Position numbers and translations under genes: made by a program. Below are positions 1-64,000 of a stretch of 64,000 nt of DNA, piece by piece (positions within the stretch are counted from its first letter, which is position 1; each line of letters begins with the position of its first letter). The notes under the pieces are model-generated. The model saw nothing but the letters and a program-made list of their open reading frames with translations. It made no database searches and was not told the origin of the DNA. This DNA comes from an uncultured Acidimicrobiaceae bacterium (GTDB lineage: Bacteria; Actinomycetota; Acidimicrobiia; Spongiisociales; UBA5794), in the NCBI GenBank assembly GCA_947258375.1, contig CAMYIJ010000013.1, forward strand, positions 6,171 through 70,170. The letters run 5' to 3'.

Positions 1-504
1 CGACACAGTCTCGGCTGCGAGCACATTGATCGGGAACTCGACCCACGCTCCCCCATTGAACGAAGCATCAATCGCCTCCGACTGGGCACCATCAGTGCTC
101 GTCGTCACCGTCACCGTCTGGCGACGCGTCGTCTGATCCCAGTCCACTGAATACAACCGGATCGTGCCGCTATAGGGATCAGTGAACGTCAACCCCGCCT
201 GGATCTCAACCGGGTCATACCAAATAGTTGCCCGGTGAGTCGCCTCATCAGGAGCCTCCAACGCCCGCACATCATCCGTGTTGGCATCCCACTGATAACG
301 GGTGCCCTGATCCAACGAAACCGACACCCCAGCCGGCAAATCAACTAGATCAGCACCAACATCCCAACCAGCCAACACAAACCCATCAGCCCCATATTGA
401 CCAACCCACTCACCCTGCGGTGCTTCCACCCAAGGAGCGGCCAGCGCCGGTGCTGCCGGTACCAGTGTGAAGACGAGCAACAGTGCCGTGACGATGCGCC
501 TCAT
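1..504 (-). CDS. Secreted hypothetical protein, 5' part only; the gene runs off the left edge of the window
   Basis: Reverse-complement reading from ATG at 504: MRRIVTALLLVFTLVPAAPALAAPWVEAPQGEW..., open to position 1. GGGAG RBS 6 nt upstream (RC of 510-514). Typical Sec signal peptide with AxA cleavage site. Absent from the ORF track because it is truncated by the window edge. Confidence 0.55.
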   Translation of the reverse strand, partial: MRRIVTALLLVFTLVPAAPALAAPWVEAPQGEWVGQYGADGFVLAGWDVGADLVDLPAGVSVSLDQGTRYQWDANTDDVRALEAPDEATHRATIWYDPVEIQAGLTFTDPYSGTIRLYSVDWDQTTRRQTVTVTTSTDGAQSEAIDASFNGGAWVEFPINVLAAETVS

Positions 505-823
505 TAATTACTCCCTAACCCAAGAGTCGATTGCGGCAGTCATTGTCACCCGCGCACTCTCAGTAGTCAAGGAAATGGATATAGGTCGACCGCATCATAT
601 TCCGGCGGCCTCCAGCCGAACCAAATGTCCCAGCGGCTGTGGAAGACGAGCTGTGGACTGCCGTACAACCGGAAATCTGCAGCGCGGTATCACCCCATAC
701 GACCGCTCTCAGTGGTCAAGAGTGTTGCGTCTCTCAATGCCGGGACAGCCCAGTTCGAGGACCCGCGCTGCCGCAAATCAAGGGGGTTAACCAGCAAGTC
801 GAGGCCACTCCCCGCAGTCGCCC

Positions 824-1723
824 TTACCCGTCACATGCCGTCGGCGAGAAGACCCCCAGCACAGTTCCGTCTTCCTCCACAGATGAAAGCGGCCCCCACA
901 ACATCACTGTGTCCCCATTGAGCACCTCGAATTTGGGGCCTTGCGATGTGTCATCGCCGAGCACAACGCGGTATGTCGCAGTCGTGTAGATCTCCTCAAC
1001 CGTGGGTACGGTGTCGCCTACGCGAAGGCCGCTCAGGGTGGTGAGTTCGAGCGGCGCACCCAGAACATCCTGTAGCGTCCCGTCAACTTCATAGCTGTGG
1101 AAGGCGACCGCGTCGTCGGGGACAGCCAGCGCCACAACGGCCAGCGGGCCCCATTCCACCGCCCGAATCTCGTCGTCGCGGCAGGTACCGTATTCGCCCC
1201 GGGACACCACCACGCCCGTATCGCGATCCGGTTGGCCCAGTGTGGCGGCCAGACTCCCCAGTACCTCGCCAAAGTCGTCGCCAAACCGCAAGTTTCCGAT
1301 GCCCTTCCAATGCAGCCGCATCCCACTGGCGCTGAGCGGCGCACCGGTCGGTTCGATAAAGGGAACCACCACCGGGGTCCCGGTCGTCGTGGTGGTAGTC
1401 GTGGTGGATGGGGGAGCCGTAGATGTGGACACGACTGTTGCATCGACGGCGGTCGTAGGCACCGGGGACAGGGGCGCTAATGAGGTCGGCGTGACAGAAG
1501 GCGTGATAGTGGCAGCAACCTCGGTGCTCGGAGAGGCGCGGGCAAGCCAGATGGCCCCAACGGCGGCCGCCACCAGCACGAGCGGCACCAGAGGAACCAG
1601 TAGTCGCTGCCACATCCTTGGCAGGCGCCGCAGGCCGCGGAAACGGCGATGGTCGGTACCTGCCATGGCCAGCCTCAGATCGACGAGGGCGACGTCGGCG
1701 TCGGCGATGGATTGCAGATCCAT
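824..1723 (-). CDS. Membrane-anchored protein with a Thr/Pro-rich linker and a C-terminal globular domain; start uncertain (alternatives 1666 and 1615 in the 824..2056 ORF)
   Basis: TM helix MWQRLLVPLVPLVLVAAAVGAIW, a TTTTTTTTGT tract (low-complexity acc/ggt repeats near 1380-1440), then a non-repetitive C-terminal domain. The N-terminal 110 aa of the track ORF look like GC-frame noise. Confidence 0.45.
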   Translation of the reverse strand: MDLQSIADADVALVDLRLAMAGTDHRRFRGLRRLPRMWQRLLVPLVPLVLVAAAVGAIWLARASPSTEVAATITPSVTPTSLAPLSPVPTTAVDATVVSTSTAPPSTTTTTTTTGTPVVVPFIEPTGAPLSASGMRLHWKGIGNLRFGDDFGEVLGSLAATLGQPDRDTGVVVSRGEYGTCRDDEIRAVEWGPLAVVALAVPDDAVAFHSYEVDGTLQDVLGAPLELTTLSGLRVGDTVPTVEEIYTTATYRVVLGDDTSQGPKFEVLNGDTVMLWGPLSSVEEDGTVLGVFSPTACDG

Positions 1724-2160
1724 GCTACGGCCGACTCCATTACTCGACTGCACAGTCTCACCAGACTTGTCGGCAGGCACGGCCTCCAGCCGATCGCCAT
1801 TGGACAGCGGCCAGGCCACCGGTCCTACGTGTCGCGAAATCGGTGATTGCGGTCCTAGCAGGCCGCGCCACGGCGGCTGTCTCTGGACCCTGGTTTCCGC
1901 GCTGCTTCCGCTCCCGGCTGCTTCCCCGGAGGGGACATCGGTCGGCGTTTGACGCGATCGCGGTCCGGCCGCACCGCCGGATGGATTCTGAGTCACCTGC
2001 GCACTCCACAGTCGTTCGTCGCTGGCGCATATTACGGCGGAGCGCCTCAGCGTCATGGTAATACTGGCAACCCTGCGCCGAACCGTCCGCCGCCACTTGG
2101 CGGATCGGGTTCACGGTATCCTGACGCCTCGCCAAACACCGGCCCATTCGAGGTTGATCA

Positions 2161-2979
2161 ATGACGGACACCGTCGCGGTTGCGCCGACCGATATCGTCG
2201 AATCTGGCGCGGCTACACCGAGCCGGGCGCACCAGATCGTACGCGCCTGCGGATGGGCACTCATCTGGCTCAGTGCCCTCACACTCGGTTTCGTCGTTCA
2301 CCAGCTGTGGATCACGACCTGGCTCGCCCAGCTCAACCAGAGCGAACTTGATACCGAGCGAGAAGCCCACTTCGCCTCGGCGGTCATCTCCGAAGTCGAA
2401 TACATCCCATTGGCGCCGGTCGTCGTGGCGGGCGCCACCAACGAAGGGGGACCCGCTACTCCGGTGAGCCCGGGAGCTACCGGATCGACCCTCGACTCCG
2501 GAGATGCACCGCGTCCGATACTGCGGGTTGAGTCCGCTCCCGAGCTGCGGTCTTCGTTCGCCCTGATACGGATTCCCGCTCTCGATCGCCTCGCCGACGG
2601 ATGGAACGTTGTCGAAGGCGTGCGCACGTCGGACCTGCAGACGGGAGCCGGCCACGTTCCCTGGACGGCGCTTCCCGGCCAACCGGGCAACGCAGTCATC
2701 AGCGGGCACCGCACCAGCTACGGCGCTCCATTTCGCGATCTTGACCAGCTCGTCATCGGGGACCAGATCGAGGTGGACACCGCTCTGGGCACCCATATAT
2801 ACGAGGTCCGCGAGACGACCGTCGTGAAACCAACCGACGCCTGGGTTCTGTCGGATCGAGGCGGTGCCTGGCTGACGCTCACCACCTGCCACCCCGTGCT
2901 CAGCGCCCGGCAGCGGCTCGTAATCTTCGCGGAGCTCGTCGCCGGACCCAACGCCACCGCCATCGCATCGTCCCGTTGA
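2161..2979 (+). CDS. Class E (housekeeping-type) sortase
   Basis: N-terminal TM anchor; catalytic motifs ...AVISGHRTSYGAPF... and LTLTTCHP (sortase TLxTC Cys). Confidence 0.85.
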   Translation: MTDTVAVAPTDIVESGAATPSRAHQIVRACGWALIWLSALTLGFVVHQLWITTWLAQLNQSELDTEREAHFASAVISEVEYIPLAPVVVAGATNEGGPATPVSPGATGSTLDSGDAPRPILRVESAPELRSSFALIRIPALDRLADGWNVVEGVRTSDLQTGAGHVPWTALPGQPGNAVISGHRTSYGAPFRDLDQLVIGDQIEVDTALGTHIYEVRETTVVKPTDAWVLSDRGGAWLTLTTCHPVLSARQRLVIFAELVAGPNATAIASSR

Positions 2980-2999
2980 TTCATCTGTGCGTGGACCCC

Positions 3000-3767
3000 T
3001 CAACCCGCCGTCAGGCCGCCGTCGATGGGCAGGGCAGCGCCGGTGATGAACCCCGCCTCGTCGGAAGCCAGGTAGAGGACGGCTGCGGCGATCTCTTGAG
3101 GGGTGGCGATGCGGCCGATGGGGTGTTTCTCTTCGAATTGGGGACGGACGGCGGCGATTCCTCCCATCTCCTCCATCTCGCCGCGCAGCATCGGCGTGTC
3201 GACGCTGCCGGGGCACACGCAGTTGATCCGCACACCCTGCCGGGCGTGGTCGAGCGCCATCGCCTTGGTGAGGAGCACCACTGCCCCCTTGGCGGCGCTG
3301 TAGGCGGCGACACCCCGGCCGCCGACCACTCCGAAGTAGGAGGCGTTGTTGACGATCGCTCCGCCGCCGCGAGCCGCCATCACTGCGACGGCAGCTCGCG
3401 ACATGAGGAACGTGCCCGTGGCGTTGACCGCCATCGTCTGGGCCCACTGCTCATCGGTCGTCTCGAGCGCCGATATGTCCCGATAGATGATGCCGGCGTT
3501 GTTGAACAGCACATCGAGCCCACCGAATCGCTCCAGGCAAGCCTCGACGGCGGCGTCGCAGTCGGCAGACTTCCTGACATCGCAAGCCACCGCGTGGGCC
3601 TTGCCCCCCGTAGCCTCGATCTCGGACACCACCGCTTGCGACTCGTCGAGGCGGCGGGCCGCGATGAGCACCCCGGCACCCGCCGCCGCGAACTGGAGAG
3701 CAGCCGCCCGACCGATCCCGGAGTTCCCTCCGGTGATCAGCACGGCCTTGTCCGTGAAGTCGCTCAT
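3000..3767 (-). CDS. Short-chain dehydrogenase/reductase (SDR) family oxidoreductase
   Basis: TGGNSGIGRA Rossmann motif, NNAG, YxxxK (YSAAK). Start ATG overlaps the upstream SDR stop (ATGA at 3764-3767). Confidence 0.9.
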   Translation of the reverse strand: MSDFTDKAVLITGGNSGIGRAAALQFAAAGAGVLIAARRLDESQAVVSEIEATGGKAHAVACDVRKSADCDAAVEACLERFGGLDVLFNNAGIIYRDISALETTDEQWAQTMAVNATGTFLMSRAAVAVMAARGGGAIVNNASYFGVVGGRGVAAYSAAKGAVVLLTKAMALDHARQGVRINCVCPGSVDTPMLRGEMEEMGGIAAVRPQFEEKHPIGRIATPQEIAAAVLYLASDEAGFITGAALPIDGGLTAG

Positions 3768-4510
3768 CGGGCCGTGTACCCGGCGTCGACAGTCACCAGC
3801 GAGCCGGTCATGTAGCTCGACGCATCAGATGCGAGGAAAGCAACGACCTCCGCCACCTCCCGCGGGTCGCCGAGCCGGCCCATCGGGACCGCTCTGTCGG
3901 CCAGGGCGTGCAATTCATCCTCGGTCGGCGGACGGTCGCGCTCGGATGACAGCATCGGCGTACGAATCTCCCCCGGCACAACGGCGTTCACTCGCACGCC
4001 ATGTCGGGCGTGCTCGAGCGCCATCGATTTCGTGAGCTGATGGACTGCTCCCTTGGTAGCGGCATAGGCCGAGTGCCCGGGCCCCCCGACGTCGCCCCAG
4101 ATCGAACCGAAGTTGACAATGGAGCCACGGCCCCGTGCCACCATGCCCCGGGCCGCGGCCCGGCTCATGTAGAACAGCCCGTCGATGTTGACGCTGAAGA
4201 TCCGGCGCCAGTCCTCATCGGAAGTGTCGACGGCATCGGCGCGGACGATGGTGCCGGCGGCGTTCACGAGGATGTCCACCGCACCCGCGCTCTCCTCGGT
4301 AGCAGCGATGACCCCGTCACAGAACGCCGAGTCGGCCACCGAGCCCACGTGGGCAACACCTTCGAGTTCAGTGGCGAACGGCGCGATGTTGGGGTTCATG
4401 TCGACAAGCACCACCTGTGCCCCCCGTTCCGCCAGGAGTACGGCTGAAGCATTCCCCATCCCGGAAGCCGCCCCGGTTATCACTGCCACACTGCCCGCGA
4501 GATCGCTCAC
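3764..4510 (-). CDS. SDR family oxidoreductase (second of a tandem pair)
   Basis: VAVITGAASGMG..., NAAG, YAATK motifs. Likely GTG start at 4510 (VSDLAGSVAVITG); the track ORF extends to 4741 through a GC-rich, non-protein-like N-terminal extension. Confidence 0.8.
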   Translation of the reverse strand: MSDLAGSVAVITGAASGMGNASAVLLAERGAQVVLVDMNPNIAPFATELEGVAHVGSVADSAFCDGVIAATEESAGAVDILVNAAGTIVRADAVDTSDEDWRRIFSVNIDGLFYMSRAAARGMVARGRGSIVNFGSIWGDVGGPGHSAYAATKGAVHQLTKSMALEHARHGVRVNAVVPGEIRTPMLSSERDRPPTEDELHALADRAVPMGRLGDPREVAEVVAFLASDASSYMTGSLVTVDAGYTAR

Positions 4511-4542
4511 GGGCCAAGTGTAGGGGCGACAAACGTGCGATC

Positions 4543-5019
4543 TCAGGTCCGAAGAAACTGCAACTGCAGCTCCATGAAACGTGAGCAGCGCATCGGATTC
4601 TCCCGGTACTGCGGAATGTCGACGAAACCGAGCTTGTCGTAGAGCCGGTTCGCCACCGGCATCGACTCGAGATCGGAGTCGAGGCGAATCGCCACATAGC
4701 CCTGCTCGCGAGCGAACTCGATCGCCTGCTCGGCGAGGCACCGGCCCAGACCGGTCCCCCGGGCGGCTTCCTTGACATACATCCGCTTCATCTCGGCGAC
4801 GCCTTTACCCAGCGAGCGAACCCCGACAACACCCAGTACAGCCCGTTCGCCGAATGCCAGAAAGACGGCACCGCCCGGAGCCGAATAGTGCGCCACGATG
4901 TGGGCAAGTTCCGGTTCAAAGTCCTGGATATCGAGTTCGAACGGCAGCCAGTCGATGTATTCCTGCACCAATCCGGCGGCGGCGGCGAAGTCCTCTCGAG
5001 TGACGGCCCGGCGGATCAC
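4543..5019 (-). CDS. GNAT family N-acetyltransferase
   Basis: GNAT acetyl-CoA motif ...RGTGLGRCLAEQAIEFAREQG...; the start overlaps the stop of the upstream gene by 4 nt. Confidence 0.85.
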   Translation of the reverse strand: MIRRAVTREDFAAAAGLVQEYIDWLPFELDIQDFEPELAHIVAHYSAPGGAVFLAFGERAVLGVVGVRSLGKGVAEMKRMYVKEAARGTGLGRCLAEQAIEFAREQGYVAIRLDSDLESMPVANRLYDKLGFVDIPQYRENPMRCSRFMELQLQFLRT

Positions 5020-5588
5020 TGCGGCTCCGGGTCGACAACTTTCCAGTCTTCGGCCATCCGGAGGATGGTCTCGCTGACCTCACGCGACCTGTCGAGCACG
5101 TCACACAGCTTCTCGCGGCCGTACATAACGTCGATCAGGGGAACGTCGAATTTGCCGACCATGCTGAGGCGTCGCGAGGGCTTGTCCGCCAGAGCTTCGA
5201 AGGAGTCGACCGCGGAAACCGCGATCGGCAGGTTGATACCGGCAACACCGGAGAGCTCCGCGGACAGCATCACGAGATCCGGGGGCGCCTCGAGCGGCGG
5301 CATCGACCAGTTGAAGAGCAGCGGGACGTTGAAGCGCCCCTCCGGATCCTCGAGCTCGTCCGACTCGAGAGCCGCGTCCTCGAGGGCGAGCAGTGTGCGC
5401 GGCTCAACGTCGAAGGCCATATTGAGATCGAGTGGCCCGTCGCAAGCGAAGTCGGGGTGCATGTCCACCTCCCACGCCTGACGCAACGAGAAGCTCTCGA
5501 TGAAGTGGCGCTCGTCATGCACATGAAAACCGTGCTCGACGGCGTGGTCTTTGAGATAGGTGATGAACCCAGCGAGATCTACAGCCAT
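5016..5588 (-). CDS. Acidic hypothetical protein, no family recognised
   Basis: ATG at 5588 (MAVDLAGFITYLK...). The longer track ORF (to 5693) overlaps the FdhD C-terminus and is unlikely. Non-repetitive, protein-like composition. Confidence 0.5.
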   Translation of the reverse strand: MAVDLAGFITYLKDHAVEHGFHVHDERHFIESFSLRQAWEVDMHPDFACDGPLDLNMAFDVEPRTLLALEDAALESDELEDPEGRFNVPLLFNWSMPPLEAPPDLVMLSAELSGVAGINLPIAVSAVDSFEALADKPSRRLSMVGKFDVPLIDVMYGREKLCDVLDRSREVSETILRMAEDWKVVDPEPQ

Positions 5589-5656
5589 GGCTGAATGGTA
5601 TACGCCCGGTGAGACATTGGAACCCTGTCGATTCGGCGCGGGGACACGGCCGGCTC

Positions 5657-6457
5657 CTAAACCACCCGACCGGGATCGGTGTAGACGTTGCACAAGTCGT
5701 CGCGCAGGAAGCCGATCACCGTTAGTCCGAGTTCCTCGGCCAACTCCACCGCCAGGGACGACGCCGCCGACACCGCGGCGATGACCGGAATGCCGGCCAC
5801 TGCCGCCTTCTGCACCATCTCGAAACTCACCCGTCCCGATATCAGCAGAATCCGCTCCCCGATCGGCCAGGCGAGCCGGGAGGCATATCCCACAACCTTG
5901 TCGACCGCGTTGTGGCGTCCAATGTCTTCACGAAGCACGAGCAGCTCACCATCGGCCGCGAAGAGGGCGGCGCCGTGGATCCCGCCGGTGGCGGCGAAGC
6001 TCCGCTGGGCCGCCTGCATCGTGTCGACCAGTCCGAACAGCGTCTCGACCGATACGTGGGGACCCGGCGGGGGCCGCAGCGCCGCCACTCGAACGGCGTC
6101 GATCGATGCCTTGCCGCACACACCACAGGACGAGGTTGTGTACAGGTTGCGCCGGAACTGCTCCGGGTCGACCGCCACACCTTCGCTGAGGACCACCGAC
6201 CAGCGATCGCCGTCGTCTGGATCACCGGCGGGAACCACGCCCGCCACCTCGTCGGGGTTGAGGACAATGCCCTCGGTGATCGCGAAGCCGAGGCCGAGCT
6301 CCTCGTCATGGCCGGGCGTGCGCATCAGCACCGCGAGCGGCACGCCACCGAGCCGGAACTCAACCGGCGCCTCGGTTACCAGCAGGTCGCTCGTGCGAGT
6401 CGCATCACCCTCCCGCGTCAGGCGGGTCAAGTCGAAGGGCGTGGCTGCCGCGTCCAT
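5657..6457 (-). CDS. fdhD: FdhD-family sulfurtransferase (formate-dehydrogenase accessory protein)
   Basis: Conserved CGVCGK and GRHNAVDK motifs. An alternative start at 6496 would overlap the upstream decarboxylase by 34 nt. Confidence 0.8.
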   Translation of the reverse strand: MDAAATPFDLTRLTREGDATRTSDLLVTEAPVEFRLGGVPLAVLMRTPGHDEELGLGFAITEGIVLNPDEVAGVVPAGDPDDGDRWSVVLSEGVAVDPEQFRRNLYTTSSCGVCGKASIDAVRVAALRPPPGPHVSVETLFGLVDTMQAAQRSFAATGGIHGAALFAADGELLVLREDIGRHNAVDKVVGYASRLAWPIGERILLISGRVSFEMVQKAAVAGIPVIAAVSAASSLAVELAEELGLTVIGFLRDDLCNVYTDPGRVV

Positions 6458-6462
6458 TTCGC

Positions 6463-7863
6463 TCAAGACCGTGCCTCCGTCGCGATGAGGTCCCACAACT
6501 GCTCCACGTGGCGTTCGGCCGTGGAGGTTTGGCCAATGGACACCCGGATGAAGGAGACATCGTCGATCTGAGACGGCGTGACATAAGAGTGGCCGGAGCG
6601 GTTGATCGCCTCAGCCAGCGCCAGCGTCGCGTCGTTGCCGGACCGGTGGCGGAAGCTCACCAACGCGAACGGAGTCGGCGCCACCATCTCCAGCCGGTCA
6701 TCGGCCCCGACACGCGACTCGAGCAACCGGGCCAGCCGCACGTGCTCACGAACATGGTGCCTGATGCCTTCCGCACCGTATGAGCGCAGCACGAACCACA
6801 GCTTGAGCGCCCGGAATCGGCGCCCCAGCGGAACGTGCCAGTCGCGGTAGTCGATGACGTCACCCGAGTCCGACGCTCGGTTGCGCAGGTAGGGCGGAGT
6901 GATGCTCATGGCGTCGATCAACGGCTCACGGTCGGCGACATAGAAGACGTTGCAGTCGAAATTGGTGAACATCCACTTGTGCGGATTGAACGTGTACGAG
7001 TCGACGATCTCGAGCCCGTCCTGGTGGTGGCGAAACTCCTCGCAGATCATGGCGGTACCGGCGTAGGCCGCGTCGACGTGGTGCCATATGCCTTCCCTCC
7101 GGGCGATCTCTCCGATGCGGCGCACGGGATCCACCGCGGTGGTCCCGGTTGTGCCTACCGCCGAGCCGACAAAGGCGGGCGTTAACCCGGCCGCCCGGTC
7201 GGCGACGAGTGCGGATTCGAGACCTGCGGGGCTCATGGCGTAGTCGTCGTCGACGGCGATGAGGCGCACATGGCCGTAGCCGGCAACGTTGGCACCTTTC
7301 TCAATCGAGGAATGAGCCTGCGACGAGGTGTAGGCCACCATGTCGCCAGAAGGGATCCCGGCCCGTTTGGCGTGGCGAGCGACGACCAGCGCGGTGTGGG
7401 TCGCGTCCGAGGCACTCATCTGAATCACACCGCCCCCGGGGCCGGTGGTCCGCCATGCCGGCGGCAAGCCGAGGAGGTCGACGAGCCAGTCGACGACCAC
7501 CATCTCGAGCTCCGTCGCCGCCGGGCTTGTCGCCCACAGCATCCCCTGCTGTCCGAGTCCCGAGGACACCAGATCCCCGAGGATCCCCGGCCCGGAGGTG
7601 TTGGCCGGGAAGTACGCGAACCACCCGGGCGATTGCCAGTGGGTCACGCCGGGCATGATGATGTCGTTGAGATCGCCGACTATCGAGCTGAACGGCTCCG
7701 GGGCCTCGGGGGCCGTAGCCGGCAAACCGGCGATGATCTCCCCCGGCTTGACGTCGGGCACGATCCGATGGTCTTCAACCGTCTCCATGTACTGAGCGAT
7801 CCACTCGATCAGCTCCGACCCCGCAGCCCGAAACTCGTCCGGCGTCATGTGATACGAACTCAT
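6463..7863 (-). CDS. Group II pyridoxal-phosphate decarboxylase (aromatic-L-amino-acid / tyrosine decarboxylase family)
   Basis: PLP-lysine motif FNPHKW, ...HVDAAYAG..., N-terminal MSSYHMTPDEFR typical of the DDC/TDC family. Start at M21 of the track ORF. Confidence 0.85.
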   Translation of the reverse strand: MSSYHMTPDEFRAAGSELIEWIAQYMETVEDHRIVPDVKPGEIIAGLPATAPEAPEPFSSIVGDLNDIIMPGVTHWQSPGWFAYFPANTSGPGILGDLVSSGLGQQGMLWATSPAATELEMVVVDWLVDLLGLPPAWRTTGPGGGVIQMSASDATHTALVVARHAKRAGIPSGDMVAYTSSQAHSSIEKGANVAGYGHVRLIAVDDDYAMSPAGLESALVADRAAGLTPAFVGSAVGTTGTTAVDPVRRIGEIARREGIWHHVDAAYAGTAMICEEFRHHQDGLEIVDSYTFNPHKWMFTNFDCNVFYVADREPLIDAMSITPPYLRNRASDSGDVIDYRDWHVPLGRRFRALKLWFVLRSYGAEGIRHHVREHVRLARLLESRVGADDRLEMVAPTPFALVSFRHRSGNDATLALAEAINRSGHSYVTPSQIDDVSFIRVSIGQTSTAERHVEQLWDLIATEARS

Positions 7864-8151
7864 CCCGCCAGGATATCGGATGCCCGAGCCCGTCCAGCAA
7901 AGCGGCGGCAATAGCGAGCGCACCCAGTGGCTCCCCCCGGAGCGACACCCGGAGGGGGGAGGGGCACCGCCCGTAGAGTGGGAAGGGGGGCGCGAGCTCG
8001 AGGTGACTCACGGCTAGAGGTTCACGATCCCCGGAGGCAACAGATCCCTCGCGACGGGGACCACGCCAATGGACGCGCCCCCCTACCCGCCTGCGGCGGG
8101 TCCCTTCCCCCCTCCGGAGGGACACATCCGCGGCCGGCACCGGCGCGCTCT

Positions 8152-9114
8152 TCAGCCCAGTACCTGGTTGCGGACTTGGCCGGAGGCGAAGGATTGGATT
8201 ACCGCCACGACTTCTTCGGCGACTGCCCGCTGGGCTTGTTCGGTCGAAGCGCCAATGTGGTGGGTGCCGTACACGCGGGGGTGGCGGGCGAGCGGCGAGT
8301 TGAAGGTGTTCTCGCCGGCCCCGGGCTCGTCCGAATAGACATCGACGCCGACACGCAGGTCCTTATCGTCGACTACCTCGAGCAGGGCCTCCTCGTCGAT
8401 GATCTCTCCACGCGAGGTGTTGATGATCATGGTGCCCGGGCGGACATGGGCCAGAAGCTCGCGGCCGATCATGCCTGCCGTGCCGGGCGCAGACGGCACG
8501 TGGAAGCTGATGATGTCCGCAACGGCAAACAGGCTCTCGAGATCGGGCACGGTGGTCACGTCGAGCTGTGCCAGCCGCTGCAGCGCCGCCTCGCTGCGCC
8601 CCGATCGGTCCACCGTGACGACCGCGAGGCCGAACGCGGCCGCCCGCCTGGCGACTTCGGCTCCGATGTCGCCAAAGCCCACGATGCCCAGTGTGCGACC
8701 CTTCAGCCCGCGCGCCCGGGACCAGCGCTTCTTGTTCCAGATCCCGCCGCGCAAGTCGGCAACGTTGTCCGGGATGTTGCGGTCGATTGCGAGCATCAAT
8801 CCCATCGCCAGCTCGGCGACCGCGACGGCGTTCTTGCCCGGCGTGTTGCAGACGACAACCGAATTCATGGCGGCCGCAGCCACGTCGATCGTGTTGGTGC
8901 CTGCGCCGGCGCGCACGATGAGCTCCAGATCGTCGTTGGCTCGAATTGCCGCCGCGGTCAGGCGTGTGCCGCGCACCACGACACACTGAAAGCCGGCGAG
9001 CGCGGCGACCAGTCCTTCCGCATCGAGATCGGGAGCGAATTCGACCTCATGCCCGGCAGCCCGCAACTCCTCGATGGCATCGTCGGGAAACTTGTCCGCG
9101 ATCAGTATTCGCAC
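8152..9114 (-). CDS. D-isomer-specific 2-hydroxyacid dehydrogenase (phosphoglycerate-dehydrogenase-like, no ACT domain)
   Basis: MRILIADKF..., NAD-binding GIVGFGDIGAEVARRA, catalytic region ...INTSRGEIID..HIGAST. Clear protein composition; antisense to the spurious 699-aa ORF. Confidence 0.9.
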   Translation of the reverse strand: MRILIADKFPDDAIEELRAAGHEVEFAPDLDAEGLVAALAGFQCVVVRGTRLTAAAIRANDDLELIVRAGAGTNTIDVAAAAMNSVVVCNTPGKNAVAVAELAMGLMLAIDRNIPDNVADLRGGIWNKKRWSRARGLKGRTLGIVGFGDIGAEVARRAAAFGLAVVTVDRSGRSEAALQRLAQLDVTTVPDLESLFAVADIISFHVPSAPGTAGMIGRELLAHVRPGTMIINTSRGEIIDEEALLEVVDDKDLRVGVDVYSDEPGAGENTFNSPLARHPRVYGTHHIGASTEQAQRAVAEEVVAVIQSFASGQVRNQVLG

Positions 9115-9267
9115 TCGCTGCCCTTCCCTGCGACCCGGCCCGGCACTGTATCAGCCGCCAGATTGTCGGTCTTCCGTCCTTCATTGGAATGGCCCCCGCG
9201 CCGGCGTGGTTGCCTCGACCACAGGTTTGTATACCGTCGCGTGAATATCGGATTAGGAGCACACACC

Positions 9268-10026
9268 ATGGCCGAAACCAAGAAGCGGGGTCGGGTTCGC
9301 ATCGAGCCGGGCCAGAAGAGGATCCGCGTGATGATTGCCGGCAAGATCGTCGCTGAGTCCGACAACACGCTGCTGGTTTGGGAGAAGCCCTACTACCCGA
9401 CCTACTACTTCCCGGTAGCCGACGTCGATAGATCACTGCTGGCACCTTCCGGCGAGACCAACCGGTCCCCGAGCCGCGGTGAGTCCGAGCTGCACAACAT
9501 CAAGGTCGCCGGCGCGGAACGCACCAACGCCGCCGCCTGGTACCGGGAGTCACCCGTCGATGAGCTAGTCGACCACATCCGATTCGATTGGGGCTCGATG
9601 GACGCCTGGTACGAGGAAGAGGAGGAGGTGTATGTCCACGCGCGTGACCCGTACGCTCGGATCGACATTCTCCCCAGCTCGCGCCATATCCGGGTCGAGA
9701 TCGACGGCGTCACCGTTGCCGAGACGAGGCAGCCCCGACTGCTCTTCGAGACCGGGCTTCCGGTCCGCTACTACATGCCCAAGGGTGACGTGAACATGGA
9801 AATGCTGACCCCCAGCGAGCTCATCACATCGTGCCCGTACAAAGGCGATGCCAGCTACTACAACGTCACAATCGACGGCGTGATCCATCCCGACATAGTC
9901 TGGTGGTACCCGTACCCGGTCGAGGAGTCGAGCCGCATCGCCGGCTACGTGAGCTTCTACAACGAGAAGGTCGATATATATGTCGACGGCAAGCTCGAGG
10001 CCAAACCCAAGACGGTTTTCGCCTAG
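9268..10026 (+). CDS. DUF427 domain protein (tandem DUF427 repeats)
   Basis: AGGAG RBS 8 nt upstream of ATG 9268; two repeats containing the YYFP/RYYMP motifs characteristic of DUF427. Confidence 0.8.
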   Translation: MAETKKRGRVRIEPGQKRIRVMIAGKIVAESDNTLLVWEKPYYPTYYFPVADVDRSLLAPSGETNRSPSRGESELHNIKVAGAERTNAAAWYRESPVDELVDHIRFDWGSMDAWYEEEEEVYVHARDPYARIDILPSSRHIRVEIDGVTVAETRQPRLLFETGLPVRYYMPKGDVNMEMLTPSELITSCPYKGDASYYNVTIDGVIHPDIVWWYPYPVEESSRIAGYVSFYNEKVDIYVDGKLEAKPKTVFA

Positions 10027-10092
10027 CCGACATGGCCCGCGAGAAGTTCGGGTGCCCGGTGATCTGAGAGCGCACCGGGGAAACTAGATTCA

Positions 10093-11802
10093 TTGGGACA
10101 CAGCCTTCCATCGAGGGGTCCCCCATTGTCTGATCAATCCCACCCGGTCTTTGCGTTGAGTTCCGACTTCGTCGACGAAGTCGCTGCTTTGGCGCCCACC
10201 TGGGCCACCTACGCCGGCGTCGCCGGCAACGATCACCGCTGGCCCGACCTCAGCCCGGCCGGCCACGAGGCGACGCTGGCGCACTACCGCGGAATGGTCG
10301 AGCGCCTCGAGGCGCTGCCCGCGCCGGAGACGAAATGGGATCGCCTGGCATTCCAGGCAGTCGGAAGCTTCCTAGCGGACGCCATTGCGGTCTATGAGTC
10401 CAACGACCACCTGCGCGAGCTCGATTCGATCGCCTCGGAGGCGCAAACGATCGTCGACATCTTCGAGCACATGGACAAGAGCACTCCCGAAGGATGGACC
10501 AACATCTGCACCCGTCTGGGTTCGATGGACACGGCCCTCAGCGGATATCGGGCGACTCTGGCCCAGGGGATGGATCAGGGCCTGGCAGTCGCGCAACGCC
10601 AGGTGACCGTCGTAGCCGAACAGTCACGCGTCGCGGCTTCGGATGACTCGCCCTTCGAGGCGCTGCTGACCGAGCTCGCTGAGTCGAACGTTGACCGGGC
10701 CGATCTTCCGCCCCGCTTGGCGGCAGCAATCGCCCACGCCAGGGCGGCCCAGGCGGAGTTCGGCGAGTGGCTTGTGGATAGCTACCTGCCGCATGCCATT
10801 GCCAAGGACGCCGTCGGCCGGGAACGCTACGTGCGCTCGGCTCGCCGTTTCCTCGGCATGGCCATAGATCCGGAAGCCACCTATGCGTGGGGTTGGGAGG
10901 AGGTGGCGCGCCTGCGAGCCCGGATGGAGGAAGTGGCCGATGAGATCTCGTCGGGCGCCACCATTCTCGAGGCGTTGCAGATCTTGAAGACGGACCCGGC
11001 CCGCGCCGCCGCCACCCGCGAGGATTTCGTCAGCTTCATGGAGGCTCGTAATGCCGTCGCCCTCGAGAGGCTCGAAGGCAGCCACTTCGATGTCCCGGAG
11101 GAAATCCGCGAGGTAGATGTCAGGTTGGCCAAGCCCGGCGGACCCCTCGGGGCCTACTACGTCGGGCCGAGCGAGGACTACACGCGGCCCGGGGCCGTCT
11201 GGTGGTCGCACGGCGACAATCCCGGTCCCTTCCCGCTGTATGACGAAGTCTCGACTCTCTACCACGAGGGATTCCCAGGCCACCATCTCCAGGTAGGCAC
11301 CCAGCTGACCAGCGCGGAGAACCTGTCACGGTTCCACCGGCTTTTCATTTGGTATCCGGGTCTCGGTGAGGGCTGGGCCCTCTACGCCGAGCTGCTCATG
11401 GAACAGATGGGGTTCCTCGACAAGCCGGACTATGTGTTCGGTTTCCTGTCGGCGCAGATGTTGCGAGCGTGTCGGGTTGTGATCGACATCGGTTCGCATC
11501 TCGAGCTGCCGATCCCTGATGACCAGCCGTTTCACCCCGGTGAGGACTGGAGCTTCGCGCTCGCGGTCGAGATGCTCCAAACGTACGCCACTCTCGAGAA
11601 GGAATACGCCGAGTCCGAAGTGACCCGCTACCTCGGATGGCCGGGGCAGGCAATCGCATACAAGGTTGGCGAGAGGGAGATCCTCGATATCCGCGCGACC
11701 CTCGAAGGTCGCGGCGACTTCGACGCCAAGGCGTTTCACGCCAACCTGCTCGAGATCGGCCCGGTCGGCCTCGAGGTTGTCCGAGAACTCCTCCTCGGCT
11801 GA
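10093..11802 (+). CDS. DUF885 family protein (putative metallopeptidase-like)
   Basis: HEGFPGHHLQ signature of DUF885, about 570 aa; the start may be a downstream TTG near 10126. Confidence 0.8.
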   Translation: MGHSLPSRGPPLSDQSHPVFALSSDFVDEVAALAPTWATYAGVAGNDHRWPDLSPAGHEATLAHYRGMVERLEALPAPETKWDRLAFQAVGSFLADAIAVYESNDHLRELDSIASEAQTIVDIFEHMDKSTPEGWTNICTRLGSMDTALSGYRATLAQGMDQGLAVAQRQVTVVAEQSRVAASDDSPFEALLTELAESNVDRADLPPRLAAAIAHARAAQAEFGEWLVDSYLPHAIAKDAVGRERYVRSARRFLGMAIDPEATYAWGWEEVARLRARMEEVADEISSGATILEALQILKTDPARAAATREDFVSFMEARNAVALERLEGSHFDVPEEIREVDVRLAKPGGPLGAYYVGPSEDYTRPGAVWWSHGDNPGPFPLYDEVSTLYHEGFPGHHLQVGTQLTSAENLSRFHRLFIWYPGLGEGWALYAELLMEQMGFLDKPDYVFGFLSAQMLRACRVVIDIGSHLELPIPDDQPFHPGEDWSFALAVEMLQTYATLEKEYAESEVTRYLGWPGQAIAYKVGEREILDIRATLEGRGDFDAKAFHANLLEIGPVGLEVVRELLLG

Positions 11803-11882
11803 CCCGGTCGCCGAGCAGGTGCAACCGCTTTGGCCGGCGCGGTGTTCATAAGGGTGCAACAGCGGAGGCACAGGGAGTATCA

Positions 11883-12431
11883 ATGGCAAAGGCAACGGGG
11901 CTGGTCGACCGTCTGGCCGTGGATGTCGATTGGGCGTTTCCAGATTTGGTGCTCGCCTACCAGGATCGCCTGTACTCCGGAGTGAGGTCCTTCGTCGGTT
12001 CCGCCGACGCGGAGGATGTCACCCAGGAAGCGTTGATACGCGCCCATAAGGCGCTGCACAGCTATGACGAGGATCGCATCCGGCAACTCCAGGTGAGTGC
12101 ATGGCTGTGGACGATCGCCATCAACCTGTGTCGCAATTGGGCGCGCACCCGATCGCGCCGACCGCAGACGGTGCAACTGACGTTCGACCGGCCAAGTGGC
12201 GACGAGGCGGCCGACGAGGCGATTGACGTCGTCATGCTCGACGGCTGGAAACAGCGCCTGGCCGGATTGAGTGAGGCACAGCGCGTTGCCGTCGTGCTCC
12301 GCCACGTCGTGGGGCTCAGCTATCGGGAGATCGCGGCAGCCACCGAACGCCCGGTGGGCACCGCCAAGACCGACGTGAGTCGGGGCCTCGCGGCCCTGCG
12401 CAAGATCATCTCCGAGGAGGGAACCCTATGA
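11883..12431 (+). CDS. ECF (extracytoplasmic function) sigma-70 family sigma factor
   Basis: AGGGAG RBS; region 2 (...DVTQEALIRAHKAL...) and region 4 (...LSYREIAAATERPVGTAKTDVSRGL...). The stop overlaps the next start (ATGA at 12428-12431). Confidence 0.85.
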   Translation: MAKATGLVDRLAVDVDWAFPDLVLAYQDRLYSGVRSFVGSADAEDVTQEALIRAHKALHSYDEDRIRQLQVSAWLWTIAINLCRNWARTRSRRPQTVQLTFDRPSGDEAADEAIDVVMLDGWKQRLAGLSEAQRVAVVLRHVVGLSYREIAAATERPVGTAKTDVSRGLAALRKIISEEGTL

Positions 12432-13198
12432 CAGACGACATTGCCCGCGAGCTCGAAGCCCTCGCGACGACAGCCCCGGATTCGCTGACCAGGAACGTGC
12501 TGATCGCGACCCGGACGGGACGGTTCTACGCGACCGTCGGCGGTCCCACCGGCGACCTCCTCATCGGGTGGAGTAGCGCCGGCATCTATGCAGTGGCCCC
12601 GATCGGTGAGCTGGCGCGTTTCCTCGAGGTGTACTCGGCCGGCCCGCTGGCGCCCATCCCCCAGCAGTTGCCGACGCCGTGGCAGCGCCAGGTTGCGGCG
12701 GCCCTCGAGTCGGGCAAGCTCGGCCGGCTGCCCGTGGATCTGACGGGACTCACCGAGTTCCAACAGGCCGTGCTCCGCAAGACCCTCGAGATCCCGCCGG
12801 GTCAGCTGCGTCCCTACGGGTGGGTTGCCCGCGAGATTGGCAAGCCGGGGGCAACCCGGGCAGTCGGATCGGCGCTCAACAAGAACCCGGTTCCCGTGCT
12901 CATCCCCTGCCACCGTGTCGGCCGCAGCGACGGCACCGTCGGCCGGTACGCATACGGCCCGGAGATGAAACGAGATCTGCTGCGAGCCGAGGGCCTCGAT
13001 CCCGACGAGGTCGACGATGCGGCGGAGCGCGGGGTGCGCTTCATCGGCAGCGCCACCACCAATATCTACTGCCATCCCACCTGCCACAACGCCAGGCGCA
13101 TCAAGCAAACCAACCGCGTTGAACTCCGCACCGCCGCCGCAGCTCGCAAGGCCGGTTTCCGTGCCTGCCTGGTCTGCCGCCCCGCCGCGGCTGCGTAG
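12428..13198 (+). CDS. Methylated-DNA-protein-cysteine methyltransferase (Ogt/MGMT) fused to a C-terminal Ada-type zinc-binding domain
   Basis: MGMT active site IPCHRV with DNA-binding helix; C-terminal CHPTC...(26 aa)...CLVCRP matches the Ada N-domain Cys4 zinc site (CX3C-X26-CX2C). Translationally coupled to the ECF sigma gene. Confidence 0.8.
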   Translation: MTDDIARELEALATTAPDSLTRNVLIATRTGRFYATVGGPTGDLLIGWSSAGIYAVAPIGELARFLEVYSAGPLAPIPQQLPTPWQRQVAAALESGKLGRLPVDLTGLTEFQQAVLRKTLEIPPGQLRPYGWVAREIGKPGATRAVGSALNKNPVPVLIPCHRVGRSDGTVGRYAYGPEMKRDLLRAEGLDPDEVDDAAERGVRFIGSATTNIYCHPTCHNARRIKQTNRVELRTAAAARKAGFRACLVCRPAAAA

Positions 13199-13234
13199 TG
13201 CTCCCCTTGAGTCGAGCTTTTCCGTGCCGATACC

Positions 13235-14005
13235 ATGGAAACGCTCTACCACCGGACACCTATGCCCCTGAAGCCGCAGACGCAGCCTCGGCTATCGCTC
13301 ACTGAGGCCTATCACGCCACGCAACGTTGGCTGGATCACATCGGCCTGCGCACCGTGACGATCAACGAACCGGCGGACGGAGTCGTTGAGCTGTGCAGCA
13401 GCACCCATATCGCCAGGATCAGAATCAACACAGGCCCGGTGAGCCAACGTGCCGTTCTCGCCCTGCTCCGGGTCGCCGAGGAGTCCGACCTGACCCCACT
13501 CCTGTTCTCGGCAACCGGCTTCAGCAACGGAGCGATCGGCTTCAGCGCCAGTCAGAACGTCGGGCTCTTCGACCTCGCAGCCGACGGCGAGATCATCCCG
13601 ATGAACAAGGTGGCCGGCCAATTGATGCCCGAGGAAGCGCTGGAACCGGCGTTCGCCTCGCCGATAGAGGCGGTCGAATCGGAAGGTCCTATCAGCTATT
13701 TCGAGGTTCCCTCCATAGAGGATGAGCCGAAGCAAGCGGAATCGATCGAACCAGGGGACCTGAGCGATTGGCGGACCTGCCCTCGCTGCGGATCCACCCA
13801 CCACCCAGGCACCCGGATGTGCGCCTCGTGCGGGGCCGACCTCTCCACGCCGACCGGGGGCGGCCAGCTGCTCGGACCGCGCGGTGCCCCGGCGGTGGTG
13901 CCGAAAAGGGCGCCGGGACCGTCGAATCCACCGAAACGAATCGGGCCGACCCTGCAATGCCGTACCTGCGGCAGCCACGAAATCGAGCTGATCTACCCCG
14001 ACTGA
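13235..14005 (+). CDS. Hypothetical protein with an N-terminal Mrr-like (PD-(D/E)xK restriction-endonuclease-fold) domain and two C-terminal zinc ribbons
   Basis: ...ADGVVELCSSTHIARIRIN...LLFSATGFSNGAIGF resembles the Mrr_cat core; CPRCG...CASCG and CRTCG zinc-ribbon pairs. Weak RBS; the start could be 13262. Confidence 0.55.
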   Translation: METLYHRTPMPLKPQTQPRLSLTEAYHATQRWLDHIGLRTVTINEPADGVVELCSSTHIARIRINTGPVSQRAVLALLRVAEESDLTPLLFSATGFSNGAIGFSASQNVGLFDLAADGEIIPMNKVAGQLMPEEALEPAFASPIEAVESEGPISYFEVPSIEDEPKQAESIEPGDLSDWRTCPRCGSTHHPGTRMCASCGADLSTPTGGGQLLGPRGAPAVVPKRAPGPSNPPKRIGPTLQCRTCGSHEIELIYPD

Positions 14006-14062
14006 AGGCGGCCTTGTTCGAGCCGGCGGAGTAAATCCAAAGCCCGGATCGTTGTCCCTGTT

Positions 14063-14845
14063 ATGTCGCAAGCCGCCCTGTGGGATCCCGCCCGGTACCA
14101 GCAATACGGAGATCTCCGTCTCCGTCCCGCGCTCGAGCTGTTGTCGCGAGTATCTGCCGGAGCTCCTTCACTTGTCCATGACATTGGAACCGGCGGCGGC
14201 GAGATCGCTCGGTTGATGGCCCAGCGCTGGCCGAACGCCCGGGTCATCGGGTCGGATTCTTCCCGCGAGATGCTCGCCAAAGCGGCTGAGGTGGACTCAC
14301 CGGTCGAATGGCGCTTCCTCGACCTCGGCGATTGGATGCCCACCGCCGAGCACGATGTCATCTACGGCAATGCCGTCCTCCACTGGCTCCCCGACCATGC
14401 CGAGCTGCTCCCGCGCCTCGTTGGTGGCCTGGCGCCGGGCGGCGAGTTGGCAGTCCAAATGCCGCTGAGTTGGTGGCAGCCGTCGCATCAAGCAATCCGC
14501 GAGACGCTGGGGGACCTGACCGGCCCGGAGGCACAGGCGCTCAATGCGTCGATGGCGGAGCCCAACGTGTATCTGCCGAACCGCTACTACGAGATCATCG
14601 AACCGCTCTCGTCGGCCCTCGACATCTGGGAGACGACCTACCAGCAGATCCTGACCGGCGCCGACCCGGTATTCGAGTGGGTCAGTGGCAGCATCCTACG
14701 GCCGGTCCTGACGCAGCTTCCCGCCGCCGACGCCGCTCACTTCTCCGACCTGTGCCGCCGGGCGCTGCGTACGGCCTATCCACCCCAACCCGACGGCACA
14801 ACCCTCTTCCCGTTCCGCCGGCTGTTCATCGTGGCCCGCCGGTGA
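14063..14845 (+). CDS. tam: Trans-aconitate 2-methyltransferase (Tam) family class I SAM methyltransferase
   Basis: N-terminal MSQAALWDPARYQQYGDLRLRPALELL and SAM motif VHDIGTGGGE, both typical of Tam. Confidence 0.85.
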   Translation: MSQAALWDPARYQQYGDLRLRPALELLSRVSAGAPSLVHDIGTGGGEIARLMAQRWPNARVIGSDSSREMLAKAAEVDSPVEWRFLDLGDWMPTAEHDVIYGNAVLHWLPDHAELLPRLVGGLAPGGELAVQMPLSWWQPSHQAIRETLGDLTGPEAQALNASMAEPNVYLPNRYYEIIEPLSSALDIWETTYQQILTGADPVFEWVSGSILRPVLTQLPAADAAHFSDLCRRALRTAYPPQPDGTTLFPFRRLFIVARR

Positions 14846-15714
14846 GGTACCCCATCGCCCCCAACGTGACCGCACCGACACTGGGCGACGCGGCCCGGCT
14901 GGCGCTTCCGGCCAGGCGATTGCTGAACCGCAGCCGAATTCGGCGGATCGCCTCGGCTCGAAGCAACGAGGAACGCGACGTTGCGATCCGGCGCTGGAGC
15001 ACCGAACTCCTCCAGACGTTGGACGTCCGGCTGCAACTGACCGGGCTGTCCCACATCGATCCGCGTCGGCCCTTCCTGGTGCTGTCCCTGCACGAGGGGC
15101 TACTGGACGTTCCTCTGCTGTTGCAGTTGCCCGTCCCAATGACGTTCGTGGCCCGGGCCGACCTCGCCGCGGAGCGGCCGATGGATCGATTGCTCGAAGC
15201 CGGCCGGCCGATCCTCATCAATCCGGAGGCTCCGAGCGCGCTACGTGTGGTGTTGCGCGAGGCCGAGCGAGCTCTGGGGCAGGGACGATCGGTGGCGATG
15301 TTCCCTCAGGGCACCGTCCTCGGAGTCGAGACGTCGTTTCAGCGGGGAGCGTTGGCAGTGGCCGGGCGGCTGGAGATGCCTGTGCTGCCGGTGGTCATCG
15401 CCGGTAGCCATCGGATCTGGGAACACCCCTTCTCGCCCGTCGTGAGAAGGGGTCAGCGAGTCCACATGGAGGTTCTGGCCCCGCGCCCGGTCGCAGCCGC
15501 CGCCGAGTATCGGGCGCTGGAAAGGGAGATGAAGGAACGGGCCATCAAGAACCCATCGGCGTGGCCGCGCCGCTACCTGCCTGAACGGGACGGGTATTGG
15601 GACGGGTACCGCTTTGACATCGATCCGGACTACCCCGCCCTCGAGGAGCAGATCTCGCGACGTCGCCGGGCAGTCGCAGCCGACGGCACGGCACGCGCCA
15701 CAAGGACGGTCTGA
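14842..15714 (+). CDS. Lysophospholipid / glycerol-3-phosphate acyltransferase family (PlsC-like)
   Basis: GTG start overlapping the tam TGA (gTGA). HX4D motif (LHEGLLD) and FPQGT motif III of acyltransferases. Confidence 0.65.
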   Translation: MRYPIAPNVTAPTLGDAARLALPARRLLNRSRIRRIASARSNEERDVAIRRWSTELLQTLDVRLQLTGLSHIDPRRPFLVLSLHEGLLDVPLLLQLPVPMTFVARADLAAERPMDRLLEAGRPILINPEAPSALRVVLREAERALGQGRSVAMFPQGTVLGVETSFQRGALAVAGRLEMPVLPVVIAGSHRIWEHPFSPVVRRGQRVHMEVLAPRPVAAAAEYRALEREMKERAIKNPSAWPRRYLPERDGYWDGYRFDIDPDYPALEEQISRRRRAVAADGTARATRTV

Positions 15715-16615
15715 GCCGTCCTCGTGGCGACGGTTCCGGGTGAGGGGAACCGCTGCTCCGGTCGTGTGATCGATGTCGGCTGACTCGATGTCACTTGACC
15801 CTGAGCACATTGCGTGACTCATCCAGGCGTCCGATTTGACTCGCATTGGCCTCTTCGACCCAGCGCGGACTGCGACGGGTTACGACACCGGCGAGCGCTA
15901 GAACGCGCTGGATCCGATTGACTGGTGTGTGCTGCACGGCTCCCCTCCTTTCTCGATATTGTGAAGCTCTGTGGCACGGTGGCGATAGAGCCGGGCTGTC
16001 TCCGAACTGCGGGACGGGCAAAAAGCCGTGTATGTGGCCTATCCCGAAGCTCGAAGACAGCTCCGACCTATCGTCGTGGAACGGTGGGCAATCGAAGCCC
16101 GGTCTTCCCAGGAGGCGCAGTCCTTTGAGGCCGTTCCAGACCGGGAAGCCCTTTCGGAGGCGGGTTCTGGCATAAACCCTGTGAAAGAGGCAATCACCCT
16201 TGTGAAACAAAAGGGCCGCCCGGTGGCGGCTTCTCTACCAACAGATTGCTGGAGTTATCCGGCGTGGAGGCCGTTCCAGAGTTGGCGAGAAGCCAGAAGA
16301 TCCTTTGCGATTCGAGTGGCACTGCCGTTGTGTGTACTGCCGCTGTGTGTACTGCCACTGATCGCACTCGGAGCCCACGTGAATGGTGAACCGAGGGTCT
16401 TCTCCGTGAAAACGTTCATCATCGTGGTACTCCTCTCTTCTCAACTGCCGGTCTTCTCGACTGCCGGTAGGGGCTTCAAACAAGAAACGCCGCAACTTCC
16501 CCTGAGGGGTCGCCACGGCTTCACGCAGTGTCGCATGGATGATTGGAAGCGTCAAGGGTGAAGTTATCCACAGGCCGGGCTGAGGGTTCTCGCCCACGTC
16601 TCGTTGTGACATCAT

Positions 16616-16813
16616 GTGGCTATGGATCCATTCACTCTGGGCTTGATCCTGGTGGTAGTGGTGTTGCTGTTGGGTGTGCGAGCAGCCATCCGACATTGGT
16701 CCAATCATGCCGGCTCGACAGGTGCGATGCCCCCTTCTCCGGAGTACATCGAGGCCATTGAAGACCTCGATCAGCTGAAGACCGGCTTCAGGTGGGGCGA
16801 CATCCGCGGTTGA
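16616..16813 (+). CDS. Small predicted membrane protein (65 aa)
   Basis: Single hydrophobic helix FTLGLILVVVVLLLGV; sits at the end of a roughly 900-nt non-coding island. Low support. Confidence 0.3.
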   Translation: MAMDPFTLGLILVVVVLLLGVRAAIRHWSNHAGSTGAMPPSPEYIEAIEDLDQLKTGFRWGDIRG

Positions 16814-16900
16814 CACTCGAAACTCAAGCCAACTTGCATTAACAACGGCCGCTCCGGGCCGATAGGTAGAGGCGACCGCCCGCCAGACCCGGAGCCAGGA

Positions 16901-17080
16901 TTGAAAGACGGCGCCACCAACCAGCTCGTATTGGAGCCCGACCTCGAGGGTCGGAAGGTCAAGAGCGTCGGTTCCATCGGCCGCGCCGCCAAGTTCGTCG
17001 GTGACGTGCTCTGGTGGTCGTTCCTCACCGTTATCTTCGCCTCGATCACGATAGGCGTGGCGACAGAGCTGCTGCTCTAG
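16901..17080 (+). CDS. Small tail-anchored protein (59 aa, TTG start); below the ORF-track cutoff
   Basis: GGAG RBS 6 nt upstream of TTG 16901; C-terminal TM helix VLWWSFLTVIFASITIGVATELLL. The stop abuts the convergent lipoprotein gene. Confidence 0.3.
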   Translation: MKDGATNQLVLEPDLEGRKVKSVGSIGRAAKFVGDVLWWSFLTVIFASITIGVATELLL

Positions 17081-18543
17081 TCACGACTCCCCCAGGTCTG
17101 CGAGCCACACGGCCGCGGTCTGGGAGTACGTCATCCATCCGTAGTCGGGATGCTTCCCGGCAGGGACGTCATCATTGCCCACGATCACCAGCGCGTCGCC
17201 GAACTGTGCGAACGCCCGGGCGCCCCGCCTCGAGTCCGTCGGATCGAGGGTCAACTCGTCGACGACGTCCCAAGTTGCGCCGCCATCTGTCGACACCCAC
17301 AAAGTGACGAATGCGGGCAACGAATTAGCCGAGAAGGCGAGCTCGTAGCCTCCGATGGCGAGCAGCCGATCACCGTCCCAGGCGACGTCCTCGAGCCTGA
17401 CAGGGGCCCCGTGTTTCAGGTAGGCGTACCGACTCGACTCCTCCTCGTCGTCCAAGTCCGTGAAGCCCGGTTCCACCAGGTGCCAGTCGTATCCGTCCTT
17501 CGAGGTCCAAACGAGAGTCCCCCCGGAACCCGGATTCCCTGCCATCGAGTTCTCATCGCGCTGCAATCTGGCGCCGACGGCCAGCAGGCCTTCCTCGCCG
17601 ACGTCCACCGCGAACATGGCACTCCTCCCGGACGTCTGGGAGAAGCCCGACTCCTCGCCGGCCATCGAGTCGAGAAGCCGATCCCACGTGAGCCCATCGG
17701 CGGAGAGCCAGACGGCCGGATGAGGCTCGATGCCGCCGCGACCCACTGCCACCAAGCCGTCGCCCGTAACCACAACGTCGTTCATGAACGAGGGCTCCGC
17801 GGCGGCCGCAGTATCGTCAGTCACGCCGGCTCGGGACCACCGCGATCCATCGGGCGACACCCAGACCGCGGCCTGCCAGTTGGACTCTCCGACGATCACG
17901 ATCAGACCGGGCAATTGCACGACTGAGTGCATGACCTGAGCACCATCTCCTCCAAAGACCTCAGCCTCGTGCGGGACGCGCCGCCACACCGTCCCATCGT
18001 GAGAAAGCCAGACGGCCGCATCGTGCTCCAGCGCCTTGCCGTCCGCGCCTACCGCCACCACACCAAAGGGACCGGCTGAGATGTCGTTGATGAATTGGTG
18101 GCCGGGAGAATCGGCTGCCGCCGCAGAGTCGCCGAAGACGTCCGCATCGTCGGCTACCGGGGTCCACGCCACCCCGTCGGGAGAGGTCCACACGGCAGCA
18201 TCAGCCGTGTCGGCTCCAGCCGGGCTCACCGAACCGGCTGCGACCAGAGTCGAGCCGGTAGTCGTGATTGCCCGCATGGTGCTCTCGGCGAGCGGAGGGT
18301 CGCCGGCGACATCAGGCGTCACGCGCTCCTCCGTCGGCATCGATCCTCCGAGCACCTGCGCGAGCGCGAACCGGATCTGTGGTGGCGGGTCGGGCGTCGC
18401 TGATGTCGTCACCGAACCAGCCGCGGAGGTCTGCGTGCCCACAGTGTCTGCGGCGACGGCGCCGGAGTCGACCAGATCCTGAGAGCACCCGCCGAGCAGC
18501 GTCAGACCGGCAACGACCCCAACCCATGCTGGGCGAAGCATCG
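17081..18543 (-). CDS. Lipoprotein with six BNR/Asp-box-like repeats (predicted beta-propeller)
   Basis: Lipobox LTLLGGC after MLRPAWVGVVAG; six repeats of (A)VW-S-DG--W. Alternative starts at 18588 and 18607. Confidence 0.7.
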
Positions 18544-18648
18544 TCTGCCAAACGCTCGATCCTCCAGGTCGGCGGGTTGATGAACTCATGGCGCCATCGT
18601 CCGGCATGGGGCGCAGCAGGTCTAGGGGCGAACGCCCAGGCCTGTCCG

Positions 18649-19884
18649 CTAGCCCGCCGGCCAGGTGAGCACGAGCTCGGAGATGGCCTCGGCCGCATCG
18701 ATGAGCAGACCGATGTCGACCTGGGCCGGGGTGTCGGCCGCCGAGTGGAAGAGCGATTCCAGCATCTCGTCAACGAGTTCCGTCGTGATCGCCATGGCAG
18801 GTCGCCCCCGCATCGCGAAGATAGTGTGGTCGCTCTGATAGAACTCCGGCCCTCTCACGAGGCTGGCGTAGCCGGCGAACGCCGCGGCAACGTGAGCCTC
18901 GAGGTCGGAGTCGAGGTTGTAGGTGGAGTACGCGCTATTCCCTCCCCGGTAGCCGGCGCCGTCCAGGTTGAGTACGAGGGCGATCTCCTCGAGCCGCTCC
19001 CCGTTGGTCGCGAGCCAGTCGACTTCCCCCGGCGCTGCATAGTGATCCTCACCGTTGACGGCCAGCAGCTCGACGCCGACGGGCAACTCGGCGTATCGGC
19101 CCGGCGACAGGATCTGGGCGATCGTGAGCAGCACGATCACGCCTGTCGCGTTGTCCACGGCGCCCGGAGTGCCCGGTTTCGAGTCAACGTGCGCCATGAG
19201 GGTTACGCGACGCTCGGAGCGGCCTCGAGTGGCGATCACGTTGCGAGCCCGAGCCGGCCGCCGCTCGGAACGGATGTTCACCGTTGCCTGGGCGCCGGCG
19301 AGATCCGAAAGCCCGCGCGCATCGTCCGGACGGAGGTTTGCAGTGGGGATGGTGAAGTCCCCGTCCTCGATGAGGGGGAACGGATCCAGAGCGCCGCACA
19401 GCGAGGGGTACTTCCCCGTCACAGCCAGCACGGCGGCGGGTGATGCCGCCTCCAGGGCGGCGACGATCCGCGCGTGTTCATCGGAGCCGTAGAACGGATA
19501 GGCCTTCGGCGTCAGCGGCTCTCCGGCGAGTGGCCCCTCCAGCACGAGGATCGATCCCGCCAGGTCGGAGCGTTCCAGATCGACCGCCTCACCGACCAGA
19601 CGCAACGGACCGCTCGCCACCACCCCCAGACCGTAGGGGCTCGGCGTCAGCGCGATGGATCGGCCGCCGACAACCATCTCGCCGCCATCGGTGTACCAAT
19701 CCAGACAGGGGAACTCGGGCGAGGTCACCTCCCAGCCCGCCTCGGCGAAGACGGCGGCCGCGTAGCCGGTCGCCTCGAGATTGCCGACGCTGCCCGGGCG
19801 TCGGTCGGGCGTGACGGAACACAGGGCGGTCAATTGCTCTGCGGCGCTCGACTCGAGCCGCGCAGACAGATCCTTCGGGAGCAT
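18649..19884 (-). CDS. M28-family zinc peptidase (aminopeptidase-like)
   Basis: ...LMAHVDS... and ...NGEDHYAAPGE..., with His/Asp/Glu metal ligands spaced as in the M28 family. Confidence 0.75.
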   Translation of the reverse strand: MLPKDLSARLESSAAEQLTALCSVTPDRRPGSVGNLEATGYAAAVFAEAGWEVTSPEFPCLDWYTDGGEMVVGGRSIALTPSPYGLGVVASGPLRLVGEAVDLERSDLAGSILVLEGPLAGEPLTPKAYPFYGSDEHARIVAALEAASPAAVLAVTGKYPSLCGALDPFPLIEDGDFTIPTANLRPDDARGLSDLAGAQATVNIRSERRPARARNVIATRGRSERRVTLMAHVDSKPGTPGAVDNATGVIVLLTIAQILSPGRYAELPVGVELLAVNGEDHYAAPGEVDWLATNGERLEEIALVLNLDGAGYRGGNSAYSTYNLDSDLEAHVAAAFAGYASLVRGPEFYQSDHTIFAMRGRPAMAITTELVDEMLESLFHSAADTPAQVDIGLLIDAAEAISELVLTWPAG

Positions 19885-20272
19885 GACGCGACGCTATCCG
19901 GGAGCGGCCGGCAGTACGAATCAGAGACACACGACGCGCGGCTCAGCCGACGGGAATCAAAACGCTCTCCAACTGGTTGACAATTGGGTCGGGTGCACCG
20001 GACGTCCTCAAGAATCGGCGGCCTACCGCCGATGGTGTCCTTGACAGAGGCGGAGCCGTGCTATGGTTCCGCCCAGCCGCACCGGGTGGAGGCCAGCGAA
20101 CTTCGCTTCTCCGGTGTTTCACCAGGCTTACGTCTCGCCGGTCGAACCGCCTCTTCGACCGAGACTAGGAACCACGGGCGCCTGTCGCCGTGGACCGGTC
20201 TGAGACAGACCAATCCGAATCTCGGGCCCGAGAAGACCTCAAGACGAACGGGCCCAACCGAAAGGAGTGCTG

Positions 20273-20482
20273 ATGACAGCACGACACTATGTAACCAATG
20301 ACGCAAGCAACCTCCGCCGCGGTTTGCTATACCGCGCCATCACTGCGGGCGGTTCCACGATCGGTGAGTACCTTGGCATGGAAGCGCCCCACGGCGACCT
20401 TGCCATCCTCCTGCGCGCCGAGGCCGGCACCCACTCGATTGAACTGACCAACGTAACGTCGATCGAGCCCATCGCCGCCTAA
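20273..20482 (+). CDS. Small hypothetical protein (69 aa)
   Basis: Strong RBS AAAGGAG 5 nt upstream of ATG 20273; preceded by a 388-nt ORF-free leader. Confidence 0.5.
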   Translation: MTARHYVTNDASNLRRGLLYRAITAGGSTIGEYLGMEAPHGDLAILLRAEAGTHSIELTNVTSIEPIAA

Positions 20483-20506
20483 CGATCTGACTCCGACCGG
20501 GCTCGA

Positions 20507-21706
20507 CTAGTGCCCTCCCGGTCGGGCGTCACTCGGATTCGGGAGCCGCAGCCAGCGGTCGACGGCGACACCCCACACGATGGACAGGACCGCCACGATG
20601 GCGAGGACGAGAAGCCATGGAGCGGGTCGCCACCAACCGATGAGAGCAATGACGGCTGCCCCGACTCCCAACGTCGCCGCCAGCGGCCGGTAGATGGATA
20701 TGAGTCGTTCATAGTCCGCCAGGGTGCGCATCGTGACGATCAACCCAACCAGCGCAACGGCAACGGAGCCGGTCAACACCCACGCCGCGTCAACCGGCGC
20801 ACGCTGATCGGCGGCGTGTTCGATGAGCGACACAAGGGCGGCTCCCGATGCCGCAATGGCGAGGGTCACCGGAAGATGGCTGACAATCCACACCATGCCG
20901 GCCTGTGGTGTCTTCGGAGCCCGCCGGCCCACGAAGTCGAAATACGTCCACCAGATGCCGAAGCCGATCATCAACCCAATCACACCCGTCGCGGTCGTGC
21001 GCAGGTTGTGCTCGACCTCGGAGAGCCCGGTGACGACGCCAACGACCACCTCACCAAGCACGATGATGGTGAACAGCCCGAACCGCTCGATGGTCGATTC
21101 AGTGACGGACATCGCCAGGCCGTCGACACGGGTCAGCTCGAGAGCCAGCGCGCCCACAACCCATCCGACCAGGAAGATCGCCCACACGATGACTCGGGCG
21201 TCGGCGGGGAGCAGTGCGCTGGCACCGATCACAACGACCGATACGAACATGCCGGCAAGATACCGGGCGGTGAGTTGCATGTACTCGGCCGCGTCCTGGC
21301 GCCGGACCGTATACCAAAGCCACGTGAGCACGATAAAGAGTCCTGTGTACGCGAGGGCAAACCCGCGACCATCGTCGCCGGCCGCGTGAGCGGTGTACAC
21401 CCCGAGCAGCGCCAGGATCGCCATCTGCACGAAAATGTAGGTTCGGCTGCGGCCGTCCTCGCGACCGTGCAGGTCCTGATAGATCGATCCGTTGAGCCAC
21501 GCCAGCCAGATCATTCCGAACACAACGGAGAACTCACCAACGCCGCGCCAGGTCAAGTGCCCCGCAAGGTGGTGAGCCGCCTGGGCGATGATGACAACGT
21601 AGATGAGGTCATAGAAGAGCTCGAGGAAACTGACCGTACGGTCCTCGATGACATCGCCGTGGGCTCGTGGCGGCTGCCAGAACCTGCTCTTGAAGATGGT
21701 AAACAT
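20507..21706 (-). CDS. Low-temperature-requirement A (LtrA) family integral membrane protein
   Basis: N-terminal VSFLELFYDLIYVVIIAQ signature of the LtrA family; about 10 TM helices. Confidence 0.85.
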   Translation of the reverse strand: MFTIFKSRFWQPPRAHGDVIEDRTVSFLELFYDLIYVVIIAQAAHHLAGHLTWRGVGEFSVVFGMIWLAWLNGSIYQDLHGREDGRSRTYIFVQMAILALLGVYTAHAAGDDGRGFALAYTGLFIVLTWLWYTVRRQDAAEYMQLTARYLAGMFVSVVVIGASALLPADARVIVWAIFLVGWVVGALALELTRVDGLAMSVTESTIERFGLFTIIVLGEVVVGVVTGLSEVEHNLRTTATGVIGLMIGFGIWWTYFDFVGRRAPKTPQAGMVWIVSHLPVTLAIAASGAALVSLIEHAADQRAPVDAAWVLTGSVAVALVGLIVTMRTLADYERLISIYRPLAATLGVGAAVIALIGWWRPAPWLLVLAIVAVLSIVWGVAVDRWLRLPNPSDARPGGH

Positions 21707-21712
21707 GACTGC

Positions 21713-23044
21713 CTAGCCCCCTGCGATCAGGTCTCGGTACCAACGGTAACTGTCCTTCGGGGTGCGAGTCCCGGTGGCGTTGTCGACATGGATAAGGCCA
21801 AAGCGCTGCCGGTAGCCCTCGACCCATTCCAGGTTGTCCAGGAGGCTCCACACGAAGTAGCCGTCGACGGGCACTCCGCTCTCCCGAGCTGCCATGACAG
21901 CGTCGACATGATCAGCCAGATAGTCGATGCGGCGCTGATCCCTGACCCGGCCGTCCAGCCCCGGTCCGTCCGAGTAGCTGGCGCCGTTCTCCGTGATGTG
22001 AATGGACGGCGGTGCGTAGGTCTCGTTGATATGCCGGAGGTAGTCCGTGAGTGCCTGCGGCGTGTTGGGCCAACCCATCTCGGTGTAGCCCTCAGGTGGG
22101 TTGCGTCCGGGAGGGACACCGCTGTAGTCCAGCTCATCACCCCGATCGGCGGATATGGGGAGGCTCGTGTAGTAATTGAGCCCGAGGAAGTCGATCGCGC
22201 TCGCGATTCCGTCGATGTCACCAGGCCGGTCGGCGGGAATCGTCGTACCGGAGATCCGCCCTCGCTCCCGATACGCCGCGAGCATGTCCTCGGGATATCC
22301 CATTCCGAACACCGGGTCGAAGAACCACCGATTGCGGAACCCGTCGAAATGCCGGGCCGCCGCGATGTCCTCATCGCAGTCGGTCGCCGGGTGCACCGGG
22401 CGGCAGTCGAGAGCGATGCCAACCCGCTCTGCCCCGGCGGCCCGCAAGACCGGCACAGCCCGGCCGTGACTCAAAAGGATGTGGTGTCCCGCCGCCAGGG
22501 CATCGTCCCAGCTCGTCCGGCCAGGGGCGAAGACGCCGTCGAGATGGCCGAGATACGCGGCTACCCACGGCTCGTTGTGGGTGATCCAGTTGGACACCCG
22601 GTCTCCGAGCCGGGCGGCAACGGCCGCTGCATACTTGGTGAAGGCGTCAACCGTCGAGCGCCTTGTCCACCCGCCCTCGTCTTCGAGAGCTTGCGGTAGA
22701 TCCCAGTGGTAGAGAGTCGGAAACGGTTTGATGCCGACATTGAGCAGGCCATCGACCAGGCGATCGTAGAAGTCGAGTCCCTTTTGATTCACCTCGCCGC
22801 GTCCGTCCGGAATCACCCGGGTCCAGGCGATCGAGAAACGGTAGGCGGCCACACCGAGCTCGGCCATGAGCTCGACGTCCTCCTGCCAACGGTTGTAGTG
22901 GTCGCAGGCCACATCCCCCGACTCTGGCATCCGACCCGAATCGGCGAATCGATCCCAGATCGACTCGCCCTTGCCGTCCACGAACCGGCCGCCTTCGATC
23001 TGATATGCCGAAGTGGCGACGCCAAAGGTGAGGCCGGAAGACAC
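21713..23044 (-). CDS. GH1 family beta-glucosidase
   Basis: ...FGVATSAYQIEGG..., NEPW catalytic acid/base, ITENGAS nucleophile. Likely GTG start at 23044 (VSSGLTFGVATSAYQ); the track ORF to 23191 adds a Cys/Ser-rich artefactual N-terminus. Confidence 0.9.
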   Translation of the reverse strand: MSSGLTFGVATSAYQIEGGRFVDGKGESIWDRFADSGRMPESGDVACDHYNRWQEDVELMAELGVAAYRFSIAWTRVIPDGRGEVNQKGLDFYDRLVDGLLNVGIKPFPTLYHWDLPQALEDEGGWTRRSTVDAFTKYAAAVAARLGDRVSNWITHNEPWVAAYLGHLDGVFAPGRTSWDDALAAGHHILLSHGRAVPVLRAAGAERVGIALDCRPVHPATDCDEDIAAARHFDGFRNRWFFDPVFGMGYPEDMLAAYRERGRISGTTIPADRPGDIDGIASAIDFLGLNYYTSLPISADRGDELDYSGVPPGRNPPEGYTEMGWPNTPQALTDYLRHINETYAPPSIHITENGASYSDGPGLDGRVRDQRRIDYLADHVDAVMAARESGVPVDGYFVWSLLDNLEWVEGYRQRFGLIHVDNATGTRTPKDSYRWYRDLIAGG

Positions 23045-23054
23045 TGTCGCCGCC

Positions 23055-23822
23055 CTACCGGACGAACTGCATGCGCAGCACCCGCTCGTTGTATCCGGCG
23101 TCCTTGTCGAAGAGCAGCCGGGCTTCGGCGTCTGATTCGCTGATCTCGACGGCGCGCACGTTGCGAATCTCGGTCGAGTCGGCGACGGCACTCACCGGCC
23201 GTTTGTGCGGTTCGAGCACCTCGATCCTCACCTGCGACGACGAGTGGAGCAGGGCACCCGGCCACCGCTGCGGCCGGAACGGGCTGATCGGCGTCAGCGC
23301 CAGGATGTTGGCTTGCAGTGGGATAATCGGTCCGCCGGCCGACAGGTTGTACGCGGTGCTGCCCGCCGGCGTCGCGACCATGACACCGTCCGCGATCAAG
23401 TCGGAAATCCGCATTACACCGTCGACCCAGATCGCCAGCTTGGCGCTCTGCTGCATCTGGCGCAGGAGCGACACTTCGTTGAGCGCGTACGCGTCGATCT
23501 CGGCGCCGGACTCGGAGTGAGCCTTCATCGCCAGCGGGCGGATGATGACCTCCTGGGCCTCGGCGATGCGCTGTTCCAGCTCGTCCACCCGGTACTCATT
23601 GAGCAGGAAACCCACCGAGCCGCAGTTCATGCCGAACACGGGGGTGCCCCGGTCGAGCATCCGGTGCAGGGTTCGCAACATCTGCCCGTCACCGCCGAGA
23701 GCGACCACCACTTCGGCTTTCTCCACGGAAACCGACGGGTAGGTGTCGCTCAGCTCGGCGAGCGCCTTCTCGGCCTCGGGGGTATCCGAGGCGGCGAAGT
23801 GCATCTTGAGCGCGTCAGTCAT
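23055..23822 (-). CDS. nadK: NAD kinase
   Basis: GGDGQML (GGDG motif), ...NEVSL..., DGVMVATPAGSTAYNLSAGGPI. The start overlaps the upstream gene stop by 8 nt. Confidence 0.85.
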   Translation of the reverse strand: MTDALKMHFAASDTPEAEKALAELSDTYPSVSVEKAEVVVALGGDGQMLRTLHRMLDRGTPVFGMNCGSVGFLLNEYRVDELEQRIAEAQEVIIRPLAMKAHSESGAEIDAYALNEVSLLRQMQQSAKLAIWVDGVMRISDLIADGVMVATPAGSTAYNLSAGGPIIPLQANILALTPISPFRPQRWPGALLHSSSQVRIEVLEPHKRPVSAVADSTEIRNVRAVEISESDAEARLLFDKDAGYNERVLRMQFVR

Positions 23823-24576
23823 CGGTGCCCAGACTACGGCGCAACGGCGCCCGGTAGCGACCATTGAACGAGACGCCGAGATCCGGGCGTCCCAACCGCC
23901 GATACACCTCGCGAGGAATCCCGATGTCGGCGAGTTCGAGCTCACCCGCCTGAGGGGCGCACAGGCCGTGCTTGGGAGCCGCCAGCGTCATGGTCGTCGT
24001 CGCCGCAACGGCGGTTCCGGTCGCCTCACCGGTGGTGGAATCGATCCCGGACGGCATGTCGAGTGACAGGATCGGCACATCCACCGAGTTGGCCCACTCG
24101 ATCATCTGCCGCGCTCTTCCCCGCGGAGCCCCCCTGAGGCTGTATCCGATGATCGCGTCGATGATCAGATCACCCGTGCCGAACACCTCGGCCGGGGCGA
24201 CATCATCAGCGACGACGTCACCACCGGCACTGCGGAAGATCCTCAACTGTTGGGCGGCCACTTCGCTGAGGGCCTCCGAGTTGGTGACATGGAGCACGAC
24301 GTCCTCGGTGCCGTGGTTCATGAGATGACGCCCGGCGGTGATACCACCGCCGCCGTTGCCCCCGGTCCCGGCCAGAATCGTCACAACGCTCTTGTGGTGG
24401 CGACCGCCCAGCATGTCGAGCGCCGCCAGCGCCAGGTTGCGCCCGGCATTCTCCATCATCTGATAGAGGTTGGGCCCAGTCTCCTCGATGGCAATACGAT
24501 CGACCTCGAGCATCTCGGCAGCATCGACCGCCGGCACGGGAACCCCGAACTCATCGGTGAAACTGCACGCTGTCAC
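23815..24576 (-). CDS. NAD(P)H-hydrate epimerase (YjeF N-terminal domain protein)
   Basis: ILAGTGGNGGGGITAGRHL matches the YjeF_N signature; about 250 aa. Confidence 0.8.
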   Translation of the reverse strand: MTACSFTDEFGVPVPAVDAAEMLEVDRIAIEETGPNLYQMMENAGRNLALAALDMLGGRHHKSVVTILAGTGGNGGGGITAGRHLMNHGTEDVVLHVTNSEALSEVAAQQLRIFRSAGGDVVADDVAPAEVFGTGDLIIDAIIGYSLRGAPRGRARQMIEWANSVDVPILSLDMPSGIDSTTGEATGTAVAATTTMTLAAPKHGLCAPQAGELELADIGIPREVYRRLGRPDLGVSFNGRYRAPLRRSLGTDD

Positions 24577-24606
24577 GGTCGGACGCTAGCCGTCCTCGAG
24601 GACCAT

Positions 24607-24659
24607 CCGTCTGTTGTGCATCCAGTGCGTAATAGCACCTCGTGATGCACAACAGACGC
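24607..24659. repeat. Long-spacer palindrome P1 (16-bp arms, 21-nt spacer), related to P2 and P3
   Basis: cgtctgttgtgcatc-N21-gatgcacaacagacg; shares the GTTGTGC core and arm/about-20-nt/arm architecture with P2/P3. 32 nt upstream of the YjeF_N start (minus strand). Confidence 0.6.
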
Positions 24660-24670
24660 GACTACACGTC

Positions 24671-24877
24671 TCAGTCCTGCGACAGCAGCCCGAGGATGTG
24701 GTCGTCCATCTCATCTTTGGCGCGGCTCATCTCCTCGGAGGTCTTGCCCTCCATCAGAGCCGAATGCACTTCGGCGCCATGAGCCATCATGACGGCGTGC
24801 ACTTCGGCGGCGTCATCACCGTGGGCCACGTAGTCACATCCGAGGCCGGGAACAACATCGCTGCACTGAAGCTGCAT
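24671..24877 (-). CDS. DUF1059 family small protein (predicted metal-binding)
   Basis: GGAGG RBS 4 nt upstream of ATG 24877; MQLQCSDVVPGLGCDY... matches the DUF1059 N-terminal CxDxxPGC pattern. Confidence 0.75.
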   Translation of the reverse strand: MQLQCSDVVPGLGCDYVAHGDDAAEVHAVMMAHGAEVHSALMEGKTSEEMSRAKDEMDDHILGLLSQD

Positions 24878-24935
24878 CTTCCCTCCAATTCTCGGGGCGG
24901 AACGCTCCGCCATCTCAACTATGCCACGGGATCCT

Positions 24936-24991
24936 TGCGTTCGTTGTGCTTAATCCCGGGTCATAGAGCCCGTTTAAGCACAACGAACGCA
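24936..24991. repeat. Conserved palindromic element P2 (18-bp perfect arms, 20-nt spacer); reverse-orientation copy of P3
   Basis: tgcgttcgttgtgcttaa-N20-ttaagcacaacgaacgca; its reverse complement plus flanks (ATGCGTT...AACGCAA.GG) is near-identical to 53000-53062. Lies in the divergent DUF1059 / HAD promoter region. Confidence 0.7.
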
Positions 24992-25014
24992 TCCGACCGT
25001 GGCATCATCGCGGC

Positions 25015-25686
25015 ATGGACAAACCTCAGGCACTCATCTTCGATGTAAATGAGACGTTGCTCGACCTGACCGACCTGCGGGGTGTGCTGTCTGCCGCCCT
25101 GGGTGGCGGCGAGCGCCTGGCGGAATGGTTCTTTCGGCTGCTCCACGGCAGCGTCGTCGCCAACGCCACGGATAGCTTTCGCTCGTTCGAGACAATCGGT
25201 GTCGAAGCGCTGCGGGCCGTCGCCATTAGACAGGGTCGCGAGATCTCCGAGGAGCAGGCGGGCGAACTGGTCGCCGGGTTCCGCTCGCTGCCCGCTCATC
25301 CTGACGTGCCCGCCGCACTCGATCGCCTCGCCGCCGCCGGCTTCCGCCTCGTTGCCCTTTCCAACGGCTCTCCCGTCGGCATCCCGGCGCAGCTGACCAA
25401 CGCCGGGATCGCTGACAGGTTCGAGCGGATCATCAGCGTCGAGGAGGTGGGCCGCTTCAAACCCGACCCGGCCCCGTACGAGAACGCCCTCCACCGCCTC
25501 GAGGTCGAGCCCCCGAACGCACTCATGGTGGCGGCTCACGATTGGGATATCATCGGGGCCCGCGCCGTCGGCATGCCCGGTGCTTTCATCACCCGGCCCG
25601 GCGTGGTGTGGACCGTCCCGCACCCTCCGCCGGAGCTGACTCCCTCCGACATCGGTGAGCTGGCGACGGCTCTCGGGGCCGGCTAA
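25015..25686 (+). CDS. HAD-superfamily hydrolase (2-haloacid dehalogenase-like subfamily)
   Basis: N-terminal FDVNETLLD (DxD-type motif I), ...SNGS... motif II, C-terminal D-D motif; about 220 aa. Confidence 0.85.
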   Translation: MDKPQALIFDVNETLLDLTDLRGVLSAALGGGERLAEWFFRLLHGSVVANATDSFRSFETIGVEALRAVAIRQGREISEEQAGELVAGFRSLPAHPDVPAALDRLAAAGFRLVALSNGSPVGIPAQLTNAGIADRFERIISVEEVGRFKPDPAPYENALHRLEVEPPNALMVAAHDWDIIGARAVGMPGAFITRPGVVWTVPHPPPELTPSDIGELATALGAG

Positions 25687-26810
25687 TCCGGTGTCTTGAG
25701 GGCGAGGGCAATTCCGACGAGGAGCAGCGGCAGTTGCCAGGCGAGGGCCACCCGGATGTCGCCGACCACTTCCGCCAGGGCACCAACCGCGGGCAGGGCC
25801 GCCGCGGTCATGAGGCCTGAAACACCCAAAGCTACGCCTATGGCTGCGCCCGTCTGAGCCGATGGAGCCAGGTGGCTGGCCCACGCCATCACGACGGGGA
25901 ACTGGCTGAACCCGACAAAGGTGAGACCGCCGACTGCAACGAGCGACAAGGCCCCGTCGGTGACCGCGAAGACGACAACAAGGATCGCGGAGGACACGGC
26001 TGCCATCGTGAAGACCCGACGACCTCCCAGGCGGTCGAAAGCCCAGCCGCCGAGAGGTTGGGCGATGGCGCCGAACAGCAGCATCACCGTCAAGAGGATG
26101 CCGGCCGTCGTCTCCTGCCAACCCTCGTCCACCAGCATCTTCACAAAGAAGGTGATGAAGCTGCGCCCCACCATGTTGATGAGACCGAACGCCACCGCGA
26201 CCAGGATCAACCCGGAGGTCACAGCGCCACGCAGCCTCGCGGTCGGCGCCGGGCTCGTCTCGTCCAGTGTCATCCGCAGCATGACGCCGCTCAGGATCGT
26301 GGGTATCGCGATCGCCGCCATCGCCAACCGCCAGTTGAACGCGGCGACGGTCAGGACCACCACAGCCGGAGCCAGGAAGTGCCCGGCCGATCCACCCCAG
26401 CCGTGAATGCCGAGCATCCGCCCCCGCCGCTCGGGGAATGTCGAGACGATGAAGGCCGTCGCTTGGGGGTGGTACGTGGCCCCGCCGAGCCCGGCCAGCA
26501 GGCTCACAGCCACAATGAACCAGAACGTCGGCGCCGCGGCCATCGCCAGGAAGCCGGCCGCGCCCACCATGAAGCCGAATGTCAGCATCCACCGCCGCCG
26601 GCCGTATCGATCCGCCGAGCTGCCGAGGACGGGCTGCAGCACGCCTATCAGTACGCTGAATGCAAATGACAGAATGCCGAGTTCGGTGTAGTCGAGATCG
26701 AATTCCACCGCGATGGCGGGGAGGAACGCCGGCAACGCGGTCGAGTAGAGGTCATTGACCATGTGCGCTATGAGAAAGACGATCAGGACGGTTCTGGGTC
26801 GCGCCGGCAT
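25683..26810 (-). CDS. MFS transporter
   Basis: 12 predicted TM helices; MFS motif ...GSSADRYGRRR... between TM2 and TM3. Start at M31 of the track ORF. Confidence 0.85.
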   Translation of the reverse strand: MPARPRTVLIVFLIAHMVNDLYSTALPAFLPAIAVEFDLDYTELGILSFAFSVLIGVLQPVLGSSADRYGRRRWMLTFGFMVGAAGFLAMAAAPTFWFIVAVSLLAGLGGATYHPQATAFIVSTFPERRGRMLGIHGWGGSAGHFLAPAVVVLTVAAFNWRLAMAAIAIPTILSGVMLRMTLDETSPAPTARLRGAVTSGLILVAVAFGLINMVGRSFITFFVKMLVDEGWQETTAGILLTVMLLFGAIAQPLGGWAFDRLGGRRVFTMAAVSSAILVVVFAVTDGALSLVAVGGLTFVGFSQFPVVMAWASHLAPSAQTGAAIGVALGVSGLMTAAALPAVGALAEVVGDIRVALAWQLPLLLVGIALALKTPD

Positions 26811-26886
26811 GTGCGTGATACTGGCAGGCAGGACGGCACGAGGATCCTGAATGACGGAATATCCTGAATTGGACAGAGGAGACGAT

Positions 26887-27567
26887 ATGCCTCGCCGCAA
26901 CCGGGTCGACCCATGGGGCGACCTCTACGCCGTGCCAGAACGGGGGATGTTCACCGGAAACCGCGGCTGCCTGGTCGACGATGCGGGGCGCCTGGTGCGC
27001 CATCACAACGGGTCGCTGTGGATCACGTGCGTCACCAGTTTCCGGGATTGGCGTCACCAGCTCGACCAGCCGCACACCTGGACTCCGCTGTTCTTCCTCG
27101 ATGACGCGGTGGCGCTGGCGGCCGGCCATCGACCCTGCGGGCTGTGCCGCCGCCGCGACTACCTGGCATACCAGGCCGCGGTTACGACCGCGATCGGCGC
27201 CGACTCACCGGTGCTGGCGGACGAGCTGAACCGCCGCCTCGCTGCTGAGCGGCTCACGCGGGGCCGCGGCCTCGAGCGAGCCGGCGACCGGATCCTCGCG
27301 AGCAGGCGCCTCGACGATCTGCCGGCCGGCACAGTCATTCTTCACCCGACCGAAGCGACTCCCCACCTGGTCACCGCCCACCGTCTCCAACCGTTCGGCT
27401 TTGACGGATGGGGACCGCCGATCGAGCGGCCCCCCGGACTGAGAGTGCACGTGCTCACGCCACCGACATCGATCGCCGCACTGGCCAACGGCTTCGTGCC
27501 ACGCCTGCACCCATCGGCACCGGTGGCACCGCCGACAACGGGCGTTCAGATGTCACTAAATGCCTGA
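26887..27567 (+). CDS. Hypothetical protein (conserved Cys pair ...HRPCGLCRRRDY...)
   Basis: Protein-like composition; start taken at MPRRNRVDPW (track ORF starts at 26851). No family recognised. Confidence 0.45.
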   Translation: MPRRNRVDPWGDLYAVPERGMFTGNRGCLVDDAGRLVRHHNGSLWITCVTSFRDWRHQLDQPHTWTPLFFLDDAVALAAGHRPCGLCRRRDYLAYQAAVTTAIGADSPVLADELNRRLAAERLTRGRGLERAGDRILASRRLDDLPAGTVILHPTEATPHLVTAHRLQPFGFDGWGPPIERPPGLRVHVLTPPTSIAALANGFVPRLHPSAPVAPPTTGVQMSLNA

Positions 27568-27635
27568 CCGGGAACCTATCGTGTGCCGAAGAACGTCACA
27601 GACCAGGAACCCCACGGGGAAGGTCGGAGGACGCC

Positions 27636-30600
27636 ATGACGACATCTGCTCGCAATCGAAATGCCGCGCTAGTCGGAAGTGGCCTGATCGTCGTTCTGGT
27701 CCTCGCTCTGGTAGCCGCAGTGTGCACGCCCGGCGACGACGGTGACACCCCGACAGTAGAAGGAACAACGCCGGTGACCCCGACCACCCCTGACGCCGTC
27801 TTGGCCCTCGCCGCGCCCGGCGAGCCCCTGTCGGTGCAGCTCAGTGCCGGTACTGCCCAGAACACGGCCGAGGTCGAACCGATCAAGGTCGTCGAAGGGG
27901 AACATCTCGACGACACCGTCGTCGCCTCGATTTTCGATCGTTTGCCCGAATGGCTCCAGCCCGACGAGGACCGCCTCGACTTCAACCGACCGGCCGAGTC
28001 CTTGAAGCCGCCGCTCGTGGGCGACACGATCGACGTGCCCTTCCCCGTCGGAACCGACGATGCGCCTCCGACCGTTCCCACGGGCCCGCTGGAGGTTCTG
28101 CGATACCAGCCCGAAGGACCAGTCGACGTTGCCCCGTTCATCAGCATTACCTTCAACCAGCCGATGGTGCCGCTGGCCACCGTCGAGCAGCTCGACGCCC
28201 TCGAGGTCCCGGTGACCATCACGCCGGAACTGCCGGGCCGCTGGCAGTGGATCGGCACACGAACTTTGCGGTTCGAGCACGAGCCGGATCTGTTCGATCG
28301 GCTGCCCATGGCGACCGACTACCGGGTCGAGATTCCAGCAGGCACGGTTTCGCAAACCGGCGGCGAGCTGGCACAAACAGTGACCTGGGAGTTCAACACT
28401 CCTCCCATCCAGGTGCAGTCGCTCCAACCGCAGGGCGAGTCCCTGCCGCTCGAGCCGATCTTTCTCGCGGTCTTCGACCAGCGAGTCGACCCGACGGCGG
28501 TGCTAGAGACGATCAACCTGACCGCCGACGGAGATGAGCGAGCAATCCGGCTGGCAACCGCCGCGGAGATCGAGAACGACGAATTCGTCGGCAAGCGAGT
28601 CGACGGCCTGCTCGAGGACCGGTGGCTGGCCTTCCGCGCCGACGACGCCTTCCGCCCCGACACAGCCCTACAAATCGAGATCGGACCCGGCACCCCTTCC
28701 GCCGAGGGCCCCAAACTCACGACGGACGGCAGGTCGTTTTCGGCAAGGACCTATGCGCCGCTGCGCATCAGCGACTGGTCATGTCGAGGCAACGACCGCT
28801 GTGAGCCCGGCAGGCAGCTGTACATCGGCTTCAACAATCCACTCGACCTCGAGGCCTTCGACCGCTCCATGATCACCATCGAGCCGGAGCTTCCGGGCAT
28901 GTCGGTCCTCGCCCAACACAGCTCGATCACTATCCGCGGGGCGACGGTCGGGGGCACCACGTACACCGCCACCGTGGCCGGCAACGTGGCCGACATCTAC
29001 GGGCAGACCCTCGGTGATGACGAGGACGTGGAATTCCGGATCAACGACGCCAGGCCGTACCTCAACCAATTCAACGACAGGCTCATAACCCTCGATCCCC
29101 TGGCAACGAAACCCTCCCTGGCGGTCACTTCAGTAAACCACGACAAACTCCGCGTGCGGCTGTTCACGGTCGACATCGATGATTGGAACTCGTACATCGT
29201 CTTCCTGGAGCAGCAATGGGACGAGCGGCGCCACGACCCACCCGCGAACTGGACCGAAGCAGTTGACACGACGATCGACACCAACGCCGACGAGAACGAG
29301 CTCACCGAGACAACCGTCGACCTGAGCGAAGCGCTCGACGGTGAACCGGGCCACGTGATTGTGCTCATCGAGCCGACCGGGCGGCTGGCCGACCTGCCGC
29401 GCGACGACCGCGACTATTGGAGCAACCGCCCCATCGTCGTCTGGGCGCAGTCGACCACCATCAGCGCCGACGGCTTCTCCGACGACGATGAATTGCTGGT
29501 GTGGGCCACCGATCTGCGCAACGGCGAACCCCTAGGCGATGTCGTTGTGACCCTCGCCGGCTCGAACGCGGCCGCAACCACGAACTCGGACGGCCTGGCC
29601 CGCCTGTCCAAACCGGCGTCCTCGACCGACAACGGCTACCTACTGGCCCGCCGCGGCGACGACAGCGCTCTCCTCGATTCGACCTGGCACTGGCATGAAC
29701 CCTCCGACCAATCTCTCTGGTACGTCTTCGACGACCGCCAGATGTACCGGCCGGGCGAGACCGCCCACTTCAAGGGCTGGGTCCGCCGGCTGACGACCAG
29801 CGACGACGCCCAGCTAGCGGCTGTTGGGCCTGATGCGTCGGTCTCTTATCAGGCACATGATTGGTACGGCAACGAGATCGCTACCGGCAAAGTTGCCCTC
29901 AATGCACTTGGCGGATTCGACTTCGAGGTTGAGATTCCCGCCGGCGCCAACCTGGGCCAGGCGGCTGTCAACCTGACGCTCAAACGCGCCGTCGGGCTGC
30001 ACAACAGCCATCACCACAGCTTCCAGATCCAGGAGTTCCGCCGCCCCGAGTTCGAGGTCACGACCCGGGCCGAGACGGAAGGGCCGTACGTTGCAGGCAA
30101 GCCGGCCACCGTTGCCGTCGAGGCCGCCTACTTCTCCGGGGGACCACTACCGGACGCTCCTGTCGAATGGACCGTCACCACCCGTGAAGCCACGTATGCA
30201 CCGCCGAATTGGGACGACTTCACCTTCGGCGTGTGGATCCCGTGGTGGTTCGACAACTTCTACTTCGACGATGTCGGGTACGGACGCGGCGTCGCCTACG
30301 AGGCCGACTACGGCGGTGACATCTGGCCGCCGGTCGACCCGGGCAAGGTGGAGACGTTTGCCGGGTTTACGGACGGCGCCGGCGCCCACTATCTCCGGAT
30401 GGATTTTGGGGGCAACGGCGAAGGCCTGCCCACGACCGTCTCGTCTCAGGCGACCGTATTCGACGTCAACCGCCAGGCGTGGGCGTCGGGGATCGACCTG
30501 CTGGTCCACCCCGGCGAGCTGTATGTGGGGCTGCGGAGTCAGCGCACGTTCGTCGAGACCGGCGACCCGCTGATCATCGAAGCCATCGTCACTGACATCG

Positions 30601-33600
30601 ACGGAGCCGCAGTCGCCGAGCGCGGGGTCACCGTCAAGGCAGGCCGGCTCGAGTGGCAAATCATCGACGGCGAGTGGCAAGAGGTTCCCGTCGACGTTCA
30701 GACCTGTGAGGTCACCTCCGCCGACGAGGCCGTCGAGTGCCGCTTCACGACCGACATCGGCGGGACGTACCGGATCACAGCAACGGTGGCCGATGACGCC
30801 GGCCGTTCCAGCAAGACCGAGTTCACCCGGTGGGTGACCGGCGGCGACCGGCGACCGGAACGCAACGTGGTCCACGAAGAGGTCACGTTGATCCCCGACA
30901 AGCAGGAGTACTCCCCCGGTGATCGGGCGGAGATTCTGGTGGAGGCGCCGTTCGGCGGGGCCGAGGGTCTGCTGACCGTCAGCCGCAACGGGTTTGTCAC
31001 CACAGAGTCGTTCAGCATCGAGGGAACCAGCACTGTGCTGACTGTCCCCATCAAGGATGAGTACATCCCCAACGTGCACATCCAGGTCGACCTGGTTGGC
31101 GCCACCGGGAGGACCACCGACAAGGGCGACCCGCTTCCCGATGCTCCGGACCGCCCGGCGTTCGCCGTAGGCCGCCTCAACCTGCAGGTCCCGCCGCTCA
31201 GCCGCACTTTGGCGGTGGCTGCCGCGCCGGCAGACGCGACGATCGAGCCGGGTGGCACCACCCGGGTCGATGTCACCGTGACCGACGCCGCCGGCAACCC
31301 TGTTGATGGCGCGGAGCTGGCGGTGGTTGTCGTCGACGAGGCCGTGCTCGCTCTGAGCAGCTATGAGCTACCCGACCCGATCAGCATCTTCTACCGGCCG
31401 ATCGACTCGCGGATTTCGAGCCGCTATCTACGGGACTCGATCGAGCTGGCCAACCCGGATCTGCTCGCCGGCGGCGACGATGGCGCCTCGGTTGCCAGCA
31501 CGACGATGGCACCCGGTGGATTCGAGGAAGCGTCCGCCGATCTGGCGGCCCCGGCAGCGGAACTCAGAGCCGCCGGGCAATCGCTCGGCGACGAGGACGC
31601 CGGGCCAGGTGGCGCCATCGATGTCCGCACCAACTTCGACGCCCTGGCAGTCTTCGCTCCCGACGTCACTACCGATGCCGCCGGAAGCGCCACGATCGAC
31701 GTGCCGCTGCCGGACAATCTCACCCGCTACCGCGTGATGGTCGTGGCCGTCGACGGCGCCGACCAGTTCGGCTCCACCGAGTCGAACATCACCGCTCGCC
31801 TGCCTTTGATGGTGCGGCCCTCGGCACCCCGCTTCCTCAACTTCGGCGACGAGTTCGAGCTGCCCGTTGTGCTCCAGAACCAGACGGATGAGGACCTGAC
31901 CGTCGAGGCCGTGATCCAGACCGCCAACCTGAGCCTGACGGCCGGAGCCGGCCGCCGGGTGACGGTGCCGGCCAACGATCGCATCGAGATCCGCTTCCCG
32001 GCCGCCGCCGAGGACGTCGGCACCGCCCGCTTCCGGGTGGCGGCGGTCAGCGGGGCTCTGGCCGATGCCGCCACCATCGCGCTGCCGGTGTACACGCCCG
32101 CCACAACCGAGGCGTTCGCCACGTACGGCGTCGTCGACTCCGGAGTCATCGCCCAGCCGGTGCTGGCCCCTGAGGGTGTGTTCCCGCAGTTCGGCGGCCT
32201 GGAGGTCAACACGTCGTCTACCGCGCTGCAGGCTCTCACCGACGCCGTCATCTACCTCAACGACTACCGCTACGAGAGCGCCGACGCGCTGGCCTCCCGC
32301 ATCCTGGCGATCGCAGCGCTGCGGGACGTGCTCGAGGCGTTCGACGCCGAGCAACTGCCCTCGGCCGCCGAGCTCAACGCTCGGGTCGCCGACGACGTCG
32401 AGGCGCTCCTCCGGCTTCAAACCAACCAGGGCGGCTTCGCCATCTGGCGCCGCACCAACGAGACAATCCCCTATCACAGCATTCAGGCCACCCATGCCCT
32501 CGTCGAGGCCGAAGCCAACGGCTACACGGTGCCGCGCCAGAACCTCGATCAGGCCCTGTGGTATCTGACCAACATCGAAGATTTCTACCCGTCCGATTAC
32601 GGCCAGAAGTTGCGGGACACGCTGAGCGCCTATGCACTGCACGTCCGGGCTGTTTCTGGAGACCGCGACACGAACAAGGCCAACCAGCTGTACCGCCGGG
32701 CGGGCAATGATCTGGCGCTCGACGCACTCGCCTGGCTGTGGCCTGTCGTTGACACCGCGGGCGCCGATGCCGAGATCGAGCGACGTTTCCTCAACCAGGC
32801 CACCGAGACCGCCGCGGCGGCGACCTTCACCACCAGCTACGGCGAGAACGCCTACTTGATCCTGCACTCAGATCGCCGCACCGACGGCATCATCCTCGAT
32901 GCCCTGATCTCCGAGGCCCCGAACAGCGATCTCATCCCCAAGGTCGTGACCGGATTGCTCGGCCACCAGACCCGGGGGCGCTGGAACAACGTGCAGGAGA
33001 ACTCGTTCATCCTGCTGGCGCTGAACAACTACTTCGACACATTTGAGGCCACCACCCCGGACTTCATCGCCCGGATCTGGTTGGGCGACATCTACGCCGC
33101 CGAGCACGAATTCACCGGCCGCACCACCGACCGCGCCGAGACGATCGTGCCGATGGCCGAACTGCTCGAACAGACCTCCGGCGGCGAGAGCAATCTCGTC
33201 GTCAGCAAGGACGGCGCCGGCCGCCTGTACTACAGGCTCGGCCTGCGCTACGCCCCCGACGATCTCGATCTCGACCCGCTCGACCGGGGTTTCGTCGTCC
33301 AGCGCAGCTACGAGGCGATCGATGATCCCGATGACGTGACTCGCGACGCCGACGGAACCTGGCGCATCAAGCCGGGTGCCGAAGTGCGGGTGCGGCTCAC
33401 CATGGTCGCCGACAGCCGCCGCACCCATGTGGCCCTCGTCGACCCGATGCCGGCAGGCTTCGAGGCCCTCAACCCGGCGCTTGCCGTCACTCCACCGATC
33501 CCCCGGGAAGAGTTCGGGGACGACGGCTTCGGCCCTGAGGTCCGCTGGACGTTCTGGTGGTGGCAGTGGTACGAGCATCAGAACCTGCGCGACGACCGGG

Positions 33601-33770
33601 CGGAGGCTTTCGCCTCACTGCTGTGGGCCGGCACCTACGACTACACCTACGTGGCCCGCGCAACGACGCCGGGAACCTTCGTAGTGCCACCGACCAAGGC
33701 CGAGGAGATCTACGCCCCCGAAACCTTCGGCCGATCCGGCTCCGACATCGTGGTGGTCGGTTCGAGCTGA
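27636..33770 (+). CDS. Bacterial alpha-2-macroglobulin family protein (about 2044 aa, membrane-anchored, thioester motif absent)
   Basis: GGAGG RBS 5 nt upstream of ATG 27636; N-terminal anchor ...LVAAVC; MG-domain motif MYRPGETAHFKGW; the region aligning to the CGEQ thioester reads YESA. The track ORF start at 27408 is upstream junk. Confidence 0.85.
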   Translation: MTTSARNRNAALVGSGLIVVLVLALVAAVCTPGDDGDTPTVEGTTPVTPTTPDAVLALAAPGEPLSVQLSAGTAQNTAEVEPIKVVEGEHLDDTVVASIFDRLPEWLQPDEDRLDFNRPAESLKPPLVGDTIDVPFPVGTDDAPPTVPTGPLEVLRYQPEGPVDVAPFISITFNQPMVPLATVEQLDALEVPVTITPELPGRWQWIGTRTLRFEHEPDLFDRLPMATDYRVEIPAGTVSQTGGELAQTVTWEFNTPPIQVQSLQPQGESLPLEPIFLAVFDQRVDPTAVLETINLTADGDERAIRLATAAEIENDEFVGKRVDGLLEDRWLAFRADDAFRPDTALQIEIGPGTPSAEGPKLTTDGRSFSARTYAPLRISDWSCRGNDRCEPGRQLYIGFNNPLDLEAFDRSMITIEPELPGMSVLAQHSSITIRGATVGGTTYTATVAGNVADIYGQTLGDDEDVEFRINDARPYLNQFNDRLITLDPLATKPSLAVTSVNHDKLRVRLFTVDIDDWNSYIVFLEQQWDERRHDPPANWTEAVDTTIDTNADENELTETTVDLSEALDGEPGHVIVLIEPTGRLADLPRDDRDYWSNRPIVVWAQSTTISADGFSDDDELLVWATDLRNGEPLGDVVVTLAGSNAAATTNSDGLARLSKPASSTDNGYLLARRGDDSALLDSTWHWHEPSDQSLWYVFDDRQMYRPGETAHFKGWVRRLTTSDDAQLAAVGPDASVSYQAHDWYGNEIATGKVALNALGGFDFEVEIPAGANLGQAAVNLTLKRAVGLHNSHHHSFQIQEFRRPEFEVTTRAETEGPYVAGKPATVAVEAAYFSGGPLPDAPVEWTVTTREATYAPPNWDDFTFGVWIPWWFDNFYFDDVGYGRGVAYEADYGGDIWPPVDPGKVETFAGFTDGAGAHYLRMDFGGNGEGLPTTVSSQATVFDVNRQAWASGIDLLVHPGELYVGLRSQRTFVETGDPLIIEAIVTDIDGAAVAERGVTVKAGRLEWQIIDGEWQEVPVDVQTCEVTSADEAVECRFTTDIGGTYRITATVADDAGRSSKTEFTRWVTGGDRRPERNVVHEEVTLIPDKQEYSPGDRAEILVEAPFGGAEGLLTVSRNGFVTTESFSIEGTSTVLTVPIKDEYIPNVHIQVDLVGATGRTTDKGDPLPDAPDRPAFAVGRLNLQVPPLSRTLAVAAAPADATIEPGGTTRVDVTVTDAAGNPVDGAELAVVVVDEAVLALSSYELPDPISIFYRPIDSRISSRYLRDSIELANPDLLAGGDDGASVASTTMAPGGFEEASADLAAPAAELRAAGQSLGDEDAGPGGAIDVRTNFDALAVFAPDVTTDAAGSATIDVPLPDNLTRYRVMVVAVDGADQFGSTESNITARLPLMVRPSAPRFLNFGDEFELPVVLQNQTDEDLTVEAVIQTANLSLTAGAGRRVTVPANDRIEIRFPAAAEDVGTARFRVAAVSGALADAATIALPVYTPATTEAFATYGVVDSGVIAQPVLAPEGVFPQFGGLEVNTSSTALQALTDAVIYLNDYRYESADALASRILAIAALRDVLEAFDAEQLPSAAELNARVADDVEALLRLQTNQGGFAIWRRTNETIPYHSIQATHALVEAEANGYTVPRQNLDQALWYLTNIEDFYPSDYGQKLRDTLSAYALHVRAVSGDRDTNKANQLYRRAGNDLALDALAWLWPVVDTAGADAEIERRFLNQATETAAAATFTTSYGENAYLILHSDRRTDGIILDALISEAPNSDLIPKVVTGLLGHQTRGRWNNVQENSFILLALNNYFDTFEATTPDFIARIWLGDIYAAEHEFTGRTTDRAETIVPMAELLEQTSGGESNLVVSKDGAGRLYYRLGLRYAPDDLDLDPLDRGFVVQRSYEAIDDPDDVTRDADGTWRIKPGAEVRVRLTMVADSRRTHVALVDPMPAGFEALNPALAVTPPIPREEFGDDGFGPEVRWTFWWWQWYEHQNLRDDRAEAFASLLWAGTYDYTYVARATTPGTFVVPPTKAEEIYAPETFGRSGSDIVVVGSS

Positions 33771-34288
33771 TCTGCTGGGGCTTCAGCAGCACCCGCGACG
33801 TGAAGCCGGAGAGCATGTTTGGTGTCGTGCAGCTGGACGAGGCGAGCCACGGAAGGGGGAAGGAGCGCCATGACGAGGTCGATTGGAACCACCTCTGGCT
33901 CATCGACGGTGACACTGCGGCCCTCGATTTCCACGACACCCTGACCGGCAGCTTTCAGGTTGCGCAACCAGTCAACTCCCGTGCCGTAGGGCAGCGGGAC
34001 GATGATGGTTTCCTCCGATCGGTGAGCCGTCAAGGGTGTCACATAGGCCATCCTCGACCGCCTACCGACGTGATGGAGCAACGCGGCGTGCGCCGACCGC
34101 CCCGAGAAGAATCGGACCATCACCGGATTGATCACATGCTTGTTGAAGCGCTTGAGGAGGCGAAGCGCTCGGGGGCTGCCGAGGCGAAATGCCCACGTCA
34201 TCAGCAGAATCTCAACGAACTCCACGACGGCGACCACGCCGAGCACCACGACCAGCACCTTGACCAGCACCTTGACGAGCCTGCGCAT
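33710..34288 (-). CDS. F420-dependent nitroreductase-family protein (DUF385 / Ddn-like)
   Basis: ...LRLLKRFNKHVINPVMVRFF...LLHHVGRRSRMAYVTPL...GVDWLRNLKAAGQGVVEI matches DUF385. An alternative start at 34201 (MTWAF...) would drop the repetitive VKVLVKVL segment. The 3' end overlaps the alpha-2-macroglobulin gene by 61 nt (convergent). Confidence 0.7.
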   Translation of the reverse strand: MRRLVKVLVKVLVVVLGVVAVVEFVEILLMTWAFRLGSPRALRLLKRFNKHVINPVMVRFFSGRSAHAALLHHVGRRSRMAYVTPLTAHRSEETIIVPLPYGTGVDWLRNLKAAGQGVVEIEGRSVTVDEPEVVPIDLVMALLPPSVARLVQLHDTKHALRLHVAGAAEAPADQLEPTTTMSEPDRPKVSGA

Positions 34289-34398
34289 CACGCACCCCGG
34301 TTCTCTTAGGCCTATCCCCACCTTCAGGCTACCGCCGCGACCACTTCGCGTGAAGCAGAATCCGGCCGAACCGACCCGACCCGACATGGCTGTCGCGA

Positions 34399-35223
34399 CT
34401 AGCGACCCGTTGACTCTGCCACGAACGTGGCGACCGCCTCGATGACCCCCGGGCCGGACACCAGTGCGGCATCGTTGTGATCGGCACCGGAGATCGCCAC
34501 GAGTTGGTCGCAGCCCGGTGCGGCCTCGCAGATCTCCCGGCTCTGCCCGATCGGCACCATGGTGTCGGCATCTCCGGCAAAGACCAGCGTCGGGGCCAAC
34601 ACGGACTTGATGCGCTCGTCGGACGGGAACCGGTCCTTGAGCAGGCTGCCGACCGGCAGCCATGGGTAATGGACGCGTCCAACGTCGGCCATTGAGGTGA
34701 ACGGCGATCGCAGGATCAGCGCCGCCGGTGGATCGACGGTCGCCAGCTCGATAGCGACGGCGGCGCCAAGTGACTCGCCGAAGTAGATCAGTTCAACCCC
34801 GGCCGCCCGTTCTCGCACGAATGCCAGCGCCGCTCTGGCGTCACGAGCGAGCCCGCTCTCCGTCGGACTGCCAGGGTTGCCCCCGTACCCGCGGTAGTCG
34901 GTCAGGAGCACGCCCAATCCACGACCGGCCAGACGGCGGCCAAGTGAGGATCGATCGGCTCGGTTCCCGGCGTTACCGCTGAAGACCACCACCACCGGCC
35001 GACCCGGCTCCGGTTCGCGGTACCAGCCTTCCAGCGTGAGACCGTCCGTTGTCTCGTAGGAAACGTCCTCCCATCCCACGCCCATGACCGCCACGGAGGG
35101 AGCGGCTCGATCGGGGAAGTAGATGAGCCGACGCTGGAGCGCCCACAGACCCATGACCGATGCCAGCACGACGCCGAGCGCGACGAGCGTGCCCAATACC
35201 TTCCTCCTCGGTCGTATGGCCAT
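34399..35223 (-). CDS. Alpha/beta-fold hydrolase
   Basis: N-terminal TM/signal; GESLG nucleophile elbow (GxSxG); ...GADHND... His region. Confidence 0.85.
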   Translation of the reverse strand: MAIRPRRKVLGTLVALGVVLASVMGLWALQRRLIYFPDRAAPSVAVMGVGWEDVSYETTDGLTLEGWYREPEPGRPVVVVFSGNAGNRADRSSLGRRLAGRGLGVLLTDYRGYGGNPGSPTESGLARDARAALAFVRERAAGVELIYFGESLGAAVAIELATVDPPAALILRSPFTSMADVGRVHYPWLPVGSLLKDRFPSDERIKSVLAPTLVFAGDADTMVPIGQSREICEAAPGCDQLVAISGADHNDAALVSGPGVIEAVATFVAESTGR

Positions 35224-35246
35224 GAGTCACTTCCACTATCGCAGAT

Positions 35247-35298
35247 CCGTTCTTGCGGACATACGCGCCATATCCTGCGGGGAGATCCGCAAGAACGG
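35247..35298. repeat. 13-bp inverted repeat with a 26-nt spacer, between the sulfatase-like and alpha/beta-hydrolase genes
   Basis: ccgttcttgcgga-N26-tccgcaagaacgg; 24 nt upstream of the alpha/beta-hydrolase start (minus strand). Confidence 0.5.
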
Positions 35299-35321
35299 GA
35301 GGGGGGAGGAGATGGAGCTAC

Positions 35322-36899
35322 CTAGCCGCCGTCGCCGACGATCACCGACGTGATGTCGATGGCCTCGCCCATGCCGTCCTCGTCGATCCAGAGGTTCCGG
35401 TCCGGCACCTCGGCCAGGCCCGCATCCAGAACACAATTCGCCAGCAGGCGGGCTCCATTGACCGGCGTGATATCAGGTCTGACGGCGGCCGCACAGCCGG
35501 GGAATCGATAGGCACTGAAGATGTTCATCCTCTCCGCGAGAGCCTCGGCGGAAATGTCCGCATAGGAGCCGTCCGGGTTCATCGTCGTGAGCGGACCGTG
35601 ATCGCCTGTGATCATGATGGCCGCATCCGGATACGCCGCGATGTATCGATCGATGGCGTCGAGAACCAGGCGATTAACACATGTGACCTGCGCCCCATAC
35701 CTACCGCGCCGCTCATCGAGCAGGTCGGACTGAACGCCCCAGATCGCCAGGGGGCCGTCGTCGACTCGCGAGCAGTCGGCGGCCAACCTGAGCGGGAAGT
35801 GGGGAAGCAAGAAGTGAGCGAACGTGAACCGCGGTTCATCGCCCGGGGTCGGCCGAACAACGTAGTCGCCAAGATCCTGAAGTTGGCTAATGGACAGGCT
35901 GTTGAACGGATCCGCCCAGATCATCTCAACGAGCGGCGAGAAGATGGTCATGCGTCCAAGGTTCCACAGCGTTCGTGCCATCAACCCTTCGCGAATACAC
36001 CAGTCAATGCTGGGACCGCACTGCGAACCGGCCCACGCGTTCTGGATGTAGGCCGTCTCGTATCCGGCTTGCTCGAAGAGCGGGACCAACCCGACGGAGC
36101 CGGTCAGGGCGGCGCGCATCAACTCCAGCTCGTCTTCGGTTATCTCACCGGCCTCGATGGTGTAGTCGAGATTGAGCATCGCGGCAATCGAGCCGTAGGT
36201 GAACGGGTAGTTGGCTGTGGCTTCGCTCGCGACAGTGAACCCACGTTGCTCGAGATCCTCGACGAAGCCGGTGATGTCCGTATCGAACAGATCCGCCAGG
36301 TCGTCCTGGCGTCCGTATGCGTCGAACACGATCAGCAGCGTATGGGAGCCGTCACTACTGACGGCCTGAGGTTCGCCGTGTGCCGGACCCGGAACCCTGA
36401 GCGACCAGTCGATCGAACCCAGCACGAAACACGCCACCAGTAAGGCGCCGCCGATGACGAGGATGAATGGAGTCTCTTCGGCGAGTCGCACCGCGAACCA
36501 GATGAGCGCTCCCGCGATCAGAACGGGGACAAGCTCGCCCACAAACGAAAGGCCCACGACATCGGCGATCTCGCCACCGATGAAGGTGAGCGTTCGCCAC
36601 TGGAAGCCGACCATCACCAGGACCGCGGTCAGGCCCAGAGTCCAGCGTATCGACCGACCGCCCAGCCGCTGCAGCGCCAGGAGAATCGCCGCGGCGCACA
36701 CCGCAACCACCAGCGTCATGGTGACAAAGATGTCGATGCGCAACGGATGCGGCCGATTGGCCGCGGCGAACCACAGTGCCGGAAGCAGCACAGCGAGCAC
36801 GACGGGCAGCACCCATAGCACCAGGTGTGTCGCGCCGGCGGCGTCCGGCCTTTGATCGTCCTCGTCCGCCGACGAGACGAGATCATCACTCGAGTTCAC
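35322..36899 (-). CDS. Sulfatase-like hydrolase/transferase with N-terminal multi-TM domain (LTA-synthase / phosphoglycerol-transferase-like architecture)
   Basis: Five N-terminal TM helices, then an alkaline-phosphatase-superfamily domain (...LLIVFDAYGRQD..., ...ITGDHGP...). Confidence 0.75.
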   Translation of the reverse strand: MNSSDDLVSSADEDDQRPDAAGATHLVLWVLPVVLAVLLPALWFAAANRPHPLRIDIFVTMTLVVAVCAAAILLALQRLGGRSIRWTLGLTAVLVMVGFQWRTLTFIGGEIADVVGLSFVGELVPVLIAGALIWFAVRLAEETPFILVIGGALLVACFVLGSIDWSLRVPGPAHGEPQAVSSDGSHTLLIVFDAYGRQDDLADLFDTDITGFVEDLEQRGFTVASEATANYPFTYGSIAAMLNLDYTIEAGEITEDELELMRAALTGSVGLVPLFEQAGYETAYIQNAWAGSQCGPSIDWCIREGLMARTLWNLGRMTIFSPLVEMIWADPFNSLSISQLQDLGDYVVRPTPGDEPRFTFAHFLLPHFPLRLAADCSRVDDGPLAIWGVQSDLLDERRGRYGAQVTCVNRLVLDAIDRYIAAYPDAAIMITGDHGPLTTMNPDGSYADISAEALAERMNIFSAYRFPGCAAAVRPDITPVNGARLLANCVLDAGLAEVPDRNLWIDEDGMGEAIDITSVIVGDGG

Positions 36900-36971
36900 C
36901 CGTTGATCGTAGAAGGTGCACCGGGGAGCCCCGACGCAATCGCCCCGATTGACGAACCCACGAGGGCTCGC

Positions 36972-38583
36972 TCAACCCCGCAGGGCGTGCTTGAAGAGGC
37001 CCGGCAGGTGGCGGGGGCCGGGGTCGGCGACGAAGCGGGTGATCTTGCGACCGATGTGGTGGGCCCGGCGATTGGTGACAAACCACGCCGGCTTCGGCGA
37101 CATGTGGAACTGGCCAGAACGCAAGGCCCTCGGGAAGGGCTGGAAGGGGCCGTACACGACCGATTTCTCCGCCTTCGAGAACAGCAGGGTGTTGTGCACG
37201 GTGCCGATGCCCCAATTCCTTGATCGTGGCGGGGTGGATGATGATGTCGGCAGACAGGGTTCCCCACAGGCGCTCGTTGCAGAACTCGACCGCCGCCTCC
37301 AGATAGTCGGCGGCGTTTGATCCCGGCAGGCTGGTCTGGCCGTACACGGGCCCGAACGCCTCGGTGCGGAAACAGTACTCGTCGGATTCCCAGTCGAGGC
37401 CCTTGATGACGGTGACCGGTGAGCCGTTCCCGTGGTGCTCCGCGTCCGGATAGGCGTCGACGAAGCCCTGCTGGCGATCGGCCACACCCGGGTAGTAGCG
37501 ATGCCGGGCCGGCAGCGACTTGATCGTGCCCGTCAGAGCGTCGAGCAGCGATGCCGACCTGTCCCACGACTCCGGAAGCACCAGCACCTGCGAGGCGACG
37601 CAATTGAAGCCGCTGTTGTGGAGCTTCTGGGTGGTCAGGTGCTCGGCCTGAAAGGCAATGTCGGCATCACTCCACGGGCCGGGGACCACGATGGCCGGGG
37701 TGACGTTGCCGAGCTCGCTCGTGACCTTCTTCTGGGTGAACGGTTCATTGCGCTTCTTGCGCTCCGCGCCGTCGGGGCCGGTGCCGTAGACGATGGCGTC
37801 GTGAGTCTTCTCGCCACCGGTGACGTGAATCGTGTCGATCCCGTCGTGGCGCACGAGGTACTCGCCGACGTCGGCCCCGCCGTAACAGATAGCGAAGTAC
37901 CCGGCGTCGATCAGCGGGGCGAAGATCGCTTCGAATACCGGGCCCAGGTCATCGATGAGCGGGTGCATCTTGAGGAGACAGACCTCGCCTTCTCCGAACA
38001 TCTTGGAGAGAACATCGAGCGGGGCGATGCTGGTGATGTTGGCGGCTCCCAATATGAGCCCGACGGCGCCCCCGGGCTCCGCCTCCCGATAGAAGCTCGC
38101 CATCGTCGACGTCACGTCGGCGGCTCCCACACCCGGCTCCATCCACACCTCGGCCGAGTAGCCGCTGAACAGCAGCCGGTCGTACATGTTGTGCGGGAAG
38201 ACCTTCGCTACCACCCGCCCGCCGGGACCGCTGCGCAGCGCCCCCTTCTGTAGCGGGGGGTTCTCGCCGGAGGCCAACGCCTCGAGCGTCTCCAGCTGGA
38301 GGTTGATATGGCTGATCAGGGCCCACGGCCCCGAGGCCCACTCCTCACCCGTCAGTGGGGAGTCCAGCGAAACCCGCTTGATGCGCGTTGTGATCTGTAC
38401 CCAATCGTGATCGCGCTTAGCGGCCTCCCGGCGCACGTCCTCGAGGAGGCGGATCTTGTCCCGAATTGCGAGGCGCGCCCACTGCTGCTTGTGATCTTGC
38501 AGACCCTTGATCTGGTGATCGAGTTCGATGGAATTGAACGTGTGTTGCAGAATGGCTCCGGAGTCGCTGATACGAGCGTACAC
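36972..38583 (-). pseudogene. Aldehyde dehydrogenase family gene with a frameshift near 37215 (either a sequencing error in a GGGG run or a pseudogene)
   Basis: Frame A (38583 down to about 37225) carries ALDH motifs (ELGN, FNCVASQ catalytic Cys, EAFGPV), then degenerates into a Pro/Arg-rich tail to 36886. The protein-like C-terminus continues in another frame (...NWGIGTVHNTLLFSKAEKSVVYGPF...) ending at 36972, which also restores a normal gap to the next gene. Confidence 0.65.
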
Positions 38584-38636
38584 CCGGCCTGCGGGCTGAT
38601 CCAGACGGTTATCGGTGACATGACAAGGGAGTGCTC

Positions 38637-40268
38637 ATGGCGAGCTTGCACGGCGGACAGATCATTGCTCGGGCGCTGCGCGCCGAAGGCGTCGACACCA
38701 TATTCACACTGACGGGCGGCCACATCCTCCCGATACTCGACGGGTGCGTCCTGGAGGGCATCCGGGTGGTCGACGTGCGCCATGAGCAGTCGGCGGCTCA
38801 CGCCGCGGAGGCTTACACCCGACTGACCGGCAAGCTGGGCGTCGCCGTCGTCACAGCCGGGCCCGGCGTCACCGACACGGTGACCGGAGTGGCCTCGGCG
38901 TACTACGCCGCAGTGCCGATGCTGGTGATCGGCGGTCGCCACTACATCCGCCAGGAGCTGCGCGGCGGCCTTCAGGAGATGGACCATCCCCGCCTGTTCC
39001 ATTCAATCACCGGGTGGGCGGCGACCGCCTGGCAGGCCGACCGACTGGCCGACTACGTCGCCACGGCCGCACGCCACGCCTTCACCGGTCGTGGCCGGCC
39101 GGTATTCCTCGACGTTCCGTTGGAGGTGCTGGCGGAGACGATCCCCGAGGAGTCCCTCGACTTCGGGACCCGTTACCGAACGAGAGAGCCGGTAGGCGCC
39201 GACGTCGACCAGTTGCGGCAGGCGGCCCAACTGCTCGCCAAGTCCGAACGCCCGGTCGTGTTCGCCGGCGGCGGGTTGCGACCGGCTGCTGCCGGCGCCC
39301 TAGTGCCCTTCGTCGACGCATTGCAGGCGCCTGTGTACTTGAACGGTGCCGCGCGGGGGGCCCTCCCCCACGGCCATCCATTGCTCGGCAAACGCTCGCG
39401 CAAGGTGGCGTTCGCAGGTGCGGATCTCGTCCTGGCACTTGGCGTCGATTGGGACTTCCGCACCGGCTACGGCAAAGCGATCGCGTCTGATGCCACCGTG
39501 ATCCATGTCGACGCAGACGCCACAAAGATCGGCTGGAATCGGCCCGTCGAGCTGGGCATCGTTGCCGATCCGGCCCGCTTCCTCGAGTTGGCTGAGGGAG
39601 AAGCCGCCGCATTCGCACGAGCCGAGGCACCGACTTGGACCACCGAGATCATGGCGGCCGAAGCCTCCGCCAACGCCACCGCGGCAGACGCGGCCGCCTC
39701 CGACGAGAGCCCGATCCACCCGGAACGATTTGCTCGCGAGGTGGCGGACTTCTTCGGCCCGGACGCCATCGTCGCCGTCGACGGTGGCGATGTGGTGTCA
39801 ACCACGGCGTCGTGGCTACAGGTGTCTCACGCGGGTCACGTTCTCGACCCGGGACCCTTCGGCACGCTCGGAACCGGAGCGCCCTTCGCCCTTGCCGCCA
39901 AGGTCCTCTTCCCGGAGAAGGTCGTCGGGATCGTCTACGGAGACGGCGGCTTCGGCTTCAACGGCATGGAGTTCGACACGTTCGTGCGTCTCGGCCTCCC
40001 GGTGATCGGCGTCGTTGGCAACAACGGCGTATGGGGAAACATCAAAACGATCCACCGCACGATGTTTCCCGACAGGCTGGTCGCCTCCGACCTCGGTATC
40101 CGCCCCTATCACGCCATGGTGGAAGCGCTGGGTGGATACGGCGAGTTCGTGGATCAGCCCGACGAGCTGCGCCCAGCCCTCGACCGGGCGCTGGCGAGCG
40201 GCCTCCCCAGCTTGATCAATGTTCACGTGGCCGAAGTGATGCGCCTCGGCTCCATCTACTCCATGTAG
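38637..40268 (+). CDS. Thiamine-diphosphate-dependent enzyme (acetolactate-synthase large subunit-like)
   Basis: AAGGGAG RBS; N-terminal TPP-Pyr domain; C-terminal GDGGFGFN...NN TPP-binding motif. Confidence 0.85.
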   Translation: MASLHGGQIIARALRAEGVDTIFTLTGGHILPILDGCVLEGIRVVDVRHEQSAAHAAEAYTRLTGKLGVAVVTAGPGVTDTVTGVASAYYAAVPMLVIGGRHYIRQELRGGLQEMDHPRLFHSITGWAATAWQADRLADYVATAARHAFTGRGRPVFLDVPLEVLAETIPEESLDFGTRYRTREPVGADVDQLRQAAQLLAKSERPVVFAGGGLRPAAAGALVPFVDALQAPVYLNGAARGALPHGHPLLGKRSRKVAFAGADLVLALGVDWDFRTGYGKAIASDATVIHVDADATKIGWNRPVELGIVADPARFLELAEGEAAAFARAEAPTWTTEIMAAEASANATAADAAASDESPIHPERFAREVADFFGPDAIVAVDGGDVVSTTASWLQVSHAGHVLDPGPFGTLGTGAPFALAAKVLFPEKVVGIVYGDGGFGFNGMEFDTFVRLGLPVIGVVGNNGVWGNIKTIHRTMFPDRLVASDLGIRPYHAMVEALGGYGEFVDQPDELRPALDRALASGLPSLINVHVAEVMRLGSIYSM

Positions 40269-40295
40269 GGCAACGCCTGCGGCGTTGCTTGCAAG
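40269..40295 (+). terminator. Putative intrinsic terminator after the TPP-enzyme gene
   Basis: gcaacgcc-tgc-ggcgttgc hairpin (8 bp) directly after the TAG, followed by ttgcaagtttgg. Confidence 0.5.
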
Positions 40296-40565
40296 TTTGG
40301 CTGGCGCCAAACTCGGGGCAACGTCTCCTCCCCCGTTTGACACGAAGTGGCAAACGTCTGGGGGAGGTGCCCGAGGAACGAGGGCGGAGGGGGAAGCCAA
40401 GACGCGACGGACAGCTTGATGCGCGTACGCCGCGCCGGGCGCTGGTCGCGCCACCTCTGCGTGGAGTTGCGCAGCAACTCCCAAGGAACCCGAAGGGTTC
40501 CCGCCCACCTCGCCCCCCAATTGTTGCCCGCCGAGGACGGCGTGCAACGGGGGGAGAGACAGCGC

Positions 40566-41621
40566 CTACCGTGCGATGCGGTAGTAGATGTGGGTGGGAT
40601 CGGGGGTCTCGAGCTGTTCGAACGTGGTGAAGCCGGCGCCTGCGACGAGTTGCGCGAGCGTGTCCGGGTCCAGACCGAGTGCGCCGAGTCCAAGACCATC
40701 TTCCGTGATGGTGCCCGAAGCCAGACAGCTCGACACCGAGTAGCCGTACATCAGCGCCTGCACCGGATTGCCCTGATTCGACTCATAGGTTGGCCCGCAC
40801 CGCATCTCCTTGACCAGCCACGTCCCGGCCGGGGCAAGGGCGCCGCGGATCGCGGCCGCTGTCAGGTCGGGACGGGCCATGTCGTGCAGGCAATCCAGCG
40901 TCATGACCAGATCGAATCCCTGCTCGTCGAGAAGCGTCTCGCCCCCCTCCAAATGGAACTCGACGTTGTCGCGGCCTGCGAAGCGCTCCCGAGCGACCTC
41001 GACCGCCGGCCCCGAGGAGTCCATCCCGACGAAGCTGGCGTTGGGATACCGATCGGCCAACCCTTCGAGAGCTACTCCCCCACCGCAGCCGATATCGAGC
41101 ACCCGGCCACCCGCTTCAAGCTTCTCGACGGTGCCGGACAGCATCGGAATCACCACCGCAGGGAGGAAGTCGCGCAGCCAGGGCGCATTCATTCGGTTGA
41201 TCTGGCGTGCTTGATCGATGCCCATCTCACCGTAGGTGAAGCCGATACCGGTCTTCATCGAATGCTCCATCCGGTCGTAGTCCTCCCGGCTGAACCCTCC
41301 GCCAAATGCTGCAGTGGCAAAGAGCAGGCTGTCTTCATCCACCAGCACCGCCGCCTGCTCATCGGTGAGCGAATAGAACCCGTCGACCGATCGTTCGACG
41401 AGTCCCGCGGCCGCCTGGCTGAGCAGCCACTCCCGCAGCCAGCGTTCGTCGAACCCGGTGGCGTCGGCGAGAAGCTCTGAGGTTGCCGGGCCCTGCGTGT
41501 ATATGGCCTGGTAGAGACCGAGCCGGTCGCCGAGGTGCACCATTGCCGCGACCATTTCGCCCTGGACGTAGTCCCACACTTTGAGCGAAAACGCTTTGGC
41601 AGTGTCGAGATCGAACGACAA
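40566..41621 (-). CDS. Class I SAM-dependent methyltransferase with an N-terminal winged-helix-like domain
   Basis: SAM motif VLDIGCGGG, motif II ...FDLVMTLD.LHDM. Confidence 0.8.
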   Translation of the reverse strand: MSFDLDTAKAFSLKVWDYVQGEMVAAMVHLGDRLGLYQAIYTQGPATSELLADATGFDERWLREWLLSQAAAGLVERSVDGFYSLTDEQAAVLVDEDSLLFATAAFGGGFSREDYDRMEHSMKTGIGFTYGEMGIDQARQINRMNAPWLRDFLPAVVIPMLSGTVEKLEAGGRVLDIGCGGGVALEGLADRYPNASFVGMDSSGPAVEVARERFAGRDNVEFHLEGGETLLDEQGFDLVMTLDCLHDMARPDLTAAAIRGALAPAGTWLVKEMRCGPTYESNQGNPVQALMYGYSVSSCLASGTITEDGLGLGALGLDPDTLAQLVAGAGFTTFEQLETPDPTHIYYRIAR

Positions 41622-41654
41622 ATGGCTCCTTCCGGCGTGCCGTAAACCTACCGG

Positions 41655-42065
41655 CTACCGGGGCATGGCCGCCAACTCGTCGAGCAGTGCCCGAACCCGC
41701 CGTTCGATTTCGTCGCGGATCTCCCGAACCGTCTCGATGCCCCGCCCGGCCGGGTCGGTCAACTCCCAGTCGATGTAGCGGACGCCGGGCACGTAGGGGC
41801 ACTCGTCGCCACATCCCATCGTGATCACAACATCGATCCTCTCGAGCATGGCTTCGGTCCAGCCCTGCGGCTGGTACCCGGCGATATCGATGCCGACTTC
41901 GGCCATCGCGGCGACGGCAACCGGGTTGATGTGATCCGCAGGGTCACTGCCGGCTGAATAGACGACGATGGCGTCGCCGCCAAGGACGCGCATCCACCCG
42001 GCGGCCATCTGCGACCGGCCGGCATTGTGGACACAAAGGAAGAGCACCCGGTGCGTCACGTCCAT
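41655..42065 (-). CDS. arsC: Thioredoxin-coupled arsenate reductase / LMW protein-tyrosine-phosphatase family (ArsC)
   Basis: P-loop CVHNAGRSQMA (CX5R) near the N-terminus, plus downstream Cys residues as in Trx-coupled ArsC. Confidence 0.85.
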   Translation of the reverse strand: MDVTHRVLFLCVHNAGRSQMAAGWMRVLGGDAIVVYSAGSDPADHINPVAVAAMAEVGIDIAGYQPQGWTEAMLERIDVVITMGCGDECPYVPGVRYIDWELTDPAGRGIETVREIRDEIERRVRALLDELAAMPR

Positions 42066-42107
42066 GGTGAGGATTGTTGCACACAGGGGTCCTCTAGCAT
42101 CGCGCCC

Positions 42108-42623
42108 ATGATCTCGCTGGCCGGACCTTTCTTCATGTTTGCCACTTTGCTGGTGATCACCGGGGTGCCCAAAGTCACCAGCCCAGGGGGCACGGCTCGG
42201 GCGCTCTACTCACTGGGGCTACCGGCGACACTGAATACGGAGCGTCTGATCGGGGCGATCGAGGTCGCCGCGGGTCTGGCGGCGCTGCTGCTCGGCGGTT
42301 GGCCGGCGGCGGCGGCGATTGCGCTCGTGTACATCGGATTCTCGGTGTTCATTGCGCTGGCGTTGCGATCCGAAGAGGTGAAGAACTGCGGCTGCTTCGG
42401 CGAGAAGGATGTCCCCCCGAGCCTTCTGCACCTGGGAATCGACCTGACAGCGGCCGGGGTGGCGGTCGTCCTGGTGGGCCGACCGATCGGGGCGATCACC
42501 ACGGTGATGACTGAGACCCCGTGGGCCGGAATCCCGCTGCTGGTACTAGTCGCCCTGGGGGCGGGCCTGGCGTTGCTGGTCTTGAAGCTGGTCCCGGCCG
42601 CCCCGGCGGAATCCCCGACATGA
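42108..42623 (+). CDS. MauE/DoxX-like membrane protein
   Basis: Four TM helices with the NCGCFG motif characteristic of the MauE family. The start at 42108 avoids overlap with arsC. The stop overlaps the next start (ATGA). Confidence 0.65.
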   Translation: MISLAGPFFMFATLLVITGVPKVTSPGGTARALYSLGLPATLNTERLIGAIEVAAGLAALLLGGWPAAAAIALVYIGFSVFIALALRSEEVKNCGCFGEKDVPPSLLHLGIDLTAAGVAVVLVGRPIGAITTVMTETPWAGIPLLVLVALGAGLALLVLKLVPAAPAESPT

Positions 42624-43168
42624 CCGTCCTCGTTGTTGCCGAAGCCGTCGTCATTGCCCTGCTCGGGATTCTTGTCATCGGTCTGCTGCGGCGAAACTCC
42701 GCGATCCTCGCCGACTTGAACGACGCAAACGAAACGGTGCCCGACCCGGCGGGCCCGGGCACCGTTGCCCGCGACATCGCCGGCGTCGGGCTCAACGGCC
42801 AGATTGTCGGGATCAACGTGCGTGAACCCGATAGGCCGACCCTGCTTGCGTTCATGTCGACGACCTGTGCGACGTGCAGTCACTTCTGGAAGCGGTTTGG
42901 CGAACGCGAGGCGCTGGCAACGCTCGGCGACACGCGGCTGATCATCGTCACATACGGCGACAGCCACGAGCGGCCCGCCGACGTCGCCGAAGTGGCGCCG
43001 ACCAACATCCCGCTGGTGATGTCATCGATCGCGTGGCGAACGTACAGCATCCCGGGATCGCCCTACTTCGTCATGGTCTCCGGAGCAACCGGGCTGATCA
43101 CCGCCAAGGGCTCTGCCGCCAACTGGGATCGCCTGCTCGAACTCACAGGACCGGCCGGCGCCGCCTGA
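42620..43168 (+). CDS. TlpA/MauD-like thiol:disulfide oxidoreductase (thioredoxin fold, membrane-anchored)
   Basis: N-terminal TM helix; redox motif STTCATCSHFW (CxxC). Translationally coupled to the MauE-like gene. Confidence 0.75.
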   Translation: MTVLVVAEAVVIALLGILVIGLLRRNSAILADLNDANETVPDPAGPGTVARDIAGVGLNGQIVGINVREPDRPTLLAFMSTTCATCSHFWKRFGEREALATLGDTRLIIVTYGDSHERPADVAEVAPTNIPLVMSSIAWRTYSIPGSPYFVMVSGATGLITAKGSAANWDRLLELTGPAGAA

Positions 43169-43228
43169 CCGGGCGACACACCGACCTGCAGGGTCCCCGG
43201 ACCCGGCACTCCGACCGCCCGATCTGAC

Positions 43229-43741
43229 CTAGGGGACCGACAGCTTGAAGAGGTCGCTGCCCACGACCACGCCCGCACCGTTCTTGATGTGGAGTGTGTA
43301 CAGATAGTCACCGCTCTCCCAGGTGCACGTCGGAGCGTTCACGTTGGGGATGACGACAATCCGGTAGACACCGTCACCGTGATTGGATAGGCGGGTCGGG
43401 GTAACGCCGCATCCACCGGGCCCGACGGTCAGGTTGGACAGAACGATCTTCGCGGGAAGCGAGATGCCTCCATTGTCGGTCGGAATGTCGCCCGAAAGCC
43501 CCGTCACCGGCCTCTGGGTTCGCGCATTCGTCACCAGGAAGGTGATGTGGGCGATGCCCTTGGTGTTGGCAAAGGCGAGGCCGCCGTTCACTTCAGTATC
43601 GACTTCGAAGCCCGTCACGTTCTTCGGCGCGACCACAGCGCTGGCATTGGTTTGCGCCGTCAGCAACAGCGCAGCAGTCAACGTCAGGGCCACTCCGGCA
43701 GCCAACAGCTGGCGCCAGTTACGCATGACAATCGTGTTCAC
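43229..43741 (-). CDS. Secreted hypothetical protein
   Basis: AAGGAGG RBS 6 nt upstream of ATG 43741; signal peptide ...LLLTAQTNASA|VV. Confidence 0.6.
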   Translation of the reverse strand: MNTIVMRNWRQLLAAGVALTLTAALLLTAQTNASAVVAPKNVTGFEVDTEVNGGLAFANTKGIAHITFLVTNARTQRPVTGLSGDIPTDNGGISLPAKIVLSNLTVGPGGCGVTPTRLSNHGDGVYRIVVIPNVNAPTCTWESGDYLYTLHIKNGAGVVVGSDLFKLSVP

Positions 43742-43938
43742 GGTCCCCTCCTTCGGGGTCTAGATGGTCCGACTGTCCCATCATGACTGCCAACGCGGCG
43801 TCGCTCAATGGGATATCTGACCCCGGCACCGCGGTCGACTCCGATTCCACAGGAGCCCGCATGAGAACCACACTCACGATTCCCGCGACCCGCGCGTATA
43901 TTTCGGGGAGACACACCTGGGGAGAATGGGAGGTTGCC

Positions 43939-44988
43939 ATGCGCAACTCGAAAGTCTTCGTCTTTCTCGCGACGCTCGGAATGGTGGTGGCCCTGGTTGG
44001 CGCGGTACCGGCCGCGGCGTCGCACGGAGACGCCGGCAAAGCCTGCATCGTCAACTCAATCGGCGGTCCGGACAACCCCTTCAACATTGACACCGCCGAG
44101 GGAGCCAAGGACGCTGAGGCGAAGCTCCACGTCGATGTGGAGATACTCGATGCGATGACCGAGACCGAGGTCATCGCCAACATCGACCTGTTCTTGACGG
44201 CGGGCGATTGCGACTTGATCATCGGCACCGGTTTCATCTCCGGCGGCTTGCTCGAGCCGTTCATCGCGACCAACCCCGATCAGAGGTTCGCCCTGATCGA
44301 TTTCGGCTTTGGCGGGTTCTACCCGAACGTCGCTGAGGTGGTCTTTCGGGTTGACCAGTCCGGCTTCCTGGCCGGATATCTCGCAGCTGGACTGAGCACG
44401 ACCGGCGCGGTTGGCACATTCGGGGGGATCCCCTTCCCGACCGTGACCGCGTTCATGGATGGCTACGCCCTGGGCGTCGAGTGGTACAACTCGGTGTATG
44501 GGACGACGGTCGAGGTGCTGGGGTGGGATCCGGATACTCAGACCGGGCTATTCACCTTCGACTTTCAGAACCCCGCAGCCGGCCGGGCGGTGGCGGCCGA
44601 TCTGTACGACCAGGGAGCTGACACCGTCTTCCCCGTGGCAGGCCCCACCAGCTTCGGCGCCTGGGACGAGGCGGTCGATCGTAAAGCAGCGGGTGAGGAG
44701 GTGCGGGTGATCGGCGTTGACTTCGATTGGGCCGGCAGCTTCGGCGATCCCGACCGGGTCATCCTGACCAGCGTGATCAAGGACTACGGCCCGGCCGTGT
44801 TCGACCAGATCGCCGCGCTCGTCGACGGCTCATGGAGTGCCGGATTCGGGTTCGTGGACCTGGAGGGCGAGGCAACCGATATCGCTCCGTTCCACTATCT
44901 GAACTCCGCCGTTCCCGGGTTTCTCAAGAACGATTTGAAGGATCTCCGTGCCGGCATCATCGACGGCACCATCCCGACCTACCCGTAG
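43939..44988 (+). CDS. BMP-family (Med/PnrA-like) ABC-transporter substrate-binding lipoprotein
   Basis: GGGAGG RBS 5 nt upstream of ATG 43939; signal peptide; BMP-family motifs (...DCDLIIGTGF..., ...FALIDFGFGG...). Confidence 0.85.
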   Translation: MRNSKVFVFLATLGMVVALVGAVPAAASHGDAGKACIVNSIGGPDNPFNIDTAEGAKDAEAKLHVDVEILDAMTETEVIANIDLFLTAGDCDLIIGTGFISGGLLEPFIATNPDQRFALIDFGFGGFYPNVAEVVFRVDQSGFLAGYLAAGLSTTGAVGTFGGIPFPTVTAFMDGYALGVEWYNSVYGTTVEVLGWDPDTQTGLFTFDFQNPAAGRAVAADLYDQGADTVFPVAGPTSFGAWDEAVDRKAAGEEVRVIGVDFDWAGSFGDPDRVILTSVIKDYGPAVFDQIAALVDGSWSAGFGFVDLEGEATDIAPFHYLNSAVPGFLKNDLKDLRAGIIDGTIPTYP

Positions 44989-45011
44989 CGACGCATTCAC
45001 CAACAAACGGA

Positions 45012-45041
45012 GAGGAGGGCGGTTCGATGGCCGCCCTCCTC
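45012..45041. terminator. Bidirectional terminator hairpin between convergent genes
   Basis: gaggagggcgg-ttcgatgg-ccgccctcctc (11-bp perfect stem) between the BMP (+) and SGNH (-) gene ends. Confidence 0.55.
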
Positions 45042-45071
45042 ATATGCCCTATCGGCGTGATGGAGTCAGCC

Positions 45072-45989
45072 TCAATTCAGTAGCCCAAGGCCGTCGATCA
45101 GCTCGGCGAAGGTCGTTGCGATCTTCTTGTATCCCTGGTTGGAGGGGTGGATGTCAGTTTGGGGGCCCGGGGTCACCGGGTCGTAGTCACTGAAGACGAA
45201 TTCGCTGCCCTGCTTCTCGCACATCCGCGTGTATTTGCACACTGCGCGCACGTTGGTGGGCACGGTGCCGTTCGTGTTGTAGGTCCTGAAGGCCGTCTCC
45301 ACGTCGGCGACCGGCACTCCGAGAGCCCCGTATACCGCTTCGAGGGTCCCGTTGAAAGGTGTGGTGAACGCCAAAGCCGCCTCGGCCAGGGCCGGGTCGA
45401 TGAGCCACGAAGCCAGGTTTGGCTGGTAGTAGTTCATCGCCACAATCGGAACGCCCGGCGCTGCCGCCTGGAGCGTGCCGATGATCACCGGCAGGGTGGC
45501 GCCGATCTGGCCGAGCTGGGTCGCCAGGCAGGTAGCCACGTCGGGATCATTGGCATCACACGCCAGGATGTCGTTGGCGCCCATAGTGATCGTGATGAGC
45601 TCGACTTCGCCGGGATGCGAAGCCAGGTACGCGACCGCAGCATCGAGCTGCGAAGTACCGCCCGGCGGGAGGACGGCAAACGGCCCGTAGCAGAGCGACC
45701 CGAACGGTGAGGCGCCGCCGATGCCGCTGACCATCTCCACCGTGTCATCGGCCGGGCAGGCCAGGTTGACGAAGTTGTCGAATCCGTACTCGTTGTGCAG
45801 ATGCCGATAGAGGCGGTTGGCGTAGCTGTTGTCGGTGAAAGGCGCCGGTTGCTGTGTCCCGGCCGCAACCGAGTCACCCAGTGCCAGGTACGTTCCCCCT
45901 CCCTCGTGGCCGTCGGCCGACGCCGGAGCGGCCCCGACGACACTGACTACGAGTGCGGCTGCCACCAGCAGCACGATGCGACGTCGCAT
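45072..45989 (-). CDS. SGNH/GDSL-family hydrolase (secreted)
   Basis: Signal peptide MRRRIVLLVAAALVVSVVGAAPASA; GDS(L) motif YLALGDSVAAG; C-terminal DxxH region. Confidence 0.8.
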   Translation of the reverse strand: MRRRIVLLVAAALVVSVVGAAPASADGHEGGGTYLALGDSVAAGTQQPAPFTDNSYANRLYRHLHNEYGFDNFVNLACPADDTVEMVSGIGGASPFGSLCYGPFAVLPPGGTSQLDAAVAYLASHPGEVELITITMGANDILACDANDPDVATCLATQLGQIGATLPVIIGTLQAAAPGVPIVAMNYYQPNLASWLIDPALAEAALAFTTPFNGTLEAVYGALGVPVADVETAFRTYNTNGTVPTNVRAVCKYTRMCEKQGSEFVFSDYDPVTPGPQTDIHPSNQGYKKIATTFAELIDGLGLLN

Positions 45990-46074
45990 TTTCCATTCCC
46001 TTCTTCGCTGGCAATGAGCATAGCGAACACTCTCTGCAGTAGCCCGTATACGCAAAGGATCGGAGGCAGCCGAC

Positions 46075-46560
46075 TCAGATGGGGCGGCGCCGCTTGCTGG
46101 ATATCACACCGGTGTCGAAGCCACCCAGGTGGAGCTTGCCCGAGAATCTGGCATGCTCGATCTTCAGACACCGATCCTGTACGACGTTGAGGCCGGCCGC
46201 GATCGCCTTCCTGGCCGCCTCATCGTGACGTAGCCCCAGCTGCAACCAGACCGTCGGTGCGCCGACAGCAATCGCTTCATCGACCACGCCCGGAATGGCT
46301 TCCGGGGCACGGAACACATCAACGATATCGGGAACCTCGGGCAGGTCGGCGAGTGTCGGGTAGCACTTGACCCCCAGAACCTCGTCGTAGGCAGGGTTCA
46401 CGGCGTAGACCCGAAATGGGGTACGCACGAGGTAGGTGGCCACAAAATTGGACGACCGCAGCGGGTTCGCCGAGACACCGACGAGGGCGATCGACTCGGC
46501 ACTCCGCAGAATGCGGAGACGTTCCTTGGCGGTGGCTTCCGGGACGGCAGCGACGGTCAT
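46075..46560 (-). CDS. CoA-binding domain protein (YccU-like)
   Basis: ...IALVGVSANPLRSSNFVATYL... CoA-binding Rossmann-like signature. The start overlaps the metY stop (ATGA). Confidence 0.8.
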   Translation of the reverse strand: MTVAAVPEATAKERLRILRSAESIALVGVSANPLRSSNFVATYLVRTPFRVYAVNPAYDEVLGVKCYPTLADLPEVPDIVDVFRAPEAIPGVVDEAIAVGAPTVWLQLGLRHDEAARKAIAAGLNVVQDRCLKIEHARFSGKLHLGGFDTGVISSKRRRPI

Positions 46561-47852
46561 GTCGACTCCAGTGTGGCATTCAAGGCGCCGTCGAGATCCC
46601 GCAGAATGTCTTCGAGCGTTTCGATTCCGACCGATATGCGGATCGTGTCGGCACCGACTCCGGCCGCCAGGCGCTCAGATTCCGGCACCTGCTGGTGGGT
46701 AGTCGAAGCGGGGTGGATCACGAGCGTCTTGGCGTCGCCCACATTGGCCACATGCGAGATCAGTTCGAGGTTCTCGATGAACTCGACTCCCGCGTCGTAG
46801 CCACCCGCCAGCCCGAAGGTGAAGATGGCCCCCGGCCCTGCCGGCGTGTATTTCTCCGCCAACGGCGTCCACTCGTTGTCGGTGAAGATCGGAAACTTGA
46901 TCCACGACACGGCATCGTGTCCGGCGAGGAACCGGGCGACGGCCGCGGCGTTCGCGACGTGGCGCTCCATCCGCAATGGAAGTGTCTCGAGGCCCAGCAA
47001 CAGCAGGTAGGCGTTGAAGGGGCTCAGCGCCGCTCCCACATCGCGCAGCAGCTCCACACGAGCTCGCGTGAGGTAGGCGTACTCGCGGAAGTTCTCCCAG
47101 AACGTGAGATCGTGATAGGCCGGTGACGGCTCGACGAGCAGCGGAAACTTCCCGTTGTCGAATGGGAACGTGCCGGCCTCCACAATGACCCCGCCCAGGA
47201 CGGCGCCATGCCCACCGATGAACTTCGTCGCAGAGTGCACCACGATGTCGGCCCCGTGTTCGATCGGTCGGCACAGATACGGCGTGGCGAAAGTGTTGTC
47301 AACGATGAGCGGGATCCCGCTGGAATGGGCAATGGCCGAGTAGCGCTCGATGTCGAGAATGTCACAGCCCGGATTGCCGATCGTTTCGGCGTACAGCGCC
47401 TTGGTCTTGTCGGTGATCGCCGCGGCGACGGCATCGGGATCGGCAAAGTCGACAAAAGTCACGTCGATCCCCATGCGCCGCAGAGTCACATCGAGCTGCG
47501 TGTAGGTCCCGCCGTAGAGCGCCCTGGCGGCAACCAGGTGGTCGCCGCGCTCCGCGATCGTCAGGATCGAGATCAGCTGCGCCGATTGCCCCGACGCCAC
47601 TGCCAACGCGCCAAGGCCCCCTTCCAACGACGCCATCCGCTCCTCGAACGCGGCATTGGTCGGATTGCCGATACGGCTGTAGATATTGCCGTAGGTCTGC
47701 AGTGCAAAGAGGTCGGCAGCATGTTGGGCATCGTCAAACACGAAGGCCGTTGTCGCATAAATCGGCATGGCGCGCGACCCCGTTTCCGGATCAGGCGGCT
47801 GCCCGGCATGGACGGCTCTCGTCTCGAACCCATACTCGTGGTGGTCGCTCAT
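46557..47852 (-). CDS. metY: O-acetylhomoserine aminocarboxypropyltransferase / sulfhydrylase (PLP-dependent, MetY)
   Basis: N-terminal [13 protein letters not shown]-Lys region ...[13 protein letters not shown]..., about 430 aa, typical of MetY. Confidence 0.9.
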
Positions 47853-47915
47853 GAAGGCATTCTGCTCTCAATCTCGTTCGTTCGCCGGAAAGCGGTCGCC
47901 GCACCGATTGAACGC

Positions 47916-48416
47916 TCAACCCAGAGGCAGCTCCAGGAGAGCCGTGTCCCAGTGGCGGCCGAGCTTGTGCCCTACCTCGGTGAGCGTGCCGACGGTGCGG
48001 TATCCGAGAGAATGGTGGAGTGCGATCGACGCGTCGTTGGGCAGCGCAATGATGGCAATTGCCCTGTGGAAACCGCGCTCGCGGAGCCGCTCGATGAGCG
48101 CTCCCAGCAGCCGGGCGCCGATGCCGCGGCTCAGGTGGGCGGTGTCGAGAACGACCGTCGTTTCTGCCGAAGAGCGGTAGGCAGGCTTCGGCCGGTAGAA
48201 GCTCGAGTAGGCAACCCCGACCACCTCGCCGTCCCATTCGGCTACCAGGGCGTCGAGCCCGTCCGGGCGAGCCTCCCACCAGGCCAGTCGTTTGGCCAGA
48301 TCCCACGGCTCCTCTTCGAACGACACATGGTTATCGACGATCGTCCAGTTGTAGATCGTGTTGATCCGCTCGAAATCATCGGGGATGGCGTCACGAATGT
48401 GCAGTGAGGCATCCAT
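47916..48416 (-). CDS. GNAT acetyltransferase (phosphinothricin / methionine-sulfoximine N-acetyltransferase-like)
   Basis: IRDAIPDDFERINTIYNWTIVDNHVSFEEEP and ...RGIGARLLGALIERLRERG... typical of the PAT/MddA subfamily. Start at M14 of the track ORF. Confidence 0.8.
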   Translation of the reverse strand: MDASLHIRDAIPDDFERINTIYNWTIVDNHVSFEEEPWDLAKRLAWWEARPDGLDALVAEWDGEVVGVAYSSFYRPKPAYRSSAETTVVLDTAHLSRGIGARLLGALIERLRERGFHRAIAIIALPNDASIALHHSLGYRTVGTLTEVGHKLGRHWDTALLELPLG

Positions 48417-48463
48417 GGCGCAGAGTCTGGCCGGATGGCGACTCGGCCTCAACAAGTCTCCGG

Positions 48464-48808
48464 CTACTCGAGTTCGTCCTCGAGGCTCTTGAGGAGGTCG
48501 TCCACCGCCCGCGACCCGACGGCCCCGCCATAGCGCGCGTCGAGAGCGGCTCGCATGACGCCGAAAACCTGTTCCTTCTGGGCGGCATCCTTCATCAGCG
48601 GATTGTCGATGATCTCAGCCCCGTCGAGCCATGGCTTCGAGTCGTTGACGGCCCACGGCACCAGCACGATCCACGACCAGACGATCCGTGTGTCGGAGAC
48701 CCGGGCCGGCCGCGCCATACCCACGCAGTCATACGGCAGCGCTTCCCAGCCCATCGTCCCGATGAGATCGGCAGCGCCAGACGGCTGTGGTCGATTGGGG
48801 TCCGACAT
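48464..48808 (-). CDS. Hypothetical protein
   Basis: Protein-like composition, no family recognised; start chosen at MSDPNRP. Confidence 0.4.
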   Translation of the reverse strand: MSDPNRPQPSGAADLIGTMGWEALPYDCVGMARPARVSDTRIVWSWIVLVPWAVNDSKPWLDGAEIIDNPLMKDAAQKEQVFGVMRAALDARYGGAVGSRAVDDLLKSLEDELE

Positions 48809-48835
48809 GGGCGCCACGCTACCGCGCCCCGGCGA

Positions 48836-50383
48836 TTACTTCGTCGCCGCGGTCGGTTTGGTGCACTCGACACCCTCAACGGGCCACAGATCCAGCTCCT
48901 GGAGTGCCTCCCGCGCCCGGTGGGCGGCCCAGGACTCGGCCAGGATTCCGTGTTCATCCCAATAGGCGTCCAACTGGGCGCGGCTCCACGTGAGCCGTCG
49001 CTCGATAGCGCACCATCTTGCGTTGGGATCCGACTCCCGGATCGCGATCAGCGCCATCAAGGAATCGACGCTGAGATCCGCCGTGTAGGCCTCGGCGAAT
49101 GTGTCGCCGCGAAGCTCACGGTCCCAATTCAGGTTGACGATGAGGGCGTCGGGATTGGCGACGTTGAGGCCGATGATGAAGACCAGGCCGCTGGCCACCA
49201 GGCCCAGCGCGAAGGAGGCGTGCCGGTTTCGCAGCACGGTGGCGATGAACCAGGCGAGCACGAAGGCAAGCCAAATCATGAAGATCGACGAGTAGAAGCG
49301 CAGCTCGGTGAATCCGAACGAAGTCACGTACAGCCGCATCCGGTTCATGGCGGAGACCATCACGACGCCGGTGAGAACGATGAGAACGATCGCCAACCGG
49401 TCGAATGCCGGCGAGCGACGCCGGTCCTCGGGAAGGGTGAGCCAGTCGAAGAGGAGGAGGAGATTGAGCACCAGGAATGCGACCGTGACCAGCTGGAAGA
49501 AGCCCTCGCGAGCGTTGTCCGAGTAGTCATGGATCCTCTCCAGCTCGGGGCTGTGCCCGACGATCTGGGTGAGCACAAAGAACAGAAACAGTGCGATCAG
49601 CAGCGCCAGGACGGTGATGCCCGTCGTGAAATCGACCTTGTCCGGCTTCACCGTTTCCTCGGGAGCGTCGCCGGGACGGCGCACCGACCGCCACAGACCG
49701 GCAATTGCCAGACCGAGAATCGCCCCGATGACGAGTCGCCAGAAAATGCTGCCGAAGAGGATGCTCTGGGCGAACCGATCCAGGTAGTCGCTGAATACCA
49801 CGTCCGCCGACGCGAACAGCCCGGCGAACACGATCAAGAGCGGTGTCCCCAGCAGCAGACCGACCCCGACTGACCGCAGACGCTTGCGGTGTTGATCGCC
49901 GAAGCTTTGCGGCAGATCGCCCGAAAGGAAGTCTCGGGAGCCCATCGCCATCTCCGCGCCGGTTACGAATGGTTGACTCCCGTAGTCGGTGATGGTCCAG
50001 TTCGTGAGGCCGCCGGTTCTGTGTAGTTGGGCCAGAACGGCGATCACGGCGATCGTGGCCCCGAGGTTCAAGCTGAGCAGCACCGGCGACGTGCGGATTC
50101 CGATGAACGCGGCGACCGCCAAGCCCGCCAGGAGAACTGGCACCGTACCGGCGGGCCGTGGCTCACCGAGAAGTGAGCTCACCGACGCCGCGATGGCCAG
50201 GGCGATCCCCATCCCGAGCATCAGCCCGAGACCGGGCGGCTGATGTAAGGCCAGAGTGTCGATGGCGAGGCCGATCACCAGGGCCAGGCCGAGGACAAAC
50301 CAGGGACGGGCAAATGTTGCGGTCGGGTCCGAGGTATCGGTTGCGGGCTCGGGAGAAGTGACGGTGCTGTCAAGGTGCTGCAT
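48836..50383 (-). CDS. Large polytopic membrane protein (DUF4153/DUF4173-like)
   Basis: About 12 TM helices from MQHLDSTV... (M159 of the track ORF); the upstream 158 aa of the track ORF are GC-frame noise. Confidence 0.65.
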   Translation of the reverse strand: MQHLDSTVTSPEPATDTSDPTATFARPWFVLGLALVIGLAIDTLALHQPPGLGLMLGMGIALAIAASVSSLLGEPRPAGTVPVLLAGLAVAAFIGIRTSPVLLSLNLGATIAVIAVLAQLHRTGGLTNWTITDYGSQPFVTGAEMAMGSRDFLSGDLPQSFGDQHRKRLRSVGVGLLLGTPLLIVFAGLFASADVVFSDYLDRFAQSILFGSIFWRLVIGAILGLAIAGLWRSVRRPGDAPEETVKPDKVDFTTGITVLALLIALFLFFVLTQIVGHSPELERIHDYSDNAREGFFQLVTVAFLVLNLLLLFDWLTLPEDRRRSPAFDRLAIVLIVLTGVVMVSAMNRMRLYVTSFGFTELRFYSSIFMIWLAFVLAWFIATVLRNRHASFALGLVASGLVFIIGLNVANPDALIVNLNWDRELRGDTFAEAYTADLSVDSLMALIAIRESDPNARWCAIERRLTWSRAQLDAYWDEHGILAESWAAHRAREALQELDLWPVEGVECTKPTAATK

Positions 50384-50572
50384 GTGGGAACCAACGACTC
50401 CCGACTGGTACGAGTTCCCATAGTGGTCGGATTCGCCACTTTGGGCAGCCGGCGCCGGACCGCCGGCGCGGCAATCCGCCGAGCCGGAGTGACTTCGGCC
50501 TCTGGCGGCCGGCACCGGGCGGCGATAGGTTCGAACTGGGCTGACACACACTGCCGGCGGGAGGGAGAAACC

Positions 50573-52438
50573 ATGAGGAACCCGTTCCAGCGTGATCTGG
50601 TCCTGCTCCACCCTCCCTCTGTCTACGACTTCCGGTCCCGAGAAATCTTCATGGGCCCCATCGCGGATGCAGTCCCGTCCACGAGCGCGTTTGAGATGTA
50701 TCCCGTGGGATTGACGAGCATCGCCTCGTTCCTGGAGAAGAACCACTACAACGTTCAAATCGTGAACCTGGCCTATCGGATGATGAAGGACCGGAAGTTC
50801 GACGTCGACCGGTACCTCGCTCGAATCGACGGCACCGTCTTCGGCATCGACCTCCATTGGCTACCGCATGCACAGGGCGGCCTCGCACTCGCAGAACTCC
50901 TCAAGAAGCACCACCCGGAGAGCTATGTCCTCTTCGGTGGCCTGTCCGCGAGCTACTACCACGAGGAGCTGATCCGATACCCGTTCGTGGACTTCGTTGT
51001 ACGCGGCGACTCGACCGAGGAGCCCGTGCGCCAGCTACTCCAAGCTCTGCGTCGGAAGACGCCACTCGAGGAAGTGGAGAACCTCACGTGGAAGCGGGCC
51101 GATGGAACTCCGGCCGTCAACGGGCTTACCTTCATCCCGCAGGACCTCGACTACGTTGACGTCCCCGACTACCGCTACGCCCTCCGATCCGTTTTCAAAT
51201 ACGGGAATCTCGACAACCTCATCCCCTACCTCGAATGGATGCGCTATCCGATAACCATGCTGCTCAACAGCCGGGGTTGCGCCGAGAATTGTGCAGTGTG
51301 CGGGGGATCCGTCAGTGCCTACCGCCAGATCTGCGATCGCACGCTGCCCGCCTATCGGTCTCCCGAGAAGCTGATCGAGGATGTCCGGACGATCGCCAGT
51401 TTCTCCCGCGCCCCCATATTCATGGTGCACGATCCCCGCATGGGAGGTATGGCGCGCTGCACCGCCTTCTTTGCCCAACTGGCTGAGCTGGACCTGGCCA
51501 ACGAACTGGTGCTCGAACTGTTCTTCCCCGCCGGCGACCACCTCTTTGAGATGGTGTCGGCAAGCGTCGATAAGTGGAGCGCCCAAATCACAATCGAGTC
51601 GCCTGTGGAGCGCCTGCGTCGGATCAACGCCAAGTTCCCCTTCTCCAATGCGGCACTCGAGGACACCATTCAGTCCGCCTTCGACAACAACTGCCAGAAG
51701 CTCGACATCTTCTTCATGGTGGGGCTGCCCCACCAATCGTACGATGACGCGCTCGTCGCAGTCTCGTACTACGACTACCTGCTTCATCGATTCGAGCGCA
51801 TGGGACCTATCCATGCGTACGTCGCACCGCTCAGCCCATTTCTCGATCCCGGCAGCCGGGCCTTCGAGAACGCCGAGTTCGGCTACCGGGTTCGGTACCA
51901 CTCACTCGAGGAACACCGCCAGGCCCTGCTGCAGCCGTCCTGGAAGGACATCCTGTCGTACGAGACCGATGCCATGAGTCGGGAGGACCTGACCCGGGCG
52001 ACCTACCACGTTGCTCGTGAGCTCAACCACCTCAAATACCGCCACGGCCTCATCGACGCCGCCACTTACAACAGCGTCGGATTTCGGCTGCGCACCGCCG
52101 AGTCGGTGCTCGCCGACCTCGATCACGCGGCCGCGCTGCCTCTCGAGAAGCGAGCCGAAGCACACCGCCGGATCAGGGAGAGGGTACGAATGACCAACGG
52201 CTCGACGCTTTGTGGTGAAGATGAGATGAAGTGGCCCTTGTCGCAACGTTTCCATCTGGGGGCCACCTTGGCGCGCGGCCTCGCGGCGGGACTCGGCAAC
52301 GAAGTAACCCACACTCTTGCGCGCCTGCGCGGGCAGTTCGACACCGCTCCCTACACAGGCGTGCGCGCTGAACCGCACAGTCTGCGGGCCACGGCACTGA
52401 GCCCGCCGACGATGGATCGGGAAACGGTCGCCGAGTGA
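50573..52438 (+). CDS. B12-binding-domain radical SAM protein
   Basis: GGGAGGGAG RBS; N-terminal cobalamin-binding-like domain; CAENCAVCGG (CX3CX2C radical SAM cluster motif). Track ORF start 50375 rejected. Confidence 0.85.
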   Translation: MRNPFQRDLVLLHPPSVYDFRSREIFMGPIADAVPSTSAFEMYPVGLTSIASFLEKNHYNVQIVNLAYRMMKDRKFDVDRYLARIDGTVFGIDLHWLPHAQGGLALAELLKKHHPESYVLFGGLSASYYHEELIRYPFVDFVVRGDSTEEPVRQLLQALRRKTPLEEVENLTWKRADGTPAVNGLTFIPQDLDYVDVPDYRYALRSVFKYGNLDNLIPYLEWMRYPITMLLNSRGCAENCAVCGGSVSAYRQICDRTLPAYRSPEKLIEDVRTIASFSRAPIFMVHDPRMGGMARCTAFFAQLAELDLANELVLELFFPAGDHLFEMVSASVDKWSAQITIESPVERLRRINAKFPFSNAALEDTIQSAFDNNCQKLDIFFMVGLPHQSYDDALVAVSYYDYLLHRFERMGPIHAYVAPLSPFLDPGSRAFENAEFGYRVRYHSLEEHRQALLQPSWKDILSYETDAMSREDLTRATYHVARELNHLKYRHGLIDAATYNSVGFRLRTAESVLADLDHAAALPLEKRAEAHRRIRERVRMTNGSTLCGEDEMKWPLSQRFHLGATLARGLAAGLGNEVTHTLARLRGQFDTAPYTGVRAEPHSLRATALSPPTMDRETVAE

Positions 52439-52965
52439 GCGGCCTGCTGATCCGCCCCGAACGCCCGGCCGACAACGCGGCGATCCGGGTGCTCGTTGCC
52501 GCGGCGTTCGAGTCGGAGACTGAGGCCGACCTCGTTGAGGCGATCCGGACGTCGGAGCACTACATCGCAGAGATGTCGCTCGTCGCAGAGCTGGAAGGCG
52601 AGCTGGTCGGGCACGTCATGATCAGCGGCGCCACGCTCAGATCACGCACCGAAGAACGCCCGATCGTCATGCTGGCGCCGCTCGCAGTCGCTCCGGCACA
52701 CCAGCGAGCGGGTGTCGGCTCGGCACTGGTGCGGGTCGTGACAGGGCTGGCGGACGAGCGCGGCGAGCCGCTTGTCGTCGTGGAGGGTGGCCCCGCGTAC
52801 TACCGCCGCTTTGGCTTCGAGCCGGCATACGAGCACGGCATCGAAATCACAGTGCCTGATTGGGCGCCCCGGGAAGCCGGCCAGGTGCTGCGGTTGAGCG
52901 CCTACGACGCTTCGCTTACCGGTTCTGTGGTGTACCCGCCGACGTTCGACGCCTTTGCCGAGTGA
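52435..52965 (+). CDS. GNAT family N-acetyltransferase
   Basis: GTG start overlapping the radical SAM TGA (GTGA). Acetyl-CoA motif ...QRAGVGSALVRVVTGLADERG... Confidence 0.8.
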   Translation: MSGLLIRPERPADNAAIRVLVAAAFESETEADLVEAIRTSEHYIAEMSLVAELEGELVGHVMISGATLRSRTEERPIVMLAPLAVAPAHQRAGVGSALVRVVTGLADERGEPLVVVEGGPAYYRRFGFEPAYEHGIEITVPDWAPREAGQVLRLSAYDASLTGSVVYPPTFDAFAE

Positions 52966-53001
52966 CGCGAACGATCCGGCGACGAGAAGCCGTCCATACG
53001 A

Positions 53002-53057
53002 TGCGTTCGTTGTGCTTAAACCGGCTCTATAGGTGGCGATTAAGCACAACGAACGCA
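53002..53057. repeat. Conserved palindromic element P3 (18-bp perfect arms, 20-nt spacer); same family as P2
   Basis: tgcgttcgttgtgcttaa-accggctctataggtggcga-ttaagcacaacgaacgca; flanks ATGCGTT... and ...AACGCAAAAGG are also conserved with the reverse complement of P2. 46 nt upstream of the OsmC-like gene start. Confidence 0.7.
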
Positions 53058-53103
53058 AAAGGCTGGCGCCGCGGCGCTACATTCCCCACCAAGGAGGTGG
53101 CTG

Positions 53104-53574
53104 ATGTCAGATGTGGCATATCGTTCAGTTGTGAAAATCGAAAGGGTGGCGGGGCCGATGCGCAAAGCGTGGCTTCCCGCCAGAGACGAGCACGTCACGT
53201 TCGGTGTGCACAGCGAGGTGGCCGAACACTACGGGGTCGACCAGGACGCATACCCGGCGGATGCCACCACTCTCGACTACGTCATCGCCGCCACAGGTGG
53301 CTGACTGACCGGCACCCTGGGAGGCGCGCTGGAGGCGCGCGGCATTGACGCAAGTAACGGAAACCTCACCTCGGAGACCGTGGGTGAGATAGAGAAGGAC
53401 GGCAAGGTCCTCGTCATAAAGCGGATCCATGTCACCTACACATTGAAGGGTGTCGAGGGCGACGAGGACCGCGAGAAGGCGGAGCGTGCTCACGGGTTCC
53501 ATGCCGACTACTGCCCGGTGGCACGCAGCATTCGCGACAGCATCGCGATCACAACCGAGCTCAGCTACGCCTGA
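53104..53574 (+). CDS. OsmC/YhfA-family peroxiredoxin-like protein with an in-frame TGA (candidate selenocysteine) at 53302-53304
   Basis: AAGGAGG RBS 7 nt upstream of ATG 53104. Track ORFs 53104..53304 and 53380..53574 lie in the same frame, separated only by TGA. The joined product reads ...DYVIAATGG-U-LTGTLGGALEARGID..., aligning with YhfA ...LMAAGGC-SAIDVV..., so the TGA sits on the peroxidatic Cys; the second Cys is ...HADYCPVARS. A GC hairpin (GCGCGC-UGGAG-GCGCGC) lies about 20 nt after the UGA. Confidence 0.55.
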
Positions 53575-53623
53575 GCGTACGACAGAAGGATCGCCTTCGA
53601 TTCGATCGATCGGAAAGGACGAT

Positions 53624-54376
53624 TTGGGCAACGTCACCTGGGACTTCACGGAGAAAGTGGTCGTGATAACCGGATCGGCGATAGGGATAGGCGCCGGTGC
53701 GGTCCGGGCCTTCTCCGATGCCGGCGCCCGGGTCTACGGCCTCGATGTCGACTCCACTCGCGGCACCCAGGTGGCAGCCGAAACCGGTTCCACATTCCTG
53801 GCATGCGATATCACCGATCGGTCTGCCGTCGTCACCGCCTTTGCGGAGATCGGCGAGGCCACCTCCCGTCTCGATGTGTTGATCAACAATGCCGGCGGCT
53901 TCTGGGAACAGCTCACAACCGAAACGACATCAGAGACCGAGTGGGACAAGGTCATCGATCTGAACCTGAAAGGTGTGTTCCTCTGCTCACAGCAGGCGAT
54001 ACCGCTGCTGCGCGAGTCGTCGAGCGGACGCATCATCACGCTCGGTTCGCTGGCCGGGCAGACCACGATGTACCGCTCCTCGCCGCCCTATGCGGCCGCC
54101 AAGGCCGGTGTTCAGGCACTGAGCCGGGTGCTCGCCTACGAGTTGGCCGCCGAGGGGATCACCAGCAACGTGATCGCGCCGAGTGCGGTTCTGACCGATC
54201 GCATCCTCGAGGTCCGAGGTCCGGAGGAACGGGCGCGAACCCAGGCGACGATCCCGCTGGGCCGCTACGGAGAGGTCGACGACATCGTGCGCTGGATGCT
54301 GTTCCTCGCCTCGGAGGAGTCTGCATACATGACCGGCCAGATCGTCACCGTCAACGGGGGCCGCTTCATGGCCTAG
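53624..54376 (+). CDS. SDR family oxidoreductase
   Basis: TTG start with AAAGGA RBS; VVVITGSAIGIGAG, NNAG, YAAAK motifs. Confidence 0.8.
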   Translation: MGNVTWDFTEKVVVITGSAIGIGAGAVRAFSDAGARVYGLDVDSTRGTQVAAETGSTFLACDITDRSAVVTAFAEIGEATSRLDVLINNAGGFWEQLTTETTSETEWDKVIDLNLKGVFLCSQQAIPLLRESSSGRIITLGSLAGQTTMYRSSPPYAAAKAGVQALSRVLAYELAAEGITSNVIAPSAVLTDRILEVRGPEERARTQATIPLGRYGEVDDIVRWMLFLASEESAYMTGQIVTVNGGRFMA

Positions 54377-55236
54377 TGGTCGGTCGGCAACTCCGCCTCG
54401 ATCGAAGTTATCAAAGCGGCGACATCGTCCTCCCCATGACCGCTCTGCGCGGCCTCTTCGAGAATCTCCCTGGCCAGCGTGGCCAGCCGGAAGCCGGGCA
54501 GTACCTCGGCCGCCAGCCGGAGATCCTTTCTCATCAGATCCACTGTGAACAGCGGCGTGAAGTCACGATCAGCGAGGGGCGCGGCCTTGTAGTCGAGCAA
54601 TCTGGGCACGGCACCGCGACGCAGAACCTCGAGACCCTGCGCCACATCGAGTCCGGCGGCTTCCATCTCGACGACGGCTTCGGCGATGGCGGCTAGGTGG
54701 GCGGTGAGCAGCCGGTTTGTCGAAAGCTTGAGCAGCAGGCCGGCACCGTTGGGACCCACATGGTCCACGGAGGCGGAGAAGCAATCGAGCACCGGCCGCA
54801 CCCGTTCGAGATCGGCGGCGACTCCCCCAACCATCACCGCCAGCGTCCCCGCCGCGGCGTGGGTTGATGTCCCGCTCACCGGGGCGTCGATGAAGCCGAT
54901 CCCACGCTCCCTTGCGGCATCCGCGAGAGCCCGCGACGTCGCGACTGAGATAGTCGAGAGATCGACACAGACCGTTCCTCGCGTGACGACGTCGAAGATG
55001 CCTCCGGGGCCGGCATAGGCCCGCTCGACGGCCGCCGTGTCCGGAAGCGAGGAGCAGACAATGTCACGATCAGCGAAGGCGGCGGGTTCATCCGCCACGG
55101 AGACGGCGGTCTCACGTGCTCGGCGGCGGGCCGCATCATCGATGTCGAAGCCGATGACGTCGTGCCCCGCCGCACGGATGTGCGTAATCATCGGGAGGCC
55201 CATACGCCCGAGACCGAGGAAGCCGACCCCCATCAG
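54373..55236 (-). CDS. NAD(P)-dependent oxidoreductase, 3-hydroxyisobutyrate-dehydrogenase family
   Basis: MGVGFLGLGRMGLPM (GxGxMG) NAD-binding N-terminus; overlaps the upstream gene stop (ATGA). N-terminal 59 aa of the track ORF rejected. Confidence 0.8.
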   Translation of the reverse strand: MMGVGFLGLGRMGLPMITHIRAAGHDVIGFDIDDAARRRARETAVSVADEPAAFADRDIVCSSLPDTAAVERAYAGPGGIFDVVTRGTVCVDLSTISVATSRALADAARERGIGFIDAPVSGTSTHAAAGTLAVMVGGVAADLERVRPVLDCFSASVDHVGPNGAGLLLKLSTNRLLTAHLAAIAEAVVEMEAAGLDVAQGLEVLRRGAVPRLLDYKAAPLADRDFTPLFTVDLMRKDLRLAAEVLPGFRLATLAREILEEAAQSGHGEDDVAALITSIEAELPTDH

Positions 55237-56303
55237 TGGTCCAGCTCGATCGTGCGGCCGGTGCGCGCCGCCTCGTCGATCGCCAGTGTGATCTGGAGTG
55301 TCGTGCGCGCCTCCTCCGCAGTGGTTATGTGGCAGGGGCCGCCGCTGGTGAGGTAATCCAGCCAGGCGCGGGTTTCGTCGGCGACGCGGCCGAACATCGT
55401 CCCCGCCGCCCACTCCCCGGAGGTACGGCTCCCCAGAAACGTGAGGTTCAGGTTCTGATCGACGTACTCGTTGGCGTGCCCGGCCGCGGAGTACATGATC
55501 TGGTCGCTGTGCTCTTCGCTCACGAGCAGGACGCCATCCGTGCCGAGCAGTTCGAAGCGCACCGCCATGCCGTTGATCGGAAAACCCGCCGGGAGCGAGT
55601 ACGAGGTCGCCAGCTCGAAGACCGCCCCATCTTCATATGTGAGAAGCGCCACGGCCAGATCATCGACGTCATGCCCCCGTGAGCGCAGTATCGAACCGTG
55701 CGATCGGGCCACGACTTCGACCGGGCGCATCGGGTGACACCAGCCGATCATGTCGACGAGATAGGTGAGGATGTCCATCGTCGGCGTCGCCGTCGGCGAC
55801 CGCTGCAAGATTGCCTCGCCGACGGCAAGGGTGTCGTAGCAGCGGGCCAGCCCCCCGATCACGTTGCCGATCTGCTTGCCGACGACCTGCTCCCTGGCGA
55901 CGGCATAGCGCTGGGCGTAGCGCATCGAATAGCCGACCCGCAGTTCGACATCGGCGGCGCCCGCCGCCTCGATCATGGCGTCGGCATCATCGAGGTGCAG
56001 CGCCACCGGCTTCTCGACGAGCGTGCGTTTGCCGGCACGAACGGCGGCCAGGACCGGCTCGGCGTGGGACCGCTCCGGCGTCGACACGATCACGGCGCCG
56101 ACCTCGGGGCGTTTCACCACCTCGCTCACCTCGTCAGACCACAGATCGGCGCCCACCTCGGCGGCAAGGCGCTCGGCAGCATCCCGGTCGACATCGGCAA
56201 TGGCAAGGAACTCGACCCCGGCATGCCGGGCGGCAAGCCGCGCCCGATGGCGGCCGATCTTGCCGGCCCCAACGACTGCGACGCCAACCCCTCCACCGGC
56301 CAT
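55233..56303 (-). CDS. Gfo/Idh/MocA family oxidoreductase
   Basis: AGGAG RBS; VGVAVVGAGKIGRHRA Rossmann motif; EKP motif ...LVEKPVAL... Confidence 0.85.
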   Translation of the reverse strand: MAGGGVGVAVVGAGKIGRHRARLAARHAGVEFLAIADVDRDAAERLAAEVGADLWSDEVSEVVKRPEVGAVIVSTPERSHAEPVLAAVRAGKRTLVEKPVALHLDDADAMIEAAGAADVELRVGYSMRYAQRYAVAREQVVGKQIGNVIGGLARCYDTLAVGEAILQRSPTATPTMDILTYLVDMIGWCHPMRPVEVVARSHGSILRSRGHDVDDLAVALLTYEDGAVFELATSYSLPAGFPINGMAVRFELLGTDGVLLVSEEHSDQIMYSAAGHANEYVDQNLNLTFLGSRTSGEWAAGTMFGRVADETRAWLDYLTSGGPCHITTAEEARTTLQITLAIDEAARTGRTIELDH

Positions 56304-56405
56304 AGTCCGCTCCTCGATCACGGGAGCGAATGGTACGTTTCCGAATCTGACCTTGCATAATGCACGATTGGCAGCACGACAGCCGAGGCCGGGAGGCAGA
56401 TCCAG

Positions 56406-57617
56406 ATGACCGACGGCGAGCAACGGCATCCGCTCAGCGGCGTCCGGGTGGTTGAGTTCGCCAATCTCATCGCCGCGCCGTACTGCGGCATGCTCCTGGC
56501 CGATCTCGGTGCCGACGTCGTCAAGATCGAGCCGGCTTCGGGAGATCTGGGGCGGGCGTTCGGTCCCTACGTCGATGGCGTCAGCTACTACTTCGCGGCG
56601 ATCAACCGCGGCAAGCGCAGCGTGGTGATCAATCCGCGGGACGAGCGGTCGGCCCCCTGGGTCCGCCGCCTGTGCCGGGAGGCAGACGTACTGGTCCACA
56701 ACCTCCGGCATGGAGCGATGGATCGCATCGGTCTGGCGTATGAGGATCTGGTCGCCACCAACCCGGGGCTGATCTACGCCGAGGTCTCGGCATTTGGCAG
56801 CTCCGGGCCTGATGCCGCCCGGCCGGGAATCGACATCATCTTTCAAGGCGAGTCCGGGATGATGAGCATCACCGGCTCCCCCGGCTCCGGGATCGGTAAA
56901 ACCGCGACGACGGTCGGCGACTATCTGGCGGGGACCAACGCGGCGCTCGCAGTCTCGGCGGCACTCGCCGGGCGGGCGACCAGCGGCCGCGGCACGAAGA
57001 TCGAGGTGTCGTTGCGTGACGGCCTCATCGCTATCCAGTCAACGTGGAATGCCATGTACTTCGCTTCGGGCGAGCAGCCGGGCCGAATTGGAACGGCTTC
57101 GTGGTTCACGGCGCCCACAGATACGTTCGCGACGGCCGACGGCCACCTGACCCTCGCCATCGTGAGCGATCGCCACTTCGAGATCCTGTGCGAGGAGCTC
57201 GGGCTCGATATCGCCGACGATGCTCGCTACGTCAGCAACGAATCACGCGTCGAACATCGGGACTCGCTGCGCCTCGCCGTTGCCGCCGCCTTCGCCGAGG
57301 AATCGACGGAGGTGTGGATCGCGCGACTCCACGCCAGGGGGCTGCCCGCCGGCCGCATCATGGAGATCAGCGACGTGTTTGCCGATCCTCAAGTGCAGCA
57401 CAATCAGATGCAGGCGACCACCACACTCGACGGTGGTCAGGAGGTGCCGATCACCGGTTCACCGCTGCGGATAGACGGGGGCCCGGCGCTCGCCGATCGC
57501 CCTCCGCCCGGCCTGGGAGCCCACACCGGCGAAGTCCTCGCCGAGCTGGGAGCCGGCCCGGCCGAGATCGCCGAGTTGGTGACGGCCGGCCTGGCCGTGA
57601 TCGCCGAATCGCCTTAG
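56406..57617 (+). CDS. Family III CoA-transferase (CaiB/BaiF family)
   Basis: ...VRVVEFANLIAAPYCGMLLADLGADVVKIE... N-terminus and catalytic Asp region typical of the family. Confidence 0.9.
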   Translation: MTDGEQRHPLSGVRVVEFANLIAAPYCGMLLADLGADVVKIEPASGDLGRAFGPYVDGVSYYFAAINRGKRSVVINPRDERSAPWVRRLCREADVLVHNLRHGAMDRIGLAYEDLVATNPGLIYAEVSAFGSSGPDAARPGIDIIFQGESGMMSITGSPGSGIGKTATTVGDYLAGTNAALAVSAALAGRATSGRGTKIEVSLRDGLIAIQSTWNAMYFASGEQPGRIGTASWFTAPTDTFATADGHLTLAIVSDRHFEILCEELGLDIADDARYVSNESRVEHRDSLRLAVAAAFAEESTEVWIARLHARGLPAGRIMEISDVFADPQVQHNQMQATTTLDGGQEVPITGSPLRIDGGPALADRPPPGLGAHTGEVLAELGAGPAEIAELVTAGLAVIAESP

Positions 57618-57630
57618 CCCCTCCCTTGCT

Positions 57631-58710
57631 TCAGCCGGCGATCGTGTCCGGTTCGATGCCGAGACCGGGAGCCGTCGGGACCGGGAACATGCCGTCCTCG
57701 ATCCGCAGCGGGTTCGAGGTGACATCGTCGCTCAGTCCCTGGTTGGCGGGACTGCACCCGAACTCGATGGCCTTCATGGCAGCCGCACAGTGGACGTTGG
57801 CCGCGGCGGCGACACTCGATTCGGCGATCTTGCCGGAGAGGTTCACAGCCAGACCGACCGACTCGCAGATCGCGGCGCCGCGCATCACGCCGGTGATCCC
57901 GCCCAGCTTGACGAGTTTCAGGCTGACGCCGGCGACGCCCGAATGGCCGAAGGCGAGAATATCGGCGAAGGAGTCCACACTCTGGTCGGCGCACACCGGG
58001 ATCGGGGACGACCGGGCGATCCGGATCATCGCGTTGTGATCCCCTTTGGCGATGGGCTGCTCGACAAACTGCACGTCGAGCCCGTCGAGCGCCCCGAGAA
58101 AGCGGACCGACTGTGGCTCACTCCAACCCTGGTTGGCATCGCCGCAGAGGACGGCATCCGGCGGCAGCTGGCTGCGGATACCGCGCATCGTCGCGAGCTC
58201 GTCGTCGAGTTCTCCGATGCCGAGCTTCACCTTGATCCAGCGGAAGCCGGCGTCGTATTTGGCAACGGCGGCGGCAACATCGGCTTCCGGGTTGCCACTG
58301 CCCACCATCGTCAACGCCGGCACCAGATCACGGACCTTGCCGCCGAGCAACTCGTACACCGGCACACCGAAGGCTTTGCCGGCCAGGTCGTACAGCGCCA
58401 TGTCGATGGCGCCGATCGCAGTTTCGTTGGCGGAGATCATCTTCTTCATCGCCCACCACAGCGCGGCGCGGCGCAAGGGATCTTCACCCACCAGGCGGGG
58501 ACCGATGAAGTCAACGGCGGCGCGGATACTGTCCTGGGTGTCCCCGGTTATATCGGTTGCCTCGACGCCTTCGCCCCAGCCGACGATGCCGTCATCGGAA
58601 GTGACCTTGACGAGAACATTCTGGGAGCGTTCCACCGTGATGTGTGACATGACGATTGGCTTGGCCAGCGGCACCGTCACGGGAATGGCCTCAACGCTGA
58701 CGATCTTCAT
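57631..58710 (-). CDS. Enolase-superfamily enzyme (mandelate racemase / muconate lactonizing enzyme family)
   Basis: GGAGG RBS; KVKLG (Lys-x-Lys), DANQGW and metal-ligand Asp/Glu spacing of MR/MLE enzymes. Confidence 0.9.
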   Translation of the reverse strand: MKIVSVEAIPVTVPLAKPIVMSHITVERSQNVLVKVTSDDGIVGWGEGVEATDITGDTQDSIRAAVDFIGPRLVGEDPLRRAALWWAMKKMISANETAIGAIDMALYDLAGKAFGVPVYELLGGKVRDLVPALTMVGSGNPEADVAAAVAKYDAGFRWIKVKLGIGELDDELATMRGIRSQLPPDAVLCGDANQGWSEPQSVRFLGALDGLDVQFVEQPIAKGDHNAMIRIARSSPIPVCADQSVDSFADILAFGHSGVAGVSLKLVKLGGITGVMRGAAICESVGLAVNLSGKIAESSVAAAANVHCAAAMKAIEFGCSPANQGLSDDVTSNPLRIEDGMFPVPTAPGLGIEPDTIAG

Positions 58711-58720
58711 GATCTCCTCC

Positions 58721-58771
58721 GCATGGTCCCAGCCTGCATGGTCCGATCCTGCATGGTCCGATCCTGCATCC
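58721..58771. repeat. 3.4 tandem copies of a 15-nt unit (gcatggtccgatcct) in the divergent promoter region
   Basis: gcatggtcccagcct / gcatggtccgatcct / gcatggtccgatcct / gcatcc; begins immediately upstream of the enolase-family gene RBS and 43 nt upstream of the DctP-like gene start. Confidence 0.7.
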
Positions 58772-58813
58772 TATATGATTGCCGTCGGGTCGAGGAAGTG
58801 AGCACGCAGTTCT

Positions 58814-60133
58814 ATGGCAACGATGCCAATACGGGTCGGCGGCTATGGGCCACCGGACACCCCCCACAGCCGTGCCCTCGACCACTTCGCAGCCACCATG
58901 GCGAGCCTCGTGGGCGACGCCGTCGAGGTCGAGATCCTCTACAACGTGATGGACTTGAACCGCCCGATCACCGATCTCTTCTCGATGGTGCGTGAAGGCG
59001 AGCTGACCTGGTGCTACTTCTCGACCTCATACCTCGGCCATCCCCTCGCCGATGCCATCGAGATCCCCTTCCTGTTCGACACTCTCGGCGAAGCGCACCG
59101 GGCACTCGACGGCCGGTTCGGAACGGCGGTAGCCGACGGGATCCGCGCCGACCACGGCTTCGAGATGCTCGGATTCTGGGACAACGGATTCCGCCATCTC
59201 ACCAACGCCGTCCGGCCCATCGCCACCCCCGACGATTGTGCCGGTCTGACGATCCGGGTTCAGCCGAATCCCGTTCACATCGCATTGAGCGAAGCGTGGG
59301 GAATGCACCCGGTCGGAGTCGGCCTGAACCGGGGCATCGAGATGATCGCCGCCGGCGAAGTCGATGCCCAGGAAAACCCCCTGGCCAATACCCATGCATA
59401 TGGCGTCGACCATCCCTACATCACCATGACGGGACACTTGTACGGCGCCCGGGGGCTGTTTGCCGACGCCGCTCGCATGGAGGCCATGCCGGCCGATCTG
59501 GCCGCAGCGGTGCGGACCGCGGCGCGGGCGGCGGTGGAGTTCCAGCGGGCGGCGGCCGCCGACTACGAGCTGGAACTCCAGGAGAGGTTCGCCGCGGAGG
59601 GCCGCCACATAGTCGTTCCGAGCCCCGCGCAACGCGCGATGTTCCGTGACGCCGCAGCTGAGGTGGTCGACACGGCGGTCGCCACCGTCGACGAGGATGT
59701 TTTTGCACTACTGGAAAACGCAACGCTCGAGGGAGGTATAACGATGGCAAAGTTGATCGAGTTCGCCGCGGCGCCGCGCGTTGAGAGAGGTGATGGCATC
59801 ACCAGCGTGCGGCTCACCGATCCACCGCTCGAGGGGCAGAATTTCGTCATGGGAATCACCAGCTTCCCGCCGGGAGGCGAACTCCCCCTCCATTCGCACA
59901 ACACCGTTGAGCAGGTCACGGTGCTGGCGGGCACGGGGATTGCAGAGCTCAACGGCGAGCAATACCGTGCGGTGCCCTTCGACACCACCCACATCCCGGC
60001 CGGCGAGTTTCACCGCTTCATCAACGACGGCGACACCGACATGACGATTCTCTGGGTGTACGGCGATACCCAACCCACCCGCACCTGGGCGGCGACCGGC
60101 GAGACCGTTGATCAATTCGTCCGCCCCACATGA
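58814..60133 (+). CDS. TRAP-type DctP-like solute-binding domain (no signal peptide) fused in-frame to a C-terminal cupin domain
   Basis: Residues 1-310 match the DctP family (WDNGFRHLTN...GEVDAQENP); an in-frame TGA 15 nt upstream excludes a longer N-terminus. Residues 311-439 form a cupin (...HSHNTVEQVTVLAGTG...). An internal GGAGG RBS precedes Met311 (59744), so the cupin could also be expressed alone. Confidence 0.7.
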   Translation: MATMPIRVGGYGPPDTPHSRALDHFAATMASLVGDAVEVEILYNVMDLNRPITDLFSMVREGELTWCYFSTSYLGHPLADAIEIPFLFDTLGEAHRALDGRFGTAVADGIRADHGFEMLGFWDNGFRHLTNAVRPIATPDDCAGLTIRVQPNPVHIALSEAWGMHPVGVGLNRGIEMIAAGEVDAQENPLANTHAYGVDHPYITMTGHLYGARGLFADAARMEAMPADLAAAVRTAARAAVEFQRAAAADYELELQERFAAEGRHIVVPSPAQRAMFRDAAAEVVDTAVATVDEDVFALLENATLEGGITMAKLIEFAAAPRVERGDGITSVRLTDPPLEGQNFVMGITSFPPGGELPLHSHNTVEQVTVLAGTGIAELNGEQYRAVPFDTTHIPAGEFHRFINDGDTDMTILWVYGDTQPTRTWAATGETVDQFVRPT

Positions 60134-61224
60134 CTGAGACCCGCATCCAGATCGGTCGGCTCGAAGGCTTCGCAGCCGCGATTCTCGGCGGTTTCGGAGT
60201 ACAGGACGACCATGCCGCGATCACCGCGCGGCGGCTCGTAGAGGCCGACGCCCGGGGCCGGACCGGGCATGGCCTCATCCGCCTCAGTCCCTATGTCGAT
60301 CGGATCGAAGCCGGCGGGCTCAACCTCTCGCCGAACATACGGGCGCTCCACGAAACCCCGGTGTCTGCTCTGATCGACGGAGACAATGGGCTCGGCCAGG
60401 TCGTGATGACCCGGGCGACGGAGCTGGCGATAGCCAAGGCCGAGACCAGCGGCCTTGCCTGGGTCGGGACGGTCCACTCCAACCACGCCGGCGCCGCCGG
60501 GATCTATCCGGCGATGGCCGCCGACCGCGGACTGATAGGCATGTACCTGGCCGTGGCCAACGCCAACGGCATGCCGCCGTGGGGAGGGACCGAACGAGTT
60601 CTCGGCACCAACCCGATCGCCTTTGCGATTCCGGCGGGCGCCACCGACCGCTTCGAGCTCGACATCGCGACGACGGTGGCCTCGCACGGCACGATCAAGG
60701 TCGTCGCCCAGGCGGGCGAACAGATGCCGGAAGGCTGGGTGATCGATGCCGCCGGCAACTCGATCACCGACCCGAAGCGAGCCCACGAAGGCTCTCTGAT
60801 GCCCATCGGTGGATACAAGGGGGCCGGACTCAACATCGCCATCGGGCTGCTGGCCGGCGTGCTCAACGGCAGCGCTTTTGGCAAGTCGGTGATCGACCAC
60901 CGGGTTCAAATGGACATCCCGACCAACACGGGCCAGGCCATCCTGGTGATGCGGCTCGATCTCTTCATGGCGCGCGACGAGATCGAAGCGGCCATGCGGG
61001 CCAAGCTCGACGAGCTGCGCAACACGGGCGCCGACGGCGGCCGCATCCAACTCCCCGGTGAGCGGGCCGCGGCGCGGATTGCCGACAACACTGCGAACGG
61101 GGTGCCGTTGCCGGAGCCGCTACGACTCCAACTGAACGAGCTCGCCGGGCGCGCCGGGATGACGGACACGCTCGGCCAGGAGGGCCCGTCGGGCGCTACC
61201 CGTCCCGCAGTGGGGCAACGGTGA
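60130..61224 (+). CDS. Ldh_2 family oxidoreductase (malate / L-lactate / sulfolactate dehydrogenase type 2)
   Basis: ...GRTGHGLIRL... and ...HSNHAGAAG... signatures; the start overlaps the upstream stop (ATGA). Confidence 0.85.
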   Translation: MTETRIQIGRLEGFAAAILGGFGVQDDHAAITARRLVEADARGRTGHGLIRLSPYVDRIEAGGLNLSPNIRALHETPVSALIDGDNGLGQVVMTRATELAIAKAETSGLAWVGTVHSNHAGAAGIYPAMAADRGLIGMYLAVANANGMPPWGGTERVLGTNPIAFAIPAGATDRFELDIATTVASHGTIKVVAQAGEQMPEGWVIDAAGNSITDPKRAHEGSLMPIGGYKGAGLNIAIGLLAGVLNGSAFGKSVIDHRVQMDIPTNTGQAILVMRLDLFMARDEIEAAMRAKLDELRNTGADGGRIQLPGERAAARIADNTANGVPLPEPLRLQLNELAGRAGMTDTLGQEGPSGATRPAVGQR

Positions 61225-61948
61225 GCCGACCGGTCACCCCATGCGTGTCGATCAGGCTACCGACGAGCCCGGTCGCCTTGGCGTCCTCCACGAATGCGCT
61301 CAGGTACTCGATACCGGCGGGATCCCGATCCCGCGGGGTTCCCATCGCCTGCTGCACCGTCGTGAAGCTGGCCCCGAGCACGCGGGCGCCCGGGAGGCGG
61401 TCGACGTCGGCCATGAGCCGCGGCCTGAGACCGGCCAGGGCGTCGAGGCCATCTTCAACGAAGACGTCGAATGAAGCATCGGCGCCCACCACCCGGACGA
61501 GCTCGGCGTGCCGGATGTTGCCTTCGAGCCAGAGGTCGTAAGCGCTGCGAGCCGAGGTGGCGATTCGTTTGCCCGGCCGGTCAACCTCGTCCACGGAGCC
61601 CACTTCCGAACCAGCGGGCACCAGGTAGGTGCACTCGATCTCGCAGTATGCGGCTGTGAAGGCGATGTGTTCGGCCCGCTGCGGAGCGGCTCCGATGTTG
61701 CCGACGTCCCAGACCCCAGACCGGGCGGCATCGGCGAGCTCGCCCGGAGTAGCGAAGGGCACCAGCTCGATATCGACACCAAGGCTCTCGGCAAGGGCTC
61801 GACCCATGTCCGGTGAAACCCCATCGGGGTTGCCGGAATCGTCGGTGCCGGTGACAAGCAGGAAGTTGCGCATGTTGACGGCCACTCGAAGCGTGCCGGT
61901 AGGAGCCAGGGCCGCGACGGCGGCCTCACTCGGAATCGTACCCACCAT
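61196..61948 (-). CDS. Type 3 periplasmic-binding-protein-like (SBP_bac_3) domain protein without a recognisable signal peptide
   Basis: GAGGAG RBS; ...LRVAVNMRNF...PDMGRALAESLGVDIELV... matches the polar-amino-acid SBP fold. The track ORF N-terminus (to 62434) looks like noise. Confidence 0.6.
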   Translation of the reverse strand: MVGTIPSEAAVAALAPTGTLRVAVNMRNFLLVTGTDDSGNPDGVSPDMGRALAESLGVDIELVPFATPGELADAARSGVWDVGNIGAAPQRAEHIAFTAAYCEIECTYLVPAGSEVGSVDEVDRPGKRIATSARSAYDLWLEGNIRHAELVRVVGADASFDVFVEDGLDALAGLRPRLMADVDRLPGARVLGASFTTVQQAMGTPRDRDPAGIEYLSAFVEDAKATGLVGSLIDTHGVTGRLTVAPLRDG

Positions 61949-62186
61949 CGCTCGGATCTCCTCGACGTTCCACGAATCGGCAACATAGCCGACCGGACCA
62001 ACCGAGATCGCTAGCGGGCGCCGCCGTCGTTTCCCTCGACGCCCGTTAGGCGAGGGACACCATCCCACGGCACCAGTTTTCCCCGCAGCAGCGAAGTCTG
62101 ACAAGATATAGGATCCAACGAGCTGACGAGAGGAACCCATTGAAGACTGCATCCGCCTTCTGTCCCGCGCACCGAAGTGGGCTGCG

Positions 62187-63062
62187 ATGAAGCTGGTGAC
62201 TTTCGAGAGCTCTTCGGCTACAGGAATCGGCGTACTTCTCGACGATGGCTCGGTGGTCGATCTCGCCGCCGACGCCTCCCTACCGAAGACAATGGTCGAC
62301 TTCGTCGCTCTCGGCGACGACGGCCTTACTTCGGCCGCCGCGGTCGTCGCCGCCGGCGCCCCCATTCCGGCTGCCGAAGTGAGCCTCCGGGCGCCGATCA
62401 AGCCGCACAACAACGTGATGGCCGTCGGACGCAACTACCACGAGCACGCCAAGGAGTTCACCGAATCCGGGTTCGACGCGTCCGAGAAGAAGATGATCCC
62501 CGACCATCCCATCATCTTCACCAAAGCCCTGTCGTCGATCATCGGGCCGGGTGACGCCATCGTCGCGGCCAACGATCCCCTGGGCACGCCCGACTACGAG
62601 GGCGAGCTCGGGGTGGTCATCGGTCCCGGCGGTCATCGCATCGCCGCCGCCGACGCGTGGAACCACGTCTACGGCTACACGATCGTCAACGATGTCACTG
62701 CTCGCGAGCTCCAGAAGCAGCACGTTCAGTTCTTCATCGGCAAGAGCCCGGCGACGTTCTGTCCGATGGGACCGGCGATCATCACCAGGGACGAGATCCC
62801 CGACATAACCCGGGCGGTCCTGCGCACGGTGGTCAATGGCGAGTTGCGCCAGGAATCGGCCATCTCGCTGCTGATCTTCGACATCCCGACACTGATCGAG
62901 GCGATCTCGGCGGCCGTGATGCTCGAACCGGGTGACGTGCTCGCCACCGGTACGCCCGTCGGTGTCGGTTTCGGGTTCGACCCACCTCGTTGGCTGCAGC
63001 CGGGTGACACGGTCGAGGTCTCAGTGGACGGCCTGGGCACCCTCAGCAACCCCATAGCCTGA
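62187..63062 (+). CDS. Fumarylacetoacetate hydrolase (FAH) family protein
   Basis: AVGRNYHEHAKE and GTPVG motifs of the FAH family (2-keto-4-pentenoate hydratase-like). Confidence 0.9.
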   Translation: MKLVTFESSSATGIGVLLDDGSVVDLAADASLPKTMVDFVALGDDGLTSAAAVVAAGAPIPAAEVSLRAPIKPHNNVMAVGRNYHEHAKEFTESGFDASEKKMIPDHPIIFTKALSSIIGPGDAIVAANDPLGTPDYEGELGVVIGPGGHRIAAADAWNHVYGYTIVNDVTARELQKQHVQFFIGKSPATFCPMGPAIITRDEIPDITRAVLRTVVNGELRQESAISLLIFDIPTLIEAISAAVMLEPGDVLATGTPVGVGFGFDPPRWLQPGDTVEVSVDGLGTLSNPIA

Positions 63063-63065
63063 AAG

Positions 63066-64000
63066 GTGATCGTCGAGGTCATCGCAGTAGGCACCGAGCT
63101 GTTGATTGGACAGATCATCAACTCGAATACGGCCGCCATCGGCTCGCGCCTCGCCGCGGAGGGCTTCGACGCGCACTACCAGGTGACGGTGGGTGACAAT
63201 CTGGATCGGCTGGCGGATGCGATTCGGACCGCGCTCGACCGGGCCGACGCGGTGGTCATGACCGGCGGCATCGGGCCCACCCAAGACGACATGACCCGGG
63301 AGGCGATCTGCGAACTGACCGGAGCCGCCATGGTTCGCGACGCGGACCACGCCGCGATGATTCACGACCGTTTGCTGAAGACCCGCGGCTACGTCGCCGA
63401 GAACACGCTGCGAATGGCCGACTACCCGGCCGGCGCCGAACCGTTGCCCAATCGGACCGGGGTGGCCCTCGGCGTTGCGATGCCGCACCACGGCAAGTGG
63501 ATCTTCGCCCTGCCGGGCGTGCCCACGGAGATGATCCCGATGCTCGAAGAGCAGGTGCTGCCGCGTCTCCGGGAAGCCTCGGGTGAGCCGGCGGTGCTGA
63601 AGAGTCGGGTCATCCGCACCTGGGGCTACGGCGAGTCGCAGGTGGCCGAGATCCTCGACGACCTCTACGAGTCGACCAACCCTTCACTGGCATTCCTGAT
63701 CAATGCGTCCGAAGTGCGGATCCGCATCAGCGCCAAAGCGGCGACGGGAGAGGCGGCCCAGGCGATGATTGGCGGGATGGAGGACATCATCGTGGAACGG
63801 CTCGGTGAAGCTGTATTCGCCTACGACGACGACGTGATCGAGACGCTCGTGGTGCGTTTGCTCGGCGACCGCGGTTGGCGGATGGCGACGGTCGAAACTT
63901 CGACCCTGGGCATGGTGGCCGGCCGGATCGCGGCGACCCCCGGCGGGGACGCCGTGTTCGCCGGCGCCCGGGTCCTGCCCGCTGCCGGCGCCCCGGCCGA
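63066..64000 (+). CDS. cinA: CinA family protein (MoaB/MogA-like N-terminal domain), 5' part; continues past the window end
   Basis: GTG start; VIVEVIAVGTELLIGQIINSNTAAIG...MTGGIGPTQDD typical of CinA. Open to position 64000. Confidence 0.7.
   Translation, partial: MIVEVIAVGTELLIGQIINSNTAAIGSRLAAEGFDAHYQVTVGDNLDRLADAIRTALDRADAVVMTGGIGPTQDDMTREAICELTGAAMVRDADHAAMIHDRLLKTRGYVAENTLRMADYPAGAEPLPNRTGVALGVAMPHHGKWIFALPGVPTEMIPMLEEQVLPRLREASGEPAVLKSRVIRTWGYGESQVAEILDDLYESTNPSLAFLINASEVRIRISAKAATGEAAQAMIGGMEDIIVERLGEAVFAYDDDVIETLVVRLLGDRGWRMATVETSTLGMVAGRIAATPGGDAVFAGARVLPAAGAPA

Follow-up and report, generated by a model that had tools for sequence, protein, structure and literature searches.

We identified in the 64-kb window (the whole stretch of DNA that was analyzed) an ECF sigma factor gene coupled to a gene that encodes an alkyltransferase with a carboxy-terminal Ada-type zinc domain (Table 1). 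No class of alternative sigma factors is larger than that of the ECF sigma factors, and for many of their groups we know of no assigned input signal. The sigma protein matched the Pfam domains Sigma70_r2 (E 9.1e-15, residues 22-93) and Sigma70_r4_2 (E 2.8e-12, residues 124-172) and likewise Sigma70_ECF, and it scored 72.7 bits against the TIGR02937 model of the sigma70-ECF superfamily (NCBIfam; cut-off, 42.9). It has the length of the ~170-220 aa class and is without regions 1.1 and 3, as are ECF (group IV) sigma factors. A GAGGAGG Shine-Dalgarno sequence lies within the 3' end of the sigma gene, ahead of an ATGA that holds both the start codon of the partner gene and the stop codon of the sigma gene (4-nt overlap). 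Independent gene calls returned the same overlap. Further, a 4-nt overlap was the chosen partner start in 38 related loci and, where both genes were complete and unbroken, the gap between them ranged only from -20 to +38 nt. The original prediction of an ECF sigma gene coupled via ATGA to an alkyltransferase gene was borne out by the Pfam domains and by the overlap, which can be read directly.

Table 1. Coordinates of the sigma factor gene, its partner gene and associated features in the window.
Feature	Position	Strand	Description
ECF-type operon promoter	11820..11847	+	-35 TGCAACC, 11820-11826; -10 GTGTTC, 11842-11847
Ribosome-binding site of the sigma gene	11873-11877	+	GGGAG, from the sequence
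ECF sigma gene	11883..12431	+	182 aa; sigma2 and sigma4 domains only
Coupling junction	12414..12431	+	Shine-Dalgarno, 12414-12420; ATGA overlap, 12428-12431; read from the sequence
Partner gene	12428..13198	+	256 aa; alkyltransferase with C-terminal Ada-type Cys4 zinc domain
N-terminal two-helix segment	12428..12517	+	aa 1-30, LxxLAxxAPxxLxxxVL; anti-sigma remnant
O6-alkylguanine-DNA alkyltransferase, N- and C-domains	12518..12994	+	aa 31-189; PF01035, Foldseek
Active-site Cys161 codon	12908-12910	+	IPCHRV motif, from the sequence
Ada-N-type Cys4 zinc domain	13016..13183	+	aa 197-252; PF02805
Cys215 codon	13070-13072	+	From the sequence

The body of the partner protein matched PF01035 well above the cut-off (E 1.8e-29, 101.8 bits, residues 110-189), and its AF2 model was of high confidence (pLDDT 93.9, pTM 0.86). 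In Foldseek, the model matched alkyltransferases with both domains complete (C-Ada 1sfe, human AGT and M. tuberculosis OGT), with E values of ~1e-11 over ~165 columns for 1sfe, 1yfh and 4bhb and target-normalised TM-scores of 0.74-0.80 against 1sfe, 4bhb and 4zye. The two-domain AGT fold, an alpha/beta N-domain followed by a helix-turn-helix C-domain, is present in the model, in agreement with the earlier description of the protein as a complete alkyltransferase with a PCHRV motif. Residues Y130, R144, N153, C161, H162, R163 and E188 are invariant in the partner family, and the protein has the PCHR(V/I) cysteine, the His-Glu network, the tyrosine, the Arg-finger and the Asn-hinge of AGTs. From these invariant residues we predict a catalytically intact, single-use alkyltransferase.

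The carboxy-terminal domain matched PF02805 (Ada_Zn_binding; E 9.8e-12, 45.1 bits, cut-off 23) and aligns with residues 29-76 of E. coli N-Ada (structures 1adn, 1wpk, 1u8b and 1zgw). The predicted zinc ligands Cys215, 219, 247 and 250 fall on Cys38, 42, 69 and 72 of Ada and, with Cys161, are invariant in 79 sequences. The Cys4 domain was thus correctly recognized by the original prediction, although the spacing is CX3C-X27-CX2C and not CX3C-X26-CX2C. Also upheld was the domain order (alkyltransferase, then zinc domain, with no AraC domain), as Pfam returned no HTH_18 or AraC match. Because of the missing AraC match and of an NCBIfam score for the Ada equivalog of only 96.7 bits (cut-off, 345), the partner is not an Ada orthologue. 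Forms of 195-199 aa that lack the zinc domain still overlap an ECF sigma gene, which makes the domain accessory and does not sustain the idea of a zinc sensor at the core of the sigma partnership.

Preceding the MGMT N-domain, the AF2 model has two helices (residues 2-12 and 18-28), in which L9 and P17 are invariant in the partner family and L12 and A16 nearly so. Searches with Pfam identified no anti-sigma domain and no zf-HC2 match in the window protein. However, longer relatives (~300 aa), which also overlap an ECF sigma gene, carry an amino-terminal domain with a cysteine and an HxxxCxxC motif before the same MGMT-Ada_Zn body in 14 of the 150 best clusters at 50% identity; a long amino terminus without the motif was present in 11 further clusters. 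The zf-HC2 domain was matched at E<=0.01 by 11 of the 14 long-form amino termini and exceeded the Pfam cut-off in two proteins (P0261 and P0264). In the PDB, the profile of these termini matched RsiW (5wuq) at 6.2e-9, as well as RslA, DdvA and ChrR. Using hhalign, we aligned the first ~30 residues of the partner with the long-form termini (probability 84.7%, E 6.7e-6), and the alignment places them just after the HxxxCxxC motif. Residues 1-30 are thus what is left of a class I anti-sigma domain, namely its last helices. The claim that the protein is not a recognizable anti-sigma factor holds in that no Pfam domain is present, but not for this segment, which is homologous to the last anti-sigma helices. 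The four-helix anti-sigma domain with HxxxCxxC is a property of the long relatives; the window protein is without helices I-III and the zinc motif, the elements that provide most of the contacts with sigma in known complexes.

The pairing of the two genes is not a matter of chance. At 77 of 80 related loci the immediate upstream neighbor, in the same orientation, is an ECF sigma gene, and the other three have less than 300 nt of upstream DNA, so that all 77 testable loci carry it. The paired loci were taken from Acidimicrobiia, Amycolatopsis, Chloroflexota and Dormibacterota. Hence, the search of other genomes proposed with the original prediction returned a widespread linkage and, with several phyla, a usually overlapping start and a shared promoter, ruled out a stand-alone repair gene. 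As is typical of anti-sigma genes, the partner gene is directly 3' of the ECF sigma gene and co-transcribed with it, with the 4-nt overlap and the 77 loci as evidence. All-against-all clustering of the neighboring ORFs in the related loci identified no third conserved gene, and no natural sigma-partner fusion was present among the 120 best matches to a concatenated 438-aa query. Three in-frame read-throughs (L020, L021 and L041) were rejected as fusions and are most likely long-read frameshift errors, because the sigma match is split between frames and L021 shares an identical promoter stretch with L017, a locus with separate genes. A 437-aa protein (P0375) was also discarded, as it has no sigma domain.

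Neighbors further downstream are lineage-specific. A DUF885 protein, a zinc-ribbon protein, a Tam-like methyltransferase and an acyltransferase are common only to close Acidimicrobiia in the ORF clustering, and the earlier inclusion of the downstream genes in the module did not hold. The Mrr/PD-(D/E)xK label given to the gene at 13235-14005 could not be confirmed: the amino-terminal half of its protein had no Pfam or NCBIfam match even at E<=10, the zinc ribbons were matched only below threshold, and the single-sequence AF2 model (pLDDT 46.7) was too poor to use. By contrast, the acyltransferase domain was confirmed with Pfam and the Tam-type label was a fair one, trans-aconitate methyltransferase being the best NCBIfam match at 251 bits, below the 320-bit cut-off.

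Upstream of the sigma gene we identified an ECF-type promoter. Its -35 element is AAC-type and its -10 element GTT-type, and a 16-nt spacer (counted between TGCAAC and GTGTT) separates the two. Transcription is predicted to begin at about 11853-11856. The pattern TGCAAC-N15-18-GKGTT has one exact match in the 64-kb window (11820-11846), versus 0.16 expected. In 64 related loci this bipartite motif recurs, 20-100 nt upstream of where the sigma gene starts. Over 726 kb of loci, we counted 68 matches versus 1.45 in shuffles, 64 of the 68 at a sigma gene. This conservation implies autoregulation, with the sigma factor probably using its own promoter. The motif also precedes a plain ogt gene in one locus (L068) and, in Amycolatopsis (L057), a gene for a DNA-repair oxygenase (PF09859); in another locus (L073) a PF09859 oxygenase gene is directly downstream of the sigma-partner pair. 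An alkB gene was also found in the Amycolatopsis locus. Two matches inside an ORF that by eye resembles inositol-phosphate-synthase (L034 and L052) are probably due to chance. When the pattern was relaxed to GCAAC-N15-18-GKGTT, two further matches appeared in the window, at 40474 (+) and 61087 (-), versus 0.81 expected. We rejected both as chance because they are inside open reading frames with no plausible downstream gene; the gene that contains the match at 61087 is encoded on the opposite strand. With a single promoter copy, the regulon in this window may be the operon itself and perhaps nothing more. No conserved operator was found upstream in the related loci apart from the -35 and -10 elements.

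The association of a sigma factor with an alkyltransferase is, in itself, already catalogued as ECF122 (Casas-Pastor et al., 2021, summarized in PMC8999054), a group described there as adjoining a 6-O-methylguanine DNA methyltransferase, lacking an anti-sigma factor and being of "unknown mechanism". Its actinobacterial representative is from Cellulomonas sp. Root930 (WP_057211282.1; PMC8999054). Compared by gene context and by that published description, ECF122 and the window pair share the neighboring methyltransferase and the lack of a recognizable anti-sigma factor. Not covered by the note on ECF122, as summarized, are the zinc domain of Ada type, the remnant of an anti-sigma domain, the relatives with a ZAS domain, the promoter and the additional repair genes. 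In our literature search we came across no experiments on ECF sigma factors that have an alkyltransferase partner.

As in the ZAS systems (RsrA, RsiW, RslA and ChrR), the partner gene comes after an autoregulated ECF sigma gene, with which it overlaps, and longer members of its family have the Cys and HxxxCxxC domain; reactive, zinc-bound cysteines would also be the sensing chemistry, as in RsrA. The window protein differs from them in retaining only the last helices, with no ZAS motif, and the proposed signal would be alkyl-group transfer from DNA to the active site of the enzyme and not thiol oxidation or the proteolysis of a membrane protein. The partner resembles E. coli Ada in combining an alkyltransferase with a Cys4 methylphosphotriester-acceptor domain (best PDB matches, 1sfe and 1adn) and in tying a repair protein to the control of its own synthesis. 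In Ada, methylation of Cys38 is known to act as a regulatory switch (PMC10779285). Unlike Ada, however, the partner has its zinc domain at the carboxy terminus and no AraC-type DNA-binding domain, and its output would use a dedicated ECF sigma factor instead of the activation of sigma70 at an ada box. With stand-alone Ogt/MGMT proteins it shares the two-domain fold, the PCHRV motif and the conserved Tyr, Arg, Asn, His and Glu, yet it has extra amino-terminal helices, the carboxy-terminal zinc domain and an obligate pairing with a sigma gene.

Based on these results, we propose that the two genes form a self-activating ECF sigma module that both senses and answers DNA alkylation, a reading to which we assign a probability of roughly 55%. 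The unalkylated partner would keep the sigma factor inactive, presumably through sigma binding by the short form. On encountering damaged DNA, the partner would take up an alkyl group on Cys161 and/or, from methylphosphotriesters, on Cys215. Alkylation destabilizes AGTs, breaks the contacts between their N- and C-domains and leads to their degradation. Destabilized or reshaped in this way, the alkylated partner would be expected to release the sigma factor. From the TGCAACC-N16-GTGTTC promoter, the sigma factor would then transcribe the operon that encodes it. New transcription would replace the consumed repair protein, and inhibition would return once the lesions were gone. We assign the role of brake to the partner because a positive autoregulatory loop needs one and the partner is the only conserved candidate. 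Speaking against the module are the missing helices I-III and zinc motif, the listing of ECF122 without an anti-sigma factor, the lack of a natural sigma-partner fusion among the 120 best matches and the single promoter copy in the window. Of the two possibilities in the original prediction, a repair module under sigma control or an alkylation-responsive partner switch, the switch is the better supported, because longer relatives bear a ZAS domain on the same body; the promoter at other repair genes also speaks for the idea, which is partly supported overall. Somewhat more tentatively, and at slightly worse than even odds, the single-use repair enzyme may itself be the anti-sigma factor. One inhibitor would then be lost per lesion, so that release would be titrated by the damage and the adaptive response would be independent of Ada. 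The short form would bind sigma in a new mode, via the last anti-sigma helix and the alkyltransferase body, with the Ada zinc site as a second input from methylphosphotriesters.

The reduction of the anti-sigma domain to ~30 residues with no zinc motif, which Pfam does not see as an anti-sigma domain, could also mean that the sigma factor drives a repair operon of which the partner is only a product. The sigma factor would be controlled otherwise (by transcription, turnover or an unlinked factor) and the amino terminus would be a structural vestige. The partner has all the residues of a working repair enzyme and ECF122 is listed (PMC8999054) without an anti-sigma factor, both consistent with this alternative. 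We regard it nonetheless as rather unlikely. The invariance of L9 and P17 points to a remnant under selection, in sister forms the same body bears an anti-sigma domain that is complete, and pairing and coupling are kept across phyla, as is typical of partners needed in a fixed ratio. Furthermore, an autoregulated sigma factor without an inhibitor would lock on. More doubtful still is a positive role like that of Ada, in which methylation of the zinc site would confer DNA affinity and the partner would aid the sigma-RNA polymerase holoenzyme. Methylated Ada does activate transcription via an electrostatic switch (PMC10779285) and the Cys4 site is invariant and aligned with that of Ada. However, the partner has no AraC-type helix-turn-helix for sequence-specific binding and no conserved operator accompanies the promoter elements; moreover, forms without the Ada domain retain the sigma partnership and the long relatives bear an inhibitory (anti-sigma) module. 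Finally, that an ordinary repair gene lies behind a sigma gene by coincidence, as the presence of two common repair modules and nothing more would allow, is refuted by the sigma gene at every testable locus in several phyla, the shared promoter and the overlapping or near-overlapping starts.

The self-activating module can be tested directly, as Amycolatopsis anabasis EGI 650086 (L057) is a cultured carrier of the pair. The family also offers a natural dissection of the parts that are needed, in a series that runs from the full ZAS domain to its shortened form and in which the Ada zinc domain is present or absent. Should the partner be an anti-sigma factor, DNA alkylation would be a new kind of input for ECF sigma factors, sensed through the irreversible self-alkylation of an enzyme, a mechanism distinct from the redox, proteolytic and partner-switch ones described to date. 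This would further account for how an adaptive response could operate without a canonical Ada in Acidimicrobiia, some Actinomycetes, Chloroflexota and Dormibacterota.

We identified on the forward strand of the window two overlapping genes for an ECF sigma factor, which scores above the cut-off of the NCBIfam ECF superfamily model, and a partner protein that combines an alkyltransferase C-domain (PF01035, 1.8e-29, IPCHRV) with an Ada zinc domain (PF02805, 9.8e-12). The ribosome-binding site of the partner gene (GAGGAGG) sits within the 3' end of the sigma gene. The AlphaFold2 model of the partner, built from 49 homologues (pLDDT 93.9, pTM 0.86), matches complete two-domain alkyltransferases in superposition (E. 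coli C-Ada, 1sfe; human AGT; M. tuberculosis OGT), and aligning its C-terminal domain with E. coli N-Ada pairs Cys215, 219, 247 and 250 with Cys38, 42, 69 and 72, the zinc ligands of N-Ada. These analyses bear out the original prediction of an ECF sigma gene beside an alkyltransferase-Ada zinc fusion, with the cysteine spacing corrected from X26 to CX3C-X27-CX2C. Across 79 aligned family members there is no variation at the active-site Cys161, at any of the four zinc cysteines or at the alkyltransferase residues Y130, R144, N153, H162, R163 and E188. The sequence of the partner is that of a functional suicide alkyltransferase whose Ada-type acceptor site is intact. The AraC-type DNA-binding domain that Ada carries was not found in the partner by Pfam, and the protein falls far below the cut-off of the NCBIfam Ada model; thus, it is not an Ada orthologue. 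One family protein from the profile search (P0367) has PGHRV in place of PCHRV (active-site Cys to Gly) and keeps the Ada zinc cysteines; with this change it may be a non-catalytic variant of the alkyltransferase-like kind.

The pairing of the two genes is conserved. Scanning one genome per species, we found 162 relatives and retained the best 80 loci, which are mostly from Acidimicrobiia but also from Amycolatopsis anabasis, Chloroflexota and Dormibacterota. In 77 of the 80, the adjacent upstream gene, on the same strand, encodes an ECF sigma homologue, and the other three have less than 300 nt of DNA upstream. Hence the fusion is sigma-linked in other genomes as well, which goes against the stand-alone repair gene that the original prediction had named as a possible refutation. 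Among loci with intact, full-length copies of both genes, the gap ranges from -20 to +38 nt, with an identical 4-nt overlap in 38 loci; gene calls made independently, with Pfam hits computed in advance, gave the same arrangement. In three long-read MAG assemblies (L020, L021 and L041) the sigma gene seems either to contain a frameshift or to continue in frame into the partner gene, which most likely reflects indel errors rather than real fusions. Clustering of all neighboring ORFs revealed no third gene conserved throughout the set, so the module consists of two genes. The downstream genes that had been assigned to it (zinc-ribbon protein, Tam-like methyltransferase and acyltransferase) are, like the DUF885 gene, common to close relatives only and at variable distances.

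Features of the sigma-partner region in the window
Feature	Coordinates	Strand	Remarks
DUF885 protein, 569 aa	10093-11802	+	Pfam 1.7e-127; directly upstream of sigma promoter
ECF-type promoter motif	11820-11847	+	sole exact match in 64-kb window vs 0.16 expected
ECF sigma factor, plain, 182 aa	11883-12431	+	Pfam Sigma70_r2 and Sigma70_r4_2
Partner gene, 256 aa	12428-13198	+	ATG within ATGA shared with sigma stop codon
Zinc-ribbon protein, 256 aa	13235-14005	+	begins 36 nt past partner gene
Tam-like methyltransferase	14063-14845	+	251 bits on trans-aconitate methyltransferase model, cut-off 320
Acyltransferase ORF as listed	14308-15714	+	Pfam domain from residue 242

Synteny between the DUF885 and sigma genes is kept in 18 related Acidimicrobiia loci and absent in other phyla. 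The zinc-ribbon protein, which has homologues in about 10 Acidimicrobiia loci, their distance from the pair varying, carries two CxxC-type motifs with sub-threshold Pfam matches, and no family match was found for its N-terminal half. Its low-confidence AlphaFold2 model has an alpha-beta-beta-beta-alpha-beta order. A PD-(D/E)xK core could also show this order, but the model does not count as evidence for such a core. The acyltransferase ORF as listed shares more than 500 nt with the methyltransferase gene and its Pfam domain starts late; its real start is therefore probably near 14850 or later.

Relatives of the partner carry a recognizable anti-sigma domain. Searching 1.84 billion representative proteins with the family profile returned 705 clusters (E<=1e-30). 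Among the best 150, the window-like form and the same form without the Ada zinc domain (195-199 aa) accounted for 40 clusters each and 25 had an N-terminal extension of ~40-60 residues; the others were N-terminally truncated fragments, PCHR-less proteins or long forms without the Ada domain. Fourteen of the 25 extensions contain HxxxCxxC, with Cys3, His26, Cys30 and Cys33 invariant in all 14. The zinc anti-sigma motif zf-HC2 matches 11 of these 14 at E<=0.01 and scores above the Pfam cut-off in two proteins (P0261 and P0264). The N-terminal profile of these long forms matches RsiW in complex with SigW (5wuq) at 6.2e-9, followed by RslA, DdvA and ChrR. Long-form genes also overlap an ECF sigma gene, whose product is 34-39% identical to the window sigma. 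In the partner model, residues 1-30 form two helices preceding the alkyltransferase N-domain, with L9 and P17 invariant in the alignment. Because this segment aligns with the long-form part after the zinc motif (hhalign probability 84.7%, E 6.7e-6) and with the end of the cytoplasmic anti-sigma domain of RsiW, we conclude from these alignments that the partner retains an anti-sigma domain in truncated form. Genes for the forms that lack the Ada domain still overlap a sigma gene; thus, the conserved core of the partner is the anti-sigma remnant plus alkyltransferase, and the Ada zinc domain is accessory. At one long-form locus (L089), a SpoIIE/PP2C-type phosphatase gene (3405-4112, +) directly follows the anti-sigma-alkyltransferase gene, a possible sign of further regulation in that lineage.

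A bipartite motif, TGCAAC(C)-N15-18-G(G/T)GTT(C/G), is strongly conserved upstream of the sigma gene and has the form expected of an ECF promoter. We counted 68 matches in 726 kb of related loci (1.45 in shuffles), 64 of them just upstream of the sigma gene, a position implying that the sigma transcribes its own operon. Within the window, the motif search picked out the operon's own promoter only. A second TGCAAC (11855-11860, +), downstream of the -10 element but ahead of the sigma start codon and near the predicted transcription start, is not conserved in the closest relative (L002) and probably reflects chance. Two of the four matches elsewhere were informative: one directly precedes a PF09859 'Oxygenase-NA' gene (257 bits) in Amycolatopsis (L057), where alkB also lies just downstream of the pair, and the other precedes a divergent plain ogt gene on a Dormibacterota contig (L068). 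Together with a PF09859 oxygenase 36 nt past the partner gene at another locus (L073), these links favor a sigma regulon dedicated to alkylation repair.

The Amycolatopsis anabasis locus (NZ_VTHK01000013.1, 5001-7960) is an alkylation-repair island comprising sigma, MGMT-Ada_Zn, an AlkB-family oxygenase (PF13532, 6348-6986) and an ~87-aa Ada_Zn-like ORF without one zinc cysteine; the PF09859 oxygenase is convergent and carries its own sigma-type promoter copy. This species is cultured and so suited to experiments. In the Dormibacterota contig, the plain Ogt (1723-2295, -; 174 aa) is followed by an ORF with a DNA-ligase-like KxDG motif, and the arrangement suggests a regulon that includes a second alkyltransferase.

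Alkyltransferases are known to become unstable once their active-site cysteine is alkylated; contact of the N-domain with the C-domain is disrupted, and degradation follows. In Ada, methylation of the zinc cysteine acts as an established regulatory switch (PMC10779285). We infer, at slightly better than even odds (about 0.55), that the partner binds and holds the sigma inactive until alkylation releases it. The unalkylated partner would probably keep the sigma inactive, and either alkyl transfer to the active-site cysteine or methylation of the Ada-type zinc cysteine could free it; transcription of the operon by the freed sigma would then make up for the consumed partner, giving a self-limiting loop. 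The main weakness of this anti-sigma model is that the helices responsible for most contacts in known complexes are missing from the short form. A less probable but still plausible alternative is that the pair is purely an output, forming a repair operon under a sigma whose control lies elsewhere. The partner, which, unlike E. coli Ada, has no AraC-type DNA-binding domain, is unlikely to act as an Ada-like co-activator.

Literature searches returned no experimental study of an ECF sigma with an alkyltransferase partner, and no reference, for such pairs, to an Ada zinc domain, an anti-sigma remnant or ZAS-bearing relatives. The ECF122 entry of a 2022 review, which cites the 2021 ECF sigma reclassification and gives a representative from Cellulomonas sp. 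Root930, records 6-O-methylguanine DNA methyltransferases as conserved neighbors, describes the group as lacking an anti-sigma factor and gives its mechanism as unknown (PMC8999054). Thus, the sigma-alkyltransferase association is already catalogued; our analysis supplies a specific, testable hypothesis for its mechanism.

Follow-up and report, generated by a model that had tools for sequence, protein, structure and literature searches.

The gene at positions 53104–53574 on the forward strand of the window, the whole 64-kb stretch of DNA that was analysed, very probably encodes an OsmC-fold thiol/selenol oxidoreductase whose first redox residue is selenocysteine (Sec, U), inserted at an in-frame UGA codon with the help of a SECIS element that lies within the coding sequence. 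A preliminary description of this DNA had put forward the selenoprotein reading, which is now supported by a TGA that 165 of 167 sequences share at the corresponding codon, by cysteine at this position in distant homologs, by purifying selection both before and after the TGA, and by a downstream hairpin whose conservation is tied to the TGA. Since the same TGA and the same hairpin are maintained in approximately 165 genes from at least six phyla, the codon is best read as a Sec codon.

Reading frame and gene neighborhood

The reading frame from the ATG at 53104 to the terminal TGA stop at 53572–53574 contains a single internal TGA, at 53302–53304, and no other stop; its 156 codons specify a product of 66 amino acids, U as residue 67, and a further 89 amino acids. 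Plain ORF finding splits the gene into an ORF at 53104–53304 (66 aa) and a second ORF in the same frame. Full-length, colinear homologs of the joined 156-aa product were found by database search, and the Cys-substituted product matches the Pfam OsmC domain (PF02566) over residues 57–152 with a score of 46.9 bits (cutoff 27.5; E = 4e-12). A Shine-Dalgarno sequence, AAGGAGG, can be read off the forward strand at 53091–53097, 6 nt upstream of the ATG. The preliminary description had proposed two same-frame ORFs parted by one TGA, a joined OsmC-like product of 156 residues, and a strong ribosome binding site in front of it; all three held when checked.

Both gene halves are translated and under purifying selection, because dN/dS is low on each side of the TGA. 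In comparisons of the window gene with seven relatives, dN/dS ranged from 0.08 to 0.28 over the 60 codons on the 5′ side and from 0.07 to 0.36 over the 48 codons on the 3′ side; these values are to be read with the caveat that dS was mostly above 1 and near saturation, and that for one of the seven pairs dS was too saturated to yield an estimate for the upstream half.

The best match to the window protein in the genome collection was 79% identical, and metagenome-assembled genomes (MAGs) of Acidimicrobiia share synteny with the window at 74–81% protein identity; a GNAT gene upstream of the OsmC gene is common to the window and to one of these Acidimicrobiia MAGs (L001), and the gene order shared with another (L009) supports a placement no finer than the class. 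The intergenic region carries a palindrome at 53002–53057, with perfect 18-nt arms (TGCGTTCGTTGTGCTTAA) and a 20-nt spacer, that ends 46 nt before the ATG, exactly where the preliminary description had placed it. An identical copy occurs at 24936–24991 and a diverged copy at 24608–24658, and all three have ATAG at the center of the spacer. The element does not belong to the selenoprotein system: the core of the arm was absent from all 90 related loci searched, and the palindrome region contained no promoter or terminator consensus. The palindrome is a repeated intergenic element of the source genome, unrelated to the selenoprotein family.

Conservation of the UGA codon

The internal TGA (53302–53304, forward strand), the predicted codon for U67, falls where the homologs have their first redox cysteine, which is of the peroxidatic type. 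TGA is found at this codon in 165 of the 167 sequences of two Sec-type subclades, window included; these 165 comprise the window, five loci fetched by way of truncated gene calls, 80 loci from the genome collection and 79 metagenome loci. Every one of the 80 genome-collection loci has TGA; by the titles of their records, these loci belong to Acidimicrobiia, Nitriliruptorales, Anaerolineae, Caldilineaceae, Ardenticatenaceae, Dehalococcoidia, Desulfobacterales, Acidobacteriota, NC10, Poribacteria and further groups. The TGA carriers as a whole represent at least six phyla and include members of Acidimicrobiia, Nitriliruptoria, Chloroflexota, Desulfobacterales, Acidobacteriota, NC10 and Poribacteria. 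Complete chromosomes with family members include OZ252150.1, OZ241372.1, CP070694.1, CBDCGU010000003.1, LGKN01 (Ardenticatena maritima) and JBGUAX01 (Egicoccus), the last two from cultured organisms. A scan of metagenomes that started from the more divergent subclade, using the peptide LLGTF[RSA]GAL[AV]AR, recovered 80 further loci; one of these (L131) was left unparsed, and the 79 parsed loci all have TGA. The sole exception to TGA is a TTA (Leu) codon in one gene that is represented on two contigs (L005/L006); the genome with this variant (P0001) has a contig of 5.86 Mb.

Homologs in the protein databases are of three types: full-length proteins of approximately 157 aa with W or L at the site of the TGA; full-length proteins of greater divergence that carry Cys there (GGCLTGT); and many proteins of approximately 89 aa, predicted in MAGs and isolates at NCBI, that all begin with “MTGT...” and start one codon past the site. 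The DNA behind such short proteins is informative; in an Acidimicrobiia MAG (L001), in Ardenticatena maritima (L002/L003) and in Egicoccus sp. (L004) the junction codon is TGA, and an ORF of 66–69 aa stops one base ahead of the short downstream call. Among 68 full-length database homologs, the TGA column reads W in 43, C in 22 and L in three. The DNA of one “W” protein (L007) was verified and reads TGA, as did the fetched DNA of all close relatives; presumably, the 43 W entries are TGA codons translated under another genetic code. For three distant homologs (L088–L090) the cysteine codon, TGT or TGC, was confirmed in the DNA; with 22 of the 68 homologs bearing cysteine, this bears out the expectation that TGA replaces the TGC or TGT of cysteine-containing orthologs.

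The Sec site of the window protein reads VIAATGG-U-LTGTLGGALEARGID, and the corresponding Sec-spanning peptide of the clade is ...AAxG-U-LTGTFGGALEAR. The CUG codon directly 3′ of the UGA (53305–53307, forward strand) creates a UGA-C context with an unusually fixed synonymous site: the codon is CTG in 71 of 76 distinct sequences, with a third-position entropy of 0.41 bits.

A hairpin tied to the UGA codon

An RNAalifold consensus places a SECIS-like hairpin at 53324–53340 of the forward strand, within the coding sequence and 19 nt past the UGA, in agreement with the GC-rich stem-loop that the preliminary description had noticed about 20 nt downstream. In the window sequence (GCGCGC-UGGAG-GCGCGC), positions 53324–53330 pair with 53334–53340 in a 7-bp stem with a closing U-G pair; the apical loop is GGA (53331–53333), the distance from UGA to loop is 26 nt, and the hairpin overlaps codons +7 to +12 (G-A-L-E-A-R). 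The consensus structure obtained from codon-aligned DNA (G-GCGCGCU / RGCGCGC-Y; consensus sequence GGCGCGCUGGNRGCGCGY) is near-invariant across phyla, and pairing is possible in 98.5% of the cells of the alignment.

As a single sequence, the region downstream of the UGA in the window folds no better than its shuffled versions (z = +0.88), and the alignment contains no base pair with double compensatory changes in the main register of the hairpin. For this reason the support for the hairpin, which is very strong, comes from synonymous-site conservation and from a control provided by the Cys forms of the gene. Third-position entropy at the arm codons +7, +8, +9 and +11 is 0.40, 0.18, 0.18 and 0.18 bits, compared with 1.3–1.9 bits at flanking four-fold sites. 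In the set of 123 distinct sequences that carry TGA, the arm positions are occupied by GCG (120/123), CTG (121/123) and GCG (120/123); Gly+7 is encoded exclusively by GGC or GGT and Arg+12 exclusively by CGY or CGA, every variant being compatible with pairing, and the control codons Gly+3 and Thr+4 use all four forms. The amino acid encoded by the loop codon varies in the second subclade (E/A/V/G/S); the third base of this codon, the partner of the U of CUG in the pair that closes the stem, is a purine in 122 of the 123 sequences (GTA, GGA, TCA, GCA). Two members of the Nitriliruptoria use other arm codons and form a longer hairpin at the same place, with −17 to −18 kcal/mol.

The three homologs with a Cys codon keep the GGALEAR peptide, or nearly so, and encode it with scattered synonymous codons (GGT GCG CTT GAG GCA CGG; GGA GCA CTG ...; ACC GCA TTA GAA GGT AGA); their hairpin energies are −6.9, −6.3 and −2.1 kcal/mol, vs. 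−12.9 kcal/mol in the window. Because the Cys-codon homologs choose their synonymous codons freely, the RNA-level constraint is confined to TGA-bearing genes, and the synonymous sites are frozen where the codon is TGA.

Judging from this pattern of sequence conservation, the hairpin behaves like a bacterial SECIS element to which SelB would bind. The bacterial SECIS (bSECIS) model allows a UGA-to-loop range of 16–37 nt, and the 26 nt of the window fall within it. Like the E. coli fdhF type, the window element is a stem-loop that lies inside the coding sequence a short way past the UGA and carries G residues at its apex; it differs from that type in being very short and near-invariant, and in starting 19 nt after the UGA and not immediately. 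In outline, published descriptions of bacterial SECIS elements have a stem-loop that follows the UGA and bears guanosines in its apical loop. A search of Rfam returned nothing at gathering or E-value thresholds, an expected result since bacterial SECIS elements are not modelled in Rfam.

Redox residues and fold

In profile alignments, U67 corresponds to the first conserved cysteine of Ta0195 (ASC-LLTTF), 2opl (LSGC-LTTSL) and 2pn2 (LASC-MLT), which agrees with the initial placement of the TGA at the peroxidatic cysteine. The second, resolving-type redox cysteine was likewise correctly recognized in the motif HADYCPVARS: Cys137 (TGC codon at 53512–53514, forward strand) is invariant in 69 aligned family members, and it aligns with the second cysteine of Ta0195, 2opl and 2pn2, and also of OhrB.

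The window protein has the OsmC alpha/beta fold, judging by an AlphaFold model of P0055, a natural homolog that has Cys at the site and is 52% identical to the window protein. The model is of high predicted quality (pLDDT 94.4), and its top 50 PDB matches are all members of the OsmC/Ohr family, with TM scores of up to 0.74. In this model, the Sec/Cys position lies within a long central helix and the second cysteine at a kink between C-terminal helices, the arrangement found in OsmC and Ohr. The same fold, at TM scores of 0.6–0.74, is shared with the two-cysteine hydroperoxide reductases OsmC of E. coli (1qwi/1nye) and Ohr (6eb4/1usp), and with two uncharacterized OsmC-like proteins, Ta0195 (2onf) and YhfA of E. 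coli (1ml8). The redox pair is equivalent to that of OsmC and Ohr, the central helix holding the first residue, and a C-P/C-x-x motif close to the C-terminal helix holding the second; the window protein differs in its low sequence identity (9–20%), in the predicted replacement of the first cysteine by Sec, and in an N-terminal extension of approximately 45 residues. The only significant match to the window protein among PDB sequences was Ta0195, at an E-value of about 1e-3.

Proposed decoding of the UGA codon

In the established bacterial mechanism, the UGA at 53302 would be decoded by Sec-tRNA(Sec), delivered by the Sec-specific elongation factor SelB, and SelB would bind the in-frame hairpin at 53324–53340, 19 nt past the UGA; the UGA-C context may work against release-factor termination and in favor of decoding. 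The window itself contains none of this machinery within the reach of our searches: ARAGORN found no tRNA of any kind in the 64 kb, Pfam models for SelA, SelB and SelD matched none of the 20 window genes of appropriate size, and tblastn searches of the window for SelA, SelB and SelD, using approximate E. coli queries, gave no match. No tRNA-Sec was found beside the gene in 56 related loci. At one locus, from a member of the Anaerolineaceae (L075), a selA gene (PF03841, 470 bits) lies approximately 2 kb from the OsmC-Sec gene on the same contig; selA is abundant in Chloroflexota. For the class Acidimicrobiia, a 2026 preprint reports selA, selB, selC and selD in all genomes of the order Actinomarinales. 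A SelB-like match at another locus (L016) was rejected as BipA, and a further SelB-like match (L010) consists of an N-terminal GTPase fragment where its contig ends. A scan of the window for a second selenoprotein, in the form of a single in-frame TGA flanked by coding signal, yielded nothing other than adjacent same-frame genes; its sensitivity was low, as the threshold of GC3 > 0.72 missed the OsmC gene itself, the upstream half of which has a GC3 of 0.71.

The lack of Sec machinery within the 64-kb window, and the tryptophan that some pipelines place at this codon, would suit a reading in which a near-cognate or suppressor tRNA (for example for Trp, Cys or Gly) decodes the UGA and Sec is not involved, the hairpin then acting as a generic stimulator of read-through. 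We consider such recoding improbable. The cysteine of the homologs falls on the exact catalytic position, which is a hallmark of Sec/Cys pairs; the position of the hairpin and its G-containing loop fit the description of bacterial SECIS elements; selA occurs near a family member in the Anaerolineaceae locus; and the tryptophan is an artefact of gene calling where the DNA, as in L007, reads TGA. TGA is also a normal stop in the window: the ordinary stops of 45 predicted window genes are TGA in 24 cases, TAG in 19 and TAA in two. A reassignment of the code 4 or code 25 style is thereby ruled out, since TGA outnumbers the other stops in the window and terminates the OsmC gene as well.

It is very unlikely that the gene yields two polypeptides, a 66-aa peptide ending at the TGA and, after re-initiation at the CUG, an 89-aa fragment that would complete a split OsmC fold. 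The unusual fixation of CTG after the TGA (71/76) and the NCBI annotation of the downstream ORF from this CTG would be in keeping with such an arrangement; yet it would remove exactly the catalytic residue that is cysteine in the homologs, it would have to start from a CUG that lacks a ribosome binding site, and it would leave unexplained the frozen hairpin 19 nt downstream that is degraded in the Cys forms. According to the homolog model, the break would also fall in the middle of the long helix. A decaying OsmC-like gene, in which a cysteine codon has mutated to a stop, is effectively excluded as the remaining alternative; gene callers do break the gene into two ORFs, and the related lineage with TTA (Leu) demonstrates that the position can be lost, but the retention of an identical TGA by 165 sequences across at least six phyla, the freedom from further stops or frameshifts, the dN/dS of 0.07–0.36 on either side of the TGA, the intact ribosome binding site, and the RNA-level selection on the downstream hairpin all speak against decay.

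If selenocysteine is inserted as proposed, U67 in the central helix would, by analogy to OsmC and Ohr, attack peroxide or another oxidized substrate; Cys137 could then resolve the resulting selenenic acid, and a cellular thiol would in turn reduce the selenenylsulfide so formed. Such a thiol-dependent hydroperoxide reductase activity is inferred from the fold and from the positions of the two redox residues.

Relation to known OsmC-like selenoproteins

OsmC-like selenoproteins are an already known kind, and the window gene adds to them. The preliminary description rightly counted OsmC-like proteins among the reported prokaryotic selenoproteins, as they have been published since 2005, when an “OsmC-like protein” selenoprotein family (COG1765/YhfA, PF02566) with the motif UxxT and three Sec sequences was described from the Sargasso Sea (Zhang, Fomenko and Gladyshev, 2005); they reappear in a 2008 analysis of the GOS data, with five sequences, and in reviews of 2022 and 2026. 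Published representatives are AACY01145085, MBR72571.1 and MCS5647933.1. The preliminary description had held that a Sec-containing member would be worth documenting in this lineage, a claim that is weaker than it was put, given that the OsmC-like kind has been known since 2005 and that Sec machinery is reported in Acidimicrobiia.

The window gene resembles the family of Zhang et al. (2005) in its OsmC/COG1765-type domain, in the predicted Sec in place of the first redox cysteine, in the existence of Cys homologs, and in a downstream hairpin with guanosines in the loop. It differs in the active-site motif; the published motif is UxxT, whereas the window reads U-L-T-G-T, with threonine at +2 and +4 and glycine at +3. 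This deviation is general: each of the 165 Sec members has the motif U-L-[TLAI]-G-T, with glycine at +3 and threonine at +4. The Cys counterpart of UxxT is seen in a relative of known structure, 2opl, which reads C-L-T-T. The published family was also rare and marine (three and five sequences), whereas the window clade comprises approximately 165 Sec genes from sediments, soils and MAGs in at least six phyla. As a caveat, this separation of the window clade from the published OsmC-like family is drawn from motif and description.

The NCBIfam model NF041052, “OsmC-related (seleno)protein,” belongs to the same superfamily and aligns weakly with the window protein (residues 55–153 vs. positions 41–140 of the 144 in the model); the score of 14.2 bits is far below the curated cutoff of 95 bits. 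When 69 clade members were compared with this model, the best E-value was 2.6e-5 and none came near the cutoff. In GenBank/PGAP records, the genes of the clade appear as a 66-aa hypothetical protein followed by a short, 89-aa “OsmC family protein” that starts from the CTG; this split annotation is consistent with the failure of NF041052 to recognize them. It is about as likely as not that the U-L-x-G-T clade is an uncatalogued OsmC selenoprotein family, apart from UxxT and NF041052, in which Sec is by a wide margin the dominant form across at least six phyla, the putative SECIS fixes both the nucleotides and the peptide GGAL-x-AR, and the annotation is split.

Implications

The gene introduces no new mechanism and resolves no long-standing question; its worth lies in the correction of annotations, in the breadth of the clade, and in the RNA constraint that accompanies the UGA. 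A profile built for the clade would mend well over a hundred records. The gene family also offers a clean natural case of overlapping protein and RNA constraint, in which synonymous sites are fixed in the presence of TGA and relaxed in the presence of a Cys codon. For the organism, the gene likely marks its host as a Sec-decoding actinobacterium, and with the clade profile the selenoprotein lists of Acidimicrobiia, Chloroflexota, Desulfobacterales and other groups would each grow by one.

Gene Neighborhood and Linkage to selA

The putative selenocysteine-containing OsmC-like gene of the window (53104-53574, + strand) is immediately preceded by a GNAT acetyltransferase gene (52435-52965), an arrangement shared with the Acidimicrobiia MAG locus L001, where the GNAT gene (L001:740-1273) likewise lies immediately upstream of the OsmC-like gene. 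The neighbors in other phyla, among them lactate permease and CorA, are unrelated, and therefore a conserved operon does not extend across the family. Further upstream, the window encodes a DUF4153 membrane protein (48836-50857, - strand) and a B12-binding domain protein of approximately 620 amino acids (50570-52438, + strand). The latter has a CxxxCxxC motif in its translation and may be a B12-dependent radical SAM enzyme; neither protein has an evident link to the selenoprotein. Linkage to selA was found at a single locus, the Anaerolineaceae MAG L075, where selA (L075:6758-8131; PF03841 at 470 bits, with a Se-cys_synth_N domain) is located ca. 2 kb upstream of the OsmC-like gene, with a response-regulator gene between them; the remaining loci showed no linkage of this kind.

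The intergenic region upstream of the OsmC-like gene contains a palindrome (53002-53057) with 18-nt arms TGCGTTCGTTGTGCTTAA and TTAAGCACAACGAACGCA around a 20-nt spacer; a second copy in the window (24936-24991) has identical arms and the same spacer length, and a diverged third copy (24608-24658) has 15-nt arms CGTCTGTTGTGCATC. All three copies carry ATAG at the spacer center, and the rest of the spacer varies between them. This repeated intergenic palindrome, which may represent a REP-like element or an operator, was not found in the 90 related loci searched. Elsewhere in the window, a very long ORF of 2120 amino acids (27408-33770, + strand) has a strong coding signature (GC3 0.83).

Annotation in Public Databases

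The OsmC-like gene is systematically misannotated in public NCBI records (L001:1297-1767, L002:2797-3276 in Ardenticatena maritima, L004:2800-3288, and others). These records split it into a hypothetical protein of 66-69 amino acids and an "OsmC family protein" of 88-95 amino acids, the latter with a CTG directly after the TGA assigned as its start; JGI and other pipelines instead translate the gene at full length and place W at the TGA position.

Variation in the Hairpin and at the TGA Codon

In two Egicoccus/Nitriliruptorales members, at L004:3016-3048 and in the equivalent region of L082, the codons of the SECIS-like hairpin differ (GGT GCC CTC GAR GCA CGY), and the same place folds into a longer hairpin with a 9-bp stem, GGGGGUGCC...GGCAUCCCC, at -17 to -18 kcal/mol; the SECIS appears to have been remodeled in one lineage. 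The closest full-length database homolog of the window protein, P0001, which occurs on contigs of up to 5.86 Mb, has TTA (Leu) in place of TGA (L005:3202-3204 and L006:3202-3204), a difference of one nucleotide, and retains the hairpin sequence GGC GCG CTG GAA GCG CGC intact; leucine also occupies this column in the full-length homologs P0014 and P0052. The TTA codon of P0001 looks like a recent Sec-to-Leu replacement, in a lineage that has perhaps lost selenocysteine decoding.
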